In this document: piece by piece, positions 1-11,494 of the stretch | Position numbering within the stretch: the stretch's first letter is position 1 | How the letters are laid out: every line of letters begins with the position of its first letter | Origin: a virus | Lineage: Duplodnaviria > Heunggongvirae > Uroviricota > Caudoviricetes | IMG/VR virus record: IMGVR_UViG_3300018488_000078 | Strand: one strand, 5' to 3' | DNA length: 11,494 nt | Program-made: the position numbers and the translations under genes | Notes under the pieces: generated by a model | Told to the model about the DNA's origin: nothing | The model's database searches: none | The model's input: only the letters and a program-made list of their open reading frames with translations

Positions 1-251
1 TCATAACGGAACGTGCCGGACTTGTAGAACGTCAGCGTGGTGCTGGTCTGGTCAGCATCAACCGCCAGAATGCCAACGGCAGTACCGTCGGTGGTGCCAT
101 CCCACGCAACCAGCTTACGGGTGGAGGTGTCCAGCATCAGCGGGGTCATTGCAGGCGCTTTCGCACTCAATCCGCCGGGCGCGGTTGCGGTATGAGCCGG
201 GTCACTGTTGCCCAGCGGCTGGTAATGGGTAAAGGTTTCTTTGCTCGTCAT
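1..251 (-). CDS. D: Head decoration protein gpD (lambda-type), N-terminal 83 codons; 3' end lies beyond the window start
   Basis: Minus strand from ATG at 249-251 translates [56 protein letters not shown]..., matching lambda gpD as I recall it nearly residue for residue. The start is 9 nt downstream of the C stop (261-263), as in lambda. Confidence 0.9.
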
Positions 252-260
252 AAACATCCC

Positions 261-656
261 TTACACTGGTGTGTTCAGCAAATCGTTAACGGCATCAGAT
301 GCCGGGTTACCTGCAGCCAGCGGTGCCGGTGCCCCCTGCATCAGACGATCCAGCGCAGTGTCACTGCGCGCCTGTGCACTCTGTGGTGCTGCGGCCAGAA
401 TGCGGCGGGCCGTTTCCACGGTCATACCGGGAGTTTCTGCCAGCACGCGGGCCTGTTCTTCGCGTCCGTGAGCCTCCTCACAGTTGAGGATCCCCATAAT
501 GCGGCTGTTTTCTGCCGCAACCGCAGCGGTGATCTGCGCGTTCACGTCCGGCTGCGCCGCGCTGGCGTTTTCGCCCTCCGTCGCTGGCACCACGTCAGTA
601 ACGTCAGCCTGCGAAGCAGTGGCTGAAACAGTTGTTGATTGAGTCTCTTTGGTCAT
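261..656 (-). CDS. nu3: Scaffolding protein Nu3, translated from an in-frame internal start within C
   Basis: ATG at 654-656 in the C frame, preceded by AGGAGG. Product MTKETQSTTVSATASQ... is the C-terminal 131 residues of C, the nested C/Nu3 arrangement known from lambda. Exact start not verifiable here. Confidence 0.65.
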   Translation of the reverse strand: MTKETQSTTVSATASQADVTDVVPATEGENASAAQPDVNAQITAAVAAENSRIMGILNCEEAHGREEQARVLAETPGMTVETARRILAAAPQSAQARSDTALDRLMQGAPAPLAAGNPASDAVNDLLNTPV

Positions 657-1580
657 TCGCCCTCCTGAGAGACGGGATTTACGTGCATCCAGTGCATCAC
701 GCATAACGGTGATCGCATCGGTGCTGTTGACAAGTTCATCAGCCAGTCCGGCATCAATGGCCTCCTGACCGCTGTACACTGCAGCCTCGGTATCCAGCAC
801 AGCCTGCACGGACAGGCCGGTATATGCCGACACCTTCTGCGCAAACATCCGGCGGGTTGCGTCCATCCGGGACTGCAGTGTCTCCCGGACGTCATCCGGA
901 AGATGGCTGTAGGGGTTGCCATCCACCTTATGGCTGCCGCTGTAAATCAGCGTGATTTCCACACCCTGTTTCTCCAGCGCAGCACCGTAATTACTGTGAG
1001 CCATCATGACGCCGATGGAGCCTGTCCGGGCGGTCTGCGTGACCAGACGCCGGGAGGCGGCACTAGCAAGCAACTGACCTGCACTGCAGTTCATGTCGTT
1101 GGCAAGCGCCCATACCGGTTTTATGTCACGCACACGGGCGATGATGTCAGCGCAGTCAAATGCCCCCGCCACCATCCCGCCGGGCGTGTCCATATCGAGC
1201 AGAATGCCGTCCACCATCGGGTCGCTGGCAGCCTGTTGCAGACGGGCGATAATGCCGTTGTAACCGGTCATCCCCGAATACGGCTGCAGCGCTCGCGTCC
1301 GACTGACCAGCGTGCCGGACACCGGCAGCACGGCGATGCCGTTCATGACCTGATAACTGCGGGCCTGTCGTGGTCCGTCATCATCAACGGATAACGCCAG
1401 CGCCGCGGGTGCCTCTCCGGCAGTCAGGCTGTCGCCGGATACCGCATCCGTCAGGCGGCTGATCCCAAGCTGGCCTGCAAGCGCACAAAAGAAAACCCGC
1501 GCATAGGCGGGTTCAAGCATCAGCGGCTCATTAAAGGCCATACTGGCAATATGCGGGAGATTACGCAGCTCTGCTGTCAC
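261..1580 (-). CDS. C: Capsid assembly protease gpC (S49/ClpP-like prohead protease), lambda-type
   Basis: 439-codon frame from GTG at 1578-1580 with GAGGAGGAG just upstream. Translation VTAELRNLPHIASMAFNEPLMLEPAYARVFF...DAVNDLLNTPV has the length and sequence I recall for lambda gpC. It overlaps the 3' end of the B frame by 20 nt, the lambda arrangement. The ORF-track extension up to 1715 is a read-through of the upstream frame and is not used. Confidence 0.9.
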   Translation of the reverse strand: MTAELRNLPHIASMAFNEPLMLEPAYARVFFCALAGQLGISRLTDAVSGDSLTAGEAPAALALSVDDDGPRQARSYQVMNGIAVLPVSGTLVSRTRALQPYSGMTGYNGIIARLQQAASDPMVDGILLDMDTPGGMVAGAFDCADIIARVRDIKPVWALANDMNCSAGQLLASAASRRLVTQTARTGSIGVMMAHSNYGAALEKQGVEITLIYSGSHKVDGNPYSHLPDDVRETLQSRMDATRRMFAQKVSAYTGLSVQAVLDTEAAVYSGQEAIDAGLADELVNSTDAITVMRDALDARKSRLSGGRMTKETQSTTVSATASQADVTDVVPATEGENASAAQPDVNAQITAAVAAENSRIMGILNCEEAHGREEQARVLAETPGMTVETARRILAAAPQSAQARSDTALDRLMQGAPAPLAAGNPASDAVNDLLNTPV

Positions 1581-2334
1581 TCTTCTCCTCCTCTGTTGAT
1601 TGTCGCAGCCCGGATTCAAATGCCGCAGCCGCCCAGGCGGGCGGTTTAAGACCGGCTGCACGGCGCTCCATCGTTTCACGGACCTGCTGGGCAAAAATTT
1701 CCTGATAGTCGTCACCGCGTTTTGCGCACTCTTTCTCGTAGGTACTCAGTCCGGCTTCTATCAGCATCACCGCTTCCTGTACTTCTTTCAGACCATCGAT
1801 GGCCATACGACCGGAGCCTATCCAGTCGCAGTTCCCCCAGGCACTTCGGGCTTCCTGAAAACTGAAGCGCGCTTTTGAAGGTAACGTCACCACGCGGCGA
1901 GCGATGGCCTCTTCCAGCCAGCACAGAAACATCTGGCTCGCCTGACGGGATGCGACGAATTTTCGCCGCCCCATAAAGTACGCCCACGACTCGTTCGCAC
2001 TGGCCCGTGCCGTGGAGTAGCTCATCTGGGCGTAATTCCGGGAAAGCTGCTCATACGAGACACCCAGTCCGGCAGCGATATACCGCAACAGTGACTGCTC
2101 AAACACGGAGTAGCCGTTATCCGTGTCCTGAGCCGTCTGCAGGTTCAGTGAGTCCCCCGGCATCAGGTGCGGCACTTTTGCGCCTCCCAGCCGGACCGGT
2201 GCTGCGGCGTAATACGCGGCAATTTCACCAATCCAGCCGGTCAGCCTTTCCCGCTGCTCCTGACTGTTCGCGCCCAGAATAAAATCCATCGCTGACTGCG
2301 TATCCAGCTCACTCTCAATGGTGGCGGCATACAT
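1561..2334 (-). pseudogene. B: Portal protein gpB, C-terminal 257 codons only; N-terminal half absent (truncated gene)
   Basis: Translation MYAATIESELDTQSAMDFILGANSQEQRERL...AFESGLRQSTEEEKSDSRAA matches the C-terminal part of lambda gpB as recalled; lambda B is roughly twice this length. Upstream of 2334 the frame runs only 11 more codons (ILFFSCLFIKA, AT-rich) before a stop at 2368-2370, then non-coding repeat DNA. Confidence 0.85.
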
Positions 2335-2469
2335 CGCCTTTATGAAAAGACAGGAAAAAATAAAATTTAAAAACAGTACATTACGAATGCTCAGACCTAT
2401 CGTTTAAAGGAGTCGCAATACACACTGCAATACACGATTATTTATAAGATGAGCGGCATCCGTCATAAA

Positions 2470-2708
2470 GCTGGTGGATGCTTTTTCTATGCATATATGC
2501 ACAGTTTTAGTGGGCGTTAATGTCGATATAGGGATCCCCATATCGAGATTGGATACCTGGCTTTTTTCCGGTTAACCTTTAATCAGGCTGGTGGGCTTTA
2601 CCTGTTTTGTATGAGTGGTCATCATGACCATGTCATAACAAAAACCCCATATTCGTGGTTTTTCTGTGTCGGGCTATTCTGTCGTTGCTGTGCTGATTTG
2701 GCTGGTGG
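2470..2708 (+). repeat. Cluster of three Chi octamers (5'-GCTGGTGG-3') at 2470-2477, 2587-2594 and 2701-2708, same strand, spaced 117 and 114 bp
   Basis: Octamers read directly from the sequence; the second and third share the 12-mer GGCTGGTGGGCT. They lie in non-coding DNA between ORF93 and the truncated B gene. Confidence 0.85.
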
Positions 2709-2763
2709 GCTGAATCATCATTACGGCGATGCAGCTATGTAGACGTTCCGGCCTCCTCAAATT

Positions 2764-2925
2764 GAGGATTGTGGAAGAATCAATGGGTTAGTCTTACTTT
2801 CCCGACATCCCCCAATGGGGGTTTTCGAAACAATCAATAGCTTAGGCTTACTTCCCCGATTTCCTGCATTGCAGGTTTTCGAAATAATCAATGGGTTAGG
2901 CCATCGTGCAATTTTGCACTTTGCC
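2764..2925. repeat. Three tandem units of about 54 bp, each carrying a perfect IHF consensus (WATCAANNNNTTR) at 2768-2780, 2822-2834 and 2876-2888
   Basis: AATCAATGGGTTA, AATCAATAGCTTA and AATCAATGGGTTA sit exactly 54 bp apart; units 2 and 3 also share GGTTTTCGAAA immediately upstream. A palindrome CCTCAAATTGAGG (2745-2757) precedes the array. Confidence 0.7.
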
Positions 2926-3149
2926 AGCCAGCGCAATGTCGCGTTATCAGTCCTCGGATGTGAGGGATGTAGCCAGCTTTTCCCCCAGTGGGGGATATCC
3001 AGCACCGACGGCTTAACTGTGCGTGCCAGCACAAGGTAGCCTTGAACTACTTACTGCATCCCATCTTACAGGCCGTGCCTTCCTGCTTAACTTTTTGCAA
3101 TGCAACAAGTCAGCCAGCGCAATTTTGCGTTATCGGGAATATCAGCAAG

Positions 3150-3431
3150 TTACCGCCGCAATCGTTCCGGCTTCTTCCACTGGTAAGTATTTTTCGCGCT
3201 CTCCCTCCGTTGTTGAGAACGGCGACGATATGCCAGCAACTCAAGGACTCTTGTTCGTATGTTGCGCATATCCACGCCGTTAAGCTCAATACCGTCACGG
3301 CGCATCACCTCAGCCACTACACGCACATAATTATCTGCGGTCACGCTGTCCGGCTGCGTGGCCTGTTCGTCATGCTGCTTGCTGATTCCACAAGCACGGC
3401 GGATTAATCGCAGTATTTCGGATTCAGTCAT
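3150..3431 (-). CDS. Hypothetical protein, 93 aa, in the position where a large terminase gene would follow the small terminase
   Basis: ATG at 3429-3431 starts 11 nt after the TerS stop; weak Shine-Dalgarno, so translation may be coupled. Product MTESEILRLIRRACGISKQHDEQATQPDSVTADNYV... has no recognisable domain by eye. It is far too short to be a large terminase. Confidence 0.45.
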   Translation of the reverse strand: MTESEILRLIRRACGISKQHDEQATQPDSVTADNYVRVVAEVMRRDGIELNGVDMRNIRTRVLELLAYRRRSQQRRESAKNTYQWKKPERLRR

Positions 3432-3442
3432 AGCGTACTACG

Positions 3443-3985
3443 TTACTTATCTTTATTCGGCTGCAACTTATCCGGTACGTTTCCGGCAGTTTCCATCAGA
3501 TAATCGGACAGCATCAGCGGTATGTTTTCGTCAAGTTTTGCGCATGCGTTACAGGCTCTGATAACTTCTTTTTTCAGTCCATCCAGCATAGACGGCTTCA
3601 TGTCGGGAAACTTCCTTGTCATGGCAAGCGGCAGGCTGTCCATGATTGAAGAAATCTGACTCGCCAATTTTGAAAGCACGTATATACAAAACGCTGTATC
3701 AATAACGTCGCCGCGTTCGCGCTCGTTTTTAAGCTCCTGCGCCTCTGCCTGTGCTGTCAGCAATCTGATCCTGACTCGTAGGAGTTCATCATCATCAATC
3801 TCGCCTTTGTCGTCTGTAATCTGGTTAATTGCATTGCTAACCCGATTGTCTATTACGCTGGCAACATCATAAAACGCCTCGCGGCCTTTACGTTCAACGG
3901 GAGTCACTCCCCACTTGTCGAACGCTGTCGCACTTACACGGCAGCTTTGCGCCATGTTTTTTTTGTTCATCAGGTGCGATTTCAT
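3443..3985 (-). CDS. Terminase small subunit, Nu1-like, with divergent N-terminal (DNA-binding) region
   Basis: C-terminal two thirds align by eye to lambda Nu1: RLLTAQAEAQELKNERERGDVIDTAFCIYVLSKLASQISSIMDSLPLAMTRKFPDMK versus lambda RLTRAQADAQELKNARDSAEVVETAFCTFVLSRIAGEIASILDGLPLSVQRRFPELE. The N-terminal ~70 residues differ. Start chosen at ATG 3983-3985 (GGGGA 6 nt upstream); GTG at 3995-3997 and ATGs at 3968-3970 and 3953-3955 are alternatives. Confidence 0.85.
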   Translation of the reverse strand: MKSHLMNKKNMAQSCRVSATAFDKWGVTPVERKGREAFYDVASVIDNRVSNAINQITDDKGEIDDDELLRVRIRLLTAQAEAQELKNERERGDVIDTAFCIYVLSKLASQISSIMDSLPLAMTRKFPDMKPSMLDGLKKEVIRACNACAKLDENIPLMLSDYLMETAGNVPDKLQPNKDK

Positions 3986-4096
3986 CAATATCCCCACTTA
4001 AGTAATGTTTCAGGTTGGTGTATTGGCTTTATCTTTTCCTTTTTATTCATAGAGATAGAGCGAACAACAAAACCACCACCAGCACCCGAAAAAGGC

Positions 4097-4160
4097 TCAT
4101 AAATAGCGAAAACCCGCGAGGTCGCCGCCCCGTAGCCTACCGGATCACCGGAAAGGACCC
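4097..4160 (-). other. Lambda-type cos site: cosQ-like segment (4141-4160) and cosN with 12-nt cohesive-end sequence GGGCGGCGACCT (4119-4130); cosB side divergent
   Basis: Minus strand reads GGGTCCTTTCCGGTGATCCGGTAGGCTACG-GGGCGGCGACCT-CGCGGGTTTTCGCTATTTATGA. The cohesive-end 12-mer and flanking cosN sequence match the lambda left end as I recall it, and the upstream segment matches the lambda right-end/cosQ region except for a few bases. Below 4097 the sequence departs from lambda cosB. Confidence 0.85.
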
Positions 4161-4186
4161 GCCAGCCAGAGCGGGCCCTAATTTCA

Positions 4187-4570
4187 TCAACCAATCAGCT
4201 TATAGCGACCATCCCGTGCATTGCGGCGTACACGCTCAATCTTGAGGCATAGCGCCGCATCTGGCTTTTTTGGGACAGGTACGCGGCAATATTCAGAAGC
4301 GCGAGGAATATTATTTATCCAGTCGATCACTTCACTTAAATACCAGGCCTTACGCCCTTCCGTAACCTGCACACGCTCCGGGAACTCTCCACTAGCCTCA
4401 AGGTTTAGCAGTGTACGACGACTCAGGGTTGTAATTTCCATCACCTGATTCATATCAACAAGGCGCTCGCTTAAACACATTTTGTCAGCGATAGCTTTTA
4501 ATTCCTCTACAGCTGGATTCGGGTACATCATTTCGGCAATTGGCTTAAGGTCATTGTAATCATTCTGCAT
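4187..4570 (-). CDS. AlpA-family (MerR-like HTH) DNA-binding regulator with ~40-residue N-terminal extension
   Basis: ATG 4568-4570 with GGGGGA upstream. Segment VMEITTLSRRTLLNLEASGEFPERVQVTEGRKAWYLSEVIDWINN fits the AlpA/prophage CP4-57 regulator HTH pattern. Stop at 4187-4189 lies 26 bp from cosQ. Confidence 0.65.
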   Translation of the reverse strand: MQNDYNDLKPIAEMMYPNPAVEELKAIADKMCLSERLVDMNQVMEITTLSRRTLLNLEASGEFPERVQVTEGRKAWYLSEVIDWINNIPRASEYCRVPVPKKPDAALCLKIERVRRNARDGRYKLIG

Positions 4571-4581
4571 TGTATCCCCCT

Positions 4582-4923
4582 TTACACACGAGCCAGCGGC
4601 TGAACAGAAATACCTGAGCCAACAAACGCTGCAACCTTTACTGACAGTTCTTTAACAGACTCAGGCCAGTTCAGAGCATCAACATTTAAGACACCTGTCT
4701 TATAGACCTGAGCCTGTGTTTTTTTCGCGGTGTCGATTTGTACAGCGGAAACATAAACCGCTTTACCTACGCTCGAACCATCCCATACCACCAGTGCACC
4801 TGTTGCATCTTCCTGCATCAGTGGCGTAAATGCAGGAATTACCCCTTTATTAGCTGAAAATATCCCCAGCGTAGTCACCAGTGCTTCAGTGCCAGCCATG
4901 AGTTCAGTGTAATGAGTAGCCAT
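4582..4923 (-). CDS. Head decoration protein, gpD-like, divergent from the lambda-type D at 1-251
   Basis: ATG 4921-4923 with GGGGGAG upstream. By-eye alignment to lambda gpD: PAFTPLMQEDATGALVVWDGSS...YKTGVLNVDALNWPES...AAFVGSGISV versus [22 protein letters not shown]...[16 protein letters not shown]...TAFAGTAISIV. Confidence 0.8.
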   Translation of the reverse strand: MATHYTELMAGTEALVTTLGIFSANKGVIPAFTPLMQEDATGALVVWDGSSVGKAVYVSAVQIDTAKKTQAQVYKTGVLNVDALNWPESVKELSVKVAAFVGSGISVQPLARV

Positions 4924-4932
4924 TGCTCCCCC

Positions 4933-5979
4933 TTAGCCAATGCGAACGGTAACAAAACGATTGATGCGGGCCGGTATTGGCTGTGGTGCTGAATGTGTCT
5001 GCACATATTCAATAGCCGGATCACCAGGCACAATATAGTTTTTCGGTGCAAGTTCGGCTTTAGTCAGCCCCATTCGGATTAGCTCCGGATCCTGAATACC
5101 GCCATAGGCGACAATCCCCTGAAGAGCCGTATTGCCAAGCACCATCAAATCAGGATCAAGGAAATGTTTTTCTGTTCCGTCCTCGTCGGTATAACGTCCG
5201 CTGTAAACAACAATCGCAACATCGCCCATATACCCTTTAAAACTCACCGAATCACCAAGGTCTTTAAGGGCCGTTTCCAGTTCGGAATTAGAACCACGAC
5301 GGGTATCCAAAGCCTCTTTTATCGCTCTGAATGAACGGTATTTCTTCCATACATTACCACCCATAATGATGATATTAGTGACGCCCTCACTAAATTCTGC
5401 GTAGCTCTCAATATCATCATTTGGATCAAAAGTTTCTTTATCCTTACCTGACCACTCAGTACCGCCAGACTGAGTGATGATATTTTGTGGTTTTATATTC
5501 CAGTCCAGCTCATAACGTTCAATACCATCGCCCTCAATGATATTTTTCCCCGTTGTGATTGCCTGAACAGCAAGCCATTCAATACGTGCACGAATAGCTT
5601 TAGCCTGATTTACAATCGCCTGTTTAACTTTAATATTACGCGCCCCAAAAGCATTGTATTGCTCAGGTGACACACCAGCAGGGCGCACAGCTAACTTATT
5701 TGGATCAATGCTGCTTTTCGGCTTCATATAACCTGGACGAATTGTTTTTGATTCGTATCCCTCATCTCGTGAAACTTTACTGCCCACCATAGGAGAGCAA
5801 AACGCCGCGATCGGGATATTTGGATCGTCGATCGTATCAAGAATAATGTCTCTCGATTCAAACATTACCGAGCGAGTGAAAAACAAACTGGTAAACAACG
5901 CATTTAATTTTTTTTGCACATCTTCAGCATTAGCCACCTGCACAAGCTGTGTAGGCGAATATAAATCAACCATACTCAT
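4933..5979 (-). CDS. Major capsid protein, lambda gpE family, divergent
   Basis: Shared blocks with lambda gpE as recalled: NIITQSGGTEWSGKDKETFDPNDDIESYAEF versus NITQSGGTEWSKRDKSTYDPTDDIEAYA, and LDTRRGSNSELETA in both. N-terminus MSMVDLYSPTQ parallels lambda MSMYTTAQ. ATG 5977-5979 abuts the GAGG motif, so the ATG at 5971-5973 (6-nt spacer) may be the real start. ORF-track extension to 6060 is not used. Confidence 0.85.
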   Translation of the reverse strand: MSMVDLYSPTQLVQVANAEDVQKKLNALFTSLFFTRSVMFESRDIILDTIDDPNIPIAAFCSPMVGSKVSRDEGYESKTIRPGYMKPKSSIDPNKLAVRPAGVSPEQYNAFGARNIKVKQAIVNQAKAIRARIEWLAVQAITTGKNIIEGDGIERYELDWNIKPQNIITQSGGTEWSGKDKETFDPNDDIESYAEFSEGVTNIIIMGGNVWKKYRSFRAIKEALDTRRGSNSELETALKDLGDSVSFKGYMGDVAIVVYSGRYTDEDGTEKHFLDPDLMVLGNTALQGIVAYGGIQDPELIRMGLTKAELAPKNYIVPGDPAIEYVQTHSAPQPIPARINRFVTVRIG

Positions 5980-6144
5980 CCTCTTTACATTCATTACAAA
6001 TAATTGTGAATATATTCTATTACCGATGTCTGCTATGCGAATACATGCAACCAAGTGCAATGTTGTATAAAATATGCCGTAACAACTTCAGTGCTGATAA
6101 TTCGTGTTAATGTATTTACTTCCTTTGGTCGGGATTTATGTAGC

Positions 6145-6184
6145 ATGCCGGAAAATCTATTTTTTTCCGGCATCTTTTTGTTTG
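6145..6184 (+). terminator. Stem-loop (11-bp arms ATGCCGGAAAA / TTTTCCGGCAT, 7-nt loop) followed by CTTTTTGTTTG; terminator-like on the plus strand only
   Basis: Read directly: arms 6145-6155 and 6163-6173, T-tract 6174-6184. On the minus strand the hairpin is not followed by a U-tract. No plus-strand gene is annotated upstream, so its role is unclear. Confidence 0.35.
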
Positions 6185-6190
6185 CAGAAT

Positions 6191-6613
6191 TTAAAACGGT
6201 ATATTATCGCCGTACGGATCATCATTCCCCGACTGTTGTTTTGCCCTGTTCAGTGCGTCAGTGGCCTGCCCCTGCTGGCCTTTTTTGCCGCCCGGTCGCG
6301 CCGTTCGCGCACTGATTACGCTGTCTGCGATAACCTGCCAGCCCCGCCGCGTTTCGCCGTTCTGGCCTGTCCACTGGCTTACCTGCATGTTACCCGCCAC
6401 GCTCACCAGTTCGCCTTTGTGGTGTTTTGCCAGTGCGTCGGCCTGTCTGCCAAACGCCAGGACGGATAACCACATCGTCGCCGTTCCGTCATCTGCCTGG
6501 CTGCACGGCAGGGGAACCGCCATACTCGCCATCGCCATTTGTGTCCCTTTGCTGGTGGTCTTTAACTGCGGGTCAGCCACCAGCCGCCCGTAAGCCGCTA
6601 TCTGTGCTGTCAT
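6191..6613 (-). CDS. ssb: Single-stranded DNA-binding protein (SSB) with acidic C-terminal tail ending DNIPF
   Basis: ATG 6611-6613 overlaps the upstream stop (ATGA). Glycine/glutamine-rich linker and C-terminal ...DDPYGDNIPF resemble the E. coli SSB tip ...DDDIPF. Confidence 0.8.
   Translation of the reverse strand: MTAQIAAYGRLVADPQLKTTSKGTQMAMASMAVPLPCSQADDGTATMWLSVLAFGRQADALAKHHKGELVSVAGNMQVSQWTGQNGETRRGWQVIADSVISARTARPGGKKGQQGQATDALNRAKQQSGNDDPYGDNIPF

Positions 6614-11494: not shown

Follow-up and report, generated by a model that had tools for sequence, protein, structure and literature searches.

Genes and features of the locus

The stretch of DNA analyzed here (the window; 11,494 nucleotides of the virus record IMGVR_UViG_3300018488_000078) begins in the head gene block of a lambda-like prophage, continues with the genes of a phage satellite, and ends inside an insertion sequence (IS). 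The prophage is referred to as the helper, and the loci with which the window was compared are designated L001 to L013. The genes and features are as follows.

1-251 (-): head-decoration gene D, 5' part (helper prophage; cut by the window start; gene call in L010, annotation in L001)
261-1580 (-): gene C, S49 peptidase/scaffold, 439 aa (helper prophage; Pfam Peptidase_S49, E 7.5e-44; S49 family peptidase in L001)
1561-2340 (-): portal gene B, 3' fragment (helper), codons 275-533 plus stop (Pfam match; 780/780 identity to L002)
3150-3431 (-): satellite ORF, 93 aa, no family match
3443-3997 (-): satellite small terminase subunit, Nu1-like (annotated start 3443-3985, 180 aa; Pfam Phage_Nu1, E 3.5e-24)
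4097-4161 (-): satellite cos region, with an exact lambda cosN GGGCGGCGACCT at 4119-4130
4187-4570 (-): AlpA-family HTH protein of the late zone, 127 aa (Pfam Phage_AlpA, E 7.6e-9)
4582-4923 (-): satellite head-decoration protein, D-like (Pfam HDPD, E 4.5e-15)
4933-5973 (-): satellite major capsid protein, E-like, 346 aa (Pfam Phage_cap_E, E 3.8e-41)
6191-6613 (-): satellite single-strand DNA-binding protein (Pfam SSB, E 5.5e-16)
7207-8961 (-): satellite D5/P4-type primase, 584 aa (Pfam D5_N and DUF5906)
8958-10064 (-): DUF4222 protein, three small ORFs, and an Icd-like ORF (9867-10064)
10255-10560 (+): YlcI/YnfO-family ORF (annotation in L001; no Pfam match)
10618-10797 (+): 59-aa ORF; apart from it and the YlcI/YnfO-family ORF, no plus-strand gene was called in the satellite
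10894-11353 (-): BRO-N gene of the satellite, 3' part, cut short by the IS (BRO-N in L001)
11354-11494 (+): IS3-family insertion sequence, left end (TGAACCGCCCC...; orfA ATG at 11409; thousands of matches annotated as IS3 family transposase)

The portal gene is broken between positions 2340 and 2341

The minus-strand frame at 1561-2334 encodes 257 aa, and its first in-frame start (2332-2334) is the native Met277 codon of the portal gene. As the sequence-only reading had recognized, this frame is the C-terminal portion of a lambda-type portal protein: instead of a full-length match to Pfam Phage_portal_2 (PF05136), it gave a match to the C-terminal part of the profile only (238-354 of 354, E 1.5e-26), and it corresponds to residues 277-533 of a 533-aa portal. 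For comparison, the intact portal gene of E. coli 2014C-3075 (L002) encodes all 533 aa and covers profile positions 2-354. Over 1561-2340, the window was identical to this gene at 780 of 780 positions, whereas 2341-2440 agreed with it at 25 of 100, which is chance level; the break therefore lies at 2340|2341. Consistent with this, the GC content changed from ∼0.60 to 0.42 across the break. Thus, the break that had been suspected within 2335-2370 is real, and comparison with strains carrying an intact portal gene, as the earlier reading had suggested, mapped it to a single position. The frame above the fragment runs through 21 non-portal codons past the last portal codon before it meets a stop (2404-2406), not through 11 as had been counted.

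The junction was found in 58 of 5,426 complete E. coli genomes, and these come from many hosts and countries. An assembly artefact, which had been named as the finding that would undo the break, is excluded by its occurrence in these complete genomes.

The DNA to the right of the break is a PICI-type satellite

The satellite genes (2341-11354) are co-oriented with the portal gene, except for the two short plus-strand ORFs. Compared with their paralogues in the helper, the satellite Nu1-, E-, and D-like proteins are 36% (over the full length), 42%, and 38% identical, respectively, and the satellite small terminase subunit (TerS; 180-184 aa) aligns with the helper Nu1 to the C-terminal end. The general features of Gram-negative PICIs were found for the element: a length within ∼10-15 kb, int-alpA (seen in related loci), Bro, primase/replication and late zones, no tail or lysis genes, and a helper-type packaging signal. 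The gene content to the right of the break is that of a PICI-type satellite and not that of a phage. What had been taken for "unrelated DNA" belongs to a satellite of lambda-like phages and carries a lambda cos together with genes resembling E, D, and Nu1.

The exact lambda cosN lies directly upstream of the Nu1-like terS of the satellite. The 65-bp satellite cos is 95% identical to the cos upstream of the helper Nu1 and likewise 95% identical to phage lambda cos, and the region also matches the cos of lambda relatives; in a DNA search of the satellite body against sequenced phages, only this cos region (65-80 bp) was matched.

Two other classes of satellite were considered for the element and rejected. 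A cf-PICI was rejected on finding only a major capsid protein, a decoration protein, and TerS, with no portal, protease, or TerL among the satellite genes. A P4-like satellite was rejected on gene content, with no Pfam match to Sid, Psu, or Delta among the scanned ORFs; the traits in common with P4-like satellites are the D5/P4-type primase, AlpA, and the Icd-like ORF. An Rfam scan of the whole window (E<=1) returned only two chance miRNA-like matches and no C4 or IsrK immunity RNA.

The missing half of the portal gene lies beyond the satellite in related genomes

As the gene layout of E. coli Q5 (L001) shows, the BRO-N gene is followed by an AlpA gene and then by a 413-aa tyrosine integrase, directly beyond which lie the 5' half of B, W, the large terminase gene A, and the prophage's own Nu1. 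The same layout was seen in L003, L004, L006, and L008, which were recovered via the exact primase sequence, and the distance from the 3' half of B to the missing 5' half in related E. coli genomes is ∼10.9 kb. Both portal fragments run into non-portal sequence, such that neither encodes a complete portal and no replacement sequence is supplied; the insertion thus sits inside a late gene of the prophage, which it splits at codons 275-277. We then reconstructed the intact site from two 300-bp flanks, the one left of the core taken from the window and the one beyond the core taken from the int side of L001. Over the rejoined 600 bp, identity to intact portal genes was 100% in at least nine genomes, and coverage reached 80% or more in 3,117 genomes.

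The sequence-only reading had offered two accounts of the break, and the results decide between them. A mobile element inserted into the portal gene was the correct account: the 5' half of B, W, A, and Nu1 lie beyond the integrase, and the flanks rejoin perfectly. The other account, a deletion of A, W, and the 5' half of B that fused the lambda-type head block to an unrelated neighbor, draws on what is seen within the window alone, in which these genes are indeed missing between the Nu1-like gene and the B fragment. However, related genomes have the missing genes intact on the far side of the element, joining the flanks yields a perfect portal gene, and the break coincides with an 8-bp attachment core and arm-type repeats (see below). 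Moreover, the Nu1-like gene that had been taken as the other edge of the gap belongs to the satellite; it is a 36%-identical paralogue of the helper Nu1, which is itself also present. We therefore consider the chance of a deletion to be negligible.

The portal break is the right-hand attachment site of a helper-embedded satellite

"Helper-embedded PICIs" (HE-PICIs) were described by Tommasini, Mageeney and Williams (2023, NAR Genom Bioinform 5:lqad036; PMC10111431). The integrases of these satellites form one clade, and nine lambda-type late genes contain the 14 sites that they target; the portal gene has three of them, including B:Phage_portal_2:241 (PMC10111431). The attachment sites and junctions at the locus are as follows.

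2333-2340 (-): 8-bp identity block AAGGCGAT (ATCGCCTT on the + strand), attR crossover region, common to attL, attR, attB, and the reconstructed attP
2341-2470 (-): satellite arm of attR, with the doubled motif TGTATTGCantgTGTATTGC at 2415-2434
attB: ...ATTGTGAAGGCGATGTATGCC...
attL: ...ATTGTGAAGGCGATTTATGTC...
attR (window): ...TTCATAAAGGCGATGTATGCC...
attP (reconstructed): ...TTCATAAAGGCGATTTATGTC...
attB junction, restored state: ...GCCATTGTGAAGGCGATGTATGCCGCC...
attP junction, excised satellite: ...CTTTTCATAAAGGCGATTTATGTCTATC...

Within the portal frame, the AAGGCGAT block spans the codons for Lys275 and Ala276 and the first two positions of that for Met277. For the site B_Phage_portal_2_241, Supplementary File 1 of PMC10111431 lists CP006834.2/1830842-1841738 (an element of 10,897 bp) and CP015912.1/4478746-4489644, with the block "aaggcgat"; both genomes (CP006834.2 = H56, CP015912.1 = H33) were among the best matches here. 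Further, the published attR row Eco10269 (119 nt; PMC10111431) matched the window exactly at 2273-2391, and AAGGCGAT at 2333-2340 lies near the published position 241 of Phage_portal_2. In the current Pfam model, the crossover falls at profile position ∼237-239 (the N-half ends at 239 and the C-half starts at 238), compared with the published 241, an offset that we attribute to the Pfam model version or to counting.

The doubled motif TGTATTGCAnTGTGTATTGC in the window (2415-2434) occurs again ∼132 bp from the core on the int side (31282-31301 of L001). The same doubled repeat was reported as the HE-PICI-specific motif tgTGTATTGCantgTGTATTGCa (PMC10111431), and, as in the published family, it stands on both sides of the attP core. 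The int-side distance of ∼132 bp agrees with PMC10111431, and the attR-side distance, 78-100 bp depending on the reference point compared with 81 bp in PMC10111431, is in rough agreement. The doubled arm motif TGTATTGC adjoins both ends of complete copies: exactly two copies were found in each of L001, L003, L004, L006, and L013, the loci for which the retrieved sequence included both attL and attR, and a single copy was seen in L005 and in each of L007-L010. In L001, TGTATTGC occurred 9 times compared with 1.9 expected. The window also has, at 2519-2550, a near-perfect palindrome of 16+16 nt with no spacer (AATGTCGATATAGGGA / TCCCCATATCGAGATT); at ∼180-215 bp from the att core, it falls between the arm motif and a set of 54-nt repeats described below.

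The portal break is the right-hand attachment site (attR) of the satellite. Overall, we are almost certain that the locus holds a ∼10.9-kb phage satellite inserted site-specifically in portal gene B of a lambda-like prophage, at the site B:Phage_portal_2:241. That the source looks like a short metagenome contig ending in an IS might suggest an assembly chimera, or a transposon or IS insertion, instead of site-specific integration, but the identical junction in 58 complete genomes of such varied origin, the integrase with its arm sites and conserved core, and the lack of transposon-type terminal inverted repeats or a target-site duplication leave such an origin virtually no likelihood. A transposon or IS as the cause of the break itself was likewise rejected, the integrase, arm sites, and att core being found there instead.

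The integration module chooses the site

The 413-aa integrase of L001 has Arm-DNA-bind_3 and Phage_integrase domains, and its gene was present in 65 complete genomes, nearly the same set as those with the junction. In related loci, int with an adjacent AlpA gene lies at the upstream end of the satellite; in the window, the contig stops in the IS before that end. In sequence, the B:241 integrase is closer to that of a capsid-gene HE-PICI (54% identity) than to those of two chromosomal PICIs (39-40%), values that, as far as sequence identity can tell, fit the published HE-PICI clade.

E. coli strain 48 (L013) has a 97.8%-identical integrase at the same portal position. Its satellite body differs, with a RepA helicase instead of the D5 primase and an additional PerC-family regulator, and so does its helper prophage, which has DLP12-like lysis genes. 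Because a near-identical integrase is thus associated with a different satellite and a different helper, the site must be selected by the integration module rather than passed down from one insertion. In this locus (1600-1625 and 13443-13450), the attR core reads AAAGCCAT and the attL core AAGGCGAT, the portal codons being synonymous; the difference means either that two mismatches are tolerated in the 8-bp block or that exchange takes place at its left edge.

A further arrangement was observed in L005 (GCA_028533445.1 ABKNDA010000010.1, 6238-16620). Here, the satellite body, attR, and the portal 3' half are as in the window, and from window position 10135 on there follow a different integrase (409 aa, 40% identical) and an AlpA gene adjoining the chromosomal pntB, with no attL. 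This locus looks as if an embedded satellite had recombined with a chromosomal one, or as if the chromosome had been rearranged between two satellites.

The satellite ends in a non-coding tail with 54-nt repeats

Between the last satellite ORF and attR lies a non-coding tail of ∼800 bp (2341-3149), which contains the following feature.

2748-2909 (.): three tandem 54-nt units, each with a short hairpin and one perfect IHF-consensus match

The hairpin stems of the units differ but stay complementary (CCTCaaattGAGG, CCCCCaatGGGGG, and CCTGCattGCAGG), and each hairpin is followed by TTTTCGAAA and then by a perfect IHF consensus (AATCAATGGGTTA or AATCAATAGCTTA). These three IHF-consensus matches are the only ones in the window, in which 0.48 would be expected. 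More hairpins of this kind reach ∼3135, and the tail region folds better than shuffled sequences (z -4.2, minus strand). A two-unit version was found in a capE-site HE-PICI (L011) and in a chromosomal PICI adjoining clpS (L012). The repeat region gave no Rfam match (E<=1), and no description of the 54-nt module was found in the PICI literature cited here. It is a speculative and rather improbable suggestion that the tail with its 54-nt modules represents an undescribed cis-acting element of enterobacterial PICIs. Judging from the motifs, the tail could act as an IHF-shaped architectural site for excision or packaging or as an array that stops read-in transcription from the flank.

A model for reversible interruption of the portal gene

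The only HE-PICI to have been induced experimentally is Eco567.11capE, which is integrated at E:Phage_cap_E:80 (PMC10111431). After mitomycin C treatment, the helper-satellite composite excised and replicated, and 11capE then excised precisely at ∼2 h, restoring gene E, as measured by qPCR and deep sequencing; virions were not recovered (PMC10111431).

For the satellite in the window, we conclude that the tyrosine integrase recombines the AAGGCGAT core of attP with the identical 8 bases that B has at codons 275-277. The satellite lies co-oriented in the late operon and splits B, with the 5' half by int (outside the window) and the 3' half in the window, and the helper has no intact portal gene as long as the satellite stays integrated. 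On induction, precise excision of the satellite, probably late, would restore B, as it does gene E in the case of 11capE. Late transcription of the helper would read into the satellite, and the satellite TerS, whose alignment with Nu1 extends across the presumed TerL-binding region at the C-terminal end, would direct the large terminase of the helper to the satellite cos. Packaging would then proceed via the satellite's own lambda-type cos, into shells that may be made from, or influenced by, the satellite E'/D' proteins, and the portal, protease/scaffold, and tails would be supplied by the helper.

We infer from this comparison that the portal gene is interrupted reversibly. The earlier statement that the head block "cannot make a portal from this copy" is accordingly right for the integrated state and too strong beyond it, as excision, by analogy with 11capE, should restore B. 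It is a further, speculative and rather improbable suggestion that the interruption serves as a timer, allowing the E'/D' shell proteins to accumulate before capsid assembly, which the portal nucleates, can start.

State of the copy in the window

Similarity to IS-free copies stops at 11353-11356, within the BRO-N gene, and the IS is probably the reason that the contig stops at this point. The metagenome contig L010 (ENA, ERZ27272485 k141_55241), retrieved by exact-protein look-up and 99.96% identical, ends in the same IS; both the window and L010 thus stop short of the int end and attL, in the region beyond the IS that the earlier reading had proposed to inspect, and this copy may or may not be complete. 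When GTDB representative genomes were scanned for exact matches to the IS/BRO-N junction, none was found.

We therefore considered whether this copy is a relic, in which the satellite (and possibly the helper) no longer excises, the portal is permanently inactive, and the head block is dead cargo. Consistent with decay, the IS3-family insertion at 11354 lies in the BRO-N gene, the closest complete relative (L003) has one IS in place of alpA and another after gene E, the helper of L001 has a frameshifted lysis gene, and many HE-PICI helpers look truncated (PMC10111431). However, the 3' portal fragment shows 100% identity to functional-looking portals, and every satellite ORF in the window is open, which together point to a recent or still-maintained element. 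Further, BRO-N is not known to be needed for excision, and the int end lies out of view. Although a relic is a realistic possibility, we consider it rather unlikely and favor an element whose excision would restore the portal gene.

Comparison with known systems

The phenomenon, the site, and the element family are already known, having been published in 2023, and the window represents one more copy, disrupted by an IS. With the published HE-PICIs at B:Phage_portal_2:241, it shares the target gene, the codon region, the block AAGGCGAT, the arm motif TGTATTGC, the co-orientation, and the four-zone layout. It differs from them in nothing essential, only in that this copy has an IS3-family insertion in BRO-N and that its int end lies outside the window. 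The apparently broken portal is therefore a case of a parasite within a parasite and not of prophage decay, the satellite holding an essential helper gene hostage until excision. Split late genes of this type are best annotated as att junctions at which a satellite is embedded, rather than as pseudogenes or as deletions.

The capE-site HE-PICIs resemble the element in their integrase clade (54% identity), in being embedded in a lambdoid late gene, in their late zone (E', D', AlpA, terS, and the 93-aa ORF), and in the non-coding tail, which is 81% identical. Unlike the element in the window, which is in the portal gene, 11capE targets the capsid gene. In addition, 11capE is said to be without terS (PMC10111431), whereas the window element and the capE-site element L011 each carry a Phage_Nu1 match or a "terminase small subunit" annotation.

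PICIs of the EcCICFT073 type with Rpp (Fillol-Salom et al. 2019, PMC6739421; review PMC9026076) similarly have int, alpA, a primase, and late genes, carry a lambda-type cosN directly upstream of a small packaging gene of the winged-HTH type, and need lambdoid helpers, but they integrate in chromosomal genes. Moreover, the Rpp proteins of these PICIs have 135-153 aa and presumably no TerL-binding C terminus, in contrast to the satellite TerS of 180-184 aa, which is aligned with Nu1 to the C terminus. A sequence search of PDB chains with the satellite TerS gave no match, and an identity with Rpp is thus unsupported.

Genes split by an excisable element are also known from the B. subtilis skin element in sigK and from the phage in Listeria comK. 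These cases are also discussed in PMC10111431. As in the window, no replacement sequence is supplied there, and only precise excision restores the gene. Unlike in sigK and comK, the split gene here belongs to the helper phage, and the switch is thought to serve the satellite and not the cell.

Follow-up and report, generated by a model that had tools for sequence, protein, structure and literature searches.

A lambdoid prophage with a phage satellite in its portal gene

The window, by which we mean the whole stretch of 11,494 nucleotides analyzed here, is a composite. Positions 1-2340 hold head genes of a lambdoid prophage, namely an S49 peptidase gene (gpC-like) and a C-terminal fragment of the portal gene (lambda B), and from position 2341 the window runs into an integrase-bearing island of 10,895 bp, which is inserted in the portal gene and splits it into two fragments. 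When lambda B was aligned with the window junction and with the integrase-side junction of EC93, an att identity block, ATCGCCTT, was found at 2333-2340. The island encodes a Nu1-like small terminase, AlpA, gpD-like and gpE-like head proteins, SSB, a D5/P4-type primase, and DUF4222, Icd-like and BRO-N proteins, all its genes being on the minus strand with the exception of a YlcI-like gene (plus strand). Since TerL, portal, tail and lysis genes are absent from it, the island is a satellite. The composite nature of the window had been missed in the initial annotation: the cos site and the ten Chi octamers described below are those of the PICI satellite inside the prophage portal gene, not those of the lambda-like phage.

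Judging from gene content and insertion site, the island is one of the helper-embedded PICIs in the sense of Mageeney et al. 2023 (PMC10111431), located in lambda gene B. Its size is within the 10-20 kb range, it carries int, alpA, a primase gene and an ori downstream of pri, and the portal gene is found in two fragments around the att core. The ori is made of nine GGTAGAGGG-type iterons in both orientations (6967-7193; nine versus 1.3 expected) just downstream of the primase gene, a placement that matches the one described for PICIs (PMC10111431). A doubled TGTATTGC motif of the attP arm type lies on the minus strand at 2415-2422 and 2427-2434, ~88 nt from the core centre; such a doubled motif, at ~81 bp from the att centre, is characteristic of helper-embedded PICIs (PMC10111431). 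A second copy would be expected beyond the window. The experiments on helper-dependent excision, packaging and transfer are on relatives only (PMC10111431, PMC6092414).

The cos end previously noted at 4119-4130 is a genuine lambda-type cosN (GGGCGGCGACCT, minus strand, the exact reverse complement of lambda cosN), and it is the satellite's. Satellite and helper are nearly identical and co-oriented along ~70 nt from cosQ to cosN, while cosB has diverged, and the helper's own co-oriented cosN is 12.75 kb away from that of the satellite. In the EC93 locus (L001), where the satellite occupies 10341-21235, the two co-oriented cosN are at 12119-12130 and 24884-24895. Prophage and satellite together form a composite of ~55.4 kb, which is believed to be above the packaging capacity of the lambda head, and the distance from satellite cos to helper cos, ~42.7 kb, corresponds to a roughly lambda-sized unit. 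The satellite terS gene (3443-3997, minus strand) encodes a protein that matches Pfam PF07471 (E=3.5e-24) at residues 70-152. Its match to lambda Nu1 is confined to this C-terminal half (aligned to Nu1 80-162), and the N-terminal DNA-binding part differs. Since this part and cosB are both different, the helper terminase appears to be redirected to the satellite's own cosB.

We searched the island proteins for Gam, Abc, Bet, Exo and Erf using RefSeq, Pfam and PHROG, and found none; SSB was the sole function related to recombination. An unrecognised anti-RecBCD protein could be among the small uncharacterised island proteins. A program-made ORF of 356 aa (9867-10937, minus strand) runs through the Icd-like gene, the YlcI-like gene, which has the opposite orientation, and the beginning of BRO-N; RefSeq does not annotate this ORF, which is probably not a gene.

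Chi octamers in the island

Our search with the exact Chi octamer, 5'-GCTGGTGG-3', identified ten perfect matches in the window, all of them inside the 10.9 kb island. The element is found in E. coli chromosomes, that is, in a host whose RecBCD reads this octamer, as in enteric bacteria. Exact matching bore out the three plus-strand copies that had drawn attention to the region, at 2470, 2587 and 2701, with start-to-start gaps of 117 and 114 nt. The count of "at least nine" copies was short by one: all nine listed were recovered, and the copy at 9505 had been overlooked. Seven Chi are thus found outside the array. One is in the satellite's diverged cosB (4076-4083, minus strand), at the lambda R3 position and 35 nt from cosN. 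Two in opposite orientation, at 6551 (plus) and 6577 (minus), form a pair spanning 6551-6584 in the SSB gene, and two are in the primase gene, on its sense strand (7907-7914, minus) and its antisense strand (8168-8175, plus). The last two are in a small ORF at 9497-9688 (9505-9512, minus) and in the intergenic region between the YlcI-like and BRO-N genes (10807-10814, minus).

In lambda orientation, five Chi are on the top strand and five on the bottom strand; seven of the ten are oriented so as to be active from the cos end nearer to them, and the remaining three are not. RecBCD recognises Chi when arriving from its 3' side, from a real double-strand end, and the plus-strand Chi below 4119 do face cosN in this way. 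The orientation initially proposed for the cluster was therefore right: plus-strand Chi are those read by RecBCD going from 4119 to lower coordinates. The Chi in cosB is in the orientation inactive for RecBCD entering that end, and is found in part of the family only. We also considered a replichore-like polarity of Chi, with either the island ori or the chromosome as reference, and rejected it: orientations alternate in blocks, and the array opposes the local chromosomal polarity.

Chi was the most frequent octamer in the window and in the island alike, and again the top octamer when the coding parts of the island were taken by themselves. Dinucleotide-preserving shuffles (n=200) had a mean of 0.41 Chi and a maximum of 3, and none of the 200 reached ten. 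We consider, nevertheless, that the proper null is the Chi density of E. coli itself rather than random sequence. The K-12 genome has 1008 Chi in 4.64 Mb (PMC12315714), and a 200 kb sample of the chromosome of the host strain, EC93, had 0.19 Chi/kb, with at most two per 240 bp and at most six per 11.5 kb. At host density 2.2-2.5 Chi are expected per window, and the probability of ten or more is ~1e-4 to 3e-4. The enrichment claimed at the outset is thus real, but it was measured against too low a baseline of chance: relative to E. coli's own density the excess is 4-5 fold, not more than 20 fold. A cluster of three Chi within 240 bp is expected by Poisson about once per genome at host density, and for this reason the triple cluster alone is weak evidence.

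The tail between the attP arm and terS

The array lies in an unannotated tail of 810 bp that extends from the attP arm to terS, and is located 130-368 nt inside the island end; the left cohesive end is 1.41-1.65 kb away. RefSeq has no feature from the portal fragment to a 93-aa ORF at 3150-3431, annotated as a hypothetical protein. Of two program-made ORFs, the one at 2757-3032, which runs over DNA repeats, is unannotated and had no Pfam or PHROG matches, and the one at 2611-2742 had no PHROG matches; an Rfam search of the tail found no RNA family. As far as these searches can tell, the cluster is non-coding, as had been stated. DNA folding of 2440-2760 was unremarkable (z = -1.65). We found no support for a possible small hydrophobic peptide near the third Chi, with a frame that aligned in the O157 and Nissle tails: the frame is disrupted in the window copy, and the ORF at 2611-2742 is the one devoid of PHROG matches.

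The first Chi (2470-2477), 130 nt from the att core, is part of a terminator-like hairpin (2455-2482), where it lies in the loop and 3' arm, and its context, catccgtcatRaaGCTGGTGGatg, was found again in many relatives. The second (2587-2594) is inside a block of ~45 nt (TTTTTTCCGGTTAAC..TTAATCAGGCTGGTGGGYTTTAC) that is kept in 10 distinct relatives and in ~1,100 E. coli genomes; since the whole block is conserved, selection on this octamer is inseparable from selection on the block. The third (2701-2708) has in common with the second a 12-mer, GGCTGGTGGGCT. The equivalent of this third Chi is absent from an otherwise near-identical relative (L013), in which the other two are present; this shows turnover within the array.

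Between the first and second Chi there is a conserved palindrome of 32 nt (AATGTCGATATAGGGA/TCCCCATATCGAGATT; 2519-2550), with GGATCC at its centre. In many relatives (L021, L032-L034, L040, L043, L048, L079 and L003) a palindrome of this type (CGATATGGGGATCCCCATATCG) is bracketed by a facing pair of Chi, GCTGGTGG and CCACCAGC, separated by 39-47 nt. Such a facing pair would protect both flanks of a break at the palindrome, cleavage there being hypothetical.

Further into the island we found three tandem repeats of 54 bp (2748-2909), each with a short palindrome. The stems differ (CCTCAAATTGAGG, CCCCCAATGGGGG and CCTGCATTGCAGG), each followed by a conserved TTTTCGAAAYAATCAAT tail, and the changes among them look compensatory; a fourth palindrome is located at ~2983 (2981-2999). 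A stretch of 50 nt in the first repeat (2747-2796) has 92-96% identity to roi/anti-repressor regions of Stx-converting and other lambdoid phages. We ruled out that these repeats are a second origin element similar to P4 crr, the ori iterons being confined to 6967-7193.

Recurrence of Chi among relatives

Using the island TerS, we gathered relatives from IMG/VR, and obtained 80 loci, 54 of which include the tail, corresponding to 26 distinct tails at 97% identity. A TerS protein search of genome contigs gave no confirmed relatives. None of the 26 distinct tails is without a Chi in the 1.3 kb next to the terS stop, and 60 Chi were counted altogether. In these tails Chi ranks first among octamers when all copies are counted; when the tails that have a copy are counted (26 of 26), it is tied with one other octamer. 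The cluster-averaged density is ~1 Chi/kb along the island, peaks at 2.7/kb in the last 500 bp and drops to ~0 past the island end. This peak is mostly on the bottom strand (the plus strand of the window), while the family mean per island is ~6 top-strand and ~5 bottom-strand Chi. Three relatives in complete genomes, with densities of 0.8-1.35 Chi/kb, are integrated beside phoQ, narP and a truncated autoinducer-2 transporter gene.

We then asked how many of these Chi share a sequence context, merging any two with either flank in common. At least eight contexts sharing neither flank were found, against 0.4-2 expected under Markov models of order 1-3, and the three Chi of the window represent three different contexts. 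All contexts have in common the octamer and one base only. An order-4 Markov model trained on the tails showed no excess of Chi, this model being fitted to the Chi copies themselves. As read from these sequence comparisons, the Chi feature is real and non-random at the family level, as well as mechanistically sensible.

Some rearrangements in the family have their joints at Chi. Locus L028 equals L027 minus a precise segment of 527 bp, with the loss of the conserved 93-aa ORF, and the joint consists of the Chi octamer plus a few common bases. When the window was compared to the Nissle-type tail, homology stopped inside a Chi of the relative, and the window's own third Chi was found 9 nt further on. 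In several other loci, the sequence to the left of Chi is that of one context and the sequence to the right that of another. In a breakpoint test, endpoints were enriched 2.1-fold near Chi versus 0-1.65 fold for control octamers, the endpoints being non-independent. These observations are suggestive of rearrangements falling at Chi.

Helper prophage and Chi-free elements

The prophage that carries the island encodes Gam, Bet and Exo (lambda exonuclease), and has no Chi in 44,554 bp. The same holds for a lambdoid prophage of CFT073 (Gam+/Bet+/Exo+; no Chi in 42.6 kb), and satellite P4 (11.6 kb) has none either. Two earlier expectations are answered by these counts: the absence of Chi noted for wild-type lambda extends to the surrounding lambdoid prophage (0 in 44.6 kb), and the suggested comparison with the host chromosome and prophages did not reveal any density comparable to that of the island (0.19/kb in the chromosome sample, zero in the two Gam+ prophages).

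The EC93 helper has its major capsid gene (L001 6838-7863) annotated as a pseudogene, with an internal stop; the embedded satellite has an intact gpE-like capsid gene plus a gpD-like decoration gene. The type I-E CRISPR-Cas system of EC93 is complete and has two arrays (L085, chromosome 1,022,485-1,040,358).

Chi accumulation as a probable protection against RecBCD

In lambdoid phages, Gam and a recombinase go together with Chi avoidance, and the lack of both with Chi accumulation (PMC3784561, PMC8791490, PMC12315714). The island fits this rule. On balance, we think it probable that the Chi array, together with ~1 Chi/kb along a cos satellite devoid of a recognisable inhibitor or recombinase, makes host RecBCD treat the satellite's linear DNA as "self". 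RecBCD would load at the left cohesive end of the satellite, on the cosB/terS side, and would degrade ~1.4 kb before encountering, one after another, three Chi in the correct orientation. The efficiency of recognition is 20-40% for a single Chi and 60-80% for a triple array (PMC8386832), so that the chance of the switch could rise from roughly the former to the latter, which provides a direct rationale for a triple array. Degradation would then be attenuated and RecA loaded ahead of attP, int and the replication module. The minus-strand Chi, of which the first is at 6577, 2.4 kb in, would have the same role for the right end. Chi is known to act solely through RecBCD (PMC12315714). The identity of the Chi, their orientation, enrichment and recurrence in the family, and the contrast with the helper are observed; that RecBCD attacks the satellite ends in vivo, and that selection favoured Chi for this reason, is what we infer.

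Several points speak against such protection of the ends. During satellite replication and packaging the helper Gam should inhibit RecBCD. Moreover, cos-ended DNA normally circularises fast after injection, and lambda does without Chi. Across the island the two strands have equal numbers of Chi, only seven of ten facing the nearer cos end, and the top-strand Chi that relatives have near the left end are unexplained by end protection. Given that helper Gam would blind RecBCD in lytic growth, the benefit would most likely come on arrival of the satellite in a new cell, which is free of Gam because the resident prophage is repressed there, or with Gam-less helpers.

A broader proposal, which we make tentatively and hold to be rather unlikely in its full form, is that the tail is a dedicated, modular RecBCD-control cassette of the family, with Chi in both orientations that often face each other on the two sides of the conserved palindrome. 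It would switch RecBCD arriving from either side, and would be the recombination hotspot at which satellites exchange Chi-bounded modules. It would also enable a Chi-rich parasite to live in a Chi-free helper that encodes Gam, the satellite relying on RecBCD on arrival in a new cell, the one stage at which helper Gam is absent.

Alternative explanations

Chi could instead stimulate RecBCD/RecA recombination, or recombination-dependent replication, between satellite copies, yielding multimers for the lambda-type terminase. We regard this as a possibility to be taken seriously, if an unlikely one. Such a role has been proposed for Chi-rich lambdoid phages without a Rec module, e.g. LLS (PMC12315714). 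Consistently, Gram-negative PICIs are cos-packaged from concatemers, and EcCICFT073, in phage-sized heads, needs multimers (PMC6092414, PMC10111431). The island, with SSB and primase and without recombinase, agrees with this model, which would be served by Chi in both orientations. The same model has likewise been proposed for P1 and for lambda red gam chi+. However, the helper gives Gam, turning RecBCD off, and Bet/Exo just when concatemers are needed, and the satellite's own capsid and decoration genes make monomer-sized heads possible. In addition, the LLS class has its Chi on the top strand at the right end, whereas the densest array is here on the bottom strand near the left end. The benefit from multimers is mechanistically close to end protection, and is weakened by the same argument about Gam.

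That the Chi are incidental seems doubtful to us. They would hitch-hike in conserved cis modules (hairpins, protein-binding sites, perhaps small ORFs or RNAs) or reflect an E. coli-like oligonucleotide bias, and shuffling would spread the copies. This could apply to the second Chi, in a ~45 nt block conserved throughout, and to the first, in a hairpin; many palindromes adjoin Chi, and the order-4 model, though fitted to Chi copies, showed no excess. But an incidental origin is difficult to reconcile with at least eight contexts that have no common flank and agree in the octamer and one base alone, with the first rank of Chi among octamers in the island's coding parts too, and with a tail that gave no Pfam, PHROG or Rfam matches. 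The Chi density also exceeds that of the host chromosome by a factor of 5-12, which amelioration cannot explain, and the adjacent DNA of the Gam+ prophage, in the same genome, has no Chi.

One may further reason that the array mainly curbs CRISPR spacer acquisition, or other end-dependent defences, by truncating degradation, so that fewer prespacers are produced and the satellite mimics self. RecBCD products are known to feed adaptation (review PMC8791490), and EC93 has its complete type I-E locus and two arrays, but this would be a consequence of the main mechanism rather than an alternative to it, and we consider it very improbable as the principal function. Chance clustering without biological meaning, to which the Poisson expectation of about one such cluster per genome might appeal, is effectively refuted by the family analysis, with ten Chi in 10.9 kb (P ~1e-4), Chi in 26 of 26 relatives and none outside the island.

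Phage satellites have a major part in the transfer of genes among enteric bacteria, and how they cope with RecBCD is a question so far unaddressed. The locus offers a natural experiment in which a Gam+/Red+ helper with no Chi in 44.6 kb can be set against a satellite with ten in 10.9 kb. If Chi is functional in the latter, helper and satellite take opposite strategies against the same host nuclease, the RecBCD status of donor and recipient should shape the spread of satellites, and the triple array would be a natural counterpart of the engineered arrays that stabilise linear DNA.

Comparison with known systems

The island resembles helper-embedded PICIs (PMC10111431) and Gram-negative PICIs in general (Fillol-Salom et al. 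2018, PMC6092414) in its size, in the order int, alpA, pri, ori, capsid gene and cos, in its insertion within a lambdoid late gene (here B/portal), with which it is co-oriented, and in the doubled TGTATTGC motif. It differs in having a Nu1-like TerS, which 11capE and EcCICFT073 lack. Neither of the two papers speaks of Chi or RecBCD or describes the Chi-dense tail; a literature search for PICIs together with Chi found no paper linking the two. P4 is likewise an 11.6 kb cos-packaged satellite of E. coli, with a P4/D5-type primase and repeats next to attP, but it has no Chi, so the Chi strategy is not general among satellites.

The array is similar to the triple Chi used by the Leach laboratory with palindrome-induced double-strand breaks (PMC8386832): in both cases three co-oriented Chi are found within a short stretch, a few kb from a defined DNA end, and relatives of the satellite show a layout (Chi, palindrome, inverted Chi) like that of engineered palindrome-Chi systems. 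Unlike the Leach array, that of the satellite is natural, with a spacing of 114-117 nt, unrelated flanks and a palindrome of ~30 bp, and is not a synthetic tandem.

The closest parallel for the use of Chi is the LLS class of phages (PMC12315714; Bobay et al. 2013, PMC3784561), which also have a lambda-type cos, infect E. coli, lack Gam and a recombinase, and have Chi as their most frequent octamer. Their Gam+ relatives are Chi-free, as is the satellite's helper, and reliance on RecBCD is likely to be common to both. The island too has no recognised anti-RecBCD gene or recombinase module, with several small ORFs uncharacterised. LLS has 23 Chi, 20 of them on the top strand (20:3), with a cluster at the right end, and a density of 0.54/kb. 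The satellite, at ~0.9-1/kb, has no top-strand bias (5:5; ~6 and ~5 in the family), and its densest cluster is on the bottom strand, in non-coding DNA 1.4-1.9 kb from the left end. Given these differences in strand bias and right-end clustering, we do not place the satellite in the LLS class. Furthermore, LLS-class members are autonomous lambdoid phages, which the island, a 10.9 kb satellite inside a Gam+ helper, is not, and the papers that describe them (PMC12315714, PMC3784561) do not analyze satellites. By analogy, the satellite may nonetheless work like a member of this class. Most likely, it is a further case of what is known for lambdoid phages, namely the accumulation of Chi in a cos element that lacks anti-RecBCD genes, and extends this strategy to satellites.

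Follow-up and report, generated by a model that had tools for sequence, protein, structure and literature searches.

Cassettes matching an internal segment of phage roi genes form a tandem array at the end of a helper-embedded satellite

The noncoding end of a phage satellite carries a tandem array of short cassettes, and three of these match three different alleles of one segment inside the roi genes of lambdoid phages. Since the cassettes are copied from inside helper roi genes, the satellite seems to carry docking sites for helper regulators, and we propose, with a probability of about one half, that they may form an array that docks, or acts as a decoy for, helper Roi-type proteins of several specificities together with IHF.

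The satellite and its landmarks

The analyzed DNA (hereafter the window; 11,494 nt) is an EcCICFT073-type cos PICI, helper-embedded and located inside a lambda-type portal gene. It contains int, AlpA, a Bro-zone gene, a primase, an SSB, lambda E- and D-like capsid genes, a Nu1-like gene, and a lambda-type cosN, and its insertion, in a late gene of a prophage, comes with a short identity block; published descriptions of EcCICFT073-type and helper-embedded PICIs (PMC6092414, PMC10111431) were used for comparison. The attP arms of HE-PICIs bear doubled TGTATTGC motifs at -81/+132 (PMC10111431), and the partner of the doublet on the array side (Table 1) was found at the int end.

The 93-aa ORF (PHROG 1561) is always succeeded by a cassette array on the opposite strand. 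An hhalign comparison with the N-terminal domain of Roi gave a probability of 0.25%, that is, no similarity, the ORF had no relative of solved structure, and its model was of low confidence (pLDDT 62); solved-structure searches with the Nu1-like protein and with Roi likewise retrieved no relatives. No Phage_pRha domain was detected in the satellite ORFs scanned (i.e., those of the window and L001), and the prophage hosting the satellite in strain CFSAN064035 is without roi. Suitable Roi-bearing helpers do exist, as HK629 is a Lambdavirus that combines lambda-type Nu1, A, and portal genes with a roi of the type called B below.

Table 1 Cassettes of the array and landmarks of the satellite in the window
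Feature	Position	Strand	Description
att core	2328-2340		13 bp, CATACATCGCCTT; portal gene-satellite junction
HE-PICI attP arm motif	2415-2434	-	doubled TGTATTGC; true att arm on the array side
Cassette 1 (type A)	2748-2801	+	palindrome CCTCAAATTGAGG 2755-2767, spacer, IHF consensus AATCAATGGGTTA 2778-2790
Cassette 2 (type B)	2802-2855	+	perfect palindrome CCCCCAATGGGGG 2809-2821, spacer TTTTCGAAAC, IHF consensus AATCAATAGCTTA 2832-2844
Cassette 3 (type C)	2856-2909	+	palindrome CCTGCATTGCAGG 2863-2875, spacer TTTTCGAAAT, IHF consensus AATCAATGGGTTA 2886-2898
Palindromes without IHF box	2906-2948	+	GTGCAATTTTGCAC 2906-2919; truncated left part of fourth cassette 2925-2948
Fourth cassette (same design)	3111-3152	+	palindrome CGCAATTTTGCG 3119-3130, spacer, WATCAR box TATCAGCAAGTTA 3140-3152
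93-aa ORF (PHROG 1561)	3150-3431	-	last ORF of the satellite late operon
Nu1-like gene	3443-3997	-	
Lambda cosN	4119-4130	-	exact match, GGGCGGCGACCT; upstream of the Nu1-like gene; real packaging site
Primase gene	7207-8961	-	

Structure of the array

Tandem repeats were called by TRF with a period of 54, 2.3 copies, and 80% matches (2778-2901), and a repeat search resolved three in-register 54-nt copies (Table 1), of which copy 2 is 72% and copy 3 is 65% identical to copy 1. All units share one design, in which a 13-bp palindrome is followed by a 10-bp spacer and an IHF consensus, and the tail of cassette 1 is type-B-like, which makes this cassette a hybrid. A fourth cassette of the same design lies at 3111-3152 and overlaps the 93-aa ORF, whose stop codon, on the opposite strand, is formed by the final 3 bases of the cassette; this type is the commonest unit beside the 93-aa ORF in related satellites, and had no match in the phage collection. 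Its left part occurs a second time in truncated form, and the two copies (2925-2948 and 3111-3134) flank 186 bp that are missing from some relatives. A coding reading was considered and rejected: an ORF at 2815-3039 keeps the roi frame open, but its only start is an ATG inside cassette 2, it has no annotated RefSeq counterpart, and the frame is lost in relatives where the unit spacing is 55 bp or irregular.

Perfect matches to WATCAANNNNTTR occur three times, all on the + strand and exactly 54 bp apart as initially annotated, although the starts given at that time (2768, 2822, and 2876) were each 10 bp too low. The motif has no match elsewhere in the 11.5-kb window, and shuffled versions of the window contained it 0.48 times on average and at least three times in 4 of 200 shuffles; as members of a repeat, however, the three sites do not count as independent events within the window, and their significance derives from relatives. 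Across 28.3 kb of satellite end regions (41 distinct ones), the consensus was found 78 times on the array strand and 6 times on the opposite strand, compared to an expected total of 2.9, and 59 of the 78 same-strand sites had a perfect palindrome at a fixed distance upstream (0.1 expected).

Besides the three perfect WATCAANNNNTTR/WATCARNNNNTTR matches, the broader WATCAR consensus adds the fourth site at 3140. Consensus positions are fixed and N4 positions are free in the noncoding copies of 45 distinct satellite windows, a conservation test that is partly circular because these windows were chosen by the consensus itself. When the palindrome was used as the anchor instead, the box was found at +16/17 in nearly all type A-E and H instances, and N4 took at least nine different sequences. 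It is reasonable to read the motifs as IHF-type sites, which IHF may bind; the homologous motif is also the sole IHF consensus inside HK022 roi (see below).

Homology to phage roi genes

Among the matches listed when the 810-bp noncoding end (2341-3150) was compared with 50,697 phage records, the cassettes alone matched. Cassette 1 (2747-2796) is 96% identical to codons about 41-57 of a roi-type antirepressor gene in a prophage of O157 strain 644-PT8 and in phage phi330, cassette 2 (2802-2854) is 90.6% identical to the same roi segment in VT2-Sakai, HK629, and Stx1a phages, and cassette 3 (2861-2900) shares 90% identity with roi as found in a FORC_029 prophage. Overall, the homology to roi codons ~41-58 is clear. 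Each cassette is therefore closer to its own roi allele than to the other copies in the array, and the matched segments (40-53 bp) represent three different alleles of one segment inside lambdoid-phage roi, the product of which is a Rha-type HTH plus KilAC/ANT protein. No other portion of roi accompanies the cassettes, as every fragment is trimmed to the same ~50 bp containing the palindrome and the box. For type E cassettes, the phage counterpart is a Rha-domain gene beside cro in Stx2 phages, and no counterpart of types D, F, and H was found in the phage collection.

The same architecture is present in the phage gene. At the corresponding position (nt ~131-165), the roi gene of HK022, in which Roi has been studied, carries CTGCATTGCAG and then AATCAATGATTTA, where the single IHF consensus of the gene sits, and the A, B, and C roi alleles also have exactly one IHF consensus each at this position; in the phage gene, the IHF-like box corresponds to conserved codons (I-N-x-L). 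Roi and IHF reportedly bind at adjacent sites within HK022 roi, and the cassette palindrome may correspond to that reported Roi site. A literature text search found no paper describing a Roi/IHF site inside roi.

Palindrome types and recognition helices

Having matched cassettes to alleles, we compared the palindromes with the recognition helices of the encoded proteins in a sample of genes collected from IMG/VR by means of a conserved coding word farther downstream; all counts apply to the matches listed. The palindrome type followed the recognition-helix motif in 179 of 179 box-carrying genes, an association that could partly be linkage because only about 50 nt separate the two. Specifically, VKRTIE[TM]L helices were paired with CCTCA-N3-TGAGG (99 genes), VKQSIERL with CCCCCAATGGTGG (51 genes), VKISIERL or VKVSIDRL with CTGCATTGCAG (24 genes), and VKRSIERL with CGCCAATGGCG (5 genes). 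Beyond this sample, CCTCAAATTGAGG is retained with RTIETL-type helices in two far more divergent genes, and D6 (RTIERL) and Jerseyvirus S102 carry CCTC...GAGG palindromes at the aligned position despite different encoded residues, while some Rha-family alleles have neither palindrome nor box. Dyad symmetry that co-varies with the recognition helix is what a Roi operator would display, and Roi may bind the palindrome. Even in divergent roi genes the palindrome is retained at the same codon position, which suggests that in-gene autoregulatory operators may be a family trait.

Cassettes across related satellites

At least eight palindrome types were found in satellites, each with WATCARNNNNTTR 16-17 nt from the palindrome center. 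A perfect 5+3+5 palindrome was in register in 19 of the 45 distinct box-anchored windows, whereas column shuffles gave 0.74 and shifted registers 0-1. The type B palindrome was perfect in all 18 sampled noncoding copies and imperfect in all 57 sampled roi-derived copies, with the phage coding copies carrying CCCCCAATGGTGG.

Related satellites have 1-4 cassettes each, always in the same orientation, in combinations (A+B+C, A+C, B+C, A, or B, and four units in the Nissle element) that vary among satellites at unrelated integration sites. Of 5,426 E. coli genomes, 844 contained members of the family, each at 1-5 places, and the E. coli matches listed were located only in satellite ends or roi-type genes. 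The initial interpretation was to be refuted if the repeats were a common intergenic family at unrelated loci, and this is half the case; many unrelated integration sites are indeed occupied, but among the matches listed the family is confined to satellites and phage roi and is not generally intergenic. The location of cassettes relative to other landmarks is not conserved, with shuffling and insertion of units and variable DNA between them, and in other islands the cassettes follow a perC-family gene on the same strand. No perC remnant was detected by tblastn upstream of the array studied here.

A possible function of the array

We propose that each cassette would act as a 13-bp operator for one Roi specificity class of lambdoid phages, with an IHF site 10 bp downstream, a design that would copy the in-gene roi segment where Roi and IHF are said to bind together. 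Because the satellite encodes no Rha-domain protein, such sites could be filled only in trans, which would require early gene expression by a lambdoid phage that carries roi, and tandem A, B, and C types would allow one satellite to engage three Roi classes. As the satellite amplifies on induction, it would offer operators at least as good as those of the phage (e.g., the perfect type B palindrome of the satellite versus the imperfect one of the phage), and the decoy may soak up Roi and some IHF, shifting the Roi-dependent control of the helper in a way that benefits the satellite. The benefit of titrating Roi is speculative because the role of Roi in the phage is poorly defined, and the consequence of binding is likewise a conjecture. 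Lambda is not known to carry roi. Since lambda induces EcCICFT073 (PMC6092414), Roi cannot be a general requirement. More broadly, it is possible, though still doubtful, that enterobacterial satellites keep a variable library of operator mimics at the end of the late operon, serving as a multi-specificity sponge or helper detector. Such a library would also imply that Rha-family regulators in general carry their own operator inside the wing-encoding DNA.

Other explanations were weighed against the docking of helper proteins. In the initial annotation, the three IHF consensus matches, which recur about every five helical turns close to one end of the element, were taken as a possible attP arm, cosB-like packaging element, or set of origin iterons. 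These readings fail because the att core, the arm motif, and cosN map elsewhere (Table 1), and we regard them as extremely improbable. The repeats begin about 410 bp from the 13-bp att core, whereas HE-PICI arm sites are expected within ~150 bp, and the other end of the element has neither a matching array nor any IHF consensus. CosB would be expected beside cosN on the first-packaged side, and the exact lambda cosN is about 1.2 kb off, beyond the Nu1-like gene and the 93-aa ORF. Origins of PICIs adjoin the 3′ end of the replication gene (PMC6092414); the array lies about 4 kb (>4 kb) from the primase gene, has no AT-rich center, and consists of units that differ in sequence. Its presence in satellites with unrelated integration sites and integrases, and its copy number of 1 to 4, also argue against all three roles. 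At the RNA level, the cassettes might act on the + strand as weak intrinsic terminators or stabilizing hairpins (a 5-bp GC-rich stem plus UUUU), in keeping with cassettes 2 and 3, which read CCCCCAAUGGGGGUUUUCG and CCUGCAUUGCAGGUUUUCG on that strand, and with the location of arrays at 3′ ends of genes. This is highly improbable given that no cassette hairpin was called by the promoter/terminator scan, no + strand gene lies upstream in the window, cassette 1 and several other types lack a U tract, and the fixed, conserved IHF box would be unexplained. Since both strands fold with similarly modest z-scores (-2.3 and -2.0), as DNA palindromes would give, no strand-specific RNA is indicated, and Rfam searches were negative, both for the window as a whole at gathering thresholds and for 2300-3200 at E ≤ 1.

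The same two proteins, helper Roi and IHF, could also serve another purpose, namely a cis-acting switch or roadblock for the transcription of the satellite itself, which would detect a roi+ helper in its lytic phase and then halt or divert transcription in the stretch from the late-operon end to attP/int or, in the embedded state, keep late transcripts of the helper from running out of the satellite. The stop codon of the last ORF in the late operon is followed directly by the array, which in the excised circle lies about 600-750 bp upstream of the int start, a promoter-like site (2466-2437, - strand) is directed at attP and int, and P2 Cox on the repeated sites of satellite P4 reportedly provides a precedent; helper late transcription also runs through HE-PICIs (PMC10111431). 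Nevertheless, no conserved promoter was found beside cassettes, and the variable DNA between units, the shifting position relative to landmarks, and the cassettes after perC-family genes count against a switch. Together with the induction of the related EcCICFT073 by lambda, a helper not known to carry roi, this makes a switch unlikely. Alternatively, the cassettes might be non-functional debris, that is, roi fragments captured in satellite-lambdoid recombination, duplicated, and carried in a junk-rich end. The end region is highly mosaic, the capture of phage DNA by satellites is known (PMC10111431), and the IHF-like box in a recent fragment needs no selection because it matches the conserved roi codons. 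Debris would not, however, account for the uniform ~50-bp trimming, three different alleles of one segment placed head to tail, consensus positions fixed beside variable N4 and spacer positions without a reading frame, the perfect noncoding type B palindromes, or the orientation bias of 78 to 6, and we judge it decidedly unlikely. Matches of 40-53 bp are within the range usable by Red-type recombination, so the cassettes might instead be short homology patches or hotspots for satellite-roi or cassette-cassette recombination, yielding cointegrates or reshuffled specificity modules. Palindrome and spacer/box halves do reassort in phage alleles (type A occurs with two downstream halves), satellite types A and B each occur with ATTGTGGAA or TTTYCGAAA spacers, and copy 1 is a hybrid. 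However, homology alone explains neither the perfect palindromes nor the palindrome and box kept in types without a phage counterpart, and no cointegrate in roi was found among the loci examined, which leaves a recombination role very unlikely.

If satellites do keep such a library of operator mimics, it would represent a previously undescribed means by which a satellite manipulates or reads its helper, and could bear on the phage signal that induces Gram-negative PICIs. Cassette type may also provide a simple genomic marker for the phages with which a satellite interacts, and the array offers a handle on the Roi/Rha proteins found widely among temperate phages, Stx phages included.

Comparison with known systems

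Several known systems resemble the array in part. Like the cosB of lambda (R3-I1-R2-R1) and the altered cosB of EcCICFT073-type PICIs (PMC6739421), it would place IHF sites among repeated small-protein sites on an element with a lambda-type cos, but cosB abuts cosN, whereas two genes separate the array from cosN. In lambda-type attP arms, too, several IHF sites lie close to one end of an integrative element, yet the integrase clade concerned uses the TGTATTGC doublets, which are present here, and the cassettes lie >300 bp beyond them. The RIB/RIP (BIME-1) elements, which are reported from the 3′ ends of E. coli operons and consist of an IHF site between REP palindromes, share both the combination of palindrome and IHF consensus and the location at the 3′ ends of transcription units; the palindromes of the array are not REP, and a few places per genome in a minority of E. 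coli genomes differ from REP/BIME families, which number hundreds of copies per genome and are scattered over unrelated intergenic sites.

The closest resemblance in sequence is to the reported internal Roi/IHF site of HK022 roi, with which the array has homologous sequence, palindrome, spacing, and a single IHF consensus per unit in common. The phage segment is coding, single-copy, and reportedly within the gene of its own binding protein, whereas the array is noncoding, combines three different alleles, and resides on a satellite without a Rha-domain gene. In its organization, the array recalls satellite P4, where P2 Cox is said to bind repeated sites at P_LL and to activate this promoter; in both cases, if Roi binds the cassettes, a satellite bears repeated sites for a DNA-binding protein made only by the helper, which would couple it to the state of the helper. 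Unlike the Cox boxes, which are located at a defined promoter that they activate, the cassettes have no associated promoter, mimic an in-gene site of the helper, represent several specificities, and carry an IHF consensus per site. Satellites exploit their helpers through proteins (e.g., Rpp, capsid remodeling, and antirepressor sensing) and, in P4, also through helper Cox sites, and multi-allele mimics of the operator of a helper regulator, if that is what the cassettes are, would add DNA-level mimicry to this repertoire.

Satellite layout and repeat units

The window holds a phage satellite inserted in, and co-oriented with, the portal gene of a lambda-type prophage. Positions 1-2340 are prophage, colinear with a portal/protease region that has no interruption; the second junction is visible in a near-identical satellite of strain CFSAN064035 (L001), and the two junctions overlap by a 13-bp core. 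The satellite matches EcCICFT073-type cos PICIs (phage-inducible satellites; PMC6092414) in the helper-embedded configuration (HE-PICI) described by Tommasini et al. (PMC10111431). Its replication and Bro zones (6830-10794, compared with L001) are mosaic: in place of the D5-type primase, the CFSAN064035 satellite, otherwise near-identical, encodes a RepA-family helicase; the host prophage of that strain also has its capsid gene split by IS621. An IS3-family element (11354-11494) truncates the Bro-N gene, and the match to the closest full-length relative, E. coli EC93, stops at 11353.

Perfect WATCAANNNNTTR matches number exactly three in the window, all on the + strand at 2778, 2832, and 2886 (shuffled-sequence mean, 0.48), so the three IHF-type sites of the initial annotation hold in count and 54-bp spacing, while its coordinates each lay 10 bp too far left. 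Every unit also carries, 10 bp ahead of the IHF-type motif, a palindrome of 13 nt (5-bp arms around a 3-nt centre), the two forming a cassette. Repeat copies 2 and 3 are only 65-72% identical to copy 1, and the palindrome arms vary from copy to copy with dyad symmetry retained. More palindromes, lacking an IHF box, occur in the noncoding end (2519-2550, 2617-2629, 2906-2919, and 2983-2995; examples are AATGTCGATATAGGGA/TCCCCATATCGAGATT, GGTCATCATGACC, GTGCAATTTTGCAC, and CCCCCAGTGGGGG).

Features of the satellite and its cassettes (window positions unless stated)
Feature	Position	Strand	Detail
13-bp identity block (att core)	2328-2340		CATACATCGCCTT; other end, L001 22328-22340, CATAAATCGCCTT
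54-bp unit 1	2748-2801	+	in register; one WATCAANNNNTTR site
54-bp unit 2	2802-2855	+	in register; one WATCAANNNNTTR site
54-bp unit 3	2856-2909	+	in register; one WATCAANNNNTTR site
Cassette 1 palindrome	2755	+	CCTCAAATTGAGG
Cassette 2 palindrome	2809	+	CCCCCAATGGGGG
Cassette 3 palindrome	2863	+	CCTGCATTGCAGG
Cassette 1 (type A), roi match	2747-2796		96%; allele of O157 strain 644-PT8 prophage / phage phi330
Cassette 2 (type B), roi match	2802-2854		90.6%; allele of VT2-Sakai / HK629 / Stx1a phages
Cassette 3 (type C), roi match	2861-2900		90%; allele of FORC_029 prophage
Fourth unit	3111-3152	+	CGCAATTTTGCG then TATCAGCAAGTTA; found with wider WATCAR consensus; ends on stop codon of adjoining ORF
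93-aa ORF	satellite	-	function unassigned
Nu1-like small terminase homologue	satellite	-	
AlpA-type regulator	satellite	-	
Lambda E-like capsid, D-like decoration proteins	satellite	-	
D5-type primase, SSB	satellite	-	
Bro-N protein gene	10894-11283	-	cut by IS3-family end at 11354

Homology of the cassettes to roi

When the repeat region was compared by BLAST with complete E. coli genomes, the matches listed included related satellite ends and, unexpectedly, short and strong matches inside a nin-region gene of lambdoid/Stx prophages annotated as a KilAC-domain antirepressor. This gene is roi, and annotations of VT2-Sakai, HK629, and many Stx phages call it roi or "DNA-binding protein Roi"; the protein combines a Phage_pRha domain (residues 12-98) with an ANT/KilAC domain after it. 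The three cassette matches share one roi position, about codons 41-58, and the rest of the satellite's 810-bp noncoding end had no match in 50,697 phage records. At the corresponding position HK022 roi has CTGCATTGCAG then AATCAATGATTTA, the sole IHF consensus in that gene, and roi alleles A, B, and C likewise have one IHF consensus each there. Roi reportedly binds a site within its own gene with a closely linked IHF site, IHF stabilising the binding, and the palindrome-plus-box is the obvious candidate for this composite Roi/IHF site of Clerget & Boccard 1996.

Variation among roi alleles is confined to residues ~18-63, the part that holds the palindrome. Roi-type genes were sampled from IMG/VR with a conserved coding word downstream as the anchor, and in 179/179 of those carrying the box (five classes) the palindrome type followed the recognition-helix motif, an association to which linkage contributes since helix and palindrome are only ~50 nt apart. 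Helix VKRTIE[TM]L went with CCTCA-N3-TGAGG (three centre variants, arms intact; 99 genes), VKQSIERL with CCCCCAATGGTGG (51), VKISIERL or VKVSIDRL with CTGCATTGCAG (24), and VKRSIERL with CGCCAATGGCG (5). Two far more divergent genes with an RTIETL helix keep CCTCAAATTGAGG and lack the IHF box, phage D6 (RTIERL helix) has CCTCCAATGGAGG, and the aligned position of a Jerseyvirus Roi-like gene (31% identity) holds CCTCAATTTTGAGG, with the caveat that certain roi-family alleles lost palindrome and box alike. By chance, a perfect 5-bp dyad in a fixed register would be expected in ~1 in 1,000 genes; that it recurs while arms and encoded residues differ favours DNA-level selection.

Genes of the roi/Rha family in HK022, Stx phages, D6, and Jerseyvirus S102 keep a same-codon palindrome despite differing encoded residues (loci L003 2380-3102, L004, L005, L006 4656-5381, L173 1079-1786, L296, and L298), which suggests that an in-gene operator may be a family trait. 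The type E cassette (TCGCCGCTGGCGA) has its counterpart at that codon position in another Rha-domain gene, beside cro in Stx2 phages. In the Stx2a phage Stx2_95 (L173 740-1786), a Rha-domain "DNA-binding protein" gene lies directly downstream of cro, in lambda's cII place, and carries its own palindrome/IHF cassette.

Cassettes across satellites

Eighty relatives fetched via the adjoining 93-aa ORF yielded 41 different end regions of 700 bp each (28.3 kb total); across them, WATCARNNNNTTR was counted 78 times in the window's + strand orientation and 6 times in the opposite one (shuffles, 2.9 in total). A perfect palindrome lies upstream, its centre 15-16.5 nt away, in 59 of the 78 (0.1 expected). 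At least eight palindrome types have a common design (A, B, C, CAGCCGTTGGCTG, TCGCCGCTGGCGA, CGCAATTTTGCG, GCGCATTTTTGCGC, and CCCATTTTTGGG); consensus positions are held, and the N4 and spacer positions vary. Of 45 distinct windows anchored on the box, 19 show a perfect 5+3+5 dyad in exact register versus 0.74 in column shuffles, and registers shifted by 1-3 nt yielded 0-1. In a type B census with GGTTTTCGAAANAATCAAT in IMG/VR, among the matches listed (first 120 stretches), 57/57 roi-derived copies were the imperfect CCCCCAATGGTGG and 18/18 noncoding satellite copies the perfect CCCCCAATGGGGG. Palindromes in related satellite ends total 370 versus ~110 expected (~3.4-fold, the expectation being a rough estimate), and those lacking a box may be further protein-binding sites.

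Cassette content varies among elements at unrelated integration sites: A+B+C in the window satellite (portal gene), A+C near phoQ, A near bioD, A+B+C plus one more in the E. coli ABU 83972 island after a perC-family gene, and four units, the last two 54 bp apart, in the Nissle / CFT073-type PICI. Directly adjoining units lie 54-55 bp apart because of unit length and the remaining spacings are irregular; the phasing is therefore a by-product of cassette size, not a conserved higher-order feature. In ABU 83972 (L009 1320-1720) and a second locus (L008), the cassettes lie on the same strand as the preceding perC-family regulator gene; the ABU 83972 island is of a different kind, encoding a TOPRIM/DUF927 primase along with P22-like ejection genes.

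Possible roles of the cassettes

The repeats were initially read as a possible att arm, cosB-like site, or origin element, and none of these readings stands. In HE-PICIs the attP arms carry a doubled TGTATTGC, placed at -81 and +132 relative to the crossover (PMC10111431); here this motif lies at 2415-2434 with a partner at the int end, so the att arm stops ~300 bp short of the repeats, and the arm on the int side shows no IHF consensus and no comparable array. Packaging is placed 1.2 kb away by an exact copy of lambda cosN (GGGCGGCGACCT) at 4119-4130 (-), which is flanked by lambda sequence and lies close upstream of the Nu1-like gene, and an origin, expected immediately 3' of the replication gene as in other PICIs (PMC6092414), would be >4 kb away.

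A Chi site lies 36 bp inside of cosN (4076-4130, -). Beyond cosN and its immediate flank the gene-ward sequence loses lambda resemblance, so cosB specificity probably differs from that of lambda; the Nu1-like protein matches Pfam Phage_Nu1 only over residues 70-152. A second cosN-like sequence within the primase gene (GGGCGGCGACCC, one mismatch, 7808-7819, -) could equally be chance, as 44/200 shuffles reach two matches at <=2 mismatches; EcCICFT073 reportedly has two cos sites. Chi (GCTGGTGG) occurs 10 times in 11.5 kb (0.41 expected), with + strand copies at 2470, 2587, and 2701, between cassettes and att (two of them in a repeated GGCTGGTGGGCT context), and seven elsewhere; the three appear oriented for RecBCD entering from the cos end bearing the Nu1-like gene.

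No Phage_pRha domain was found in the scanned ORFs of the window or the CFSAN064035 copy, so any Roi-type occupant must come from a phage or other element in the cell; the adjoining 93-aa ORF showed no relation to the Roi DNA-binding domain. The host prophage in CFSAN064035 lacks roi. A type B roi is present in the Lambdavirus HK629, whose Nu1, A, and portal genes are of lambda type, so there are helpers that both fit the satellite's lambda cos and make Roi.

In the array, three allelic palindrome/IHF-consensus elements stand in tandem, joined by a fourth related unit; the composite element is homologous to the inside of roi, noncoding here, and conserved in design and orientation among satellites. 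From these sequence comparisons we infer that each palindrome is a putative operator of the corresponding Roi class and each box a putative IHF-binding site, and we favour titration of helper Roi as the likely consequence. Replicating on induction, the satellite would present putative operators whose symmetry equals or exceeds that of the phage's, drawing Roi, and some IHF, away from the helper.

Titration would need neither a fixed position nor a promoter, and so fits the shuffled, copy-number-variable cassette arrangement in a region also unusually rich in other palindromes and in Chi sites. In the main rival, Roi and IHF would instead form a roadblock or switch that senses the helper and acts between the late operon and attP/int. 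Less likely, the cassettes are neutral debris, given evidence from the satellite dyads that the palindrome/box element may be kept for its own sake; recombination patches and weak terminators are likewise less likely.

Comparison with known systems

No description of such cassettes was found in the PICI papers surveyed or by literature text search. P4, with its P2 Cox sites, is an earlier case of a satellite that carries binding sites for a helper protein. Such sites, putative in the window, are common to both systems, whereas the window's cassettes mimic the helper regulator's own putative in-gene operator, join several specificities in one array, and pair each putative site with an IHF consensus; these three points are new.

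Follow-up and report, generated by a model that had tools for sequence, protein, structure and literature searches.

The satellite and its host prophage

The chromosome of E. coli EC93 matches the whole stretch of DNA analysed here (the window, 11,494 nucleotides) at 100% identity. In that chromosome, a lambda-like prophage carries within its portal gene B a satellite of 10.9 kb, which has att repeats at both of its limits. The portal gene is interrupted at an 8-bp att core, ATCGCCTT, of which one copy forms the right-hand junction within the window and the other is found outside it (L001 23934-23941). The features that flank the cos site of the element are the following.

2333..2340, no strand assigned: att core ATCGCCTT (8 bp), where the right end of the satellite meets the 3' part of portal gene B of the helper
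3150..3431, minus strand: 93-aa ORF directly after terS, a conserved flank of the cassette described below
3443..3985, minus strand: terS, with its ATG at 3985 (bp 146 in cos numbering), encoding a 180-aa small terminase of the Nu1/N15-gp1 family
4187..4570, minus strand: gene for an AlpA-family HTH regulator, directly upstream of cos
4582-4923, minus strand: gene for a D-like decoration protein, a satellite head gene
4933-5973, minus strand: gene for an E-like major capsid protein, a satellite head gene (head genes together 4582..5973)

The satellite encodes an integrase, an AlpA-type regulator, BRO-N, an Icd-like protein, a D5-type primase and SSB, followed by the E-like capsid and D-like decoration proteins, a second AlpA-like gene, cos, terS and the 93-aa ORF. 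Within its 10.9 kb the element has neither a TerL gene nor any gene for portal, protease, tail or lysis functions. It is a satellite by gene content, in support of the first-pass annotation, in which it would direct a helper large terminase to its own cos. The E-like protein is 43% identical to the E of a lambdoid helper and 55% identical to c1499 of EcCICFT073. An Rfam scan of the whole window matched no RNA family, and a promoter and terminator scan of 3100-4700 gave no signal.

This composition is that of Gram-negative PICIs, which measure 10-20 kb, are transcribed mostly in one direction and carry int, alpA and a primase without lysis or tail genes. Furthermore, portal gene B is split and the host prophage carries a lambda-like Nu1 and TerL, as in helper-embedded PICIs. 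The element is a PICI-type phage satellite of the helper-embedded kind (HE-PICI), a class described in 2023 by Tommasini, Mageeney and Williams with gene B among its target genes (PMC10111431). The model HE-PICI of that study, 11capE, has no terS, and the specificity of its cos was not addressed there. Assignment to the capsid-forming PICIs (cf-PICIs), which have their own portal, protease, head-tail connectors, HNH, TerS and TerL, was rejected, as the satellite has of the head and packaging genes only the E-like, D-like and TerS genes.

The embedding prophage is in its packaging functions close to lambda. Its TerL is 99% identical to lambda gpA, its Nu1 is near-identical to lambda Nu1, and its cos, located 12.7 kb from the satellite cos, is lambda-like throughout, cosB included. 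Gene E of the EC93 prophage is interrupted by an internal stop, whereas the comparable composite of strain SCEC020022 has an intact helper.

The cos site and the TerS protein

The satellite cos is numbered from bp 1 at window position 4130, and all of its coordinates lie on the minus strand of the window.

4154..4160, minus strand: cosQ (GGGTCCT), -30 to -24 from the left cohesive end, at lambda spacing
4097..4134, minus strand: cosN with its flanks, a 38-bp block (-4 to +34) identical to lambda
4119-4130, minus strand: 12-nt cohesive end GGGCGGCGACCT, same as lambda
3986..4096, minus strand: satellite-specific cosB, bp 35-145, with a simple N15-type architecture
4063..4080, minus strand: R3-like site GGTGGTGGTTTTGTTGTT, bp 51-68, made of G/T triplet repeats, a candidate TerS-binding site
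4011..4025, minus strand: second conserved cosB block CAATACACCAACCTG, bp 106-120

The order cosQ-cosN-cosB-terS is the same in the satellite as in lambda and N15. The cosQ heptamer belongs to a second lambda-identical block of 21 bp (4141-4161), and three mismatches to lambda are found in the spacer between cosQ and cosN. Lambda identity had been noted at first sight for the 12-mer, the cosN flanks and the cosQ segment, and the 38-bp and 21-bp blocks confirm it; by sequence comparison, the match of cosN and cosQ to lambda is far beyond chance.

From bp +35 onward the similarity to lambda collapses. The R3, R2 and R1 sequences of lambda are absent from the satellite cosB, and a search of cosB and terS gave neither further R-like repeats, such as an N15-style remote rR2, nor an IHF consensus. 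The R3-like site, however, occupies the position of R3 in both lambda and N15, mapped to bp 50-65 and bp 48-60, respectively (PMC9026076, PMC4669245), and N15 has GGTTGTTGTTT at bp 50-60. As in N15, there is a single R3 of G/T triplet repeats at an equal distance from cosN, with no IHF, R2 or R1 sites. The divergent cosB is N15-like rather than an unrelated sequence. The second conserved block, CAATACACCAACCTG, might serve TerS as an accessory site or terS as a promoter or operator element.

TerS is named 'terminase small subunit' in RefSeq, and its homologues start with MKSHLMNKK. The Pfam family Phage_Nu1 (PF07471) matches it with 85.8 bits (cut-off 30) at residues 66-148 only, while PHROG 57 covers essentially the full length (residues 1-176, E=5e-51). 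Compared with lambda Nu1, TerS is 38% identical end to end, and the alignment reaches the last residue of Nu1. This similarity is distributed unevenly over three regions.

Residues 1-50, DNA-binding domain, N15-type winged-HTH: 38% identical to lambda Nu1, 59% to N15 gp1 (N15-lambda 34%)
Residues 66-127, central oligomerisation region: 52% identical to lambda Nu1, 52% to N15 gp1 (N15-lambda 71%)
Residues 128-167, tail (last 40 aligned residues): 37.5% identical to lambda Nu1, 37.5% to N15 gp1 (N15-lambda 80%)

The recognition helix reads TAFDKWGV in the satellite and QAFDKWGV in N15 (7/8 identical), as against RTIQNWQE in lambda. A profile of the satellite family matches the DNA-binding domain of lambda TerS (6hn7_B) over positions 6-84 with E=0.0055. 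It was this family profile alone that reached 6hn7_B; a PDB sequence search with the single protein gave no meaningful match. The AlphaFold2 model of TerS is poor (pLDDT 62, pTM 0.30) and predicts, at low confidence, the order strand, helix, helix, strand, strand, helix; a Foldseek search of this model against the PDB found no match at E<0.1, with MerR-like regulators ranked top and not significant. By the profile matches, the N-terminal domain is homologous to that of lambda, though of another specificity class. The first-pass annotation had described both cosB and the TerS N-terminus as unlike lambda; divergence is found in both, whereas unrelatedness is contradicted by the N15-like cosB and by the homology of the domain.

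At the other end of the protein, a 13-aa extension follows the tail motif (I/L)P-x-x-L-x-(D/E)-Y, which is common to the TerS of lambda and N15 and absent from a 21-type TerS. The TerS-TerL specificity of lambda and 21 lies in the last 40 aligned residues. The C-terminal region had been said to align with Nu1, and so it does to the last residue, but the tail is not the conserved part of the protein, at 37.5% against 52% for the central region. To deduce gpA binding from a conserved C-terminus is for this reason a weak argument. Binding of gpA by the satellite TerS is unproven, because the tail is only 37.5% identical to that of the helper and because two tail alleles are found with one lambda-type helper.

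Conservation of the pair and its relation to rpp

The closest TerS of any phage is N15 gp1, with 47.6% identity overall, and in the collections searched no phage or phage-plasmid exceeds 48%. The satellite proteins form a satellite-only clade, held together by at least 57% identity across genera. Homologues at about 40% identity belong to phages in which a TerL gene overlaps, whereas no TerL gene follows terS in the satellite loci of Kosakonia, Superficieibacter and other Enterobacteriaceae. In IMG/VR, 52 such loci were collected, and in the 47 of them with a readable terS, as in the element itself, no TerL gene stands beside it and no TerL-sized ORF follows. An autonomous lambdoid phage with the same TerS/cosB pair and a matching TerL, which had been named in advance as the finding that would make this locus ordinary phage DNA, was not found in these collections.

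The candidate binding site is conserved together with the DNA-binding domain. In seven of seven satellites, taken from four or more genera (E. coli at four integration sites, Kosakonia, Superficieibacter and other Enterobacteriaceae), the 18-mer GGTGGTGGT[G/T]TTGTT[G/A]TT is located at exactly bp 51-68 while the flanking bases vary. The 52 IMG/VR loci have it in the same register with three sequence variants only, and the R3-like site is nearly invariant in 59 satellites of several genera. The cosQ heptamer stands at -30..-24 in 51 of these 52 loci, and the remaining locus has it one base away. The cohesive-end 12-mer is found in six forms among the same loci, with a seventh form in the Kosakonia satellite. 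None of the IMG/VR contigs ends exactly at the cohesive end, which would have been a sign of cutting.

The gene is also widespread and maintained. Of 5426 complete E. coli genomes, 765 (14%) carry it, O157:H7 included, and a scan of species-representative genomes gave six loci only. terS is under purifying selection in every domain, with a dN/dS of about 0.2 overall and of 0.05-0.12 in the DNA-binding domain. This domain is nearly constant in the family (11 close variants), whereas at least three deeply separated tail classes exist, and one of these has 60% identity with the lambda tail. The tail far exceeds the DNA-binding domain in synonymous divergence, which indicates recombination. Variable tails on a constant domain would fit exchangeable TerL-docking tails on a fixed DNA address. 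In two portal-embedded examples, different TerS tail alleles are found beside the same lambda-type TerL, and most family members are found at chromosomal sites without a defined helper. With n=2 for the portal-embedded examples, the comparison of tail allele with helper TerL type is uninformative.

A direct relation to the Rpp-encoding islands was revealed by the reference PICI EcCIIHE3034, whose TerS is 81% identical to the present one and whose cosB is the same. Compared with EcCICFT073, an island of the Rpp type, its DNA is 98-100% identical on either side of a replacement with sharp limits, one near bp +34 of cos and the other some 145 bp beyond terS; the counterpart segment of EcCICFT073 holds its own cosB and rppA. 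A sharp replacement between such flanks makes cosB+terS and cosB+rpp alleles of one slot. The supposition that the element has a TerS/cosB pair of its own is supported, with cosB and terS moving as one swappable cassette and the R3-like site conserved with the DNA-binding domain.

The two kinds of island are alike in several respects. They are the same kind of element, with a lambda-type cosQ/cosN and a single-site, non-lambda cosB at about bp 48-68, in the islands of both RppA (EcCICFT073) and RppC; the gene order is also the same, namely E-like, D-like, one gene, cos, specificity gene and a 93-aa ORF. The ORF after terS is 76% identical to that after rppA in EcCICFT073 and belongs to PHROG 1561. 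In fact, terS is situated as rpp genes are, directly downstream of a PICI cos with a helper-type cosQ/cosN and a non-helper cosB. The cosB cores differ, however, in that the satellite has (GGT)3 at bp 51-59 and EcCICFT073 the reverse complement (ACC)3 at bp 55-63. The specificity proteins differ as well, since that of the satellite is a complete Nu1 homologue with a TerL-type tail. BLASTP of TerS against RppA gave no alignment, a TerS-family profile found no match in the RppC chain of 6hn7 at E<=10, and PHROG 57 covers all of TerS but only the DNA-binding domain of RppA. Rpp proteins have 135-153 aa and are without a TerL-binding tail (PMC9026076). A classification of TerS as a short Rpp-type protein without such a tail was rejected on account of its 180 aa and Nu1-type tail.

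In the published E. coli PICIs, the hallmark is a lambda-type cosN/cosQ with a foreign cosB, which Rpp reads, and redirection of packaging, as put forward for this locus, has thus been described in kind (Fillol-Salom 2019, PMC6739421; Murialdo & Feiss 2022, PMC9026076). A study of 2018 (Fillol-Salom) only mentioned that the islands of IHE3034 and 18098 'encode TerS', and recorded a transfer from their native strains of at most about 10^2, against 10^3-10^5 for EcCICFT073 (PMC6092414, Table 1). Lambda cosN/cosQ with foreign cosB, TerS-encoding PICIs, HE-PICIs and SaPI TerS are all known already, and a satellite TerS of the cos type is unsurprising in principle and widespread. In the searchable literature, no analysis or test of a full-length satellite TerS of the cos type was found, nor any account of its N15-type specificity or of its allelic relation to rpp.

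Proposed packaging by the satellite TerS and competing explanations

In lambda, it is TerS at R3 that puts TerL in place to nick cosN, and packaging runs from cosN toward cosB and Nu1. Its termination requires cosQ and cosN but not cosB. The satellite retains the helper cosQ and cosN, where helper gpA would nick and terminate, and has in place of the helper cosB a single N15-type R3-like site at bp 51-68. The complete small terminase encoded by the satellite would bind this site through its N15-type winged-HTH, and TerS dimers seated there would place the lambda-type gpA on cosN. Satellite concatemers would then be cut and translocated toward cosB, terS, att, int and onward, until packaging ends at the next satellite cos. 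With a genome of 10.9 kb, it would take about four copies (43.6 kb) to fill a head of lambda size, provided that the E and D homologues do not build smaller ones. Helper Nu1 should not recognise the satellite cosB, by analogy with the N15 cosB, and packaging of the satellite would for that reason depend on its own TerS. The satellite TerS, for its part, may fail to discriminate against the helper. Taken together, TerS probably binds bp 51-68 and brings helper gpA to cosN, and packaging of the satellite probably depends on this protein.

A precedent for such a division of labour exists. A TerS chimera that joins the N15 DNA-binding domain to the lambda tail functions with lambda TerL on cosB-N15 (Feiss 2015, PMC4669245), and N15-specific DNA is left unpackaged by the terminases of lambda and 21 (PMC4669245). 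With a lambda cosQ/cosN and an N15-type R3 and DNA-binding domain, the satellite can be regarded as a natural analogue of that chimera. N15 itself differs from the satellite in being an autonomous phage that brings an overlapping TerL, a tail sharing 80% identity with that of lambda and a cohesive end with two of 12 positions off lambda, whereas the satellite has the lambda cohesive end, a divergent tail and no TerL.

A satellite-encoded TerS is classic in the pac-type SaPIs of S. aureus. The SaPI TerS_S is likewise a TerS homologue carried by a satellite, and the same pairing with helper TerL at a satellite-only site is proposed here. The SaPI system is different in its headful (pac) packaging and its unrelated TerS family, and it includes a partner, Ppi, by which the phage TerS is blocked. 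No equivalent of Ppi was recognised in the satellite.

The main rival, an Rpp-like mode of action, is possible, though rather unlikely. Here TerS would enter mixed oligomers with helper Nu1, whose tails would recruit gpA while the satellite domains give cosB specificity, and helper packaging would be poisoned as well. The position of terS in the exact rpp slot and the best conservation of the central oligomerisation region (52% to lambda Nu1, against 37.5% for the tail) would agree with it, as would the finding that Rpp itself acts through such complexes with helper TerS (PMC6739421). Against this mode, TerS has no sequence similarity to RppA or RppC and possesses a tail that the Rpp proteins lack. 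This tail, in the full-length protein, is under purifying selection (dN/dS ~0.2) with the motif (I/L)P-x-x-L-x-x-Y kept, and some TerS alleles have a tail like that of lambda.

It is very unlikely that terS is a passenger or relic, that is, a captured helper late gene without a role, in an element that helper terminase packages inefficiently through cosN and cosQ alone. PICIs do capture helper late genes (PMC10111431), plasmids with the EcCICFT073 cos, which lacks a lambda cosB, are still moved by lambda at a reduced level (PMC6092414), and the transfer of TerS-type PICIs in the 2018 study was poor. A relic would hardly be expected to keep an intact ORF under purifying selection, however, or to form a clade with at least 57% identity across genera that shares no more than 48% with the TerS of any phage; the near-invariance of the R3-like site, while its flanks and the cohesive end vary, points in the same direction. 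Ordinary mosaic lambdoid DNA, with the TerS/cosB of an autonomous phage that has a matching TerL, is extremely improbable, for even if TerS is an ordinary Nu1-family member under an ordinary RefSeq name, it lies in an att-bounded 10.9-kb element in gene B without TerL, portal, protease, tail or lysis genes, and no phage or phage-plasmid in the collections searched has a TerS above 48% identity.

Satellites are known to take over the packaging motor of a helper by two routes, the headful TerS of the staphylococcal islands themselves and the Rpp of E. coli PICIs, which rides on helper TerS. Direct recruitment of gpA by the satellite protein, if true, would constitute a third route, in which a complete TerS of the cos type and a private R3 site are set beside the cutting site of the helper. 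EcCIIHE3034 and EcCICFT073 form a near-isogenic pair, differing in cosB+terS versus cosB+rpp, so that the two strategies are directly comparable, and the allelism of terS and rpp bears on where Rpp originated. A constant DNA-binding domain and site with swapped tails would mean that DNA specificity and motor specificity evolve separately.

Packaging from the integrated state had also been suggested. The leftward direction proposed for it stands, since the cosB side is turned to lower coordinates and cutting at the satellite cos would lead into the 3' half of the portal gene and on to C, D and E, but productive packaging is unsupported, because termination at cos needs a second, correctly spaced cos. 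According to a paper of 2026, cos phages do not perform lateral transduction (PMC12829572).

In the helper-embedded state, the satellite and helper cos sites are co-oriented across the 12.7 kb between them, and they agree fully in cohesive end and cosQ. Where the excised composite is present as concatemers, packaging begun at the satellite cosB by satellite TerS might run through the late, tail and early regions of the helper and end at the next helper cos, yielding a hybrid chromosome of about phage length, an outcome that we consider decidedly unlikely. If true, it would be the cos-type counterpart of lateral transduction and would provide a route for the capture of helper late genes just downstream of terS, as well as for the exchange of the cosQ-cosN segment and the TerS tail between satellite and helper. 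In strain SCEC020022, the cosQ-cosN spacer of the satellite is identical to that of its helper, which suggests recombination between the satellite and helper cos sites.

Exchange at the cos region

Two E. coli satellites, EcCIIHE3034 (TerS type, locus L011) and EcCICFT073 (locus L013), which redirects packaging by the non-TerS protein Rpp, were aligned over L011 16100-18400 and L013 26660-28800, and 98-100% identity was found to the left and to the right of a cassette with sharp boundaries. This cassette starts near bp +34 of cos, ends some 145 bp beyond terS, and carries cosB and terS in EcCIIHE3034 but cosB and rppA in EcCICFT073. The core of the R3-like site, proposed as the binding site of the satellite TerS, is (GGT)3 at bp 51-59 of cos in the TerS type (window 4072-4080), while the Rpp-type cosB of EcCICFT073 has (ACC)3 at bp 55-63, the exact reverse complement of that core. 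Four Rpp-type PICIs are reported to share this stretch without differences, and EcCICFT073 RppA has no sequence similarity to the satellite TerS.

The cohesive-end 12-mer varies across satellites that have the R3-like site and the TerS DNA-binding domain in common. The comparison covered the IMG/VR loci L024-L142 together with L016 and L017. Six forms were found in L024-L142 (GGGCGGCGACCT, GGGCGTCAGGCG, GGGCGGAAGGCG, GGGCGGCAGACG, GGGCGTCGACCT and GGGCGGAGACCT) and a seventh, GGGCGGCAGACT, in a Kosakonia satellite, with the differences mostly in the right half, bp 7-12. Such variation beside a constant R3-like site and DNA-binding domain suggests that the cosQ-cosN segment is swapped with different helpers.

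The gene directly upstream of cos also varies among PICIs. In EcCICFT073 and EcCIIHE3034 it encodes a 137-aa protein (L013 27083-27496) that is similar to the C-terminal region of the head protease and is Nu3 scaffold-like (PHROG 53), while in the window it encodes an AlpA-family regulator (4187-4570), and the two products have no similarity to each other.

Chi sites

Chi (GCTGGTGG) is strongly enriched in the window, with 10 sites against 0.41 in shuffles, and all ten lie within the satellite, between 2470 and 10814. Three of them are co-oriented inside 240 bp (2470-2708), and another, at 4076-4083, overlaps the R3-like site. Chi density is about 0.6-1.2 per kb in six other PICIs (L011, L013, L014, L015, L016 and L006) and 0.06-0.48 per kb in the chromosomal flanks; 66 kb of DNA from lambdoid helper prophages contained none. 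Since the gam gene is absent from the satellite, the Chi sites may serve as RecBCD protection for its rolling-circle or linear DNA. The literature searched yielded no publication about PICI Chi sites.

Insertion, genome length and capsid genes

The satellite interrupts the portal gene (B) of a lambda-like prophage and has an att core, ATCGCCTT, at both ends:

window 2333-2340, att core copy
L001 (the EC93 locus reaching beyond the window) 23934-23941, att core copy

The element measures 10,900 bp, so that four copies amount to 43.6 kb, about 90% of the lambda length. Both att ends are flanked by GCAATACACA repeats (window 2411-2435; L001 23749-23804), which are probably arm sites for the integrase (the "doubled motif" described in the paper on helper-embedded PICIs). 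In the second conserved block of cosB, bp 106-120 (window 4011-4025), there is a CAATACAC core similar to these repeats, a likeness that may be a coincidence.

The EC93 helper's major capsid gene E, located outside the window (L001 9539-10564), contains an internal stop and is a pseudogene in RefSeq; the E-like and D-like genes of the satellite (window 4582-5973) are intact, the E-like product being 43% identical to a lambdoid E.

Other repeats in the satellite

Three tandem 54-nt repeats occupy window 2748-2909, within the satellite's unannotated 800-bp tail. They gave no match in Rfam, and a check of other PICI loci did not find them there. Each has a 5-bp hairpin whose pairing is preserved by compensatory changes at three pair positions. 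Directly downstream of the primase gene are two 27-nt direct repeats, 85% identical (window 7089-7115 and 7176-7202), which likely represent an iteron or origin region.

Follow-up and report, generated by a model that had tools for sequence, protein, structure and literature searches.

A Chi octamer beside the cos site of a PICI-type satellite of Escherichia coli is probably incidental to a conserved candidate TerS recognition element

Introduction

The R3 site of cosB lies at bp 50-65 in phage lambda and at bp 48-60 in N15, and an R3 has been proposed at bp 48-65 in PICIs, whose cosB, like that of N15, is also missing the IHF site I1 (Murialdo & Feiss 2022, PMC9026076). Among Gram-negative PICIs, EcCICFT073 also has capsid and decoration homologues, and some of these islands carry terS homologues (PMC6092414). 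On the side of recombination, reliance on RecBCD and Chi has recently been proposed for some lambdoid phages (PMC12315714). We came across no paper that deals with Chi in PICIs, satellites or cosB, and the subject is unmentioned in PMC6739421 and PMC12315714. The window examined here is the whole stretch of 11,494 nucleotides of IMG/VR record IMGVR_UViG_3300018488_000078, and our subject is the Chi octamer that it carries next to a lambda-type cohesive end.

Results and Discussion

The satellite and its site of integration

The sequence-only reading had placed the octamer near the packaged end of a phage genome, whereas the element that carries it is a phage satellite within a prophage. Judged by sequence comparison, the window is not a phage but a PICI-type satellite of about 10.8 kb in portal gene B of a lambda-type prophage; at least 51 complete E. 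coli genomes have loci that match the window at 98% identity, and the portal-gene junction is common to these. The cargo of the satellite comprises int, an AlpA-like gene, a primase, an SSB, gpE- and gpD-like capsid genes, a cos and a TerS of its own. At the matching loci, the RefSeq annotation of the island lists an integrase, an HTH regulator, BRO-N, Icd-like, DUF4222, a D5-type primase, SSB, a gpE-like major capsid protein, a gpD-like decoration protein, an AlpA-like HTH protein, cos, a 'terminase small subunit' and a hypothetical protein, and Pfam and PHROGs bear out the gene assignments. On the minus strand, the AlpA-like HTH or excisionase-type regulator is found upstream of cos (4187-4570; Pfam, PHROG and annotation), along with the gpD-like head decoration gene (4582-4923) and the gpE-like major capsid gene (4933-6060), both identified by Pfam and annotation. 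An island of 10-15 kb with int, an alpA-type regulator, pri/rep and a cos packaging module, and with no lysis or tail genes, has the make-up by which Gram-negative PICIs are recognized. The same gene order was observed in relatives at other chromosomal att sites, namely roxA/phoQ (O157), rcnR/thiM and abgR/smrA.

The attR core, AAGGCGATGTATG (2328-2340, minus strand), divides the window: the satellite occupies the higher coordinates, and the lower ones hold the C-terminal half of portal gene B, which is of the lambda type. The general form of the core, AAGGCGAT(G/T)TATG, was placed by comparison with an intact lambda-type portal gene, and its copies in locus L001 lie at 2125-2137 and 13016-13028; integration is site-specific, and the satellite sits within the portal gene itself. 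Since the two portal halves total about 539 codons, excision should restore the gene. Repeats of TGTGTATTGCA occur three times at attL and twice at attR, at about 2412-2436 in the window and at 2253-2305 and 12921-12941 in L001, and they are likely integrase arm-type binding sites. Window 2748-2909 holds three tandem 54-bp direct repeats of 65-72% identity, in each of which an IHF consensus is matched perfectly (AATCAATGGGTTA or AATCAATAGCTTA) and a short palindrome occurs (CCCCCAATGGGGG, CCTGCATTGCAGG), and a 24-nt repeat pair is present at 2925-2948 and 3111-3134. The 2748-2909 array may serve as an origin, as an attP accessory array or in regulation.

The cos site and its putative TerS elements

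The octamer, 5′-GCTGGTGG-3′, is an exact match to Chi on the minus strand at 4076-4083. Bp 1-34 of lambda J02459 correspond with 100% identity to window 4130-4097. Counted from the 5′ tip of this lambda-identical left cohesive end of the packaged DNA, the octamer occupies bp 48-55, and its distance to the first base pair of the duplex is 35 bp. The sequence-only reading, which had described a minus-strand Chi about 35 bp from a cohesive end, is borne out on this point by the exact match and by the lambda alignment. It was also right in taking the region for a true lambda-type cos, which has the same cosN as lambda and a divergent cosB directly upstream of terS.

The 12-nt cohesive-end sequence, GGGCGGCGACCT (4119-4130, minus strand), is identical to that of lambda and is accompanied by the flanking cosN symmetry of a lambda-type cos. 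About 65 nt spanning cos, right-end side included, match the lambda/HK629/HK630 cos region at about 95%, and from bp 35 onward the divergence from lambda cosB is complete. The segment just upstream of cosN that is homologous to the lambda right end (4131-4161, minus strand) is presumptively cosQ. On the other side of cosN, a block at bp 50-78 appears to hold the fixed distance expected of a lambda-type cosB, and the terS start follows at bp 146. The 12-nt cohesive ends vary among otherwise near-identical cos regions (IMG/VR loci L017-L106, and L009 and L010), where we observed GGGCGGCGACCT, GGGCGGCAGACG, GGGCGTCAGGCG, GGGCGGAAGGCG, GGGCGGAGACCT and GGGCGTCGACCT with flanks that remain conserved. 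This variation may represent adaptation to different helper TerL, or a means of avoiding annealing with helper ends.

The satellite terS (3443-3985, minus strand) encodes a Nu1-type protein of 180 aa (Pfam Phage_Nu1, 3e-24; PHROG terminase small subunit, 5e-51). When compared by BLASTP with the prophage protein NohD, it showed 37% identity over 180 aa (E = 4e-36), in an alignment that spans the N-terminal winged-HTH (MNKKNMAQSCRVSATAFDKW versus VNKKQLADIFGASIRTIQNW) through to the C-terminus, and the recognition-helix residues of this winged-HTH differ from those of Nu1. A PDB sequence search with TerS gave no Rpp, no Nu1 DNA-binding domain and no meaningful match at E <= 1, and a back-translated TerS search of GTDB species genomes gave no confirmed relatives. 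The protein beside cos is a full-length Nu1 homologue and not an Rpp of the EcCICFT073 type.

The octamer overlaps a near-invariant, G/T-rich block of the family, TGGTGGTGGTTTTGTTGTT, which in the window lies on the minus strand at 4053-4081 (bp 50-78) and reads TGGTGGTGGTTTTGTTGTTCGCTCTATCT. On the strength of its position relative to R3, its conservation footprint and alleles, and the homology of the neighbouring gene product, this block is probably the R3-equivalent to which the satellite TerS would bind. The octamer is real and, by the same sequence features, would lie within the TerS-recognition part of a functional-looking cos. The sequence-only reading had expected either TerS or IHF to bind here; the TerS half of this expectation agrees with the known R3 positions, and the IHF half is not supported, as no match to the IHF consensus WATCAANNNNTTR with up to one mismatch was found in 3990-4118, where an I1 between R3 and R2 would have fallen.

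An inverted G/T-rich partner, GGTTGGTGT (4013-4021, plus strand; ACACCAACC on the element strand, bp 110-118), is invariant and is a candidate for an R2-like second TerS half-site, lying about 50 bp from the bp 50-58 element and inverted relative to it. In cosB subfamily B the left element reads GGTGGTTGTTGTTT and the right element ACAACAACC, and in subfamily C they read GGTGGTGGTGTTGTTGTT and ACACCCACC, respectively, while AFDKWG of the TerS recognition helix is kept in subfamilies A, B and C. Such a parallel shift of both elements could be reminiscent of the inverted R3/R2 pair of lambda, although the resemblance is suggestive only. The parallel shift also bears on a different reading of the block, namely as a site of transcriptional or translational control of terS, or for a helper factor, with Chi as its chance neighbour. 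The terS start codon lies some 70-95 nt downstream of the block, as might be expected for such a site, and the role that we assign to it in TerS binding is itself a prediction. However, no sigma-70-like promoter or terminator was found in the conserved-block region, an Rfam search of the window gave no family match, the spacing from cosN is that of R3 in lambda, N15 and PICIs, and an inverted partner some 50 bp away changes in step with the block between subfamilies, in the manner of the lambda R3/R2 pair; we consider this explanation very unlikely. The candidate TerS element (TGG)3TTTTGTTGTT (bp 50-68), together with the inverted partner at bp 110-118, offers a concrete target for work on packaging specificity.

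Conservation of the octamer among relatives

The sequence-only reading had called a Chi so close to a packaged end unusual, and had proposed that its absence from otherwise conserved homologous cos regions would refute the observation. We scanned IMG/VR with the pattern TGGTGGTTTTGTTKTTYGMTMTATCT, in which bp 48-52 were left free and bp 53-78 were fixed, and among the 90 related cos regions sharing the cosB core the octamer position read GGTGGTGG in 49, GCTGGTGG in 25, ACTGGTGG in 13 and something else in three, Chi being present in 7 of the 32 distinct haplotypes. Most relatives thus carry GGTGGTGG or ACTGGTGG and do not have the octamer. The window-type Chi allele was found in about 137 complete E. 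coli genomes, against about 767 that hold at least 80% of the cosB-terS segment. E. coli loci sampled at 96% identity kept the octamer, and six of the seven sampled at 85-92% identity were without Chi, reading TTGGTGG, GGTGGTGG, GGGGGTGG or ACTGGTGG; the lineage that retains it in this sample has a different cosN. None of the 46 otherwise conserved cos regions of subfamily B has Chi at bp 48-55. By these counts, the octamer is not maintained at homologous positions and is missing from most cos regions that are otherwise conserved, which is the outcome that the sequence-only reading had named as its own refutation.

A column footprint drawn from 50 distinct sequences locates the variation precisely. 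The least conserved position of the region is bp 49, and bp 48 is conserved at less than 90%, while the TGG of bp 50-52, the block down to about bp 78, ATGAAT and ACACCAACCTGAA (about bp 108-120) are invariant or nearly so; the conservation of bp 53-78 is partly built in by the search pattern, and that of bp 50-52 and of bp 79 onwards is free of this bias. Within the octamer, therefore, GC at bp 48-49 is polymorphic in the satellite family and TGGTGG at bp 50-55 is conserved. Since the conserved motif already supplies TGGTGG, the occurrence of GC at bp 48-49 always yields Chi.

It could be argued that bp 48-49 constitute a packaging-specificity code in which GC, GG and AC are read by different TerS variants, Chi being a side effect. 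The variation is indeed concentrated at bp 44-49, and the 5′ part of R3-PICI (bp 45-52) has been proposed to carry Rpp specificity (Murialdo & Feiss, PMC9026076). However, residues 1-45 of TerS hardly differ between loci with GG, GC or AC, and one and the same 75-aa TerS N-terminus was found with both GCTGGTGG and ACTGGTGG. Because the N-termini are so similar across alleles, bp 48-49 show no co-variation with the TerS DNA-binding domain, which contradicts such a code, and we give this idea hardly any credence.

Two recurrences of the allele count against an incidental origin of the octamer. In subfamily A, the Chi allele occurs with three different cosN overhang sequences, and in subfamily C, a group of low diversity (5 haplotypes) whose cosB is more divergent (TGCTGGTGGTGGTGTTGTTGTT), six of seven loci have Chi at bp 48-55 as well. 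Subfamily C came to light through two IMG/VR scans in which lambda cosN had to be followed within 5-66 nt by Chi; these otherwise returned mostly unrelated GC-rich coding sequence and are uninformative on the rarity of Chi near cos.

Polarity and Chi content of the satellite family

RecBCD recognizes Chi solely when it approaches from the 3′ side of the octamer. The same rule has been restated with the corollary that RecBCD entering from the right responds to top-strand Chi (PMC12315714). When terS is drawn to the right of cos, as is the convention for lambda, the cosB Chi is a top-strand copy that points only to the right (far) end and has the wrong polarity for the end that lies 35 bp away. 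The sequence-only reading had reasoned that the octamer would be met by RecBCD arriving from the far end of the genome, and the polarity supports it, in that only RecBCD from the right end can recognize the octamer. As it faces the other way, it is unable to protect the adjoining end. On its way from the right end to the cosB Chi, RecBCD would meet Chi of like orientation at 2.45, 3.78, 5.38 and 6.68 kb; these are four minus-strand octamers starting at 6577, 7907, 9505 and 10807 (span 6577-10814), with the polarity of the cosB copy and situated 2.45-6.7 kb from that end. Since RecBCD would already have passed these four, any effect of the cosB Chi on it would be at most a small addition.

For the window as a whole, rather than for the single octamer, the count is 10 Chi against 0.41 expected from dinucleotide shuffles, a number reached in 0 of 200 shuffles. 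Measured against the E. coli K-12 density, the 10 Chi in 9.1 kb compare with about 2.0 expected (Poisson P = 4e-5). Among the strand-symmetric octamers of the satellite part (window 2350-11494), Chi ranks first with 10 copies versus 6 for the next, and all 10 belong to this part, the flanking prophage DNA having 0 in 8.5-12 kb. Diverged relatives hold 10-12 Chi within the island versus 6 in total across 25 kb of chromosomal flanks, where the density is normal, and thirty-four IMG/VR contigs with distinct Chi patterns have a mean of 0.91 Chi per kb, compared with an E. coli density of 0.22 per kb. Taken together, the family gives the impression of selection for Chi. No recombinase, Gam or RecBCD inhibitor was detected among the ORFs by Pfam or PHROGs, several small ORFs being of unknown function. 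A Chi density about four times that of the host suggests that satellites without Rec and Gam rely on host RecBCD-Chi recombination or protection.

The 10 Chi of the window are split 5:5 between strands, and by a count made by hand six of them face the nearer end, which is not significant. Three plus-strand octamers (2470-2477, 2587-2594 and 2701-2708) lie close to attR in non-coding DNA. They are spaced 114-117 bp apart at 1.42-1.65 kb from the left (cosB/terS) end and are oriented for RecBCD that enters there. We considered whether this triplet might represent integrase arm-type sites and rejected the idea, as the arm-type repeats are TGTGTATTGCA and the triplet shares only the octamer and 2-5 flanking bases (12-13 nt; GGCTGGTGGGCT or similar). 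Relatives usually hold 1-3 Chi in this left-arm region, at about 1.4-1.7 kb from cosN. Two further plus-strand Chi start at 6551 and 8168, within or adjoining the 6577-10814 stretch. The first of these forms, in the SSB gene (6551-6584), an inverted repeat of two opposite-strand Chi whose starts are 26 bp apart (GCTGGTGG, 18 nt, CCACCAGC on the plus strand), and many relatives have this pair too, at about -2454 and -2428 relative to cosN. In subfamily C (IMG/VR), several Chi lie within 0.8-1.4 kb of the right end.

Given this richness, the cosB Chi could itself be selected and functional, as the final 'stop/switch' site that RecBCD meets on a leftward path along a concatemer or cos-cut circle, where cos and the neighbouring unit would be preserved, RecA loaded and packageable multimers regenerated, in the manner of lambda red gam chi+ and the high-Chi lambdoids. 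Since Chi seems to be favoured throughout the family, positive selection could also act on this copy. The proposal draws on the family-wide enrichment, on the lack of a detected recombinase or Gam in the satellite, on the precedent of high-Chi phages (PMC12315714) and on the recurrence of the octamer at bp 48-55 in subfamily C and with several cosN types. The cosB copy also has the 'active' top-strand polarity, which is predominant in subfamily A (195 top and 136 bottom, or 59%) and in subfamily C (30 top and 4 bottom). Nevertheless, the octamer is missing from about 72% of subfamily A cos regions as well as from all 46 of subfamily B, it is the farthest Chi from the entry end and by position the least useful, the conserved motif accounts for six of its eight bases, and subfamily C is of low diversity, with 5 haplotypes. 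On balance, we think that this explanation is unlikely.

A more speculative proposal would give the cosB Chi, and perhaps also the near-Chi GGTGGTGG, a dual use, as part of the TerS R3 element and as a terminal Chi that halts leftward RecBCD at the boundary of a concatemer unit; the Chi of H. influenzae is GNTGGTGG (PMC8022716). Were this true, TerS occupancy and RecBCD recognition would compete at the cosB Chi, and the initiation of packaging would be coupled to the recombination-dependent formation of packageable multimers in a satellite without Rec or Gam of its own. We regard such a dual use as rather improbable.

An incidental origin of the octamer is, in our view, the likely explanation. 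The octamer would be a Chi without a dedicated role, produced by a polymorphic dinucleotide that abuts the conserved G/T-rich element, and we infer that the Chi allele is neutral. With a family Chi density of about 1 per kb, one Chi in a 120-bp cosB is unsurprising. We propose that the satellite TerS binds the R3-equivalent block through its winged-HTH domain, and probably also engages the inverted partner at bp 110-118. TerS bound in this way would position the helper TerL on the lambda-identical cosN, so that the satellite, rather than the helper, would be cut and packaged. Meanwhile, bp 48-49 would drift among GC, GG and AC with TerS unchanged. As a Chi site the octamer is of little importance, and the Chi-rich, TerS-encoding PICI that surrounds it in a portal gene is of more interest.

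Comparison with known systems

The satellite shares with lambda its cosN and the first 34 bp, and its putative TerS site is found at the same distance from cosN (bp 48-65) as the R3 of lambda and N15 and the proposed R3-PICI (PMC9026076; Fillol-Salom et al. 2019, PMC6739421). As in those systems, a divergent cosB adjoins the gene for the DNA-recognition subunit, and other PICI cos sites have a G/T-rich sequence (GGTGGTTGTTGTTT) related to that of the satellite. The site nevertheless differs in sequence from those of the R3 and R3-PICI systems, and Chi falls within it in a minority of satellite alleles.

In EcCICFT073-type PICIs a shorter protein, Rpp, pairs with the helper TerS, whereas the present satellite has a full-length Nu1-type TerS. 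Because of this full-length protein, and because no similarity to Rpp was detected, the satellite is closer to the SaPI strategy of using a TerS of its own than to the Rpp strategy of EcCICFT073. A full-length TerS also implies that the helper TerL is recruited directly and not through a TerS-Rpp heterodimer. The candidate recognition element belongs to a widespread class of E. coli PICIs with their own full-length Nu1-type TerS in place of Rpp.

The cosB octamer resembles a canonical E. coli Chi hotspot in being the exact octamer in an E. coli element. It differs in that selection at the cosB locus is without support and in that the octamer faces away from the packaged end.

A close parallel for the satellite as a whole is provided by the high-Chi lambdoid phages (PMC12315714; Bobay et al. 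2013, PMC3784561), which, like the satellite, are without a recognizable recombinase or RecBCD inhibitor and have a Chi density far above that of the host (about 0.9 per kb in the satellite; 1 per 1.86 kb in phage LLS). Chi as the top octamer and an excess of the 'active' top-strand polarity are also common to both. This excess reaches about 87% in LLS, is weaker in satellite subfamily A and is not seen in the evenly split window, while the strongly co-oriented Chi of subfamily C are similar to those of LLS. In contrast to these phages, the satellite is an element of 10-11 kb that would depend on a helper, and a Chi triplet of opposite polarity would guard its left arm. The Chi richness of the satellite family extends to satellites the pattern of high Chi without a Rec module that is known from lambdoid phages.

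What the first reader, a model, noticed from the sequence alone, without database searches (positions are those of the whole stretch)
4187..4570. AlpA-family regulator at the 3' end of the capsid operon, directly upstream of cos
AlpA-type regulators normally sit at the regulatory end of P4-like and PICI elements, next to the integrase. Here the gene is 11 bp after the decoration gene and 26 bp before cosQ, with an extra ~40-residue N-terminal region. It may be a late activator, or a DNA-binding accessory acting at cos.
Basis: partly seen in the sequence, partly recalled or inferred. Interest (0 to 1): 0.4.

Follow-up and report, generated by a model that had tools for sequence, protein, structure and literature searches.

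The report
Capsid-operon regulator of a phage satellite
The gene is a real second AlpA-type DNA-binding protein that always travels with a phage satellite's capsid and decoration genes, and comparative evidence suggests it controls that operon's own promoter rather than acting at the neighbouring DNA-packaging (cos) site.

Summary
Window 4187-4570 (- strand) encodes a 127-aa protein with a Phage_AlpA winged helix-turn-helix at residues 36-85. It starts 11 bp after the decoration gene and stops 26 bp before a lambda-type cosQ.

The element is a helper-embedded PICI (a phage satellite) inserted in the portal gene of a lambda-like prophage. It also has the usual AlpA next to its integrase, just outside the window.

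This second copy ("AlpA2") belongs to a narrow enterobacterial family. It is always the third gene of a capsid-decoration-AlpA2 trio. The trio stays together in satellites whose integrase, main regulator and replication genes are unrelated. AlpA2 is kept in relatives that have lost the satellite's own small terminase.

Every trio is preceded by 3-5 hexamers, TT(G/A)(C/T)AC, repeated every 10 bp (window 6035-6070). The array ends 23-25 nt before a -10 element, and there is no -35. It occurs nowhere else in the satellites or the helper prophage.

The predicted fold matches excisionases and BldC, proteins that bind phased direct repeats head-to-tail.

My best reading (confidence about 0.45) is that AlpA2 is the capsid operon's own regulator, probably an activator. 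A role at cos is not supported but not excluded. No binding was tested.

The parts
4187..4570 (-). AlpA2: 127-aa AlpA/Xis-type winged-HTH protein, last gene of the capsid operon. It has N-terminal helices (residues 8-33), a wHTH (37-86) and a basic C-terminal helix (105-119).
4575..4580 (-). Shine-Dalgarno sequence GGGGGA, 4 nt before the AlpA2 ATG, inside the 11-bp gap after the decoration gene
   Evidence: sequence
4582..4923 (-). Head decoration gene (lambda gpD family), second gene of the cassette
4933..5973 (-). Major capsid gene (lambda gpE family, 346-aa form with a conserved SD), first gene of the cassette
6014..6019 (-). Predicted -10 hexamer TAGAAT of the capsid-operon promoter (Pcap). 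The equivalent hexamer in other loci often carries a TGn extension.
6035..6070 (-). Array of direct hexamers every 10 bp: TTATAC 6070-6065, TTGCAC 6060-6055, TTGCAT 6050-6045, TCGCAT 6040-6035. This is the proposed AlpA2 binding site.
6145..6173 (.). Palindromic hairpin after the SSB gene. It has a T-tract (terminator-like) only on the + strand, not in the direction of the replication genes. Other loci also carry hairpin-forming sequence at this position, judged by eye.
4154..4179 (-). 10-bp GC-rich hairpin directly after the AlpA2 stop. Its 3' arm is cosQ (GGGTCCT, 4154-4160). Other loci have a hairpin or a canonical terminator at this position.
4119..4130 (-). cosN 12-nt cohesive-end sequence GGGCGGCGACCT, identical to lambda
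   Evidence: sequence
4010..4082 (-). Satellite-specific cosB region. CTGGTGGTGGTTTTGTTGTT (4063-4082) and CAATACACCAACCTGA (4010-4025) are conserved only in loci that carry the satellite TerS.
3443..3985 (-). Satellite small terminase, a full-length Nu1 homologue 37% identical to the helper's Nu1, including its C-terminus. It is not part of the AlpA2 cassette and is missing in 38 of 80 close relatives.

Best explanation
AlpA2 is the capsid cassette's own transcription factor. I propose that several monomers of this Xis/BldC-type winged-HTH protein bind head-to-tail on the 3-5 hexamers TT(G/A)(C/T)AC. These repeat every 10 bp, so they lie on one face of the helix, immediately upstream of a capsid-operon promoter that has a -10 (often TGn-extended) but no -35. 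From there AlpA2 would control transcription of capsid, decoration and its own gene. The position of the sites (roughly -30/-40 to -70) and the missing -35 point to activation with positive feedback, but the sign is uncertain. First expression could come from read-through of upstream satellite or helper late transcription. The operon ends at a hairpin just before cosQ. On this reading, the gene's closeness to cos follows from the capsid operon being the last unit before the genome end.

Shown here: family membership, the gene order and its conservation, the array with its position and specificity, and the predicted fold.

Inferred: that AlpA2 binds the array, the oligomeric binding mode, and the direction of regulation.
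For: 1. Capsid-decoration-AlpA2 is a fixed trio in about 11 lineages. These satellites have unrelated or dissimilar integrases, three unrelated classes of integrase-adjacent regulator (two AlpA types and HTH_17), and different replication genes (D5 primase, AAA_25, DUF927, Toprim). AlpA2 identity tracks capsid and decoration identity, not integrase or regulator identity.

2. Every trio is preceded by a 10-bp-phased hexamer array. In 10 of the 11 lineages its last good unit ends 23-25 nt before a -10 hexamer; in the Serratia lineage (L021/L022) that spacing holds only if the final unit, at the -35 position, is not counted.

3. In 373 kb of satellites and prophages the array occurs only there. 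Shuffled sequence gives about 0.35 hits per set. It is absent from the whole EC93 helper prophage.

4. Capsid cassettes without AlpA2 (EcCICFT073, L103, L105, L106) lack the array.

5. The only two lineages with a substitution at recognition-helix residue R52 (R52G in L012, R52Q in L021) are also the only ones whose units are TTGTAC, TTGTGC or TTAGAC instead of TTGCAC.

6. The model (pLDDT 77, core about 90) best matches the GIsul2 excisionase 8c3t, RdfS, BldC-DNA filaments and Pukovnik Xis. BldC binds direct repeats head-to-tail as a regulator (PMC5859096). RdfS uses an extra N-terminal helix to oligomerise and also regulates promoters (PMC11963761). D29 Gp36 is a similar phage regulator (PMC12266134).
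Against: No binding or expression data exist; everything is comparative.

Presence of AlpA2 is confounded with the capsid clade: all array-bearing cassettes have capsid proteins at least 72% identical to the window's. The array could therefore be bound by another conserved host or helper factor.

The R52 covariation rests on two lineages. The Buttiauxella/Scandinavium lineage keeps R52 but uses TTATAC units.

A distant AlpA-domain protein at the same position in Salmonella (L104) has no recognisable array.

Ten-bp TTGCAY repeats also occur in more than 100 unrelated viral contigs, so the motif alone is not diagnostic.

An activator encoded only by the operon it activates needs an independent trigger, and I did not identify one.
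Confidence: 0.45

Rival explanations
1. Packaging accessory at cos. AlpA2 would bind near cosQ/cosN, or bind the small terminase, to help or redirect terminase. This would resemble Rpp or an IHF-like bending factor.
For: The gene is always the last one before cos, 26 bp from cosQ here. The wHTH fold is shared with TerS DNA-binding domains and Rpp, though these rank lower (7lwr, 6hn7_B, 1j9i). In EcCICFT073 both genes flanking cos differ together: c1502 with RppA, against AlpA2 with a Nu1-like TerS here.
Against: The recognition helix is nearly invariant, but the DNA between the stop codon and cosQ is unrelated between loci except for a hairpin, and no hexamer units occur near cos. AlpA2 is retained in 38 of 80 close relatives that lack the satellite TerS, and in L003, L010 and L012, where the satellite TerS and its cosB have been replaced or lost. 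There is no sequence similarity to RppA. Rpp sits downstream of cos, in the TerS position (PMC9026076).
Confidence: 0.12
2. Second excisionase or recombination directionality factor, or a regulator of int, controlling the timing of satellite excision from the helper prophage.
For: The best structural and sequence relatives are excisionases (8c3t, RdfS, Pukovnik Xis). PHROG 2790 is labelled 'excisionase and transcriptional regulator'. AlpA relatives are known directionality factors (PMC10111431).
Against: AlpA2 does not track the integrase type. It is 69-72% identical in elements whose integrases are unrelated. Every element already has a small HTH gene next to int. No hexamer array lies near attR in the window or near the att regions of the loci.
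Confidence: 0.1
3. Trans-acting regulator of helper or host genes, for interference or host manipulation. The hexamer array would then be bound by some other factor.
For: A second, non-canonical AlpA in EcCIMP1 is dispensable for excision and transfer and has no assigned function (PMC11773190). Satellites commonly encode helper-directed regulators, for example P4 delta (from my own knowledge).
Against: No array exists in the EC93 helper prophage or the CFT073 prophage. The only DNA element co-inherited with AlpA2 is the one at its own operon. Host chromosomes were not scanned, so host targets are untested.
Confidence: 0.15

Closest known systems
Canonical PICI AlpA (master activator next to int, e.g. 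EcCICFT073; PMC6092414)
   Same: Same Pfam domain (PF05930) and wHTH fold, encoded by the same kind of satellite. AlpA activates its own promoter.
   Different: Only 32% identical in the core, with a different recognition helix. AlpA2 is 40-55 residues longer, with N- and C-terminal helices. It lies at the 3' end of the capsid operon rather than next to int, and it does not covary with int.
BldC (Streptomyces) and RdfS (ICEMlSymR7A): small Xis/MerR-like wHTH proteins
   Same: Top structural matches. Both oligomerise head-to-tail on phased or extended DNA sites and regulate promoters (PMC5859096, PMC11963761). RdfS has an extra N-terminal helix used for oligomerisation, and AlpA2 also has extra N-terminal helices.
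   Different: No meaningful sequence identity (18-24%). They occur in different organisms and elements. Binding by AlpA2 is only inferred, and its repeat unit (TTGCAC every 10 bp) differs from BldC's AATT-N4-C.
P4 delta in the sid-delta-psu operon (from my own knowledge, not checked in the library)
   Same: A functional analogy only: a satellite operon for capsid-modifying or decoration proteins that also encodes its own late transcription factor, close to cos.
   Different: Delta is an Ogr-type zinc-finger protein, unrelated in fold. It also activates helper late genes, whereas no AlpA2-type array is found in the helper here.
Rpp of EcCICFT073 (PMC6739421, PMC9026076)
   Same: A small wHTH protein encoded next to a PICI cos site.
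   Different: Rpp lies downstream of cos in the TerS position and works by pairing with helper TerS. AlpA2 lies upstream of cos, has no sequence similarity to RppA, and coexists with a full-length satellite TerS or with none.
EcCIMP1 alpA_1 (PMC11773190)
   Same: A second AlpA-family gene in an E. coli PICI, far from int. It is dispensable for excision and transfer and its function is unknown.
   Different: It is on the opposite strand at the end of an element that has no capsid genes. Its sequence was not compared here.

Membership tests
Pfam Phage_AlpA (PF05930) / AlpA-family wHTH | Domain match above the curated gathering score | tested here: met
   35.8 bits against a cut-off of 21, E 7.6e-9, residues 36-85 covering profile positions 2-51 of 51
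Pfam Phage_AlpA (PF05930) / AlpA-family wHTH | Winged helix-turn-helix fold of the Xis/MerR type | tested here: met
   AF2 model with core pLDDT about 90. Foldseek best hit 8c3t: TM 0.85 normalised to the target, rmsd 0.9 over 52 columns
Canonical PICI master regulator AlpA | Gene directly downstream of int at the regulatory end of the element | tested here: not met
   The target is the third gene of the capsid operon. A separate AlpA occupies the canonical position (L001 15132-15389)
Canonical PICI master regulator AlpA | Required for induction, excision and replication of the island | not testable with these tools
   Needs genetics
Recombination directionality factor (excisionase) | Co-inheritance and co-evolution with a cognate integrase | tested here: not met
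   AlpA2 is 69-72% identical in elements with unrelated integrases
Recombination directionality factor (excisionase) | Phased binding sites in an att arm | tested here: not met
   No hexamer array near attR (core ATCGCCTT, 2333-2340) or elsewhere in the elements. This test assumes the hexamer is the AlpA2 site.
BldC-like head-to-tail direct-repeat regulators | Small MerR/Xis-like wHTH without a coiled-coil dimerisation domain | tested here: met
   Foldseek hits to 6ama chains: probability 1.0, TM 0.72-0.76 normalised to the target. The C-terminal helix 105-119 is short.
BldC-like head-to-tail direct-repeat regulators | Cooperative binding to a variable number of phased direct repeats at target promoters | tested here: inconclusive
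   A suitable array of 3-5 repeats every 10 bp is co-inherited with the gene. Binding itself was not tested.
Rpp (redirecting phage packaging) | Sequence similarity to Rpp, and a gene position downstream of cos in place of terS | tested here: not met
   No BLASTP alignment to RppA. Foldseek hit to 6hn7_B is weak (E 0.48, rmsd 9.6). The gene is upstream of cos.
Rpp (redirecting phage packaging) | Heterodimerises with helper TerS | not testable with these tools
   Needs interaction assays or multimer modelling
P. aeruginosa AlpA / Q-like antiterminators | N-terminal ring-forming segment plus a C-terminal HTH (residues about 128-142), with the binding element between -35 and -10 | tested here: not met
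   The target's HTH is central (residues 40-60) and the protein has only 127 aa. The array lies upstream of the -35 position. The architecture was compared with PMC9371919; no sequence comparison was run.

The most novel reading that the evidence does not exclude
AlpA2 could be a dual-purpose protein. A filament on the phased array would switch on the satellite's capsid and decoration genes. At the same time its conserved, family-specific C-terminal helix would contact terminase or the adjacent cos end. That would couple production of satellite head proteins to packaging of the satellite genome. It would be a new kind of link between late transcription and cos recognition in phage satellites.
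Probability: 0.08. Interest if true: 0.7.

Novelty: new variant of a known kind. Interest (0 to 1): 0.42.

Why it matters
Most Gram-negative PICIs carry capsid and decoration genes, yet in the model island EcCICFT073 deleting them changed neither phage interference nor transfer (PMC6092414, PMC10111431). Their role is an open question. This analysis suggests the genes form a self-contained, separately regulated cassette of promoter array, capsid, decoration and a dedicated wHTH regulator, which moves between otherwise unrelated satellites. That gives a direct experimental handle: remove or over-express one small gene, or mutate a 36-bp array, to switch the cassette and ask what it does. It also shows that AlpA-domain genes in satellites are not all the 'master regulator', which matters for automated satellite annotation.

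Tried and rejected
- **Rpp-like identity:** rejected. There is no similarity to RppA, and the gene is on the wrong side of cos.
- **Homology with EcCICFT073 c1502, the gene at the same position:** none found, and c1502 has no Pfam hit.
- **P. aeruginosa AlpA antiterminator:** the name is the same but the architecture differs (PMC9371919).
- **Sigma-54 promoter reading of TTGCAC-N4-TTGCAT:** rejected by inspection. The essential GG of the -24 element is TT here, and the spacing is one base short of the sigma-54 consensus (recalled from my own knowledge). Three to five repeats are also not a sigma-54 feature.
- **Array as replication iterons:** rejected. The ori iterons are a different repeat at 6967-7198.
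- **Array inside a real small ORF (6033-6173, 46 aa):** rejected. The flanking sequence is not conserved between loci.
- **Rfam scan of the window:** no hits at gathering score.
- **NCBIfam:** no model hits AlpA2, TerS or orf93.
- **First AF2 model from 21 sequences:** too poor to use (pLDDT 62). The second, from 50 sequences, was usable.
- **Profile search for deeper homologues:** added almost nothing. The full-length family is narrow; only three 50%-identity clusters (P0001, P0099, P0100) match from the N-terminal helices through to the C-terminus.
- **Genome-contig scan:** only 4 loci.
- **Viral-contig scan with the capsid protein:** only near-identical relatives.
- **Viral-contig scan with the array pattern:** mostly unrelated 10-bp tandem repeats.
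- **Salmonella locus L104, with a distant AlpA-domain protein at the same position:** no recognisable array, so it could not serve as an independent test.
- **Small ORF abutting the capsid gene in AlpA2-less cassettes:** it looks like a ribbon-helix-helix protein by eye, but Pfam gave no support, so I make no such claim.

Full report
**1. What is in the window**

All genes named here lie on the - strand except one. In order they are: a Bro-N protein (10894-11283), a divergent YlcI-like gene on the + strand (10255-10560), several small ORFs, DUF4222 (8958-9257), a D5-type primase (7207-8961), a 104-aa ORF, SSB (6191-6613), a lambda gpE-type capsid gene (4933-5973), a gpD-type decoration gene (4582-4923), the target (4187-4570), a cos site, a Nu1-type small terminase (3443-3985) and a 93-aa ORF (3150-3431).

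Window 1 to about 2340 is 98% identical to phage lambda genes B (C-terminal part), C and the start of D.

In E. coli EC93 the same 9-kb element, at 98% identity, sits inside the portal gene of a lambda-like prophage. An integrase and a canonical AlpA lie just beyond the window's right end. The attL/attR core is ATCGCCTT, at window 2333-2340.

This is a helper-embedded PICI of the kind described by Tommasini, Mageeney and Williams (PMC10111431).

**2.

The 127-aa product carries a Phage_AlpA domain at residues 36-85. It matches PHROG 2790 and the AlpA-family excisionase 8c3t.

- It starts 11 bp after the decoration gene, behind a strong ribosome-binding site.
- It stops 26 bp before cosQ (GGGTCCT, 4154-4160).
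- cosN (GGGCGGCGACCT, 4119-4130) is identical to lambda, and similarity to lambda ends exactly at cosQ.

A second AF2 model (pLDDT 77, core about 90) shows two N-terminal helices (8-15, 19-33), a wHTH with a beta-hairpin wing (37-86) and a C-terminal helix (105-119).

**3. The family and its fixed neighbourhood**

Full-length relatives form a narrow enterobacterial family. Genera include Escherichia, Enterobacter, Citrobacter, Klebsiella, Salmonella, Pluralibacter, Kosakonia, Kluyvera, Cedecea, Buttiauxella, Scandinavium and Serratia. Beyond it, only the 50-residue AlpA core finds matches.

The recognition helix and wing are almost invariant. Core dN is 0.05-0.08 with saturated dS. The C-terminal part is moderately constrained and the N-terminal part is the least constrained.

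In every locus examined the gene follows capsid and decoration directly. The rest of the satellite varies:
- integrases are dissimilar or unrelated to the window element's (identity 53% or less; five product lengths);
- integrase-adjacent regulators fall into three unrelated classes;
- replication genes are D5, Toprim-D5, AAA_25 or DUF927;
- integration sites lie in helper late genes, next to fis, or elsewhere.

AlpA2 identity follows capsid and decoration identity, not integrase or regulator identity.

Among 80 near-identical IMG/VR relatives, AlpA2 is intact in 79; the exception is cut by an IS3 element. The satellite TerS is missing in 38.

In the TerS-less loci I read, cosB is either lambda-like (L003, L010) or no longer recognisable (L012).

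AlpA2 therefore belongs to the capsid cassette, not to the integration module or the terminase module.

**4. A co-inherited DNA element**

Aligning the DNA upstream of the capsid gene revealed direct hexamers repeated every 10 bp.

| Locus | Hexamer units, in order |
|---|---|
| Window | TTATAC, TTGCAC, TTGCAT, TCGCAT |
| Kosakonia, Kluyvera, Pluralibacter | (T/C)TATAC, then TTGCAC x3 (last unit TTGCAT in Kluyvera) |
| L012 | TTGTAC, TTGTAC, TTGCAT |
| L021 | TTAGAC x2, TTGGGT, TTGTGC x2 |
| L006 / L014 | TTATAC x2, then a weak third unit |

- The last good unit ends 23-25 nt before a -10 hexamer. Here that is TAGAAT at 6019-6014, which the consensus scanner also picked. Elsewhere it is often TGnTAnnAT.
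- No -35 hexamer is present.
- A hairpin follows the replication genes (6145-6173). Its T-tract is on the + strand only, so it is not a clear terminator for those genes.
- A scan for three or more units with at most one mismatch found the array only at this position in 373 kb of loci. Shuffled sequence gave about 0.35 hits per set.
- The whole EC93 helper prophage has none.
- Capsid cassettes without AlpA2 have none either (EcCICFT073, Edwardsiella, Lelliottia and one unidentified genome assembly, L106). They carry a small ORF abutting the capsid start, and three of the four (not Lelliottia) show TTGC-N5/6-GCAA palindromes before TGATTATAAT.
- The only two lineages with a substitution at recognition-helix residue 52 (R52G, R52Q) are also the only two whose units depart from TTGCAC or TTATAC.

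**5. Fold-based expectation**

Foldseek places the core with the GIsul2 excisionase, RdfS, BldC-DNA filaments and Pukovnik Xis. TerS DNA-binding domains and Rpp rank lower.

- BldC binds variable numbers of direct repeats head-to-tail and regulates promoters (PMC5859096).
- RdfS oligomerises through an extra N-terminal helix and regulates promoters as well as excision (PMC11963761).
- Phage D29 Gp36 is a comparable regulator that binds direct repeats (PMC12266134).

A 10-bp-phased direct-repeat array is the kind of site such proteins use.

**6. Mechanism proposed, and its status**

I propose that AlpA2 oligomerises on the array and controls the capsid-operon promoter. The site position and the missing -35 suggest activation with positive feedback.

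The operon ends in a hairpin whose 3' arm is cosQ in this element. In other loci a canonical terminator precedes cosQ. Proximity to cos then follows from the capsid operon being the last unit before the genome end.

- Shown: the family, the synteny, the array and the fold.
- Inferred: binding, stoichiometry and the sign of regulation.
- Confidence: about 0.45.

**7. Rivals**

- *Role at cos (0.12).* This is suggested by position and by the fact that EcCICFT073 has different genes on both sides of cos (c1502 and RppA). Against it: there is no conserved DNA next to cosQ, AlpA2 persists without the satellite TerS, and it has no similarity to Rpp.
- *Second excisionase (0.10).* This is suggested by the closest structures. 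Against it: AlpA2 does not covary with the integrase, and there are no arrays at att.
- *Trans regulator of helper or host genes (0.15).* This cannot be excluded for host targets, which were not scanned.
- The remaining probability covers functions I have not thought of.

**8. Literature**

The helper-embedded PICI paper places Phage_AlpA proteins in the 'integration' category and does not discuss a capsid-linked copy. De Sousa et al. note only that some satellites have two regulatory genes. EcCIMP1 has a second alpA of unknown function, but in a different context. I found no paper describing this cassette regulator or the array.

**9. Verdict**

The target is a new, context-specific variant of a known protein kind, with a concrete and cheaply testable regulatory hypothesis. 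Interest is moderate.

Noticed in passing
window 1-2340; L001 5162-5944 and 16829-17662: The satellite is inserted in the portal gene (B) of a lambda-like prophage, so the helper's portal is split until the satellite excises. The attL/attR identity block is ATCGCCTT (window 2333-2340). This matches the published helper-embedded PICI class.
   Followed up: yes
window 3443-3985 (-): The satellite encodes a full-length Nu1-type small terminase. It is 37% identical to the helper's Nu1 over its whole length, including the C-terminal end, and has a divergent N-terminal DNA-binding part. The HE-PICI paper says the related 11capE 'lacks terS', although 11capE-type loci (L002) carry this gene. It is missing in 38 of 80 close relatives.
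   Followed up: partly
window 4010-4082 (-); L002, L006, L009, L011: The satellite-specific cosB motifs CTGGTGGTGGT(T/G)TTGTTGTT and CAATACACC(A/C)ACCTGA are conserved only where the satellite TerS is present. EcCICFT073 cos1 has the reverse complement, CACCACCACCA, at a similar distance from cosN. The TerS-less loci L003 and L010 carry a lambda-like cosB instead.
   Followed up: partly
L002, L006, L009, L011, L012, L019 just downstream of AlpA2: The 12-nt cohesive-end sequence differs between satellites (GGGCGGCGACCT, GGGCGGAAGGCG, GGGCGGCAGACT, GGGCGTCGACCT, GGGGATGTATAC, GGGCGTAAGACG, GGGCGGTAGACG). It presumably tracks each helper's terminase.
   Followed up: no
window 2748-2909: Three tandem 54-nt repeats (65-72% identical), each containing a 13-nt palindrome (CCTCAAATTGAGG, CCCCCAATGGGGG, CCTGCATTGCAGG). 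They lie in the ORF-poor stretch between orf93 and attR. Function unknown.
   Followed up: no
window 2416-2435 (+) and 4018-4025 (-): CAATACAC occurs three times against 0.31 expected. Two copies lie 12 bp apart near attR, possibly the 'doubled motif' reported for HE-PICI attP arms. The third is inside the satellite cosB.
   Followed up: no
window 2925-2948 and 3111-3134: A 24-nt direct repeat, CAGCCAGCGCAAT(G/T)T(C/T)GCGTTATC, 92% identical and 186 bp apart, downstream of orf93. A 12-nt partial copy lies between cosQ and the AlpA2 stop (4161-4172) and may be chance.
   Followed up: no
window 6967-7198: Direct and inverted repeats of GTAGAGGG-type units lie between the primase gene and the next ORF. 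This is the expected position of a PICI replication origin.
   Followed up: no
window 10142-10236: Nested inverted repeats (TCGGTGTGTTTCA / TGAAACACACCGA and a 26-nt pair) lie in the divergent intergenic region between the YlcI-like gene and the leftward early operon. They look like operators. They are unrelated to the hexamer array.
   Followed up: no
L013 12463-12669; L103 3789-4001; L105 3774-4001; L106 3795-4001: Capsid cassettes that lack AlpA2 instead have a 68-75 aa ORF whose stop overlaps the capsid start. Three of the four (not L105) are preceded by TTGC-N5/6-GCAA palindromes and a TGATTATAAT promoter element. This may be an alternative cassette regulator, but Pfam gives no hit.
   Followed up: partly
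L104 5375-5812 (Salmonella): A 145-aa protein with an AlpA domain (42% identical in the core, with different extensions) follows capsid and decoration in a third capsid clade. The 'capsid-decoration-AlpA-domain' arrangement is therefore older than the 127-aa family.
   Followed up: partly
L008 2084-2497 (EcCICFT073 c1502): The gene at the position equivalent to AlpA2 in the model PICI EcCICFT073 is an unrelated 137-aa acidic protein with no Pfam hit, followed by a canonical terminator and cos1. The downstream 93-aa ORF is 76% identical to window 3150-3431.
   Followed up: partly

Follow-up and report, generated by a model that had tools for sequence, protein, structure and literature searches.

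The model Gram-negative phage-inducible chromosomal island (PICI) is EcCICFT073 (Fillol-Salom et al., 2018, 2019), for which helper-induced excision, replication and high-frequency transfer have been published (PMC6092414). Its capsid gene c1499 (PDB 3BQW) and its decoration gene c1500 were described in 2018. The capsid gene is the commonest late gene of Gram-negative PICIs (PMC10111431), and their replication origin was reported downstream of pri (PMC6092414, PMC10111431). With lambda as the helper of EcCICFT073, only DNA of phage size was packaged, and a redirection of capsid size was explicitly excluded. Deletion of c1499 or c1500 neither relieved the interference with lambda nor lowered transfer by the resident helper, and the authors report no phenotype for c1499 (PMC6092414). 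When genes of the post-primase region were expressed from PBAD, rppA (c1503) alone inhibited lambda, and deletion of rppA fully restored plaques (PMC6739421). The helper-embedded PICIs (HE-PICIs; Tommasini, Mageeney & Williams, 2023; PMC10111431) include the portal site group B:Phage_portal_2:~240-243; among them, excision only was published, for HE-PICI 11capE (PMC10111431).

In this study, we analysed an 11,494-nt stretch of viral DNA (IMG/VR record IMGVR_UViG_3300018488_000078; hereafter the window) that carries a divergent pair of capsid and decoration genes (Table 1). This pair is the late module of a PICI of about 10.9 kb, which belongs to the EcCICFT073 family and is helper-embedded in a lambdoid prophage. 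Both the element type and its capsid and decoration genes have already been published; therefore the island represents no new kind of system. New here is that the satellite pair forms a separate lineage, at most 44% identical to any phage, always arranged capsid-then-decoration and under strong purifying selection. The explanation as a whole is held with moderate confidence, and the structural role of the pair within it with less.

Table 1. Features of the 11,494-nt window, with positions counted from its first letter.
Position	Strand	Feature	Basis or remark
1..251	-	Helper head-decoration gene D, first 83 codons, runs off the window	Near residue-for-residue match to EC93 helper D
261..1580	-	Helper S49 protease/scaffold gene (lambda C/Nu3 equivalent), 439 aa	Pfam Peptidase_S49 6e-44
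1561..2340	-	Helper lambda-family portal gene B, C-terminal fragment	Phage_portal_2 profile 238-354 only
2333..2340		att core ATCGCCTT, satellite/portal gene junction	Identical 8-mer at both EC93 junctions
2415..2435		Doubled motif GCAATACAC-N2-GCAATACAC, attachment-site arm	Also in EC93 and Edwardsiella
3150..3431	-	Conserved 93-aa protein without assigned function, last satellite gene	phrog_1561 1e-55
3443..3985	-	Satellite small terminase, Nu1 family, 180 aa	Pfam Phage_Nu1 3.5e-24; phrog_57 3e-51
4119..4130	-	cosN, exact lambda 12-mer GGGCGGCGACCT	Lies a short distance upstream of the small terminase gene of the satellite
4187..4570	-	Second AlpA-family regulator, 127 aa, directly after the decoration gene	Pfam Phage_AlpA 7.6e-9; phrog_2790 1e-49
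4582..4923	-	Satellite head-decoration protein, 113 aa, gpD/SHP family	Pfam HDPD, PHROG 49, solved structures
4933..5973	-	Satellite major capsid protein, 346 aa, lambda E family, HK97 fold (predicted)	Alternative ATG at 5979
6191..6613	-	Satellite single-strand DNA-binding protein (SSB)	Pfam SSB 5.5e-16
6967..7198		Iteron-like repeats (GGTAGAGGG, direct and inverted)	Families D2, D3, D7, I1, I2; downstream of the primase gene
7207..8961	-	P4-type primase/helicase (D5_N, DUF5906, Pox_D5)	97% identical to EcCICFT073 primase
8958..9257	-	DUF4222 protein, upstream partner of the primase	Pfam DUF4222 5e-23
10255..10560	+	YlcI/YnfO-family protein, Bro/regulatory zone	NCBIfam YlcI_YnfO_N 1.6e-17
10894..11474	-	Bro-N domain gene	5' part unlike EC93 allele; no canonical in-frame start codon

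The island resembles EcCICFT073 in its synteny (DUF4222, primase, small gene, SSB, capsid, decoration, one further gene, packaging gene, 93-aa gene), in the capsid-then-decoration order, in cos packaging and in its primase. However, the capsid and decoration proteins of the two elements are 54% and 55% identical, and the gene following the decoration gene encodes an AlpA homologue in the island and an unrelated 137-aa protein in EcCICFT073. The packaging gene encodes a Nu1-family small terminase instead of RppA, and the island is integrated in the helper portal gene instead of at the chromosomal roxA-phoQ site. An assignment of the 180-aa packaging protein to Rpp was rejected, as it shares 18% identity with EcCICFT073 RppA and matches Pfam Phage_Nu1 instead; a search of solved structures gave no match to this protein.

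The lambda-type D gene that the sequence-only reading had placed at 1-251 is indeed present as its N-terminal 83 codons on the minus strand, and the counterpart of the gene downstream of the portal fragment is annotated 'S49 family peptidase' in the E. coli strains EC93, Ch1 and CFSAN018748. In the same three strains, the portal gene B is split at Pfam Phage_portal_2 positions 238/239 and its fragments flank the element, with the N-terminal fragment (profile positions 2-239) on the far side in EC93. The 8-bp core ATCGCCTT is common to both EC93 junctions (L001 12034-12041 and 22933-22940). An Edwardsiella element occupies the identical portal site, has the identical att core (AAGGCGAT read on the gene strand) and encodes an integrase 88% identical to that of the island. 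By both junctions in EC93, and in Edwardsiella, the motif GCAATACAC is doubled with 2 nt between the copies; this fits the description of the 'doubled DNA motif' reported as HE-PICI-specific (PMC10111431). The composite of island and portal gene was found in all three inspected E. coli strains (EC93, Ch1 and CFSAN018748), at least 80% of the element is present in 53 complete genomes, and a metagenome scaffold with an uninterrupted portal gene represents the empty attB. Because the integrase gene lies past the end of the window, the far junction is known from relatives: integrase, first AlpA and far junction were read from near-identical copies (98% over 9 kb), for example that of EC93. The match to E. 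coli genomes ends at about window position 11353. In pairwise comparison, the island integrase is 52-53% identical to integrases of gene-E-embedded satellites; the corresponding pairwise values for chromosomal PICI integrases are 40-46% (roxA, fis) and 25% (tRNA-Pro). These pairwise identities would be compatible with the single HE-PICI integrase clade, which is subdivided by site.

All likely element genes save the YlcI/YnfO gene are encoded on the minus strand, as are helper B, C and D; the YlcI/YnfO gene is the sole likely plus-strand element gene with a family match or a conserved annotation. The island is co-oriented with the helper late operon and was integrated by its own tyrosine integrase. 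The position of the pair beside a lambda-type head block, pointed out in the sequence-only reading, is explained by site-specific insertion of a satellite into the helper portal gene and not by two neighbouring head modules: the lambda head block is adjacent because the island sits inside the portal gene of a lambdoid prophage.

The gene content of the island is that of a PICI of 10.9 kb. It comprises an integrase and AlpA (past the window, seen in the EC93 copy), a Bro/Icd/YlcI zone, DUF4222, a P4-type primase followed by iterons, and SSB. The late genes follow in the order capsid, decoration, second AlpA, cosN, Nu1-like small terminase and 93-aa protein. This agrees with the published features of Gram-negative PICIs (Fillol-Salom et al., 2018), namely int, alpA and pri-rep oriented alike, an origin beside pri and a size of ~10-15 kb. 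The iterons probably constitute the satellite replication origin, an assignment that is based on the repeats themselves and agrees in position with published Gram-negative PICIs. Several positions are conserved among related satellites: the DUF4222 gene keeps its place in CFT073, MEW and UTAK-4, as does the 93-aa protein (76-92% identity in the same satellites), and a second AlpA gene is found at the matching position in satellites of MEW, Kluyvera, Superficieibacter, Cedecea, Kosakonia and Serratia. The packaging signal is of the helper type (cos), with an exact lambda cosN upstream of a Nu1-family gene. Some 70 bp surrounding the satellite cosN almost match the helper cos, with divergence on the cosB side; the satellite small terminase shares 37-40% identity with helper Nu1, highest in the C-terminal half.

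No large terminase, portal, protease or head-tail connector families were detected among the element ORFs (Pfam, PHROGs; RefSeq annotation), and by gene content the island does not appear to be a capsid-forming PICI (cf-PICI). Psu, Sid and Delta/Ogr gave no match in Pfam, PHROGs and NCBIfam scans of the element; it likewise does not seem to be a P4-like satellite, though it has both a P4-type primase and an Icd-like gene. P4-type immunity RNAs (C4/isrK) gave no Rfam match at the gathering threshold. A promoter and terminator scan of 2300-7300 yielded counts at or below the shuffled expectation and was left out of the evidence. The absence of portal, protease and scaffold genes from the mobile element had been pointed out before and extends to large terminase and tail genes; therefore, the element must use those of the helper. 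The additional statement that the pair stands alone is correct with regard to portal, protease and scaffold and too narrow otherwise, as the element also has cosN, a Nu1-like terminase, a replication module and, past the window, an integrase.

The first gene of the pair was confirmed to encode a full-length major capsid protein of the lambda E family, with a predicted HK97 fold. Its ORF (4933-5979, minus strand) is intact, and the product matches Pfam Phage_cap_E (PF03864; 2.9e-41, profile positions 4-327 of 329), PHROG 29 (2e-89) and the solved structures 3BQW (1e-121) and lambda gpE (7VI9; 9e-78). An AlphaFold model (pLDDT 75) superimposed with TM-scores of 0.88 on 3BQW, which is EcCICFT073 c1499, and 0.83-0.86 on lambda gpE, to which the protein is 42% identical. 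Between the ribosome-binding site AAGAGG and the ATG at 5973 there are 6 nt, whereas the ATG at 5979 directly adjoins this site. Because of this spacing, and because RefSeq annotates the 346-aa form, the capsid start is likely at 5973. Capsid positions that are conserved within each clade and differ between clades are concentrated around the base of the E-loop, the spine helix and the C-terminal strand.

The second gene was confirmed, on homology grounds, to encode a decoration protein of the gpD/SHP family. The 113-aa protein matches Pfam HDPD (PF02924; 4.5e-15), scoring 56 bits against a gathering cut-off of 29, as well as PHROG 49 ('head decoration'; 1.3e-25). Its fold is deduced from matches to the solved structures of phage 21 SHP (1TD0; 4.7e-16) and lambda gpD (1e-11). 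It is 40-42% identical to helper D, retains the motifs TPLM, WDG, YK(S/T)G and WPE, and its ATG is preceded by a GGGGGAG ribosome-binding site. The sequence-only reading had called these two genes divergent gpE-like and gpD-like (the latter at 4582-4923), and both identifications stand. Its observation that the capsid gene precedes the decoration gene, the reverse of lambda, holds as well: the two are separated by 9 nt, and the genes here are spaced by 9-11 nt with good ribosome-binding sites.

The pair is under strong purifying selection. The capsid gene gave dN/dS values of 0.06-0.08 and the decoration gene values of 0.10-0.18, at dS up to 1.3; these rank among the lowest of six gene sets compared. 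Both ORFs were intact in every inspected locus, covering nine genera, and clusters at 97% identity or above comprised about 1,900 sequences with full-length representatives versus about 34 with truncated ones. Thus, neither of the two objections foreseen in the sequence-only reading, a missing HK97 or gpD fold and a state of non-expressed remnants, applies: the folds are matched, the ORFs are intact and selection is purifying. Counting this sub-clade alone, the pair (at least 80% of its length) was found in 395 of 5,426 complete E. coli genomes (about 7%). Relatives at 52-86% identity occur in nine genera, and all those examined sit in satellites in capsid-then-decoration order. The pair is also present in chromosomal PICIs that interrupt no helper gene. 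Megablast of the pair against 50,697 phage records gave no match, and in a protein-level search the best of these records reached 42% (capsid) and 40% identity (decoration). In the closest phage relative that was inspected for the decoration gene, the genes are arranged as in lambda (protease, decoration, capsid), and the order of the pair is unlike that of every inspected phage relative, with the CFT073 icd helper prophage as the lambda-order reference.

From these features the following working scheme can be proposed. Upon helper induction, the helper late transcript would read through the embedded island. The island would excise, thereby restoring the portal gene, and would replicate from its own origin. 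The resulting cos concatemers would be cut and packaged by the helper large terminase, guided by the satellite small terminase, and satellite-filled heads would be joined to helper tails. We tentatively favour a structural role for the pair, in which it would provide assembly-competent shell and cement subunits that use helper portal, scaffold and protease, and form or join lambda-sized heads. Potentially, the pair would supply capsids independently of helper E and D, genes that in many cases are interrupted, diverged or decayed; with laboratory helpers, the pair would be redundant with E and D. Since the deletions in EcCICFT073 had no effect on transfer, a structural role must be redundant or conditional. 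A backup for a broken helper E as a rule was rejected, as decay of E is strain-specific: in EC93 the helper E gene is broken by an internal stop, and in Ch1 and CFSAN018748 it is intact. The interrupted helper gene in the window is the portal gene and not E, which also counts against a backup role. Moreover, given the occurrence of the pair in non-interrupting chromosomal PICIs, compensation for an interrupted helper gene is not its general reason.

Alternatively, satellite capsid and decoration proteins might be assembled on helper portal and scaffold into small shells that hold one or two satellite genomes and exclude the helper genome, as described for the Ccm protein of SaPIbov5. The sequence-only reading had raised such a remodelling of capsids, which is not a new idea: since 2016-2018, both Ccm of SaPIbov5 and capsid genes of PICIs have been considered in this light and in that of assembly poisoning. 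SaPIbov5 Ccm makes small capsids, and Pasteurella PmCI172, which has a capsid homologue, gives small-headed particles (PMC6092414). Furthermore, the island capsid belongs to a sub-clade distinct from c1499 (54% identity) and linked to a Nu1-type small terminase rather than Rpp; therefore, the EcCICFT073 results need not carry over. The clustering of clade-differing capsid positions near E-loop base, spine helix and C-terminal strand would also agree with size redirection. Nevertheless, remodelling is unsupported in the family model, since EcCICFT073 with lambda packaged only phage-sized DNA (PMC6092414). The element is also without a size-determining scaffold gene. Four copies of 10.9 kb amount to 43.6 kb, about 90% of the lambda genome, and lambda packaging limits admit 43.6-kb multimers in normal heads; thus, such multimers fit without any remodelling. 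We therefore regard size redirection as unlikely.

A second alternative, which spells out the assembly-poisoning defence raised in the sequence-only reading, is that the divergent subunits co-assemble with helper gpE and gpD, ruin helper heads and in this way protect the host population. Interference with helpers is common among satellites, and the 40-42% identity to the helper proteins, with divergence mostly outside the central best-conserved segment, would suit a poison. However, the family model lends this no support: deletion of c1499 or c1500 in EcCICFT073 did not relieve interference (PMC6092414), and rppA was the sole lambda inhibitor among the expressed genes of the post-primase region, its deletion restoring plaques (PMC6739421). 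In addition, a PADLOC scan gave no match for any element protein, and a pure poison needs neither a co-conserved decoration protein nor a full-length dN/dS below 0.1. Assembly poisoning thus seems highly improbable. Even less credence can be given to the pair as decaying cargo, i.e. a non-functional remnant of captured helper late genes. Satellites do capture helper late-gene clusters (PMC10111431), and a laboratory phenotype was not found in EcCICFT073 (PMC6092414), but intact ORFs at all inspected loci in nine genera and dN/dS of 0.06-0.18 at dS up to 1.3 speak against decay, as do the lack of a phage source above 42% identity and a gene order unlike that of all inspected phage relatives. 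Finally, the chance that the locus is not a satellite at all and that the second E/D pair stems from rearranged or tandem lambdoid prophages, as two head-gene sets within 5 kb might suggest, is negligible, and this origin was rejected on the junction evidence, i.e. the portal gene cut cleanly at the 8-bp core with an integrase at the far end and the empty attB (whole portal gene) on the metagenome scaffold, while the intervening 10.9 kb is a PICI gene set without other phage structural or lysis genes.

Of interest is that the pair is selected, widespread (at least nine enterobacterial genera) and of a lineage separate from all sequenced phages, yet has no phenotype in the single model tested. 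Head supply independent of helper E/D, a wider helper range and conditional size control are candidate roles. The role of the pair bears on the extent to which PICIs rely on helper heads and on the possible origin of cf-PICIs. A bolder proposal, which we consider decidedly unlikely, is that the terminase-linked sub-clade (capsid, decoration, AlpA, cos, small terminase) might act as a capsid-forming module of minimal content. Its shells would be specific to the satellite, perhaps with a smaller T number for one or two copies of 10.9 kb, and from the helper it would use only portal, scaffold/protease, large terminase and tail. It would then be an intermediate between PICI and cf-PICI, with the second AlpA in a role like that of P4 Delta in the sid-delta-psu operon.

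Among the other known systems, the HE-PICIs show no essential difference from the island. In their publication (PMC10111431), a portal site at profile positions ~240-243 (~238-239 here), a doubled att-arm motif, a size of ~11 kb, four zones (integration, Bro, replication, late) and an own E-family capsid gene are all matched; the decoration gene, the capsid-then-decoration order and selection on the pair are not discussed there. SaPIbov5 is similar in being a satellite of a cos phage that encodes a helper capsid homologue via Ccm and is without portal or large terminase (PMC6092414). It differs in its Gram-positive host and in being without a cognate decoration protein, and small capsids were demonstrated for it, whereas the test in the E. 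coli family was negative. With lambda D and E, the pair has protein families and folds in common, yet identity is 40-42%, the order is reversed, portal and protease/scaffold genes do not precede it, and it is found near cos, at the right end of the satellite genome. The cf-PICIs (Alqurainy et al., 2023) are also PICI-type satellites with an own HK97-fold capsid protein; they encode both terminase subunits, portal, protease and head-tail connectors, whereas the island encodes only capsid, decoration and small terminase. A Lelliottia relative additionally encodes an S49 protease along with a head-completion protein; this points to a graded series.

Apart from one, all likely genes of the window lie on the minus strand. 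The GC content falls at ~2,350, and from there to the right window end a satellite gene set follows in the order 93-aa protein, small terminase, cosN, AlpA homologue, decoration, capsid, SSB, iterons, P4-type primase, DUF4222 gene, small ORFs with an Icd-like gene, YlcI/YnfO and Bro-N. At least 80% of this ~9-kb satellite stretch is held by 53 complete E. coli genomes at ~98% identity. The copy in strain EC93 runs on through an AlpA gene and a tyrosine integrase, beyond which lies the N-terminal portion (profile positions 2-239) of the portal gene whose C-terminal part stands at the left window end. An 8-bp core, ATCGCCTT, is common to both junctions, both attachment arms carry a doubled GCAATACAC motif, and the element measures 10.9 kb. 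The same helper-satellite composite is present in strains Ch1 and CFSAN018748, and an uninterrupted portal gene was seen in one metagenome scaffold. The sequence-only reading had described a mobile element with shell and decoration subunits as its only head genes, standing next to a lambda-type head block. Such an element is indeed present, but because of the split portal gene, the common core and the uninterrupted gene of the metagenome scaffold, the head block is the helper prophage's own head operon, and the satellite sits within portal gene B, co-oriented with the helper late genes. The helpers of portal-embedded satellites are decaying in some strains: the helper E (major capsid) gene of EC93 (8539-9564 of the EC93 locus, L001) has an internal stop and is intact in Ch1 and CFSAN018748, and the CFSAN018748 helper is truncated after FI by an IS66 element.

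Features of the window, ordered from left to right
Feature	Position	Strand	Remarks
Lambda-type D gene	left window end		start only
S49 protease/scaffold gene	left window end
Lambda-family portal gene	left window end		C-terminal part only; Phage_portal_2 profile positions 238-354
54-nt tandem repeats	2748-2909		three copies
93-aa protein			conserved; satellite gene set member
Small terminase	3443-3985	-	Nu1 family
cosN	4119-4130		exact lambda match; adjoins small terminase gene on upstream side
AlpA-family gene	4187-4570	-	127 aa
Head-decoration protein	4582-4923	-	113 aa; Pfam HDPD 4.5e-15, 56 bits (cut-off 29); PHROG 49 'head decoration'
Major capsid protein	4933-5979	-	Pfam Phage_cap_E 2.9e-41; PHROG 29 'major head protein' 2e-89
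Long stop-free frame	9867-10937	-	356 aa; probably not a gene
YlcI/YnfO gene			opposite strand to rest of satellite
Bro-N gene	10894-11494	-

The second capsid/decoration pair claimed for this DNA is real, as both proteins match Pfam families, PHROGs and solved structures. The capsid protein covers the Phage_cap_E profile nearly end to end. Searched against solved structures, it hits 3BQW (1e-121) and lambda gpE of 7VI9 (9e-78), and the decoration protein hits phage 21 SHP (1TD0; 4.7e-16) and lambda gpD (1e-11). An AlphaFold model of the capsid protein, computed with 40 homologues as input (pLDDT 75, pTM 0.77), was superposed on 3BQW with a TM score of 0.88 and on lambda gpE with 0.83-0.86. 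By profile matches, structure matches and this superposition, both the HK97-type and the gpD-type fold are confirmed. The capsid gene precedes the decoration gene by 9 nt, in the proposed reversal of the lambda order. The position of the ribosome-binding site favours ATG 5973 (346 aa, the RefSeq form) over ATG 5979 as capsid start. The capsid stop and the decoration start are in frame (TAA GGG GGA GCA ATG; window 4923-4935, handle P0005), and a change of the stop codon could yield a capsid-decoration fusion, since the database contains one sequence, 463 aa long and 85% identical, that unites the two Pfam domains.

The insertion, att core, cos, gene set, folds and purifying selection are read from the DNA itself, and the steps of transcription, excision, replication and packaging would follow the published biology of the family. 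Helper late transcription would read through the embedded satellite, and satellite excision would restore the portal gene. The satellite would replicate from its own origin, and its cos concatemers would be packaged by the helper large terminase, guided by the small terminase that the satellite itself encodes. Four 10.9-kb copies add up to 43.6 kb, a length that would fit a lambda-sized head. Our favoured reading, to which we give appreciable but less than even weight, is that the pair has a structural role and provides shell and cement subunits for use with the helper portal and scaffold/protease. With healthy laboratory helpers the pair would duplicate E and D; it would serve with helpers whose E or D is interrupted, diverged or decayed; the commonest insertion site of helper-embedded phage-inducible chromosomal islands (HE-PICIs) is E. 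Redirection of capsid size, the remodelling idea of the sequence-only reading, is unlikely: when the model Gram-negative PICI EcCICFT073 was combined with lambda, the packaged DNA was entirely phage-sized, and the authors ruled out size redirection (Fillol-Salom et al., 2018; PMC6092414). Poisoning of helper assembly, the other idea raised, is very improbable. Deletion of c1499 or c1500, the EcCICFT073 capsid and decoration genes, neither restored lambda plaques nor changed transfer, and the authors found no phenotype for c1499 (PMC6092414). When genes of the post-primase region were cloned and expressed from PBAD, lambda was inhibited by c1503 (rppA) alone, and rppA deletion fully restored plaques (Fillol-Salom et al., 2019; PMC6739421). 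These deletion, expression and DNA-size results are thus negative evidence for both ideas in the nearest characterised relative, which belongs to a different sub-clade.

That the pair is decaying cargo deserves still less credence, as both ORFs are intact at all loci inspected and dN/dS is low: 0.06-0.08 for the capsid gene in both comparisons (dS 0.3 and 1.3) and 0.10-0.18 for the decoration gene in the two comparisons with unsaturated dS. Values for the primase, small terminase, 93-aa and AlpA genes are 0.10-0.26. Clusters at ≥97% identity hold ~1,900 sequences under full-length representatives versus ~34 under truncated ones. On these grounds the pair is not a remnant, and the frameshifted, unconserved relics that the sequence-only reading had allowed for were not seen at these loci. 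Prophage rearrangement is a negligible explanation.

Homologues form two groups, one at 52-100% identity and the other, lambda-like, at ≤44%, with one chimeric sequence in between. The inspected relatives at 52-86% identity come from E. coli, Kluyvera, Superficieibacter, Cedecea, Kosakonia, Serratia, Edwardsiella and Lelliottia; all lie within a PICI or HE-PICI (at tRNA-Pro, roxA, fis, or helper gene E or B) and all have the capsid gene before the decoration gene. Among 50,697 phage records, the best match reached 42% identity for the capsid and 40% for the decoration protein. The lambda order of protease, decoration, capsid was found in helper prophages and in the closest phage relative of the decoration gene. 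Judged by these comparisons, the pair forms a satellite-resident lineage. At least 80% of its length is present in 395 of 5,426 complete E. coli genomes and the whole element in 53; thus, the pair is common to several satellite backbones.

When satellite and lambda clades are compared, conservation of the capsid protein is highest in the central segment (~residues 165-270), and divergence is greatest in the N-terminal third and in parts of the C-terminus. Positions conserved within and different between the clades cluster at residues 43-65, 123-144 and 324-332. This pattern is compatible with a lineage-specific interface that would need a cognate decoration protein. The chimeric major capsid protein (P0043; gene 2801-3829 of L013, a 4,432-bp ENA metagenome scaffold) is lambda-type gpE from residue 1 to ~225 and then satellite-type, the latter part being 100% identical to the window capsid protein. 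Upstream of it lie a portal gene without interruption, an S49 gene and the helper D; the satellite decoration gene comes after it, together with AlpA. Its two parental genes share exact nucleotide matches of just 13 nt at most. The chimera stems from either genuine recombination between helper and satellite or an assembly artefact.

The satellite small terminase is 37-40% identical to that of the helper and adjoins the satellite's own cos, which is nearly identical to the helper cos on the cosN side and different on the cosB side. This arrangement suggests that the satellite small terminase redirects the terminase, as in pac-type SaPIs. In addition to the canonical AlpA beside the integrase, the satellite has an AlpA-family gene placed between its decoration gene and cos; the position of this further gene is kept in satellites of at least six genera, and EcCICFT073 and UTAK-4 have an unrelated 137-aa protein instead. 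The 54-nt repeats (65-72% identical), each with a short hairpin such as CCTCAAATTGAGG, are located in a ~800-bp non-coding stretch from the att site to the last satellite gene. In the Bro-N gene, the 5' part is unlike the allele of the E. coli genomes with 98% identity elsewhere, the match ending at ~11353, and no canonical in-frame start codon was found upstream of the conserved domain. This may be an allele changed by recombination or one that is inactivated, which would fit the domain swapping reported for the Bro zone. The stop-free frame across the regulatory zone is probably not a gene, because just its final ~65 codons match the annotated Icd-like protein.

Earlier publications cover the element type and the gene pair, and even a relative's crystal structure; the remaining interest lies in the strong conservation of the pair. 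HE-PICIs were described by Tommasini, Mageeney and Williams (preprint 2022; NAR Genom Bioinform 2023; PMC10111431), with 491 elements at 14 sites in the lambda-type genes A, B, C, E, V, T, H, L and J, one group sitting at Phage_portal_2 positions 240-243. Their integrases form a single clade, attP has a doubled motif, and four zones (integration, Bro, replication, late) are distinguished; among the late genes of Gram-negative PICIs, capsid is the most frequent (21 of 29 reference elements; PMC10111431). The EC93-copy integrase is 88% identical to that of an Edwardsiella element with the same portal site, core and motif, compared with 52-53% for those inserted into helper gene E (Cedecea, Kosakonia) and 40-46% for chromosomal PICIs at roxA or fis. 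With EcCICFT073 the window element shares gene-for-gene synteny and a 97% identical primase. There, c1499 was named 'putative capsid protein' and c1500 'head decoration protein' (Fillol-Salom et al., 2018; PMC6092414), and the sequence of PDB 3BQW, titled as putative capsid protein of a CFT073 prophage, corresponds to c1499. The two differ after the decoration gene (an AlpA homologue in the window sub-clade, an unrelated protein in EcCICFT073) and in the packaging gene (Nu1-type small terminase versus RppA). Unlike in the window element, an S49 protease follows the pair in the Lelliottia PICI at fis (L012, 11409-12752 and 5117-5518), which has the order capsid, decoration, S49 protease/scaffold (E-D-C, against C-D-E in lambda) and a head-completion protein, and may mark a step in a gradation that leads to capsid-forming PICIs.

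Follow-up and report, generated by a model that had tools for sequence, protein, structure and literature searches.

The window, by which we mean the whole stretch of 11,494 nt that was analysed, is identical to part of E. coli CFSAN029787 (NZ_CP011416, 3704822-3705922) and is an EcCICFT073-like Gram-negative PICI satellite of around 10 kb that sits in the portal gene of a lambdoid prophage; APEC 102026 likewise carries an identical element. A helper-embedded arrangement of PICIs that matches the window has been described by Tommasini, Mageeney and Williams, whose work covers 491 HE-PICIs (PMC10111431), and the satellite is related to EcCICFT073 (PMC6092414, PMC6739421). According to RefSeq annotation and Pfam, all satellite genes except YlcI/YnfO are encoded on the minus strand and, in the order of transcription, begin with the integrase, an AlpA-type HTH protein, a BRO-N protein, YlcI/YnfO (plus strand), an Icd-like protein, and DUF4222. 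These are followed by a D5_N/DUF5906 primase (7207-8961), an iteron origin, a small ORF, ssb, and the hairpin studied here, after which come the genes for a lambda-E-type capsid protein, a lambda-D-type decoration protein, a second AlpA-family protein, and a small terminase related to the C-terminus of Nu1. The annotation confirms the original prediction, made from the sequence alone, that the two genes flanking the hairpin (ssb and the capsid gene) both lie on the minus strand (Table 1). Neither PMC10111431 nor PMC6092414 nor PMC6739421 mentions a promoter, a terminator, or an RNA at the junction of the replication zone with the late zone.

The satellite is co-oriented with the portal gene, which is present as two annotated pseudogene halves (window 1561-2343; 16628-17461 of locus L001). 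In the late zone, the second AlpA-family HTH protein has 127 aa (window 4187-4570), and the "small terminase" encoded beside it (window 3443-3985) matches the C-terminal half of Nu1 alone (profile positions 80-162), a pair that recalls the Rpp/TerS packaging-redirection pair of EcCICFT073. Dense iterons in both orientations (GGTAGAGGG / CCCTCTACC) are found at 6967-7198, in the interval that separates the primase gene from the small ORF preceding ssb, and this array is presumed to be the replication origin of the satellite; in Cedecea and L039-L041, other iterons (ACGTGGTTCA; GTGAACAC) directly adjoin the terminator of the predicted small RNA described below. A sister satellite in E. coli IAI39 (L003 1507-4629) is inserted in the helper's major capsid gene and not in the portal gene, and at its far end, where the terS region would be, it carries a plus-strand TIR-domain gene (2505-3647) that is probably anti-phage defence cargo. 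EcCICFT073 itself (L137, E. coli CFT073; 12209-12462) has ssb, then the gene of a PerC-family regulator, and then an unlike intergenic region composed of a sense terminator (AGCCGGAGCAATCCGGCT-TTTTT), an adjoining bidirectional hairpin (AAAAGCCCGATAAG..CTTATCGGGCTTTTTTT), a TATAAT promoter, and, right before the first late gene, a 14-bp inverted repeat with a T-run that looks like a leader terminator or attenuator. Since this ssb-perC / capsid intergenic sequence differs, EcCICFT073 offers no direct test bed for the RNA predicted in the window.

Table 1. Coordinates of the hairpin, its neighbouring genes, and the predicted elements between them (window numbering).
Feature	Position	Strand	Remarks
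Satellite major capsid gene (Phage_cap_E)	4933-5973	-	first late-zone gene; divergent from the predicted small RNA
Predicted capsid (late-zone) promoter: TTCGCA, 16 nt, TAGAAT	6014-6041	-	promoter scan
Direct repeats TTGC-N6-TTGC-N6-TCGC	6037-6060	- (capsid sense)	between the two divergent -10 elements
TATAAA, candidate -10 of the predicted small-RNA promoter	6066-6071	+	TATAAA in 13/16 representatives across genera
Predicted small RNA, ~105 nt	6078-6184	+	5' end inferred from the -10-like element; positional homology with the covarying RNA
Conserved TGTTA core of the (A)UCUGUUAU motif	6105-6109	+	invariant columns T28, G29, T31, and A32 of the alignment
Mini-hairpin UUCC-UUUGGUC-GGGA with CU-rich segment	6120-6134	+	occupies the place of the CCUCC-loop hairpin (SL1) of other clades
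Terminator hairpin ATGCCGGAAAA / loop TCTATTT / TTTTCCGGCAT	6145-6173	+	perfect 11-bp inverted repeat, 7-nt loop
T-tract	6174-6184	+	CTTTTTGTTT directly 3' of the stem
ssb	6191-6613	-	stop codon (6191-6193) 7 nt past the T-tract; outside the small-RNA module

Taken as a terminator, the hairpin is an element of an ordinary kind in which both the stem and the U-tract of an intrinsic (Rho-independent) terminator are present. Five of the 11 bp of its stem are G-C, and as plus-strand RNA it folds with -15.4 kcal/mol compared to -2.8 +/- 2.0 kcal/mol for dinucleotide shuffles (z -6.2), with none of 200 shuffles folding as well. On the plus strand the stem is followed by the U-tract CUUUUUGUUU with 8 U in 10 positions, the minus-strand counterpart of which is GCUACAUAAA; when read on the minus strand, the stem is preceded by an A-run (CAAACAAAAAG) and runs into GCUACAUAAAUCCC, which holds no U-tract. 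The same asymmetry is seen in all 14 representatives that we compared, with 5-7 T in the 8 nt of the tail on the plus strand and 0-3 on the other strand. Because the U-tract lies on the plus side alone, terminator geometry exists only for a plus-strand transcript, as had originally been proposed for this stem-loop and T-tract. A reading in which the hairpin acts on the minus strand, as a stem-loop stabilising the 3' end of the ssb transcript or as a weak terminator without U-tract next to an incidental plus-strand T-run, would draw on its position, starting 18 nt past the ssb stop codon, and on folding that is nearly as good on this strand (-14.5 kcal/mol, z -4.5). Against it, a U-tract is missing from the minus strand in every clade (0-3 U in the 8-nt tail), and with the comparative evidence presented below we regard this reading as very improbable.

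Terminator-like sites are not rare in the window, where a simple but noisy scan returned 23 of them compared to 12.3 +/- 3.4 in shuffled sequence, and a single match in such a scan is weak, so the case for a site above chance rests on the comparison between loci. Two further plus-strand sites are worth recording in their own right. One, an 11-bp hairpin at 2455-2482 (GGCATCCGTCAT..GGTGGATGCT followed by TTTTCT), is strong and sits in the gene-free stretch 2344-3149 between the last ORF of the satellite and the portal fragment, near the expected attachment site or cos. The other, at 6257-6279 (GTCAGTGGCC..GCTGGC followed by CTTTTTTGCC), is antisense within ssb and retained by E. coli variants; the coding sequence probably gives rise to it as a by-product, since the site falls in the part of ssb that encodes the Gly/Lys/Gln-rich tail.

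Within E. coli, 623 of 5426 complete genomes match the interval 5940-6230, and 366 of them do so over at least 80% of its length. At 86-95% identity, variants retain or even lengthen the T-run on the plus strand, and in those E. coli-clade variants that pass a strict scan for a perfect stem and a T-run, the stem core (GCCGGAAAA/TTTTCCGGC) shows no change, in contrast to a loop that differs in both sequence and length (5-8 nt). Among 134 related loci, all 69 distinct upstream variants keep the hairpin and 59 pass the strict scan; one of the ten that failed for the perfect stem, a minor E. coli variant (L002), has an A·C mismatch in the plus-strand stem that would be a G·U pair on the minus strand, a point in favour of the minus-strand reading. 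Conservation in the E. coli clade is high across the entire intergenic region, and E. coli sequences alone can therefore not separate the different hypotheses.

More distant relatives were found by a search with the capsid protein, so that they had not been selected for possessing a hairpin. This search yielded loci from Kluyvera, Superficieibacter, Cedecea, Kosakonia, metagenomes, and viral contigs, with intergenic regions that are 57% identical on average. Each distant clade has a GC hairpin with a T-run in the same orientation and with an unrelated stem sequence (e.g., GCGGGTC..GCCCGC, GGCGGGC..GCCCGCC, AACGGGCC..GGCCCGTT, or CAGCTCGC..GCGGCTG), and in every clade this terminal hairpin ends 99-133 nt past the TATAAA or its weaker equivalent. 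The order of elements is shared as well: The capsid start is followed by a conserved minus-strand -10 (GTGATAGCAT, with TAGAAT as the window version), then two or three TTGC boxes 10 bp apart, the plus-strand TATAAA, around 33 nt of variable sequence, a conserved (A)TCTGTTAT motif, a hairpin or CU-rich segment, and finally the GC hairpin with its T-run, the exception being Cedecea (L008) with a weak -10 and neither CU-rich segment nor hairpin at this place. The window conforms to this synteny, with the predicted RNA pointing away from the satellite capsid gene and adjoining the TTGC boxes. What lies past the terminator differs from clade to clade and can be ssb, a small membrane protein, ori iterons, a 119-aa protein, or proteins of 290-372 aa. 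Since the neighbouring gene changes and the hairpin is kept, the hairpin belongs to the capsid-promoter module and not to ssb, and its retention where ori iterons or unrelated genes replace ssb also speaks against a function on the minus strand. No phage match was obtained when the region and its Kluyvera version were compared by blastn in near and distant modes to 50,697 phage records, and no family of Rfam 15, C4 and isrK included, matched the window or any of seven related loci at E values up to 1. The small RNA predicted here appears to be an undescribed family that is specific to these satellites.

Structural selection is evident from the sister clades. A covariance model comprising an inner hairpin and the terminator (R1), built from five sequences, found exactly one element per locus in 13 loci (E values from 2e-32 to 0.011), always on the strand equivalent to the plus strand of the window. 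It also recovered 13 more viral contigs among candidates from a pattern scan, each with the element around 118 nt upstream of the satellite capsid gene and divergent from it. In alignments that were fitted to the R1 model, which favours structure, 99% of the paired cells are filled by pairing bases for 13 sequences and 96.6% for 21 distinct sequences, and 8 of 16 pairs show double compensatory changes, including six of the 8 pairs of the inner hairpin. None of 500 shuffles reached the observed covariation, and controls with slid partners pair at 33-63%. The inner hairpins of different clades are unlike in sequence and alike in fold (TGTTATTT/AAATAACA, TCTGTCGC/GCGACAGA, CTGTTAC/GTAACAG, or TTACTG/TGGTAA), and outside of the E. 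coli clade their loop displays an anti-Shine-Dalgarno-like CCUCC in nearly all sequences.

Folding energy does not discriminate between the strands of the whole element (-31.2 vs. -29.0 kcal/mol), and with these near-equal values we assign the strand from the G·U pairs and the U-tract. Around 16 G·U cells of the alignment would be C·A mismatches on the other strand, which together with the one-sided U-tract places the RNA on the plus strand of the window; the U·G pair found in 8 of 13 relatives' terminators is among them and would be a mismatch if the hairpin acted on the minus strand. The same data bear on the idea that the hairpin is a DNA site, i.e., an 11-bp inverted repeat bound by a dimeric protein or a part of the origin or packaging site. 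Its arms are indeed perfectly palindromic and an apparent regulator site, the TTGC boxes, is close by; yet the arm sequences are unrelated between clades while their pairing including G·U is preserved, which indicates selection on RNA, the loop varies between 5 and 8 nt within E. coli, and the origin iterons are located around 800 bp away. A DNA site is therefore hardly credible in our view, and a role of the hairpin as an origin or iteron element was rejected since the iterons are found in their own array and not at the hairpin.

How far the sister-clade evidence extends to the window has to be considered with care. When E. coli-clade sequence was scanned with R1, the window element was not detected, and the homologous place holds only a 4-bp mini-hairpin, meaning that the inner hairpin is mostly lost in this clade. 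The covariation of the sister clades consequently transfers to the window only by synteny and short motifs. The distance from TATAAA to TGTTA is 33 nt both in the window and in locus L006, and given this spacing, the identical synteny, and the same order of CU-rich segment and terminator, we treat the window element as a diverged member of the covarying RNA family that has preserved its terminator best. The (A)UCUGUUAU motif is the single short motif in the body of the RNA that is common to all clades. In E. coli variant 2, the mini-hairpin reads UCCC...GGGA, with a U·G pair changed to C-G. A long-range helix between 6091-6100 and 6136-6146 of the window RNA was rejected as a candidate; variant 2 breaks two of its pairs without compensation.

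We then consider where an RNA ending at the hairpin would start. The candidate -10 element TATAAA is replaced by degenerate versions in three clades (TGTAGA, TGCAATATT, and TATGTA), and the associated -35 matches 2-3 of 6 consensus positions, so that this promoter went unreported by a consensus promoter scan. In several clades, a second plus-strand -10-like element (GATAAT) overlaps the -10 of the capsid gene, and the TATAAA might alternatively belong to the capsid promoter as one of its upstream elements. The position of the capsid -10 itself (6019-6014) is conserved and occupied by (GTGA)TAGCAT or TACCAT in other clades. The inferred RNA start at around 6078 is separated from the capsid start codon (5973) by 105 nt and lies past the predicted capsid promoter; from there, the RNA would run divergently from the capsid mRNA without overlap and be antisense only to read-through from ssb. 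It had been suggested that the hairpin may terminate a small antisense RNA covering the 5' region of the capsid gene, and our results favour one half of this idea, a small plus-strand RNA that ends at the hairpin, and speak against the other, coverage of the capsid 5' region, because the candidate start is on the far side of the capsid promoter. The sole consensus-passing plus-strand promoter-like site that could give rise to an RNA antisense to the capsid 5' region lies within the capsid gene (5609-5637). We rejected the long antisense RNA that would begin there: Both hexamers decay at synonymous sites in other clades, and this lack of conservation speaks against the 5' region of the capsid gene being covered by a conserved antisense RNA.

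The predicted RNA would be non-coding. The absence of a credible plus-strand ORF upstream of the hairpin, already stated in the original prediction, holds upon closer inspection since the plus-strand ORFs at 6055-6315 and 6104-6469 run through the terminator and are antisense to ssb. A minus-strand ORF of 46 aa (6033-6173) was likewise discarded as a small protein (its start lies within the hairpin, and E. coli variant 2 has lost the ATG), and so was a very short minus-strand ORF that follows GGAGG in Kluyvera and L052 (M(R)TI(T/A)DI*), the start codon or frame of which is absent in L045 and L007. In the compared loci, no conserved ORF was found on either strand of the small-RNA region.

The space between the two divergent promoters is occupied by TTGC boxes, with TTGC-N6-TTGC at 6047-6060 and a third box, TCGC, at 6037-6040 on the minus strand; they overlap the spacer and -35 region of the predicted plus-strand promoter. 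The motif is present in 132 of 137 loci and, except for the two CFT073 loci (L136 and L137), with one match at the expected position upstream of the satellite capsid gene, and clades other than E. coli have three perfect TTGC copies. We presume from this pattern that the boxes are a site for a shared regulator. TTGC-N6-TTGC is the recognition motif of lambda CII (PMC4651098), and one of the CII-dependent promoters of lambda, paQ, also yields an antisense RNA that restrains late genes (PMC4651098). The motif is common to the satellite boxes and the CII-dependent promoters pRE, pI, and paQ, and the helpers of these satellites are lambdoid phages. The two differ in the number of tetrads, which is three in the satellite boxes and two in CII-dependent promoters, and in their placement. 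At pRE, around 13 nt separate the last tetrad from the -10. The corresponding distance to the predicted capsid -10 is 17 nt in the window and the E. coli clade and 27 nt in other clades, so that the repeat of a CII-activated promoter is found here and its pRE-like spacing is not. With a spacing unlike that of pRE, a CII-like activator acting at the satellite boxes is a prediction that we view as a lead and not as a result.

Searches for targets of the predicted RNA gave no clear candidate. No exact complementarity of at least 9-10 nt recurred at translation starts in the 19-kb satellite-plus-helper locus and 23 related loci, and duplexfold comparisons to 25 annotated translation starts produced long, implausible duplexes, the best of which (-36.2 kcal/mol) is within the range of shuffled sequences (mean -26.6, minimum -41.2). 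Extending duplexfold to all ORF starts without restriction gave no useful signal, and pairing with the capsid leader did not exceed that of shuffles (z from -2.3 to +0.2). In L052, L178, and L201, 9-11 nt of the linker between the hairpins (UAAAAAAUCGA; RNA positions around 70-80) have a complementary stretch in the leader of the capsid mRNA, immediately 5' of its Shine-Dalgarno sequence; this complementarity is absent from other clades. The only certain partners of the RNA are minus-strand transcripts that read through from ssb or, in the embedded configuration, from the helper's late operon, since these are perfectly complementary to it.

These results have to be weighed with regard to a simpler explanation in which the hairpin is only an insulator. 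It would stop stray plus-strand transcription, arising from divergent firing near the capsid promoter or from read-through of plus-strand accessory genes at the far end, from running antisense into the ssb/primase operon, and the resulting RNA would have no function of its own. Orientation and conservation of the hairpin fit this explanation equally well, the failure to find targets and the degenerate inner hairpin of the E. coli clade are in line with it, and some relatives carry plus-strand cargo upstream, such as the TIR-domain gene of IAI39. An insulator has no need, however, for an RNA body under structural selection as observed in the sister clades, where six of the 8 inner-hairpin pairs covary and the CCUCC loop and UCUGUUAU are conserved, nor for a distance between TATAAA and terminator that stays within 99-133 nt. 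We thus regard insulation as the sole function as rather unlikely, and we note that the terminator of a small RNA is compatible with blocking plus-strand read-in towards the replication genes, the second role originally suggested for the hairpin, which it may have as well.

Taken together, we predict that a plus-strand RNA ends at the hairpin, and consider this likely. The more specific interpretation that hairpin and T-tract form the Rho-independent terminator of a non-coding RNA of around 105 nt in the control region of the PICI late zone is in our judgement probably correct. Whether this RNA is a dedicated regulator is a different matter; it may well be one, though we would not call this probable. 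In the mechanism that we envisage, two back-to-back promoters would share the TTGC boxes, with the leftward, minus-strand promoter driving the genes for capsid, decoration protein, AlpA-like protein, and TerS and the rightward, plus-strand promoter making the small RNA from its -10-like element. The terminator would set the U-tailed 3' end of this RNA and prevent antisense transcription from reaching ssb and the gene for the primase. Switching from one promoter to the other, which might compete or alternate, would be brought about by a protein that occupies the boxes, and the small RNA would base-pair via its single-stranded motif (UCUGUUAU; GUGUUAAU in the window) and the CU-rich or CCUCC segment with late-gene mRNAs of satellite or helper, or with the complementary read-through transcripts from ssb. 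The most far-reaching version of this model, which we put forward tentatively and hold to be a good deal less than probable, is that of an unrecognised PICI small-RNA family at the boundary of replication and late zones: Its promoter would share CII-like boxes with the capsid gene, the RNA would expose an anti-Shine-Dalgarno (CCUCC or CU-rich) segment, and together with the box-binding protein, possibly a helper factor, it would form a switch that times or restrains capsid and late genes of the satellite and/or the helper.

Gram-negative PICIs are common and move virulence and defence genes, and the control of their late genes as described consists of AlpA and passive read-through from the helper (PMC10111431, PMC6092414, PMC6739421). 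If the model is true, the RNA would be the first RNA regulator assigned to the capsid/late part of a PICI, and these elements would become the second satellite family known to have its own base-pairing small RNA after PLE, which encodes SviR. The conserved TTGC boxes furthermore suggest how a satellite might sense its lambdoid helper. If the RNA is inert, the finding reduces to an ordinary insulating terminator.

Several known RNAs invite comparison with the one predicted here. The OOP RNA of phage lambda is an antisense RNA of 77 nt that is transcribed from a promoter of its own, pO, ends at its own terminator, is directed against the rightward early operon, and overlaps the 3' end of cII. 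Like OOP, the predicted satellite RNA is short, would have its own promoter and intrinsic terminator between two genes, would be directed against a one-directional operon, and could pair with read-through mRNA. In contrast to OOP, its end at the T-tract (6184) leaves 7 nt to the ssb stop codon, and it would therefore overlap no coding sequence, including that of the convergent gene, and it differs from OOP by the lack of sequence similarity and by its position relative to regulators.

Among satellites, PLE of Vibrio cholerae encodes the SviR RNA, which targets ribosome-binding regions and down-regulates a capsid-morphogenesis gene of the helper (bioRxiv 10.1101/2022.04.08.487710). SviR and the predicted RNA are both small RNAs of satellites, and both combine a promoter that is conserved (a candidate promoter in the latter case) with conserved segments resembling seeds and with an intrinsic terminator. 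They differ in length (210 nt for SviR vs. around 105-125 nt), are unrelated in sequence, host, and satellite family, and SviR is flanked by inverted repeats; moreover, expression and targets of SviR have been shown by experiment, whereas both are predicted for the satellite RNA. Immunity RNAs of the P4 CI, P1/P7 C4, and IsrK type are reported to occur in the Bro zone of certain Gram-negative PICIs (PMC10111431) and are, similarly, small regulatory RNAs of enterobacterial satellites or phages that pair at or near ribosome-binding regions. Unlike these RNAs, which belong to the Bro zone and are processed from a sense leader, the RNA predicted here would be a divergent primary transcript at the boundary of replication and late zones. 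It belongs to none of OOP, paQ RNA, and SviR, and these three are its closest analogues by logic.
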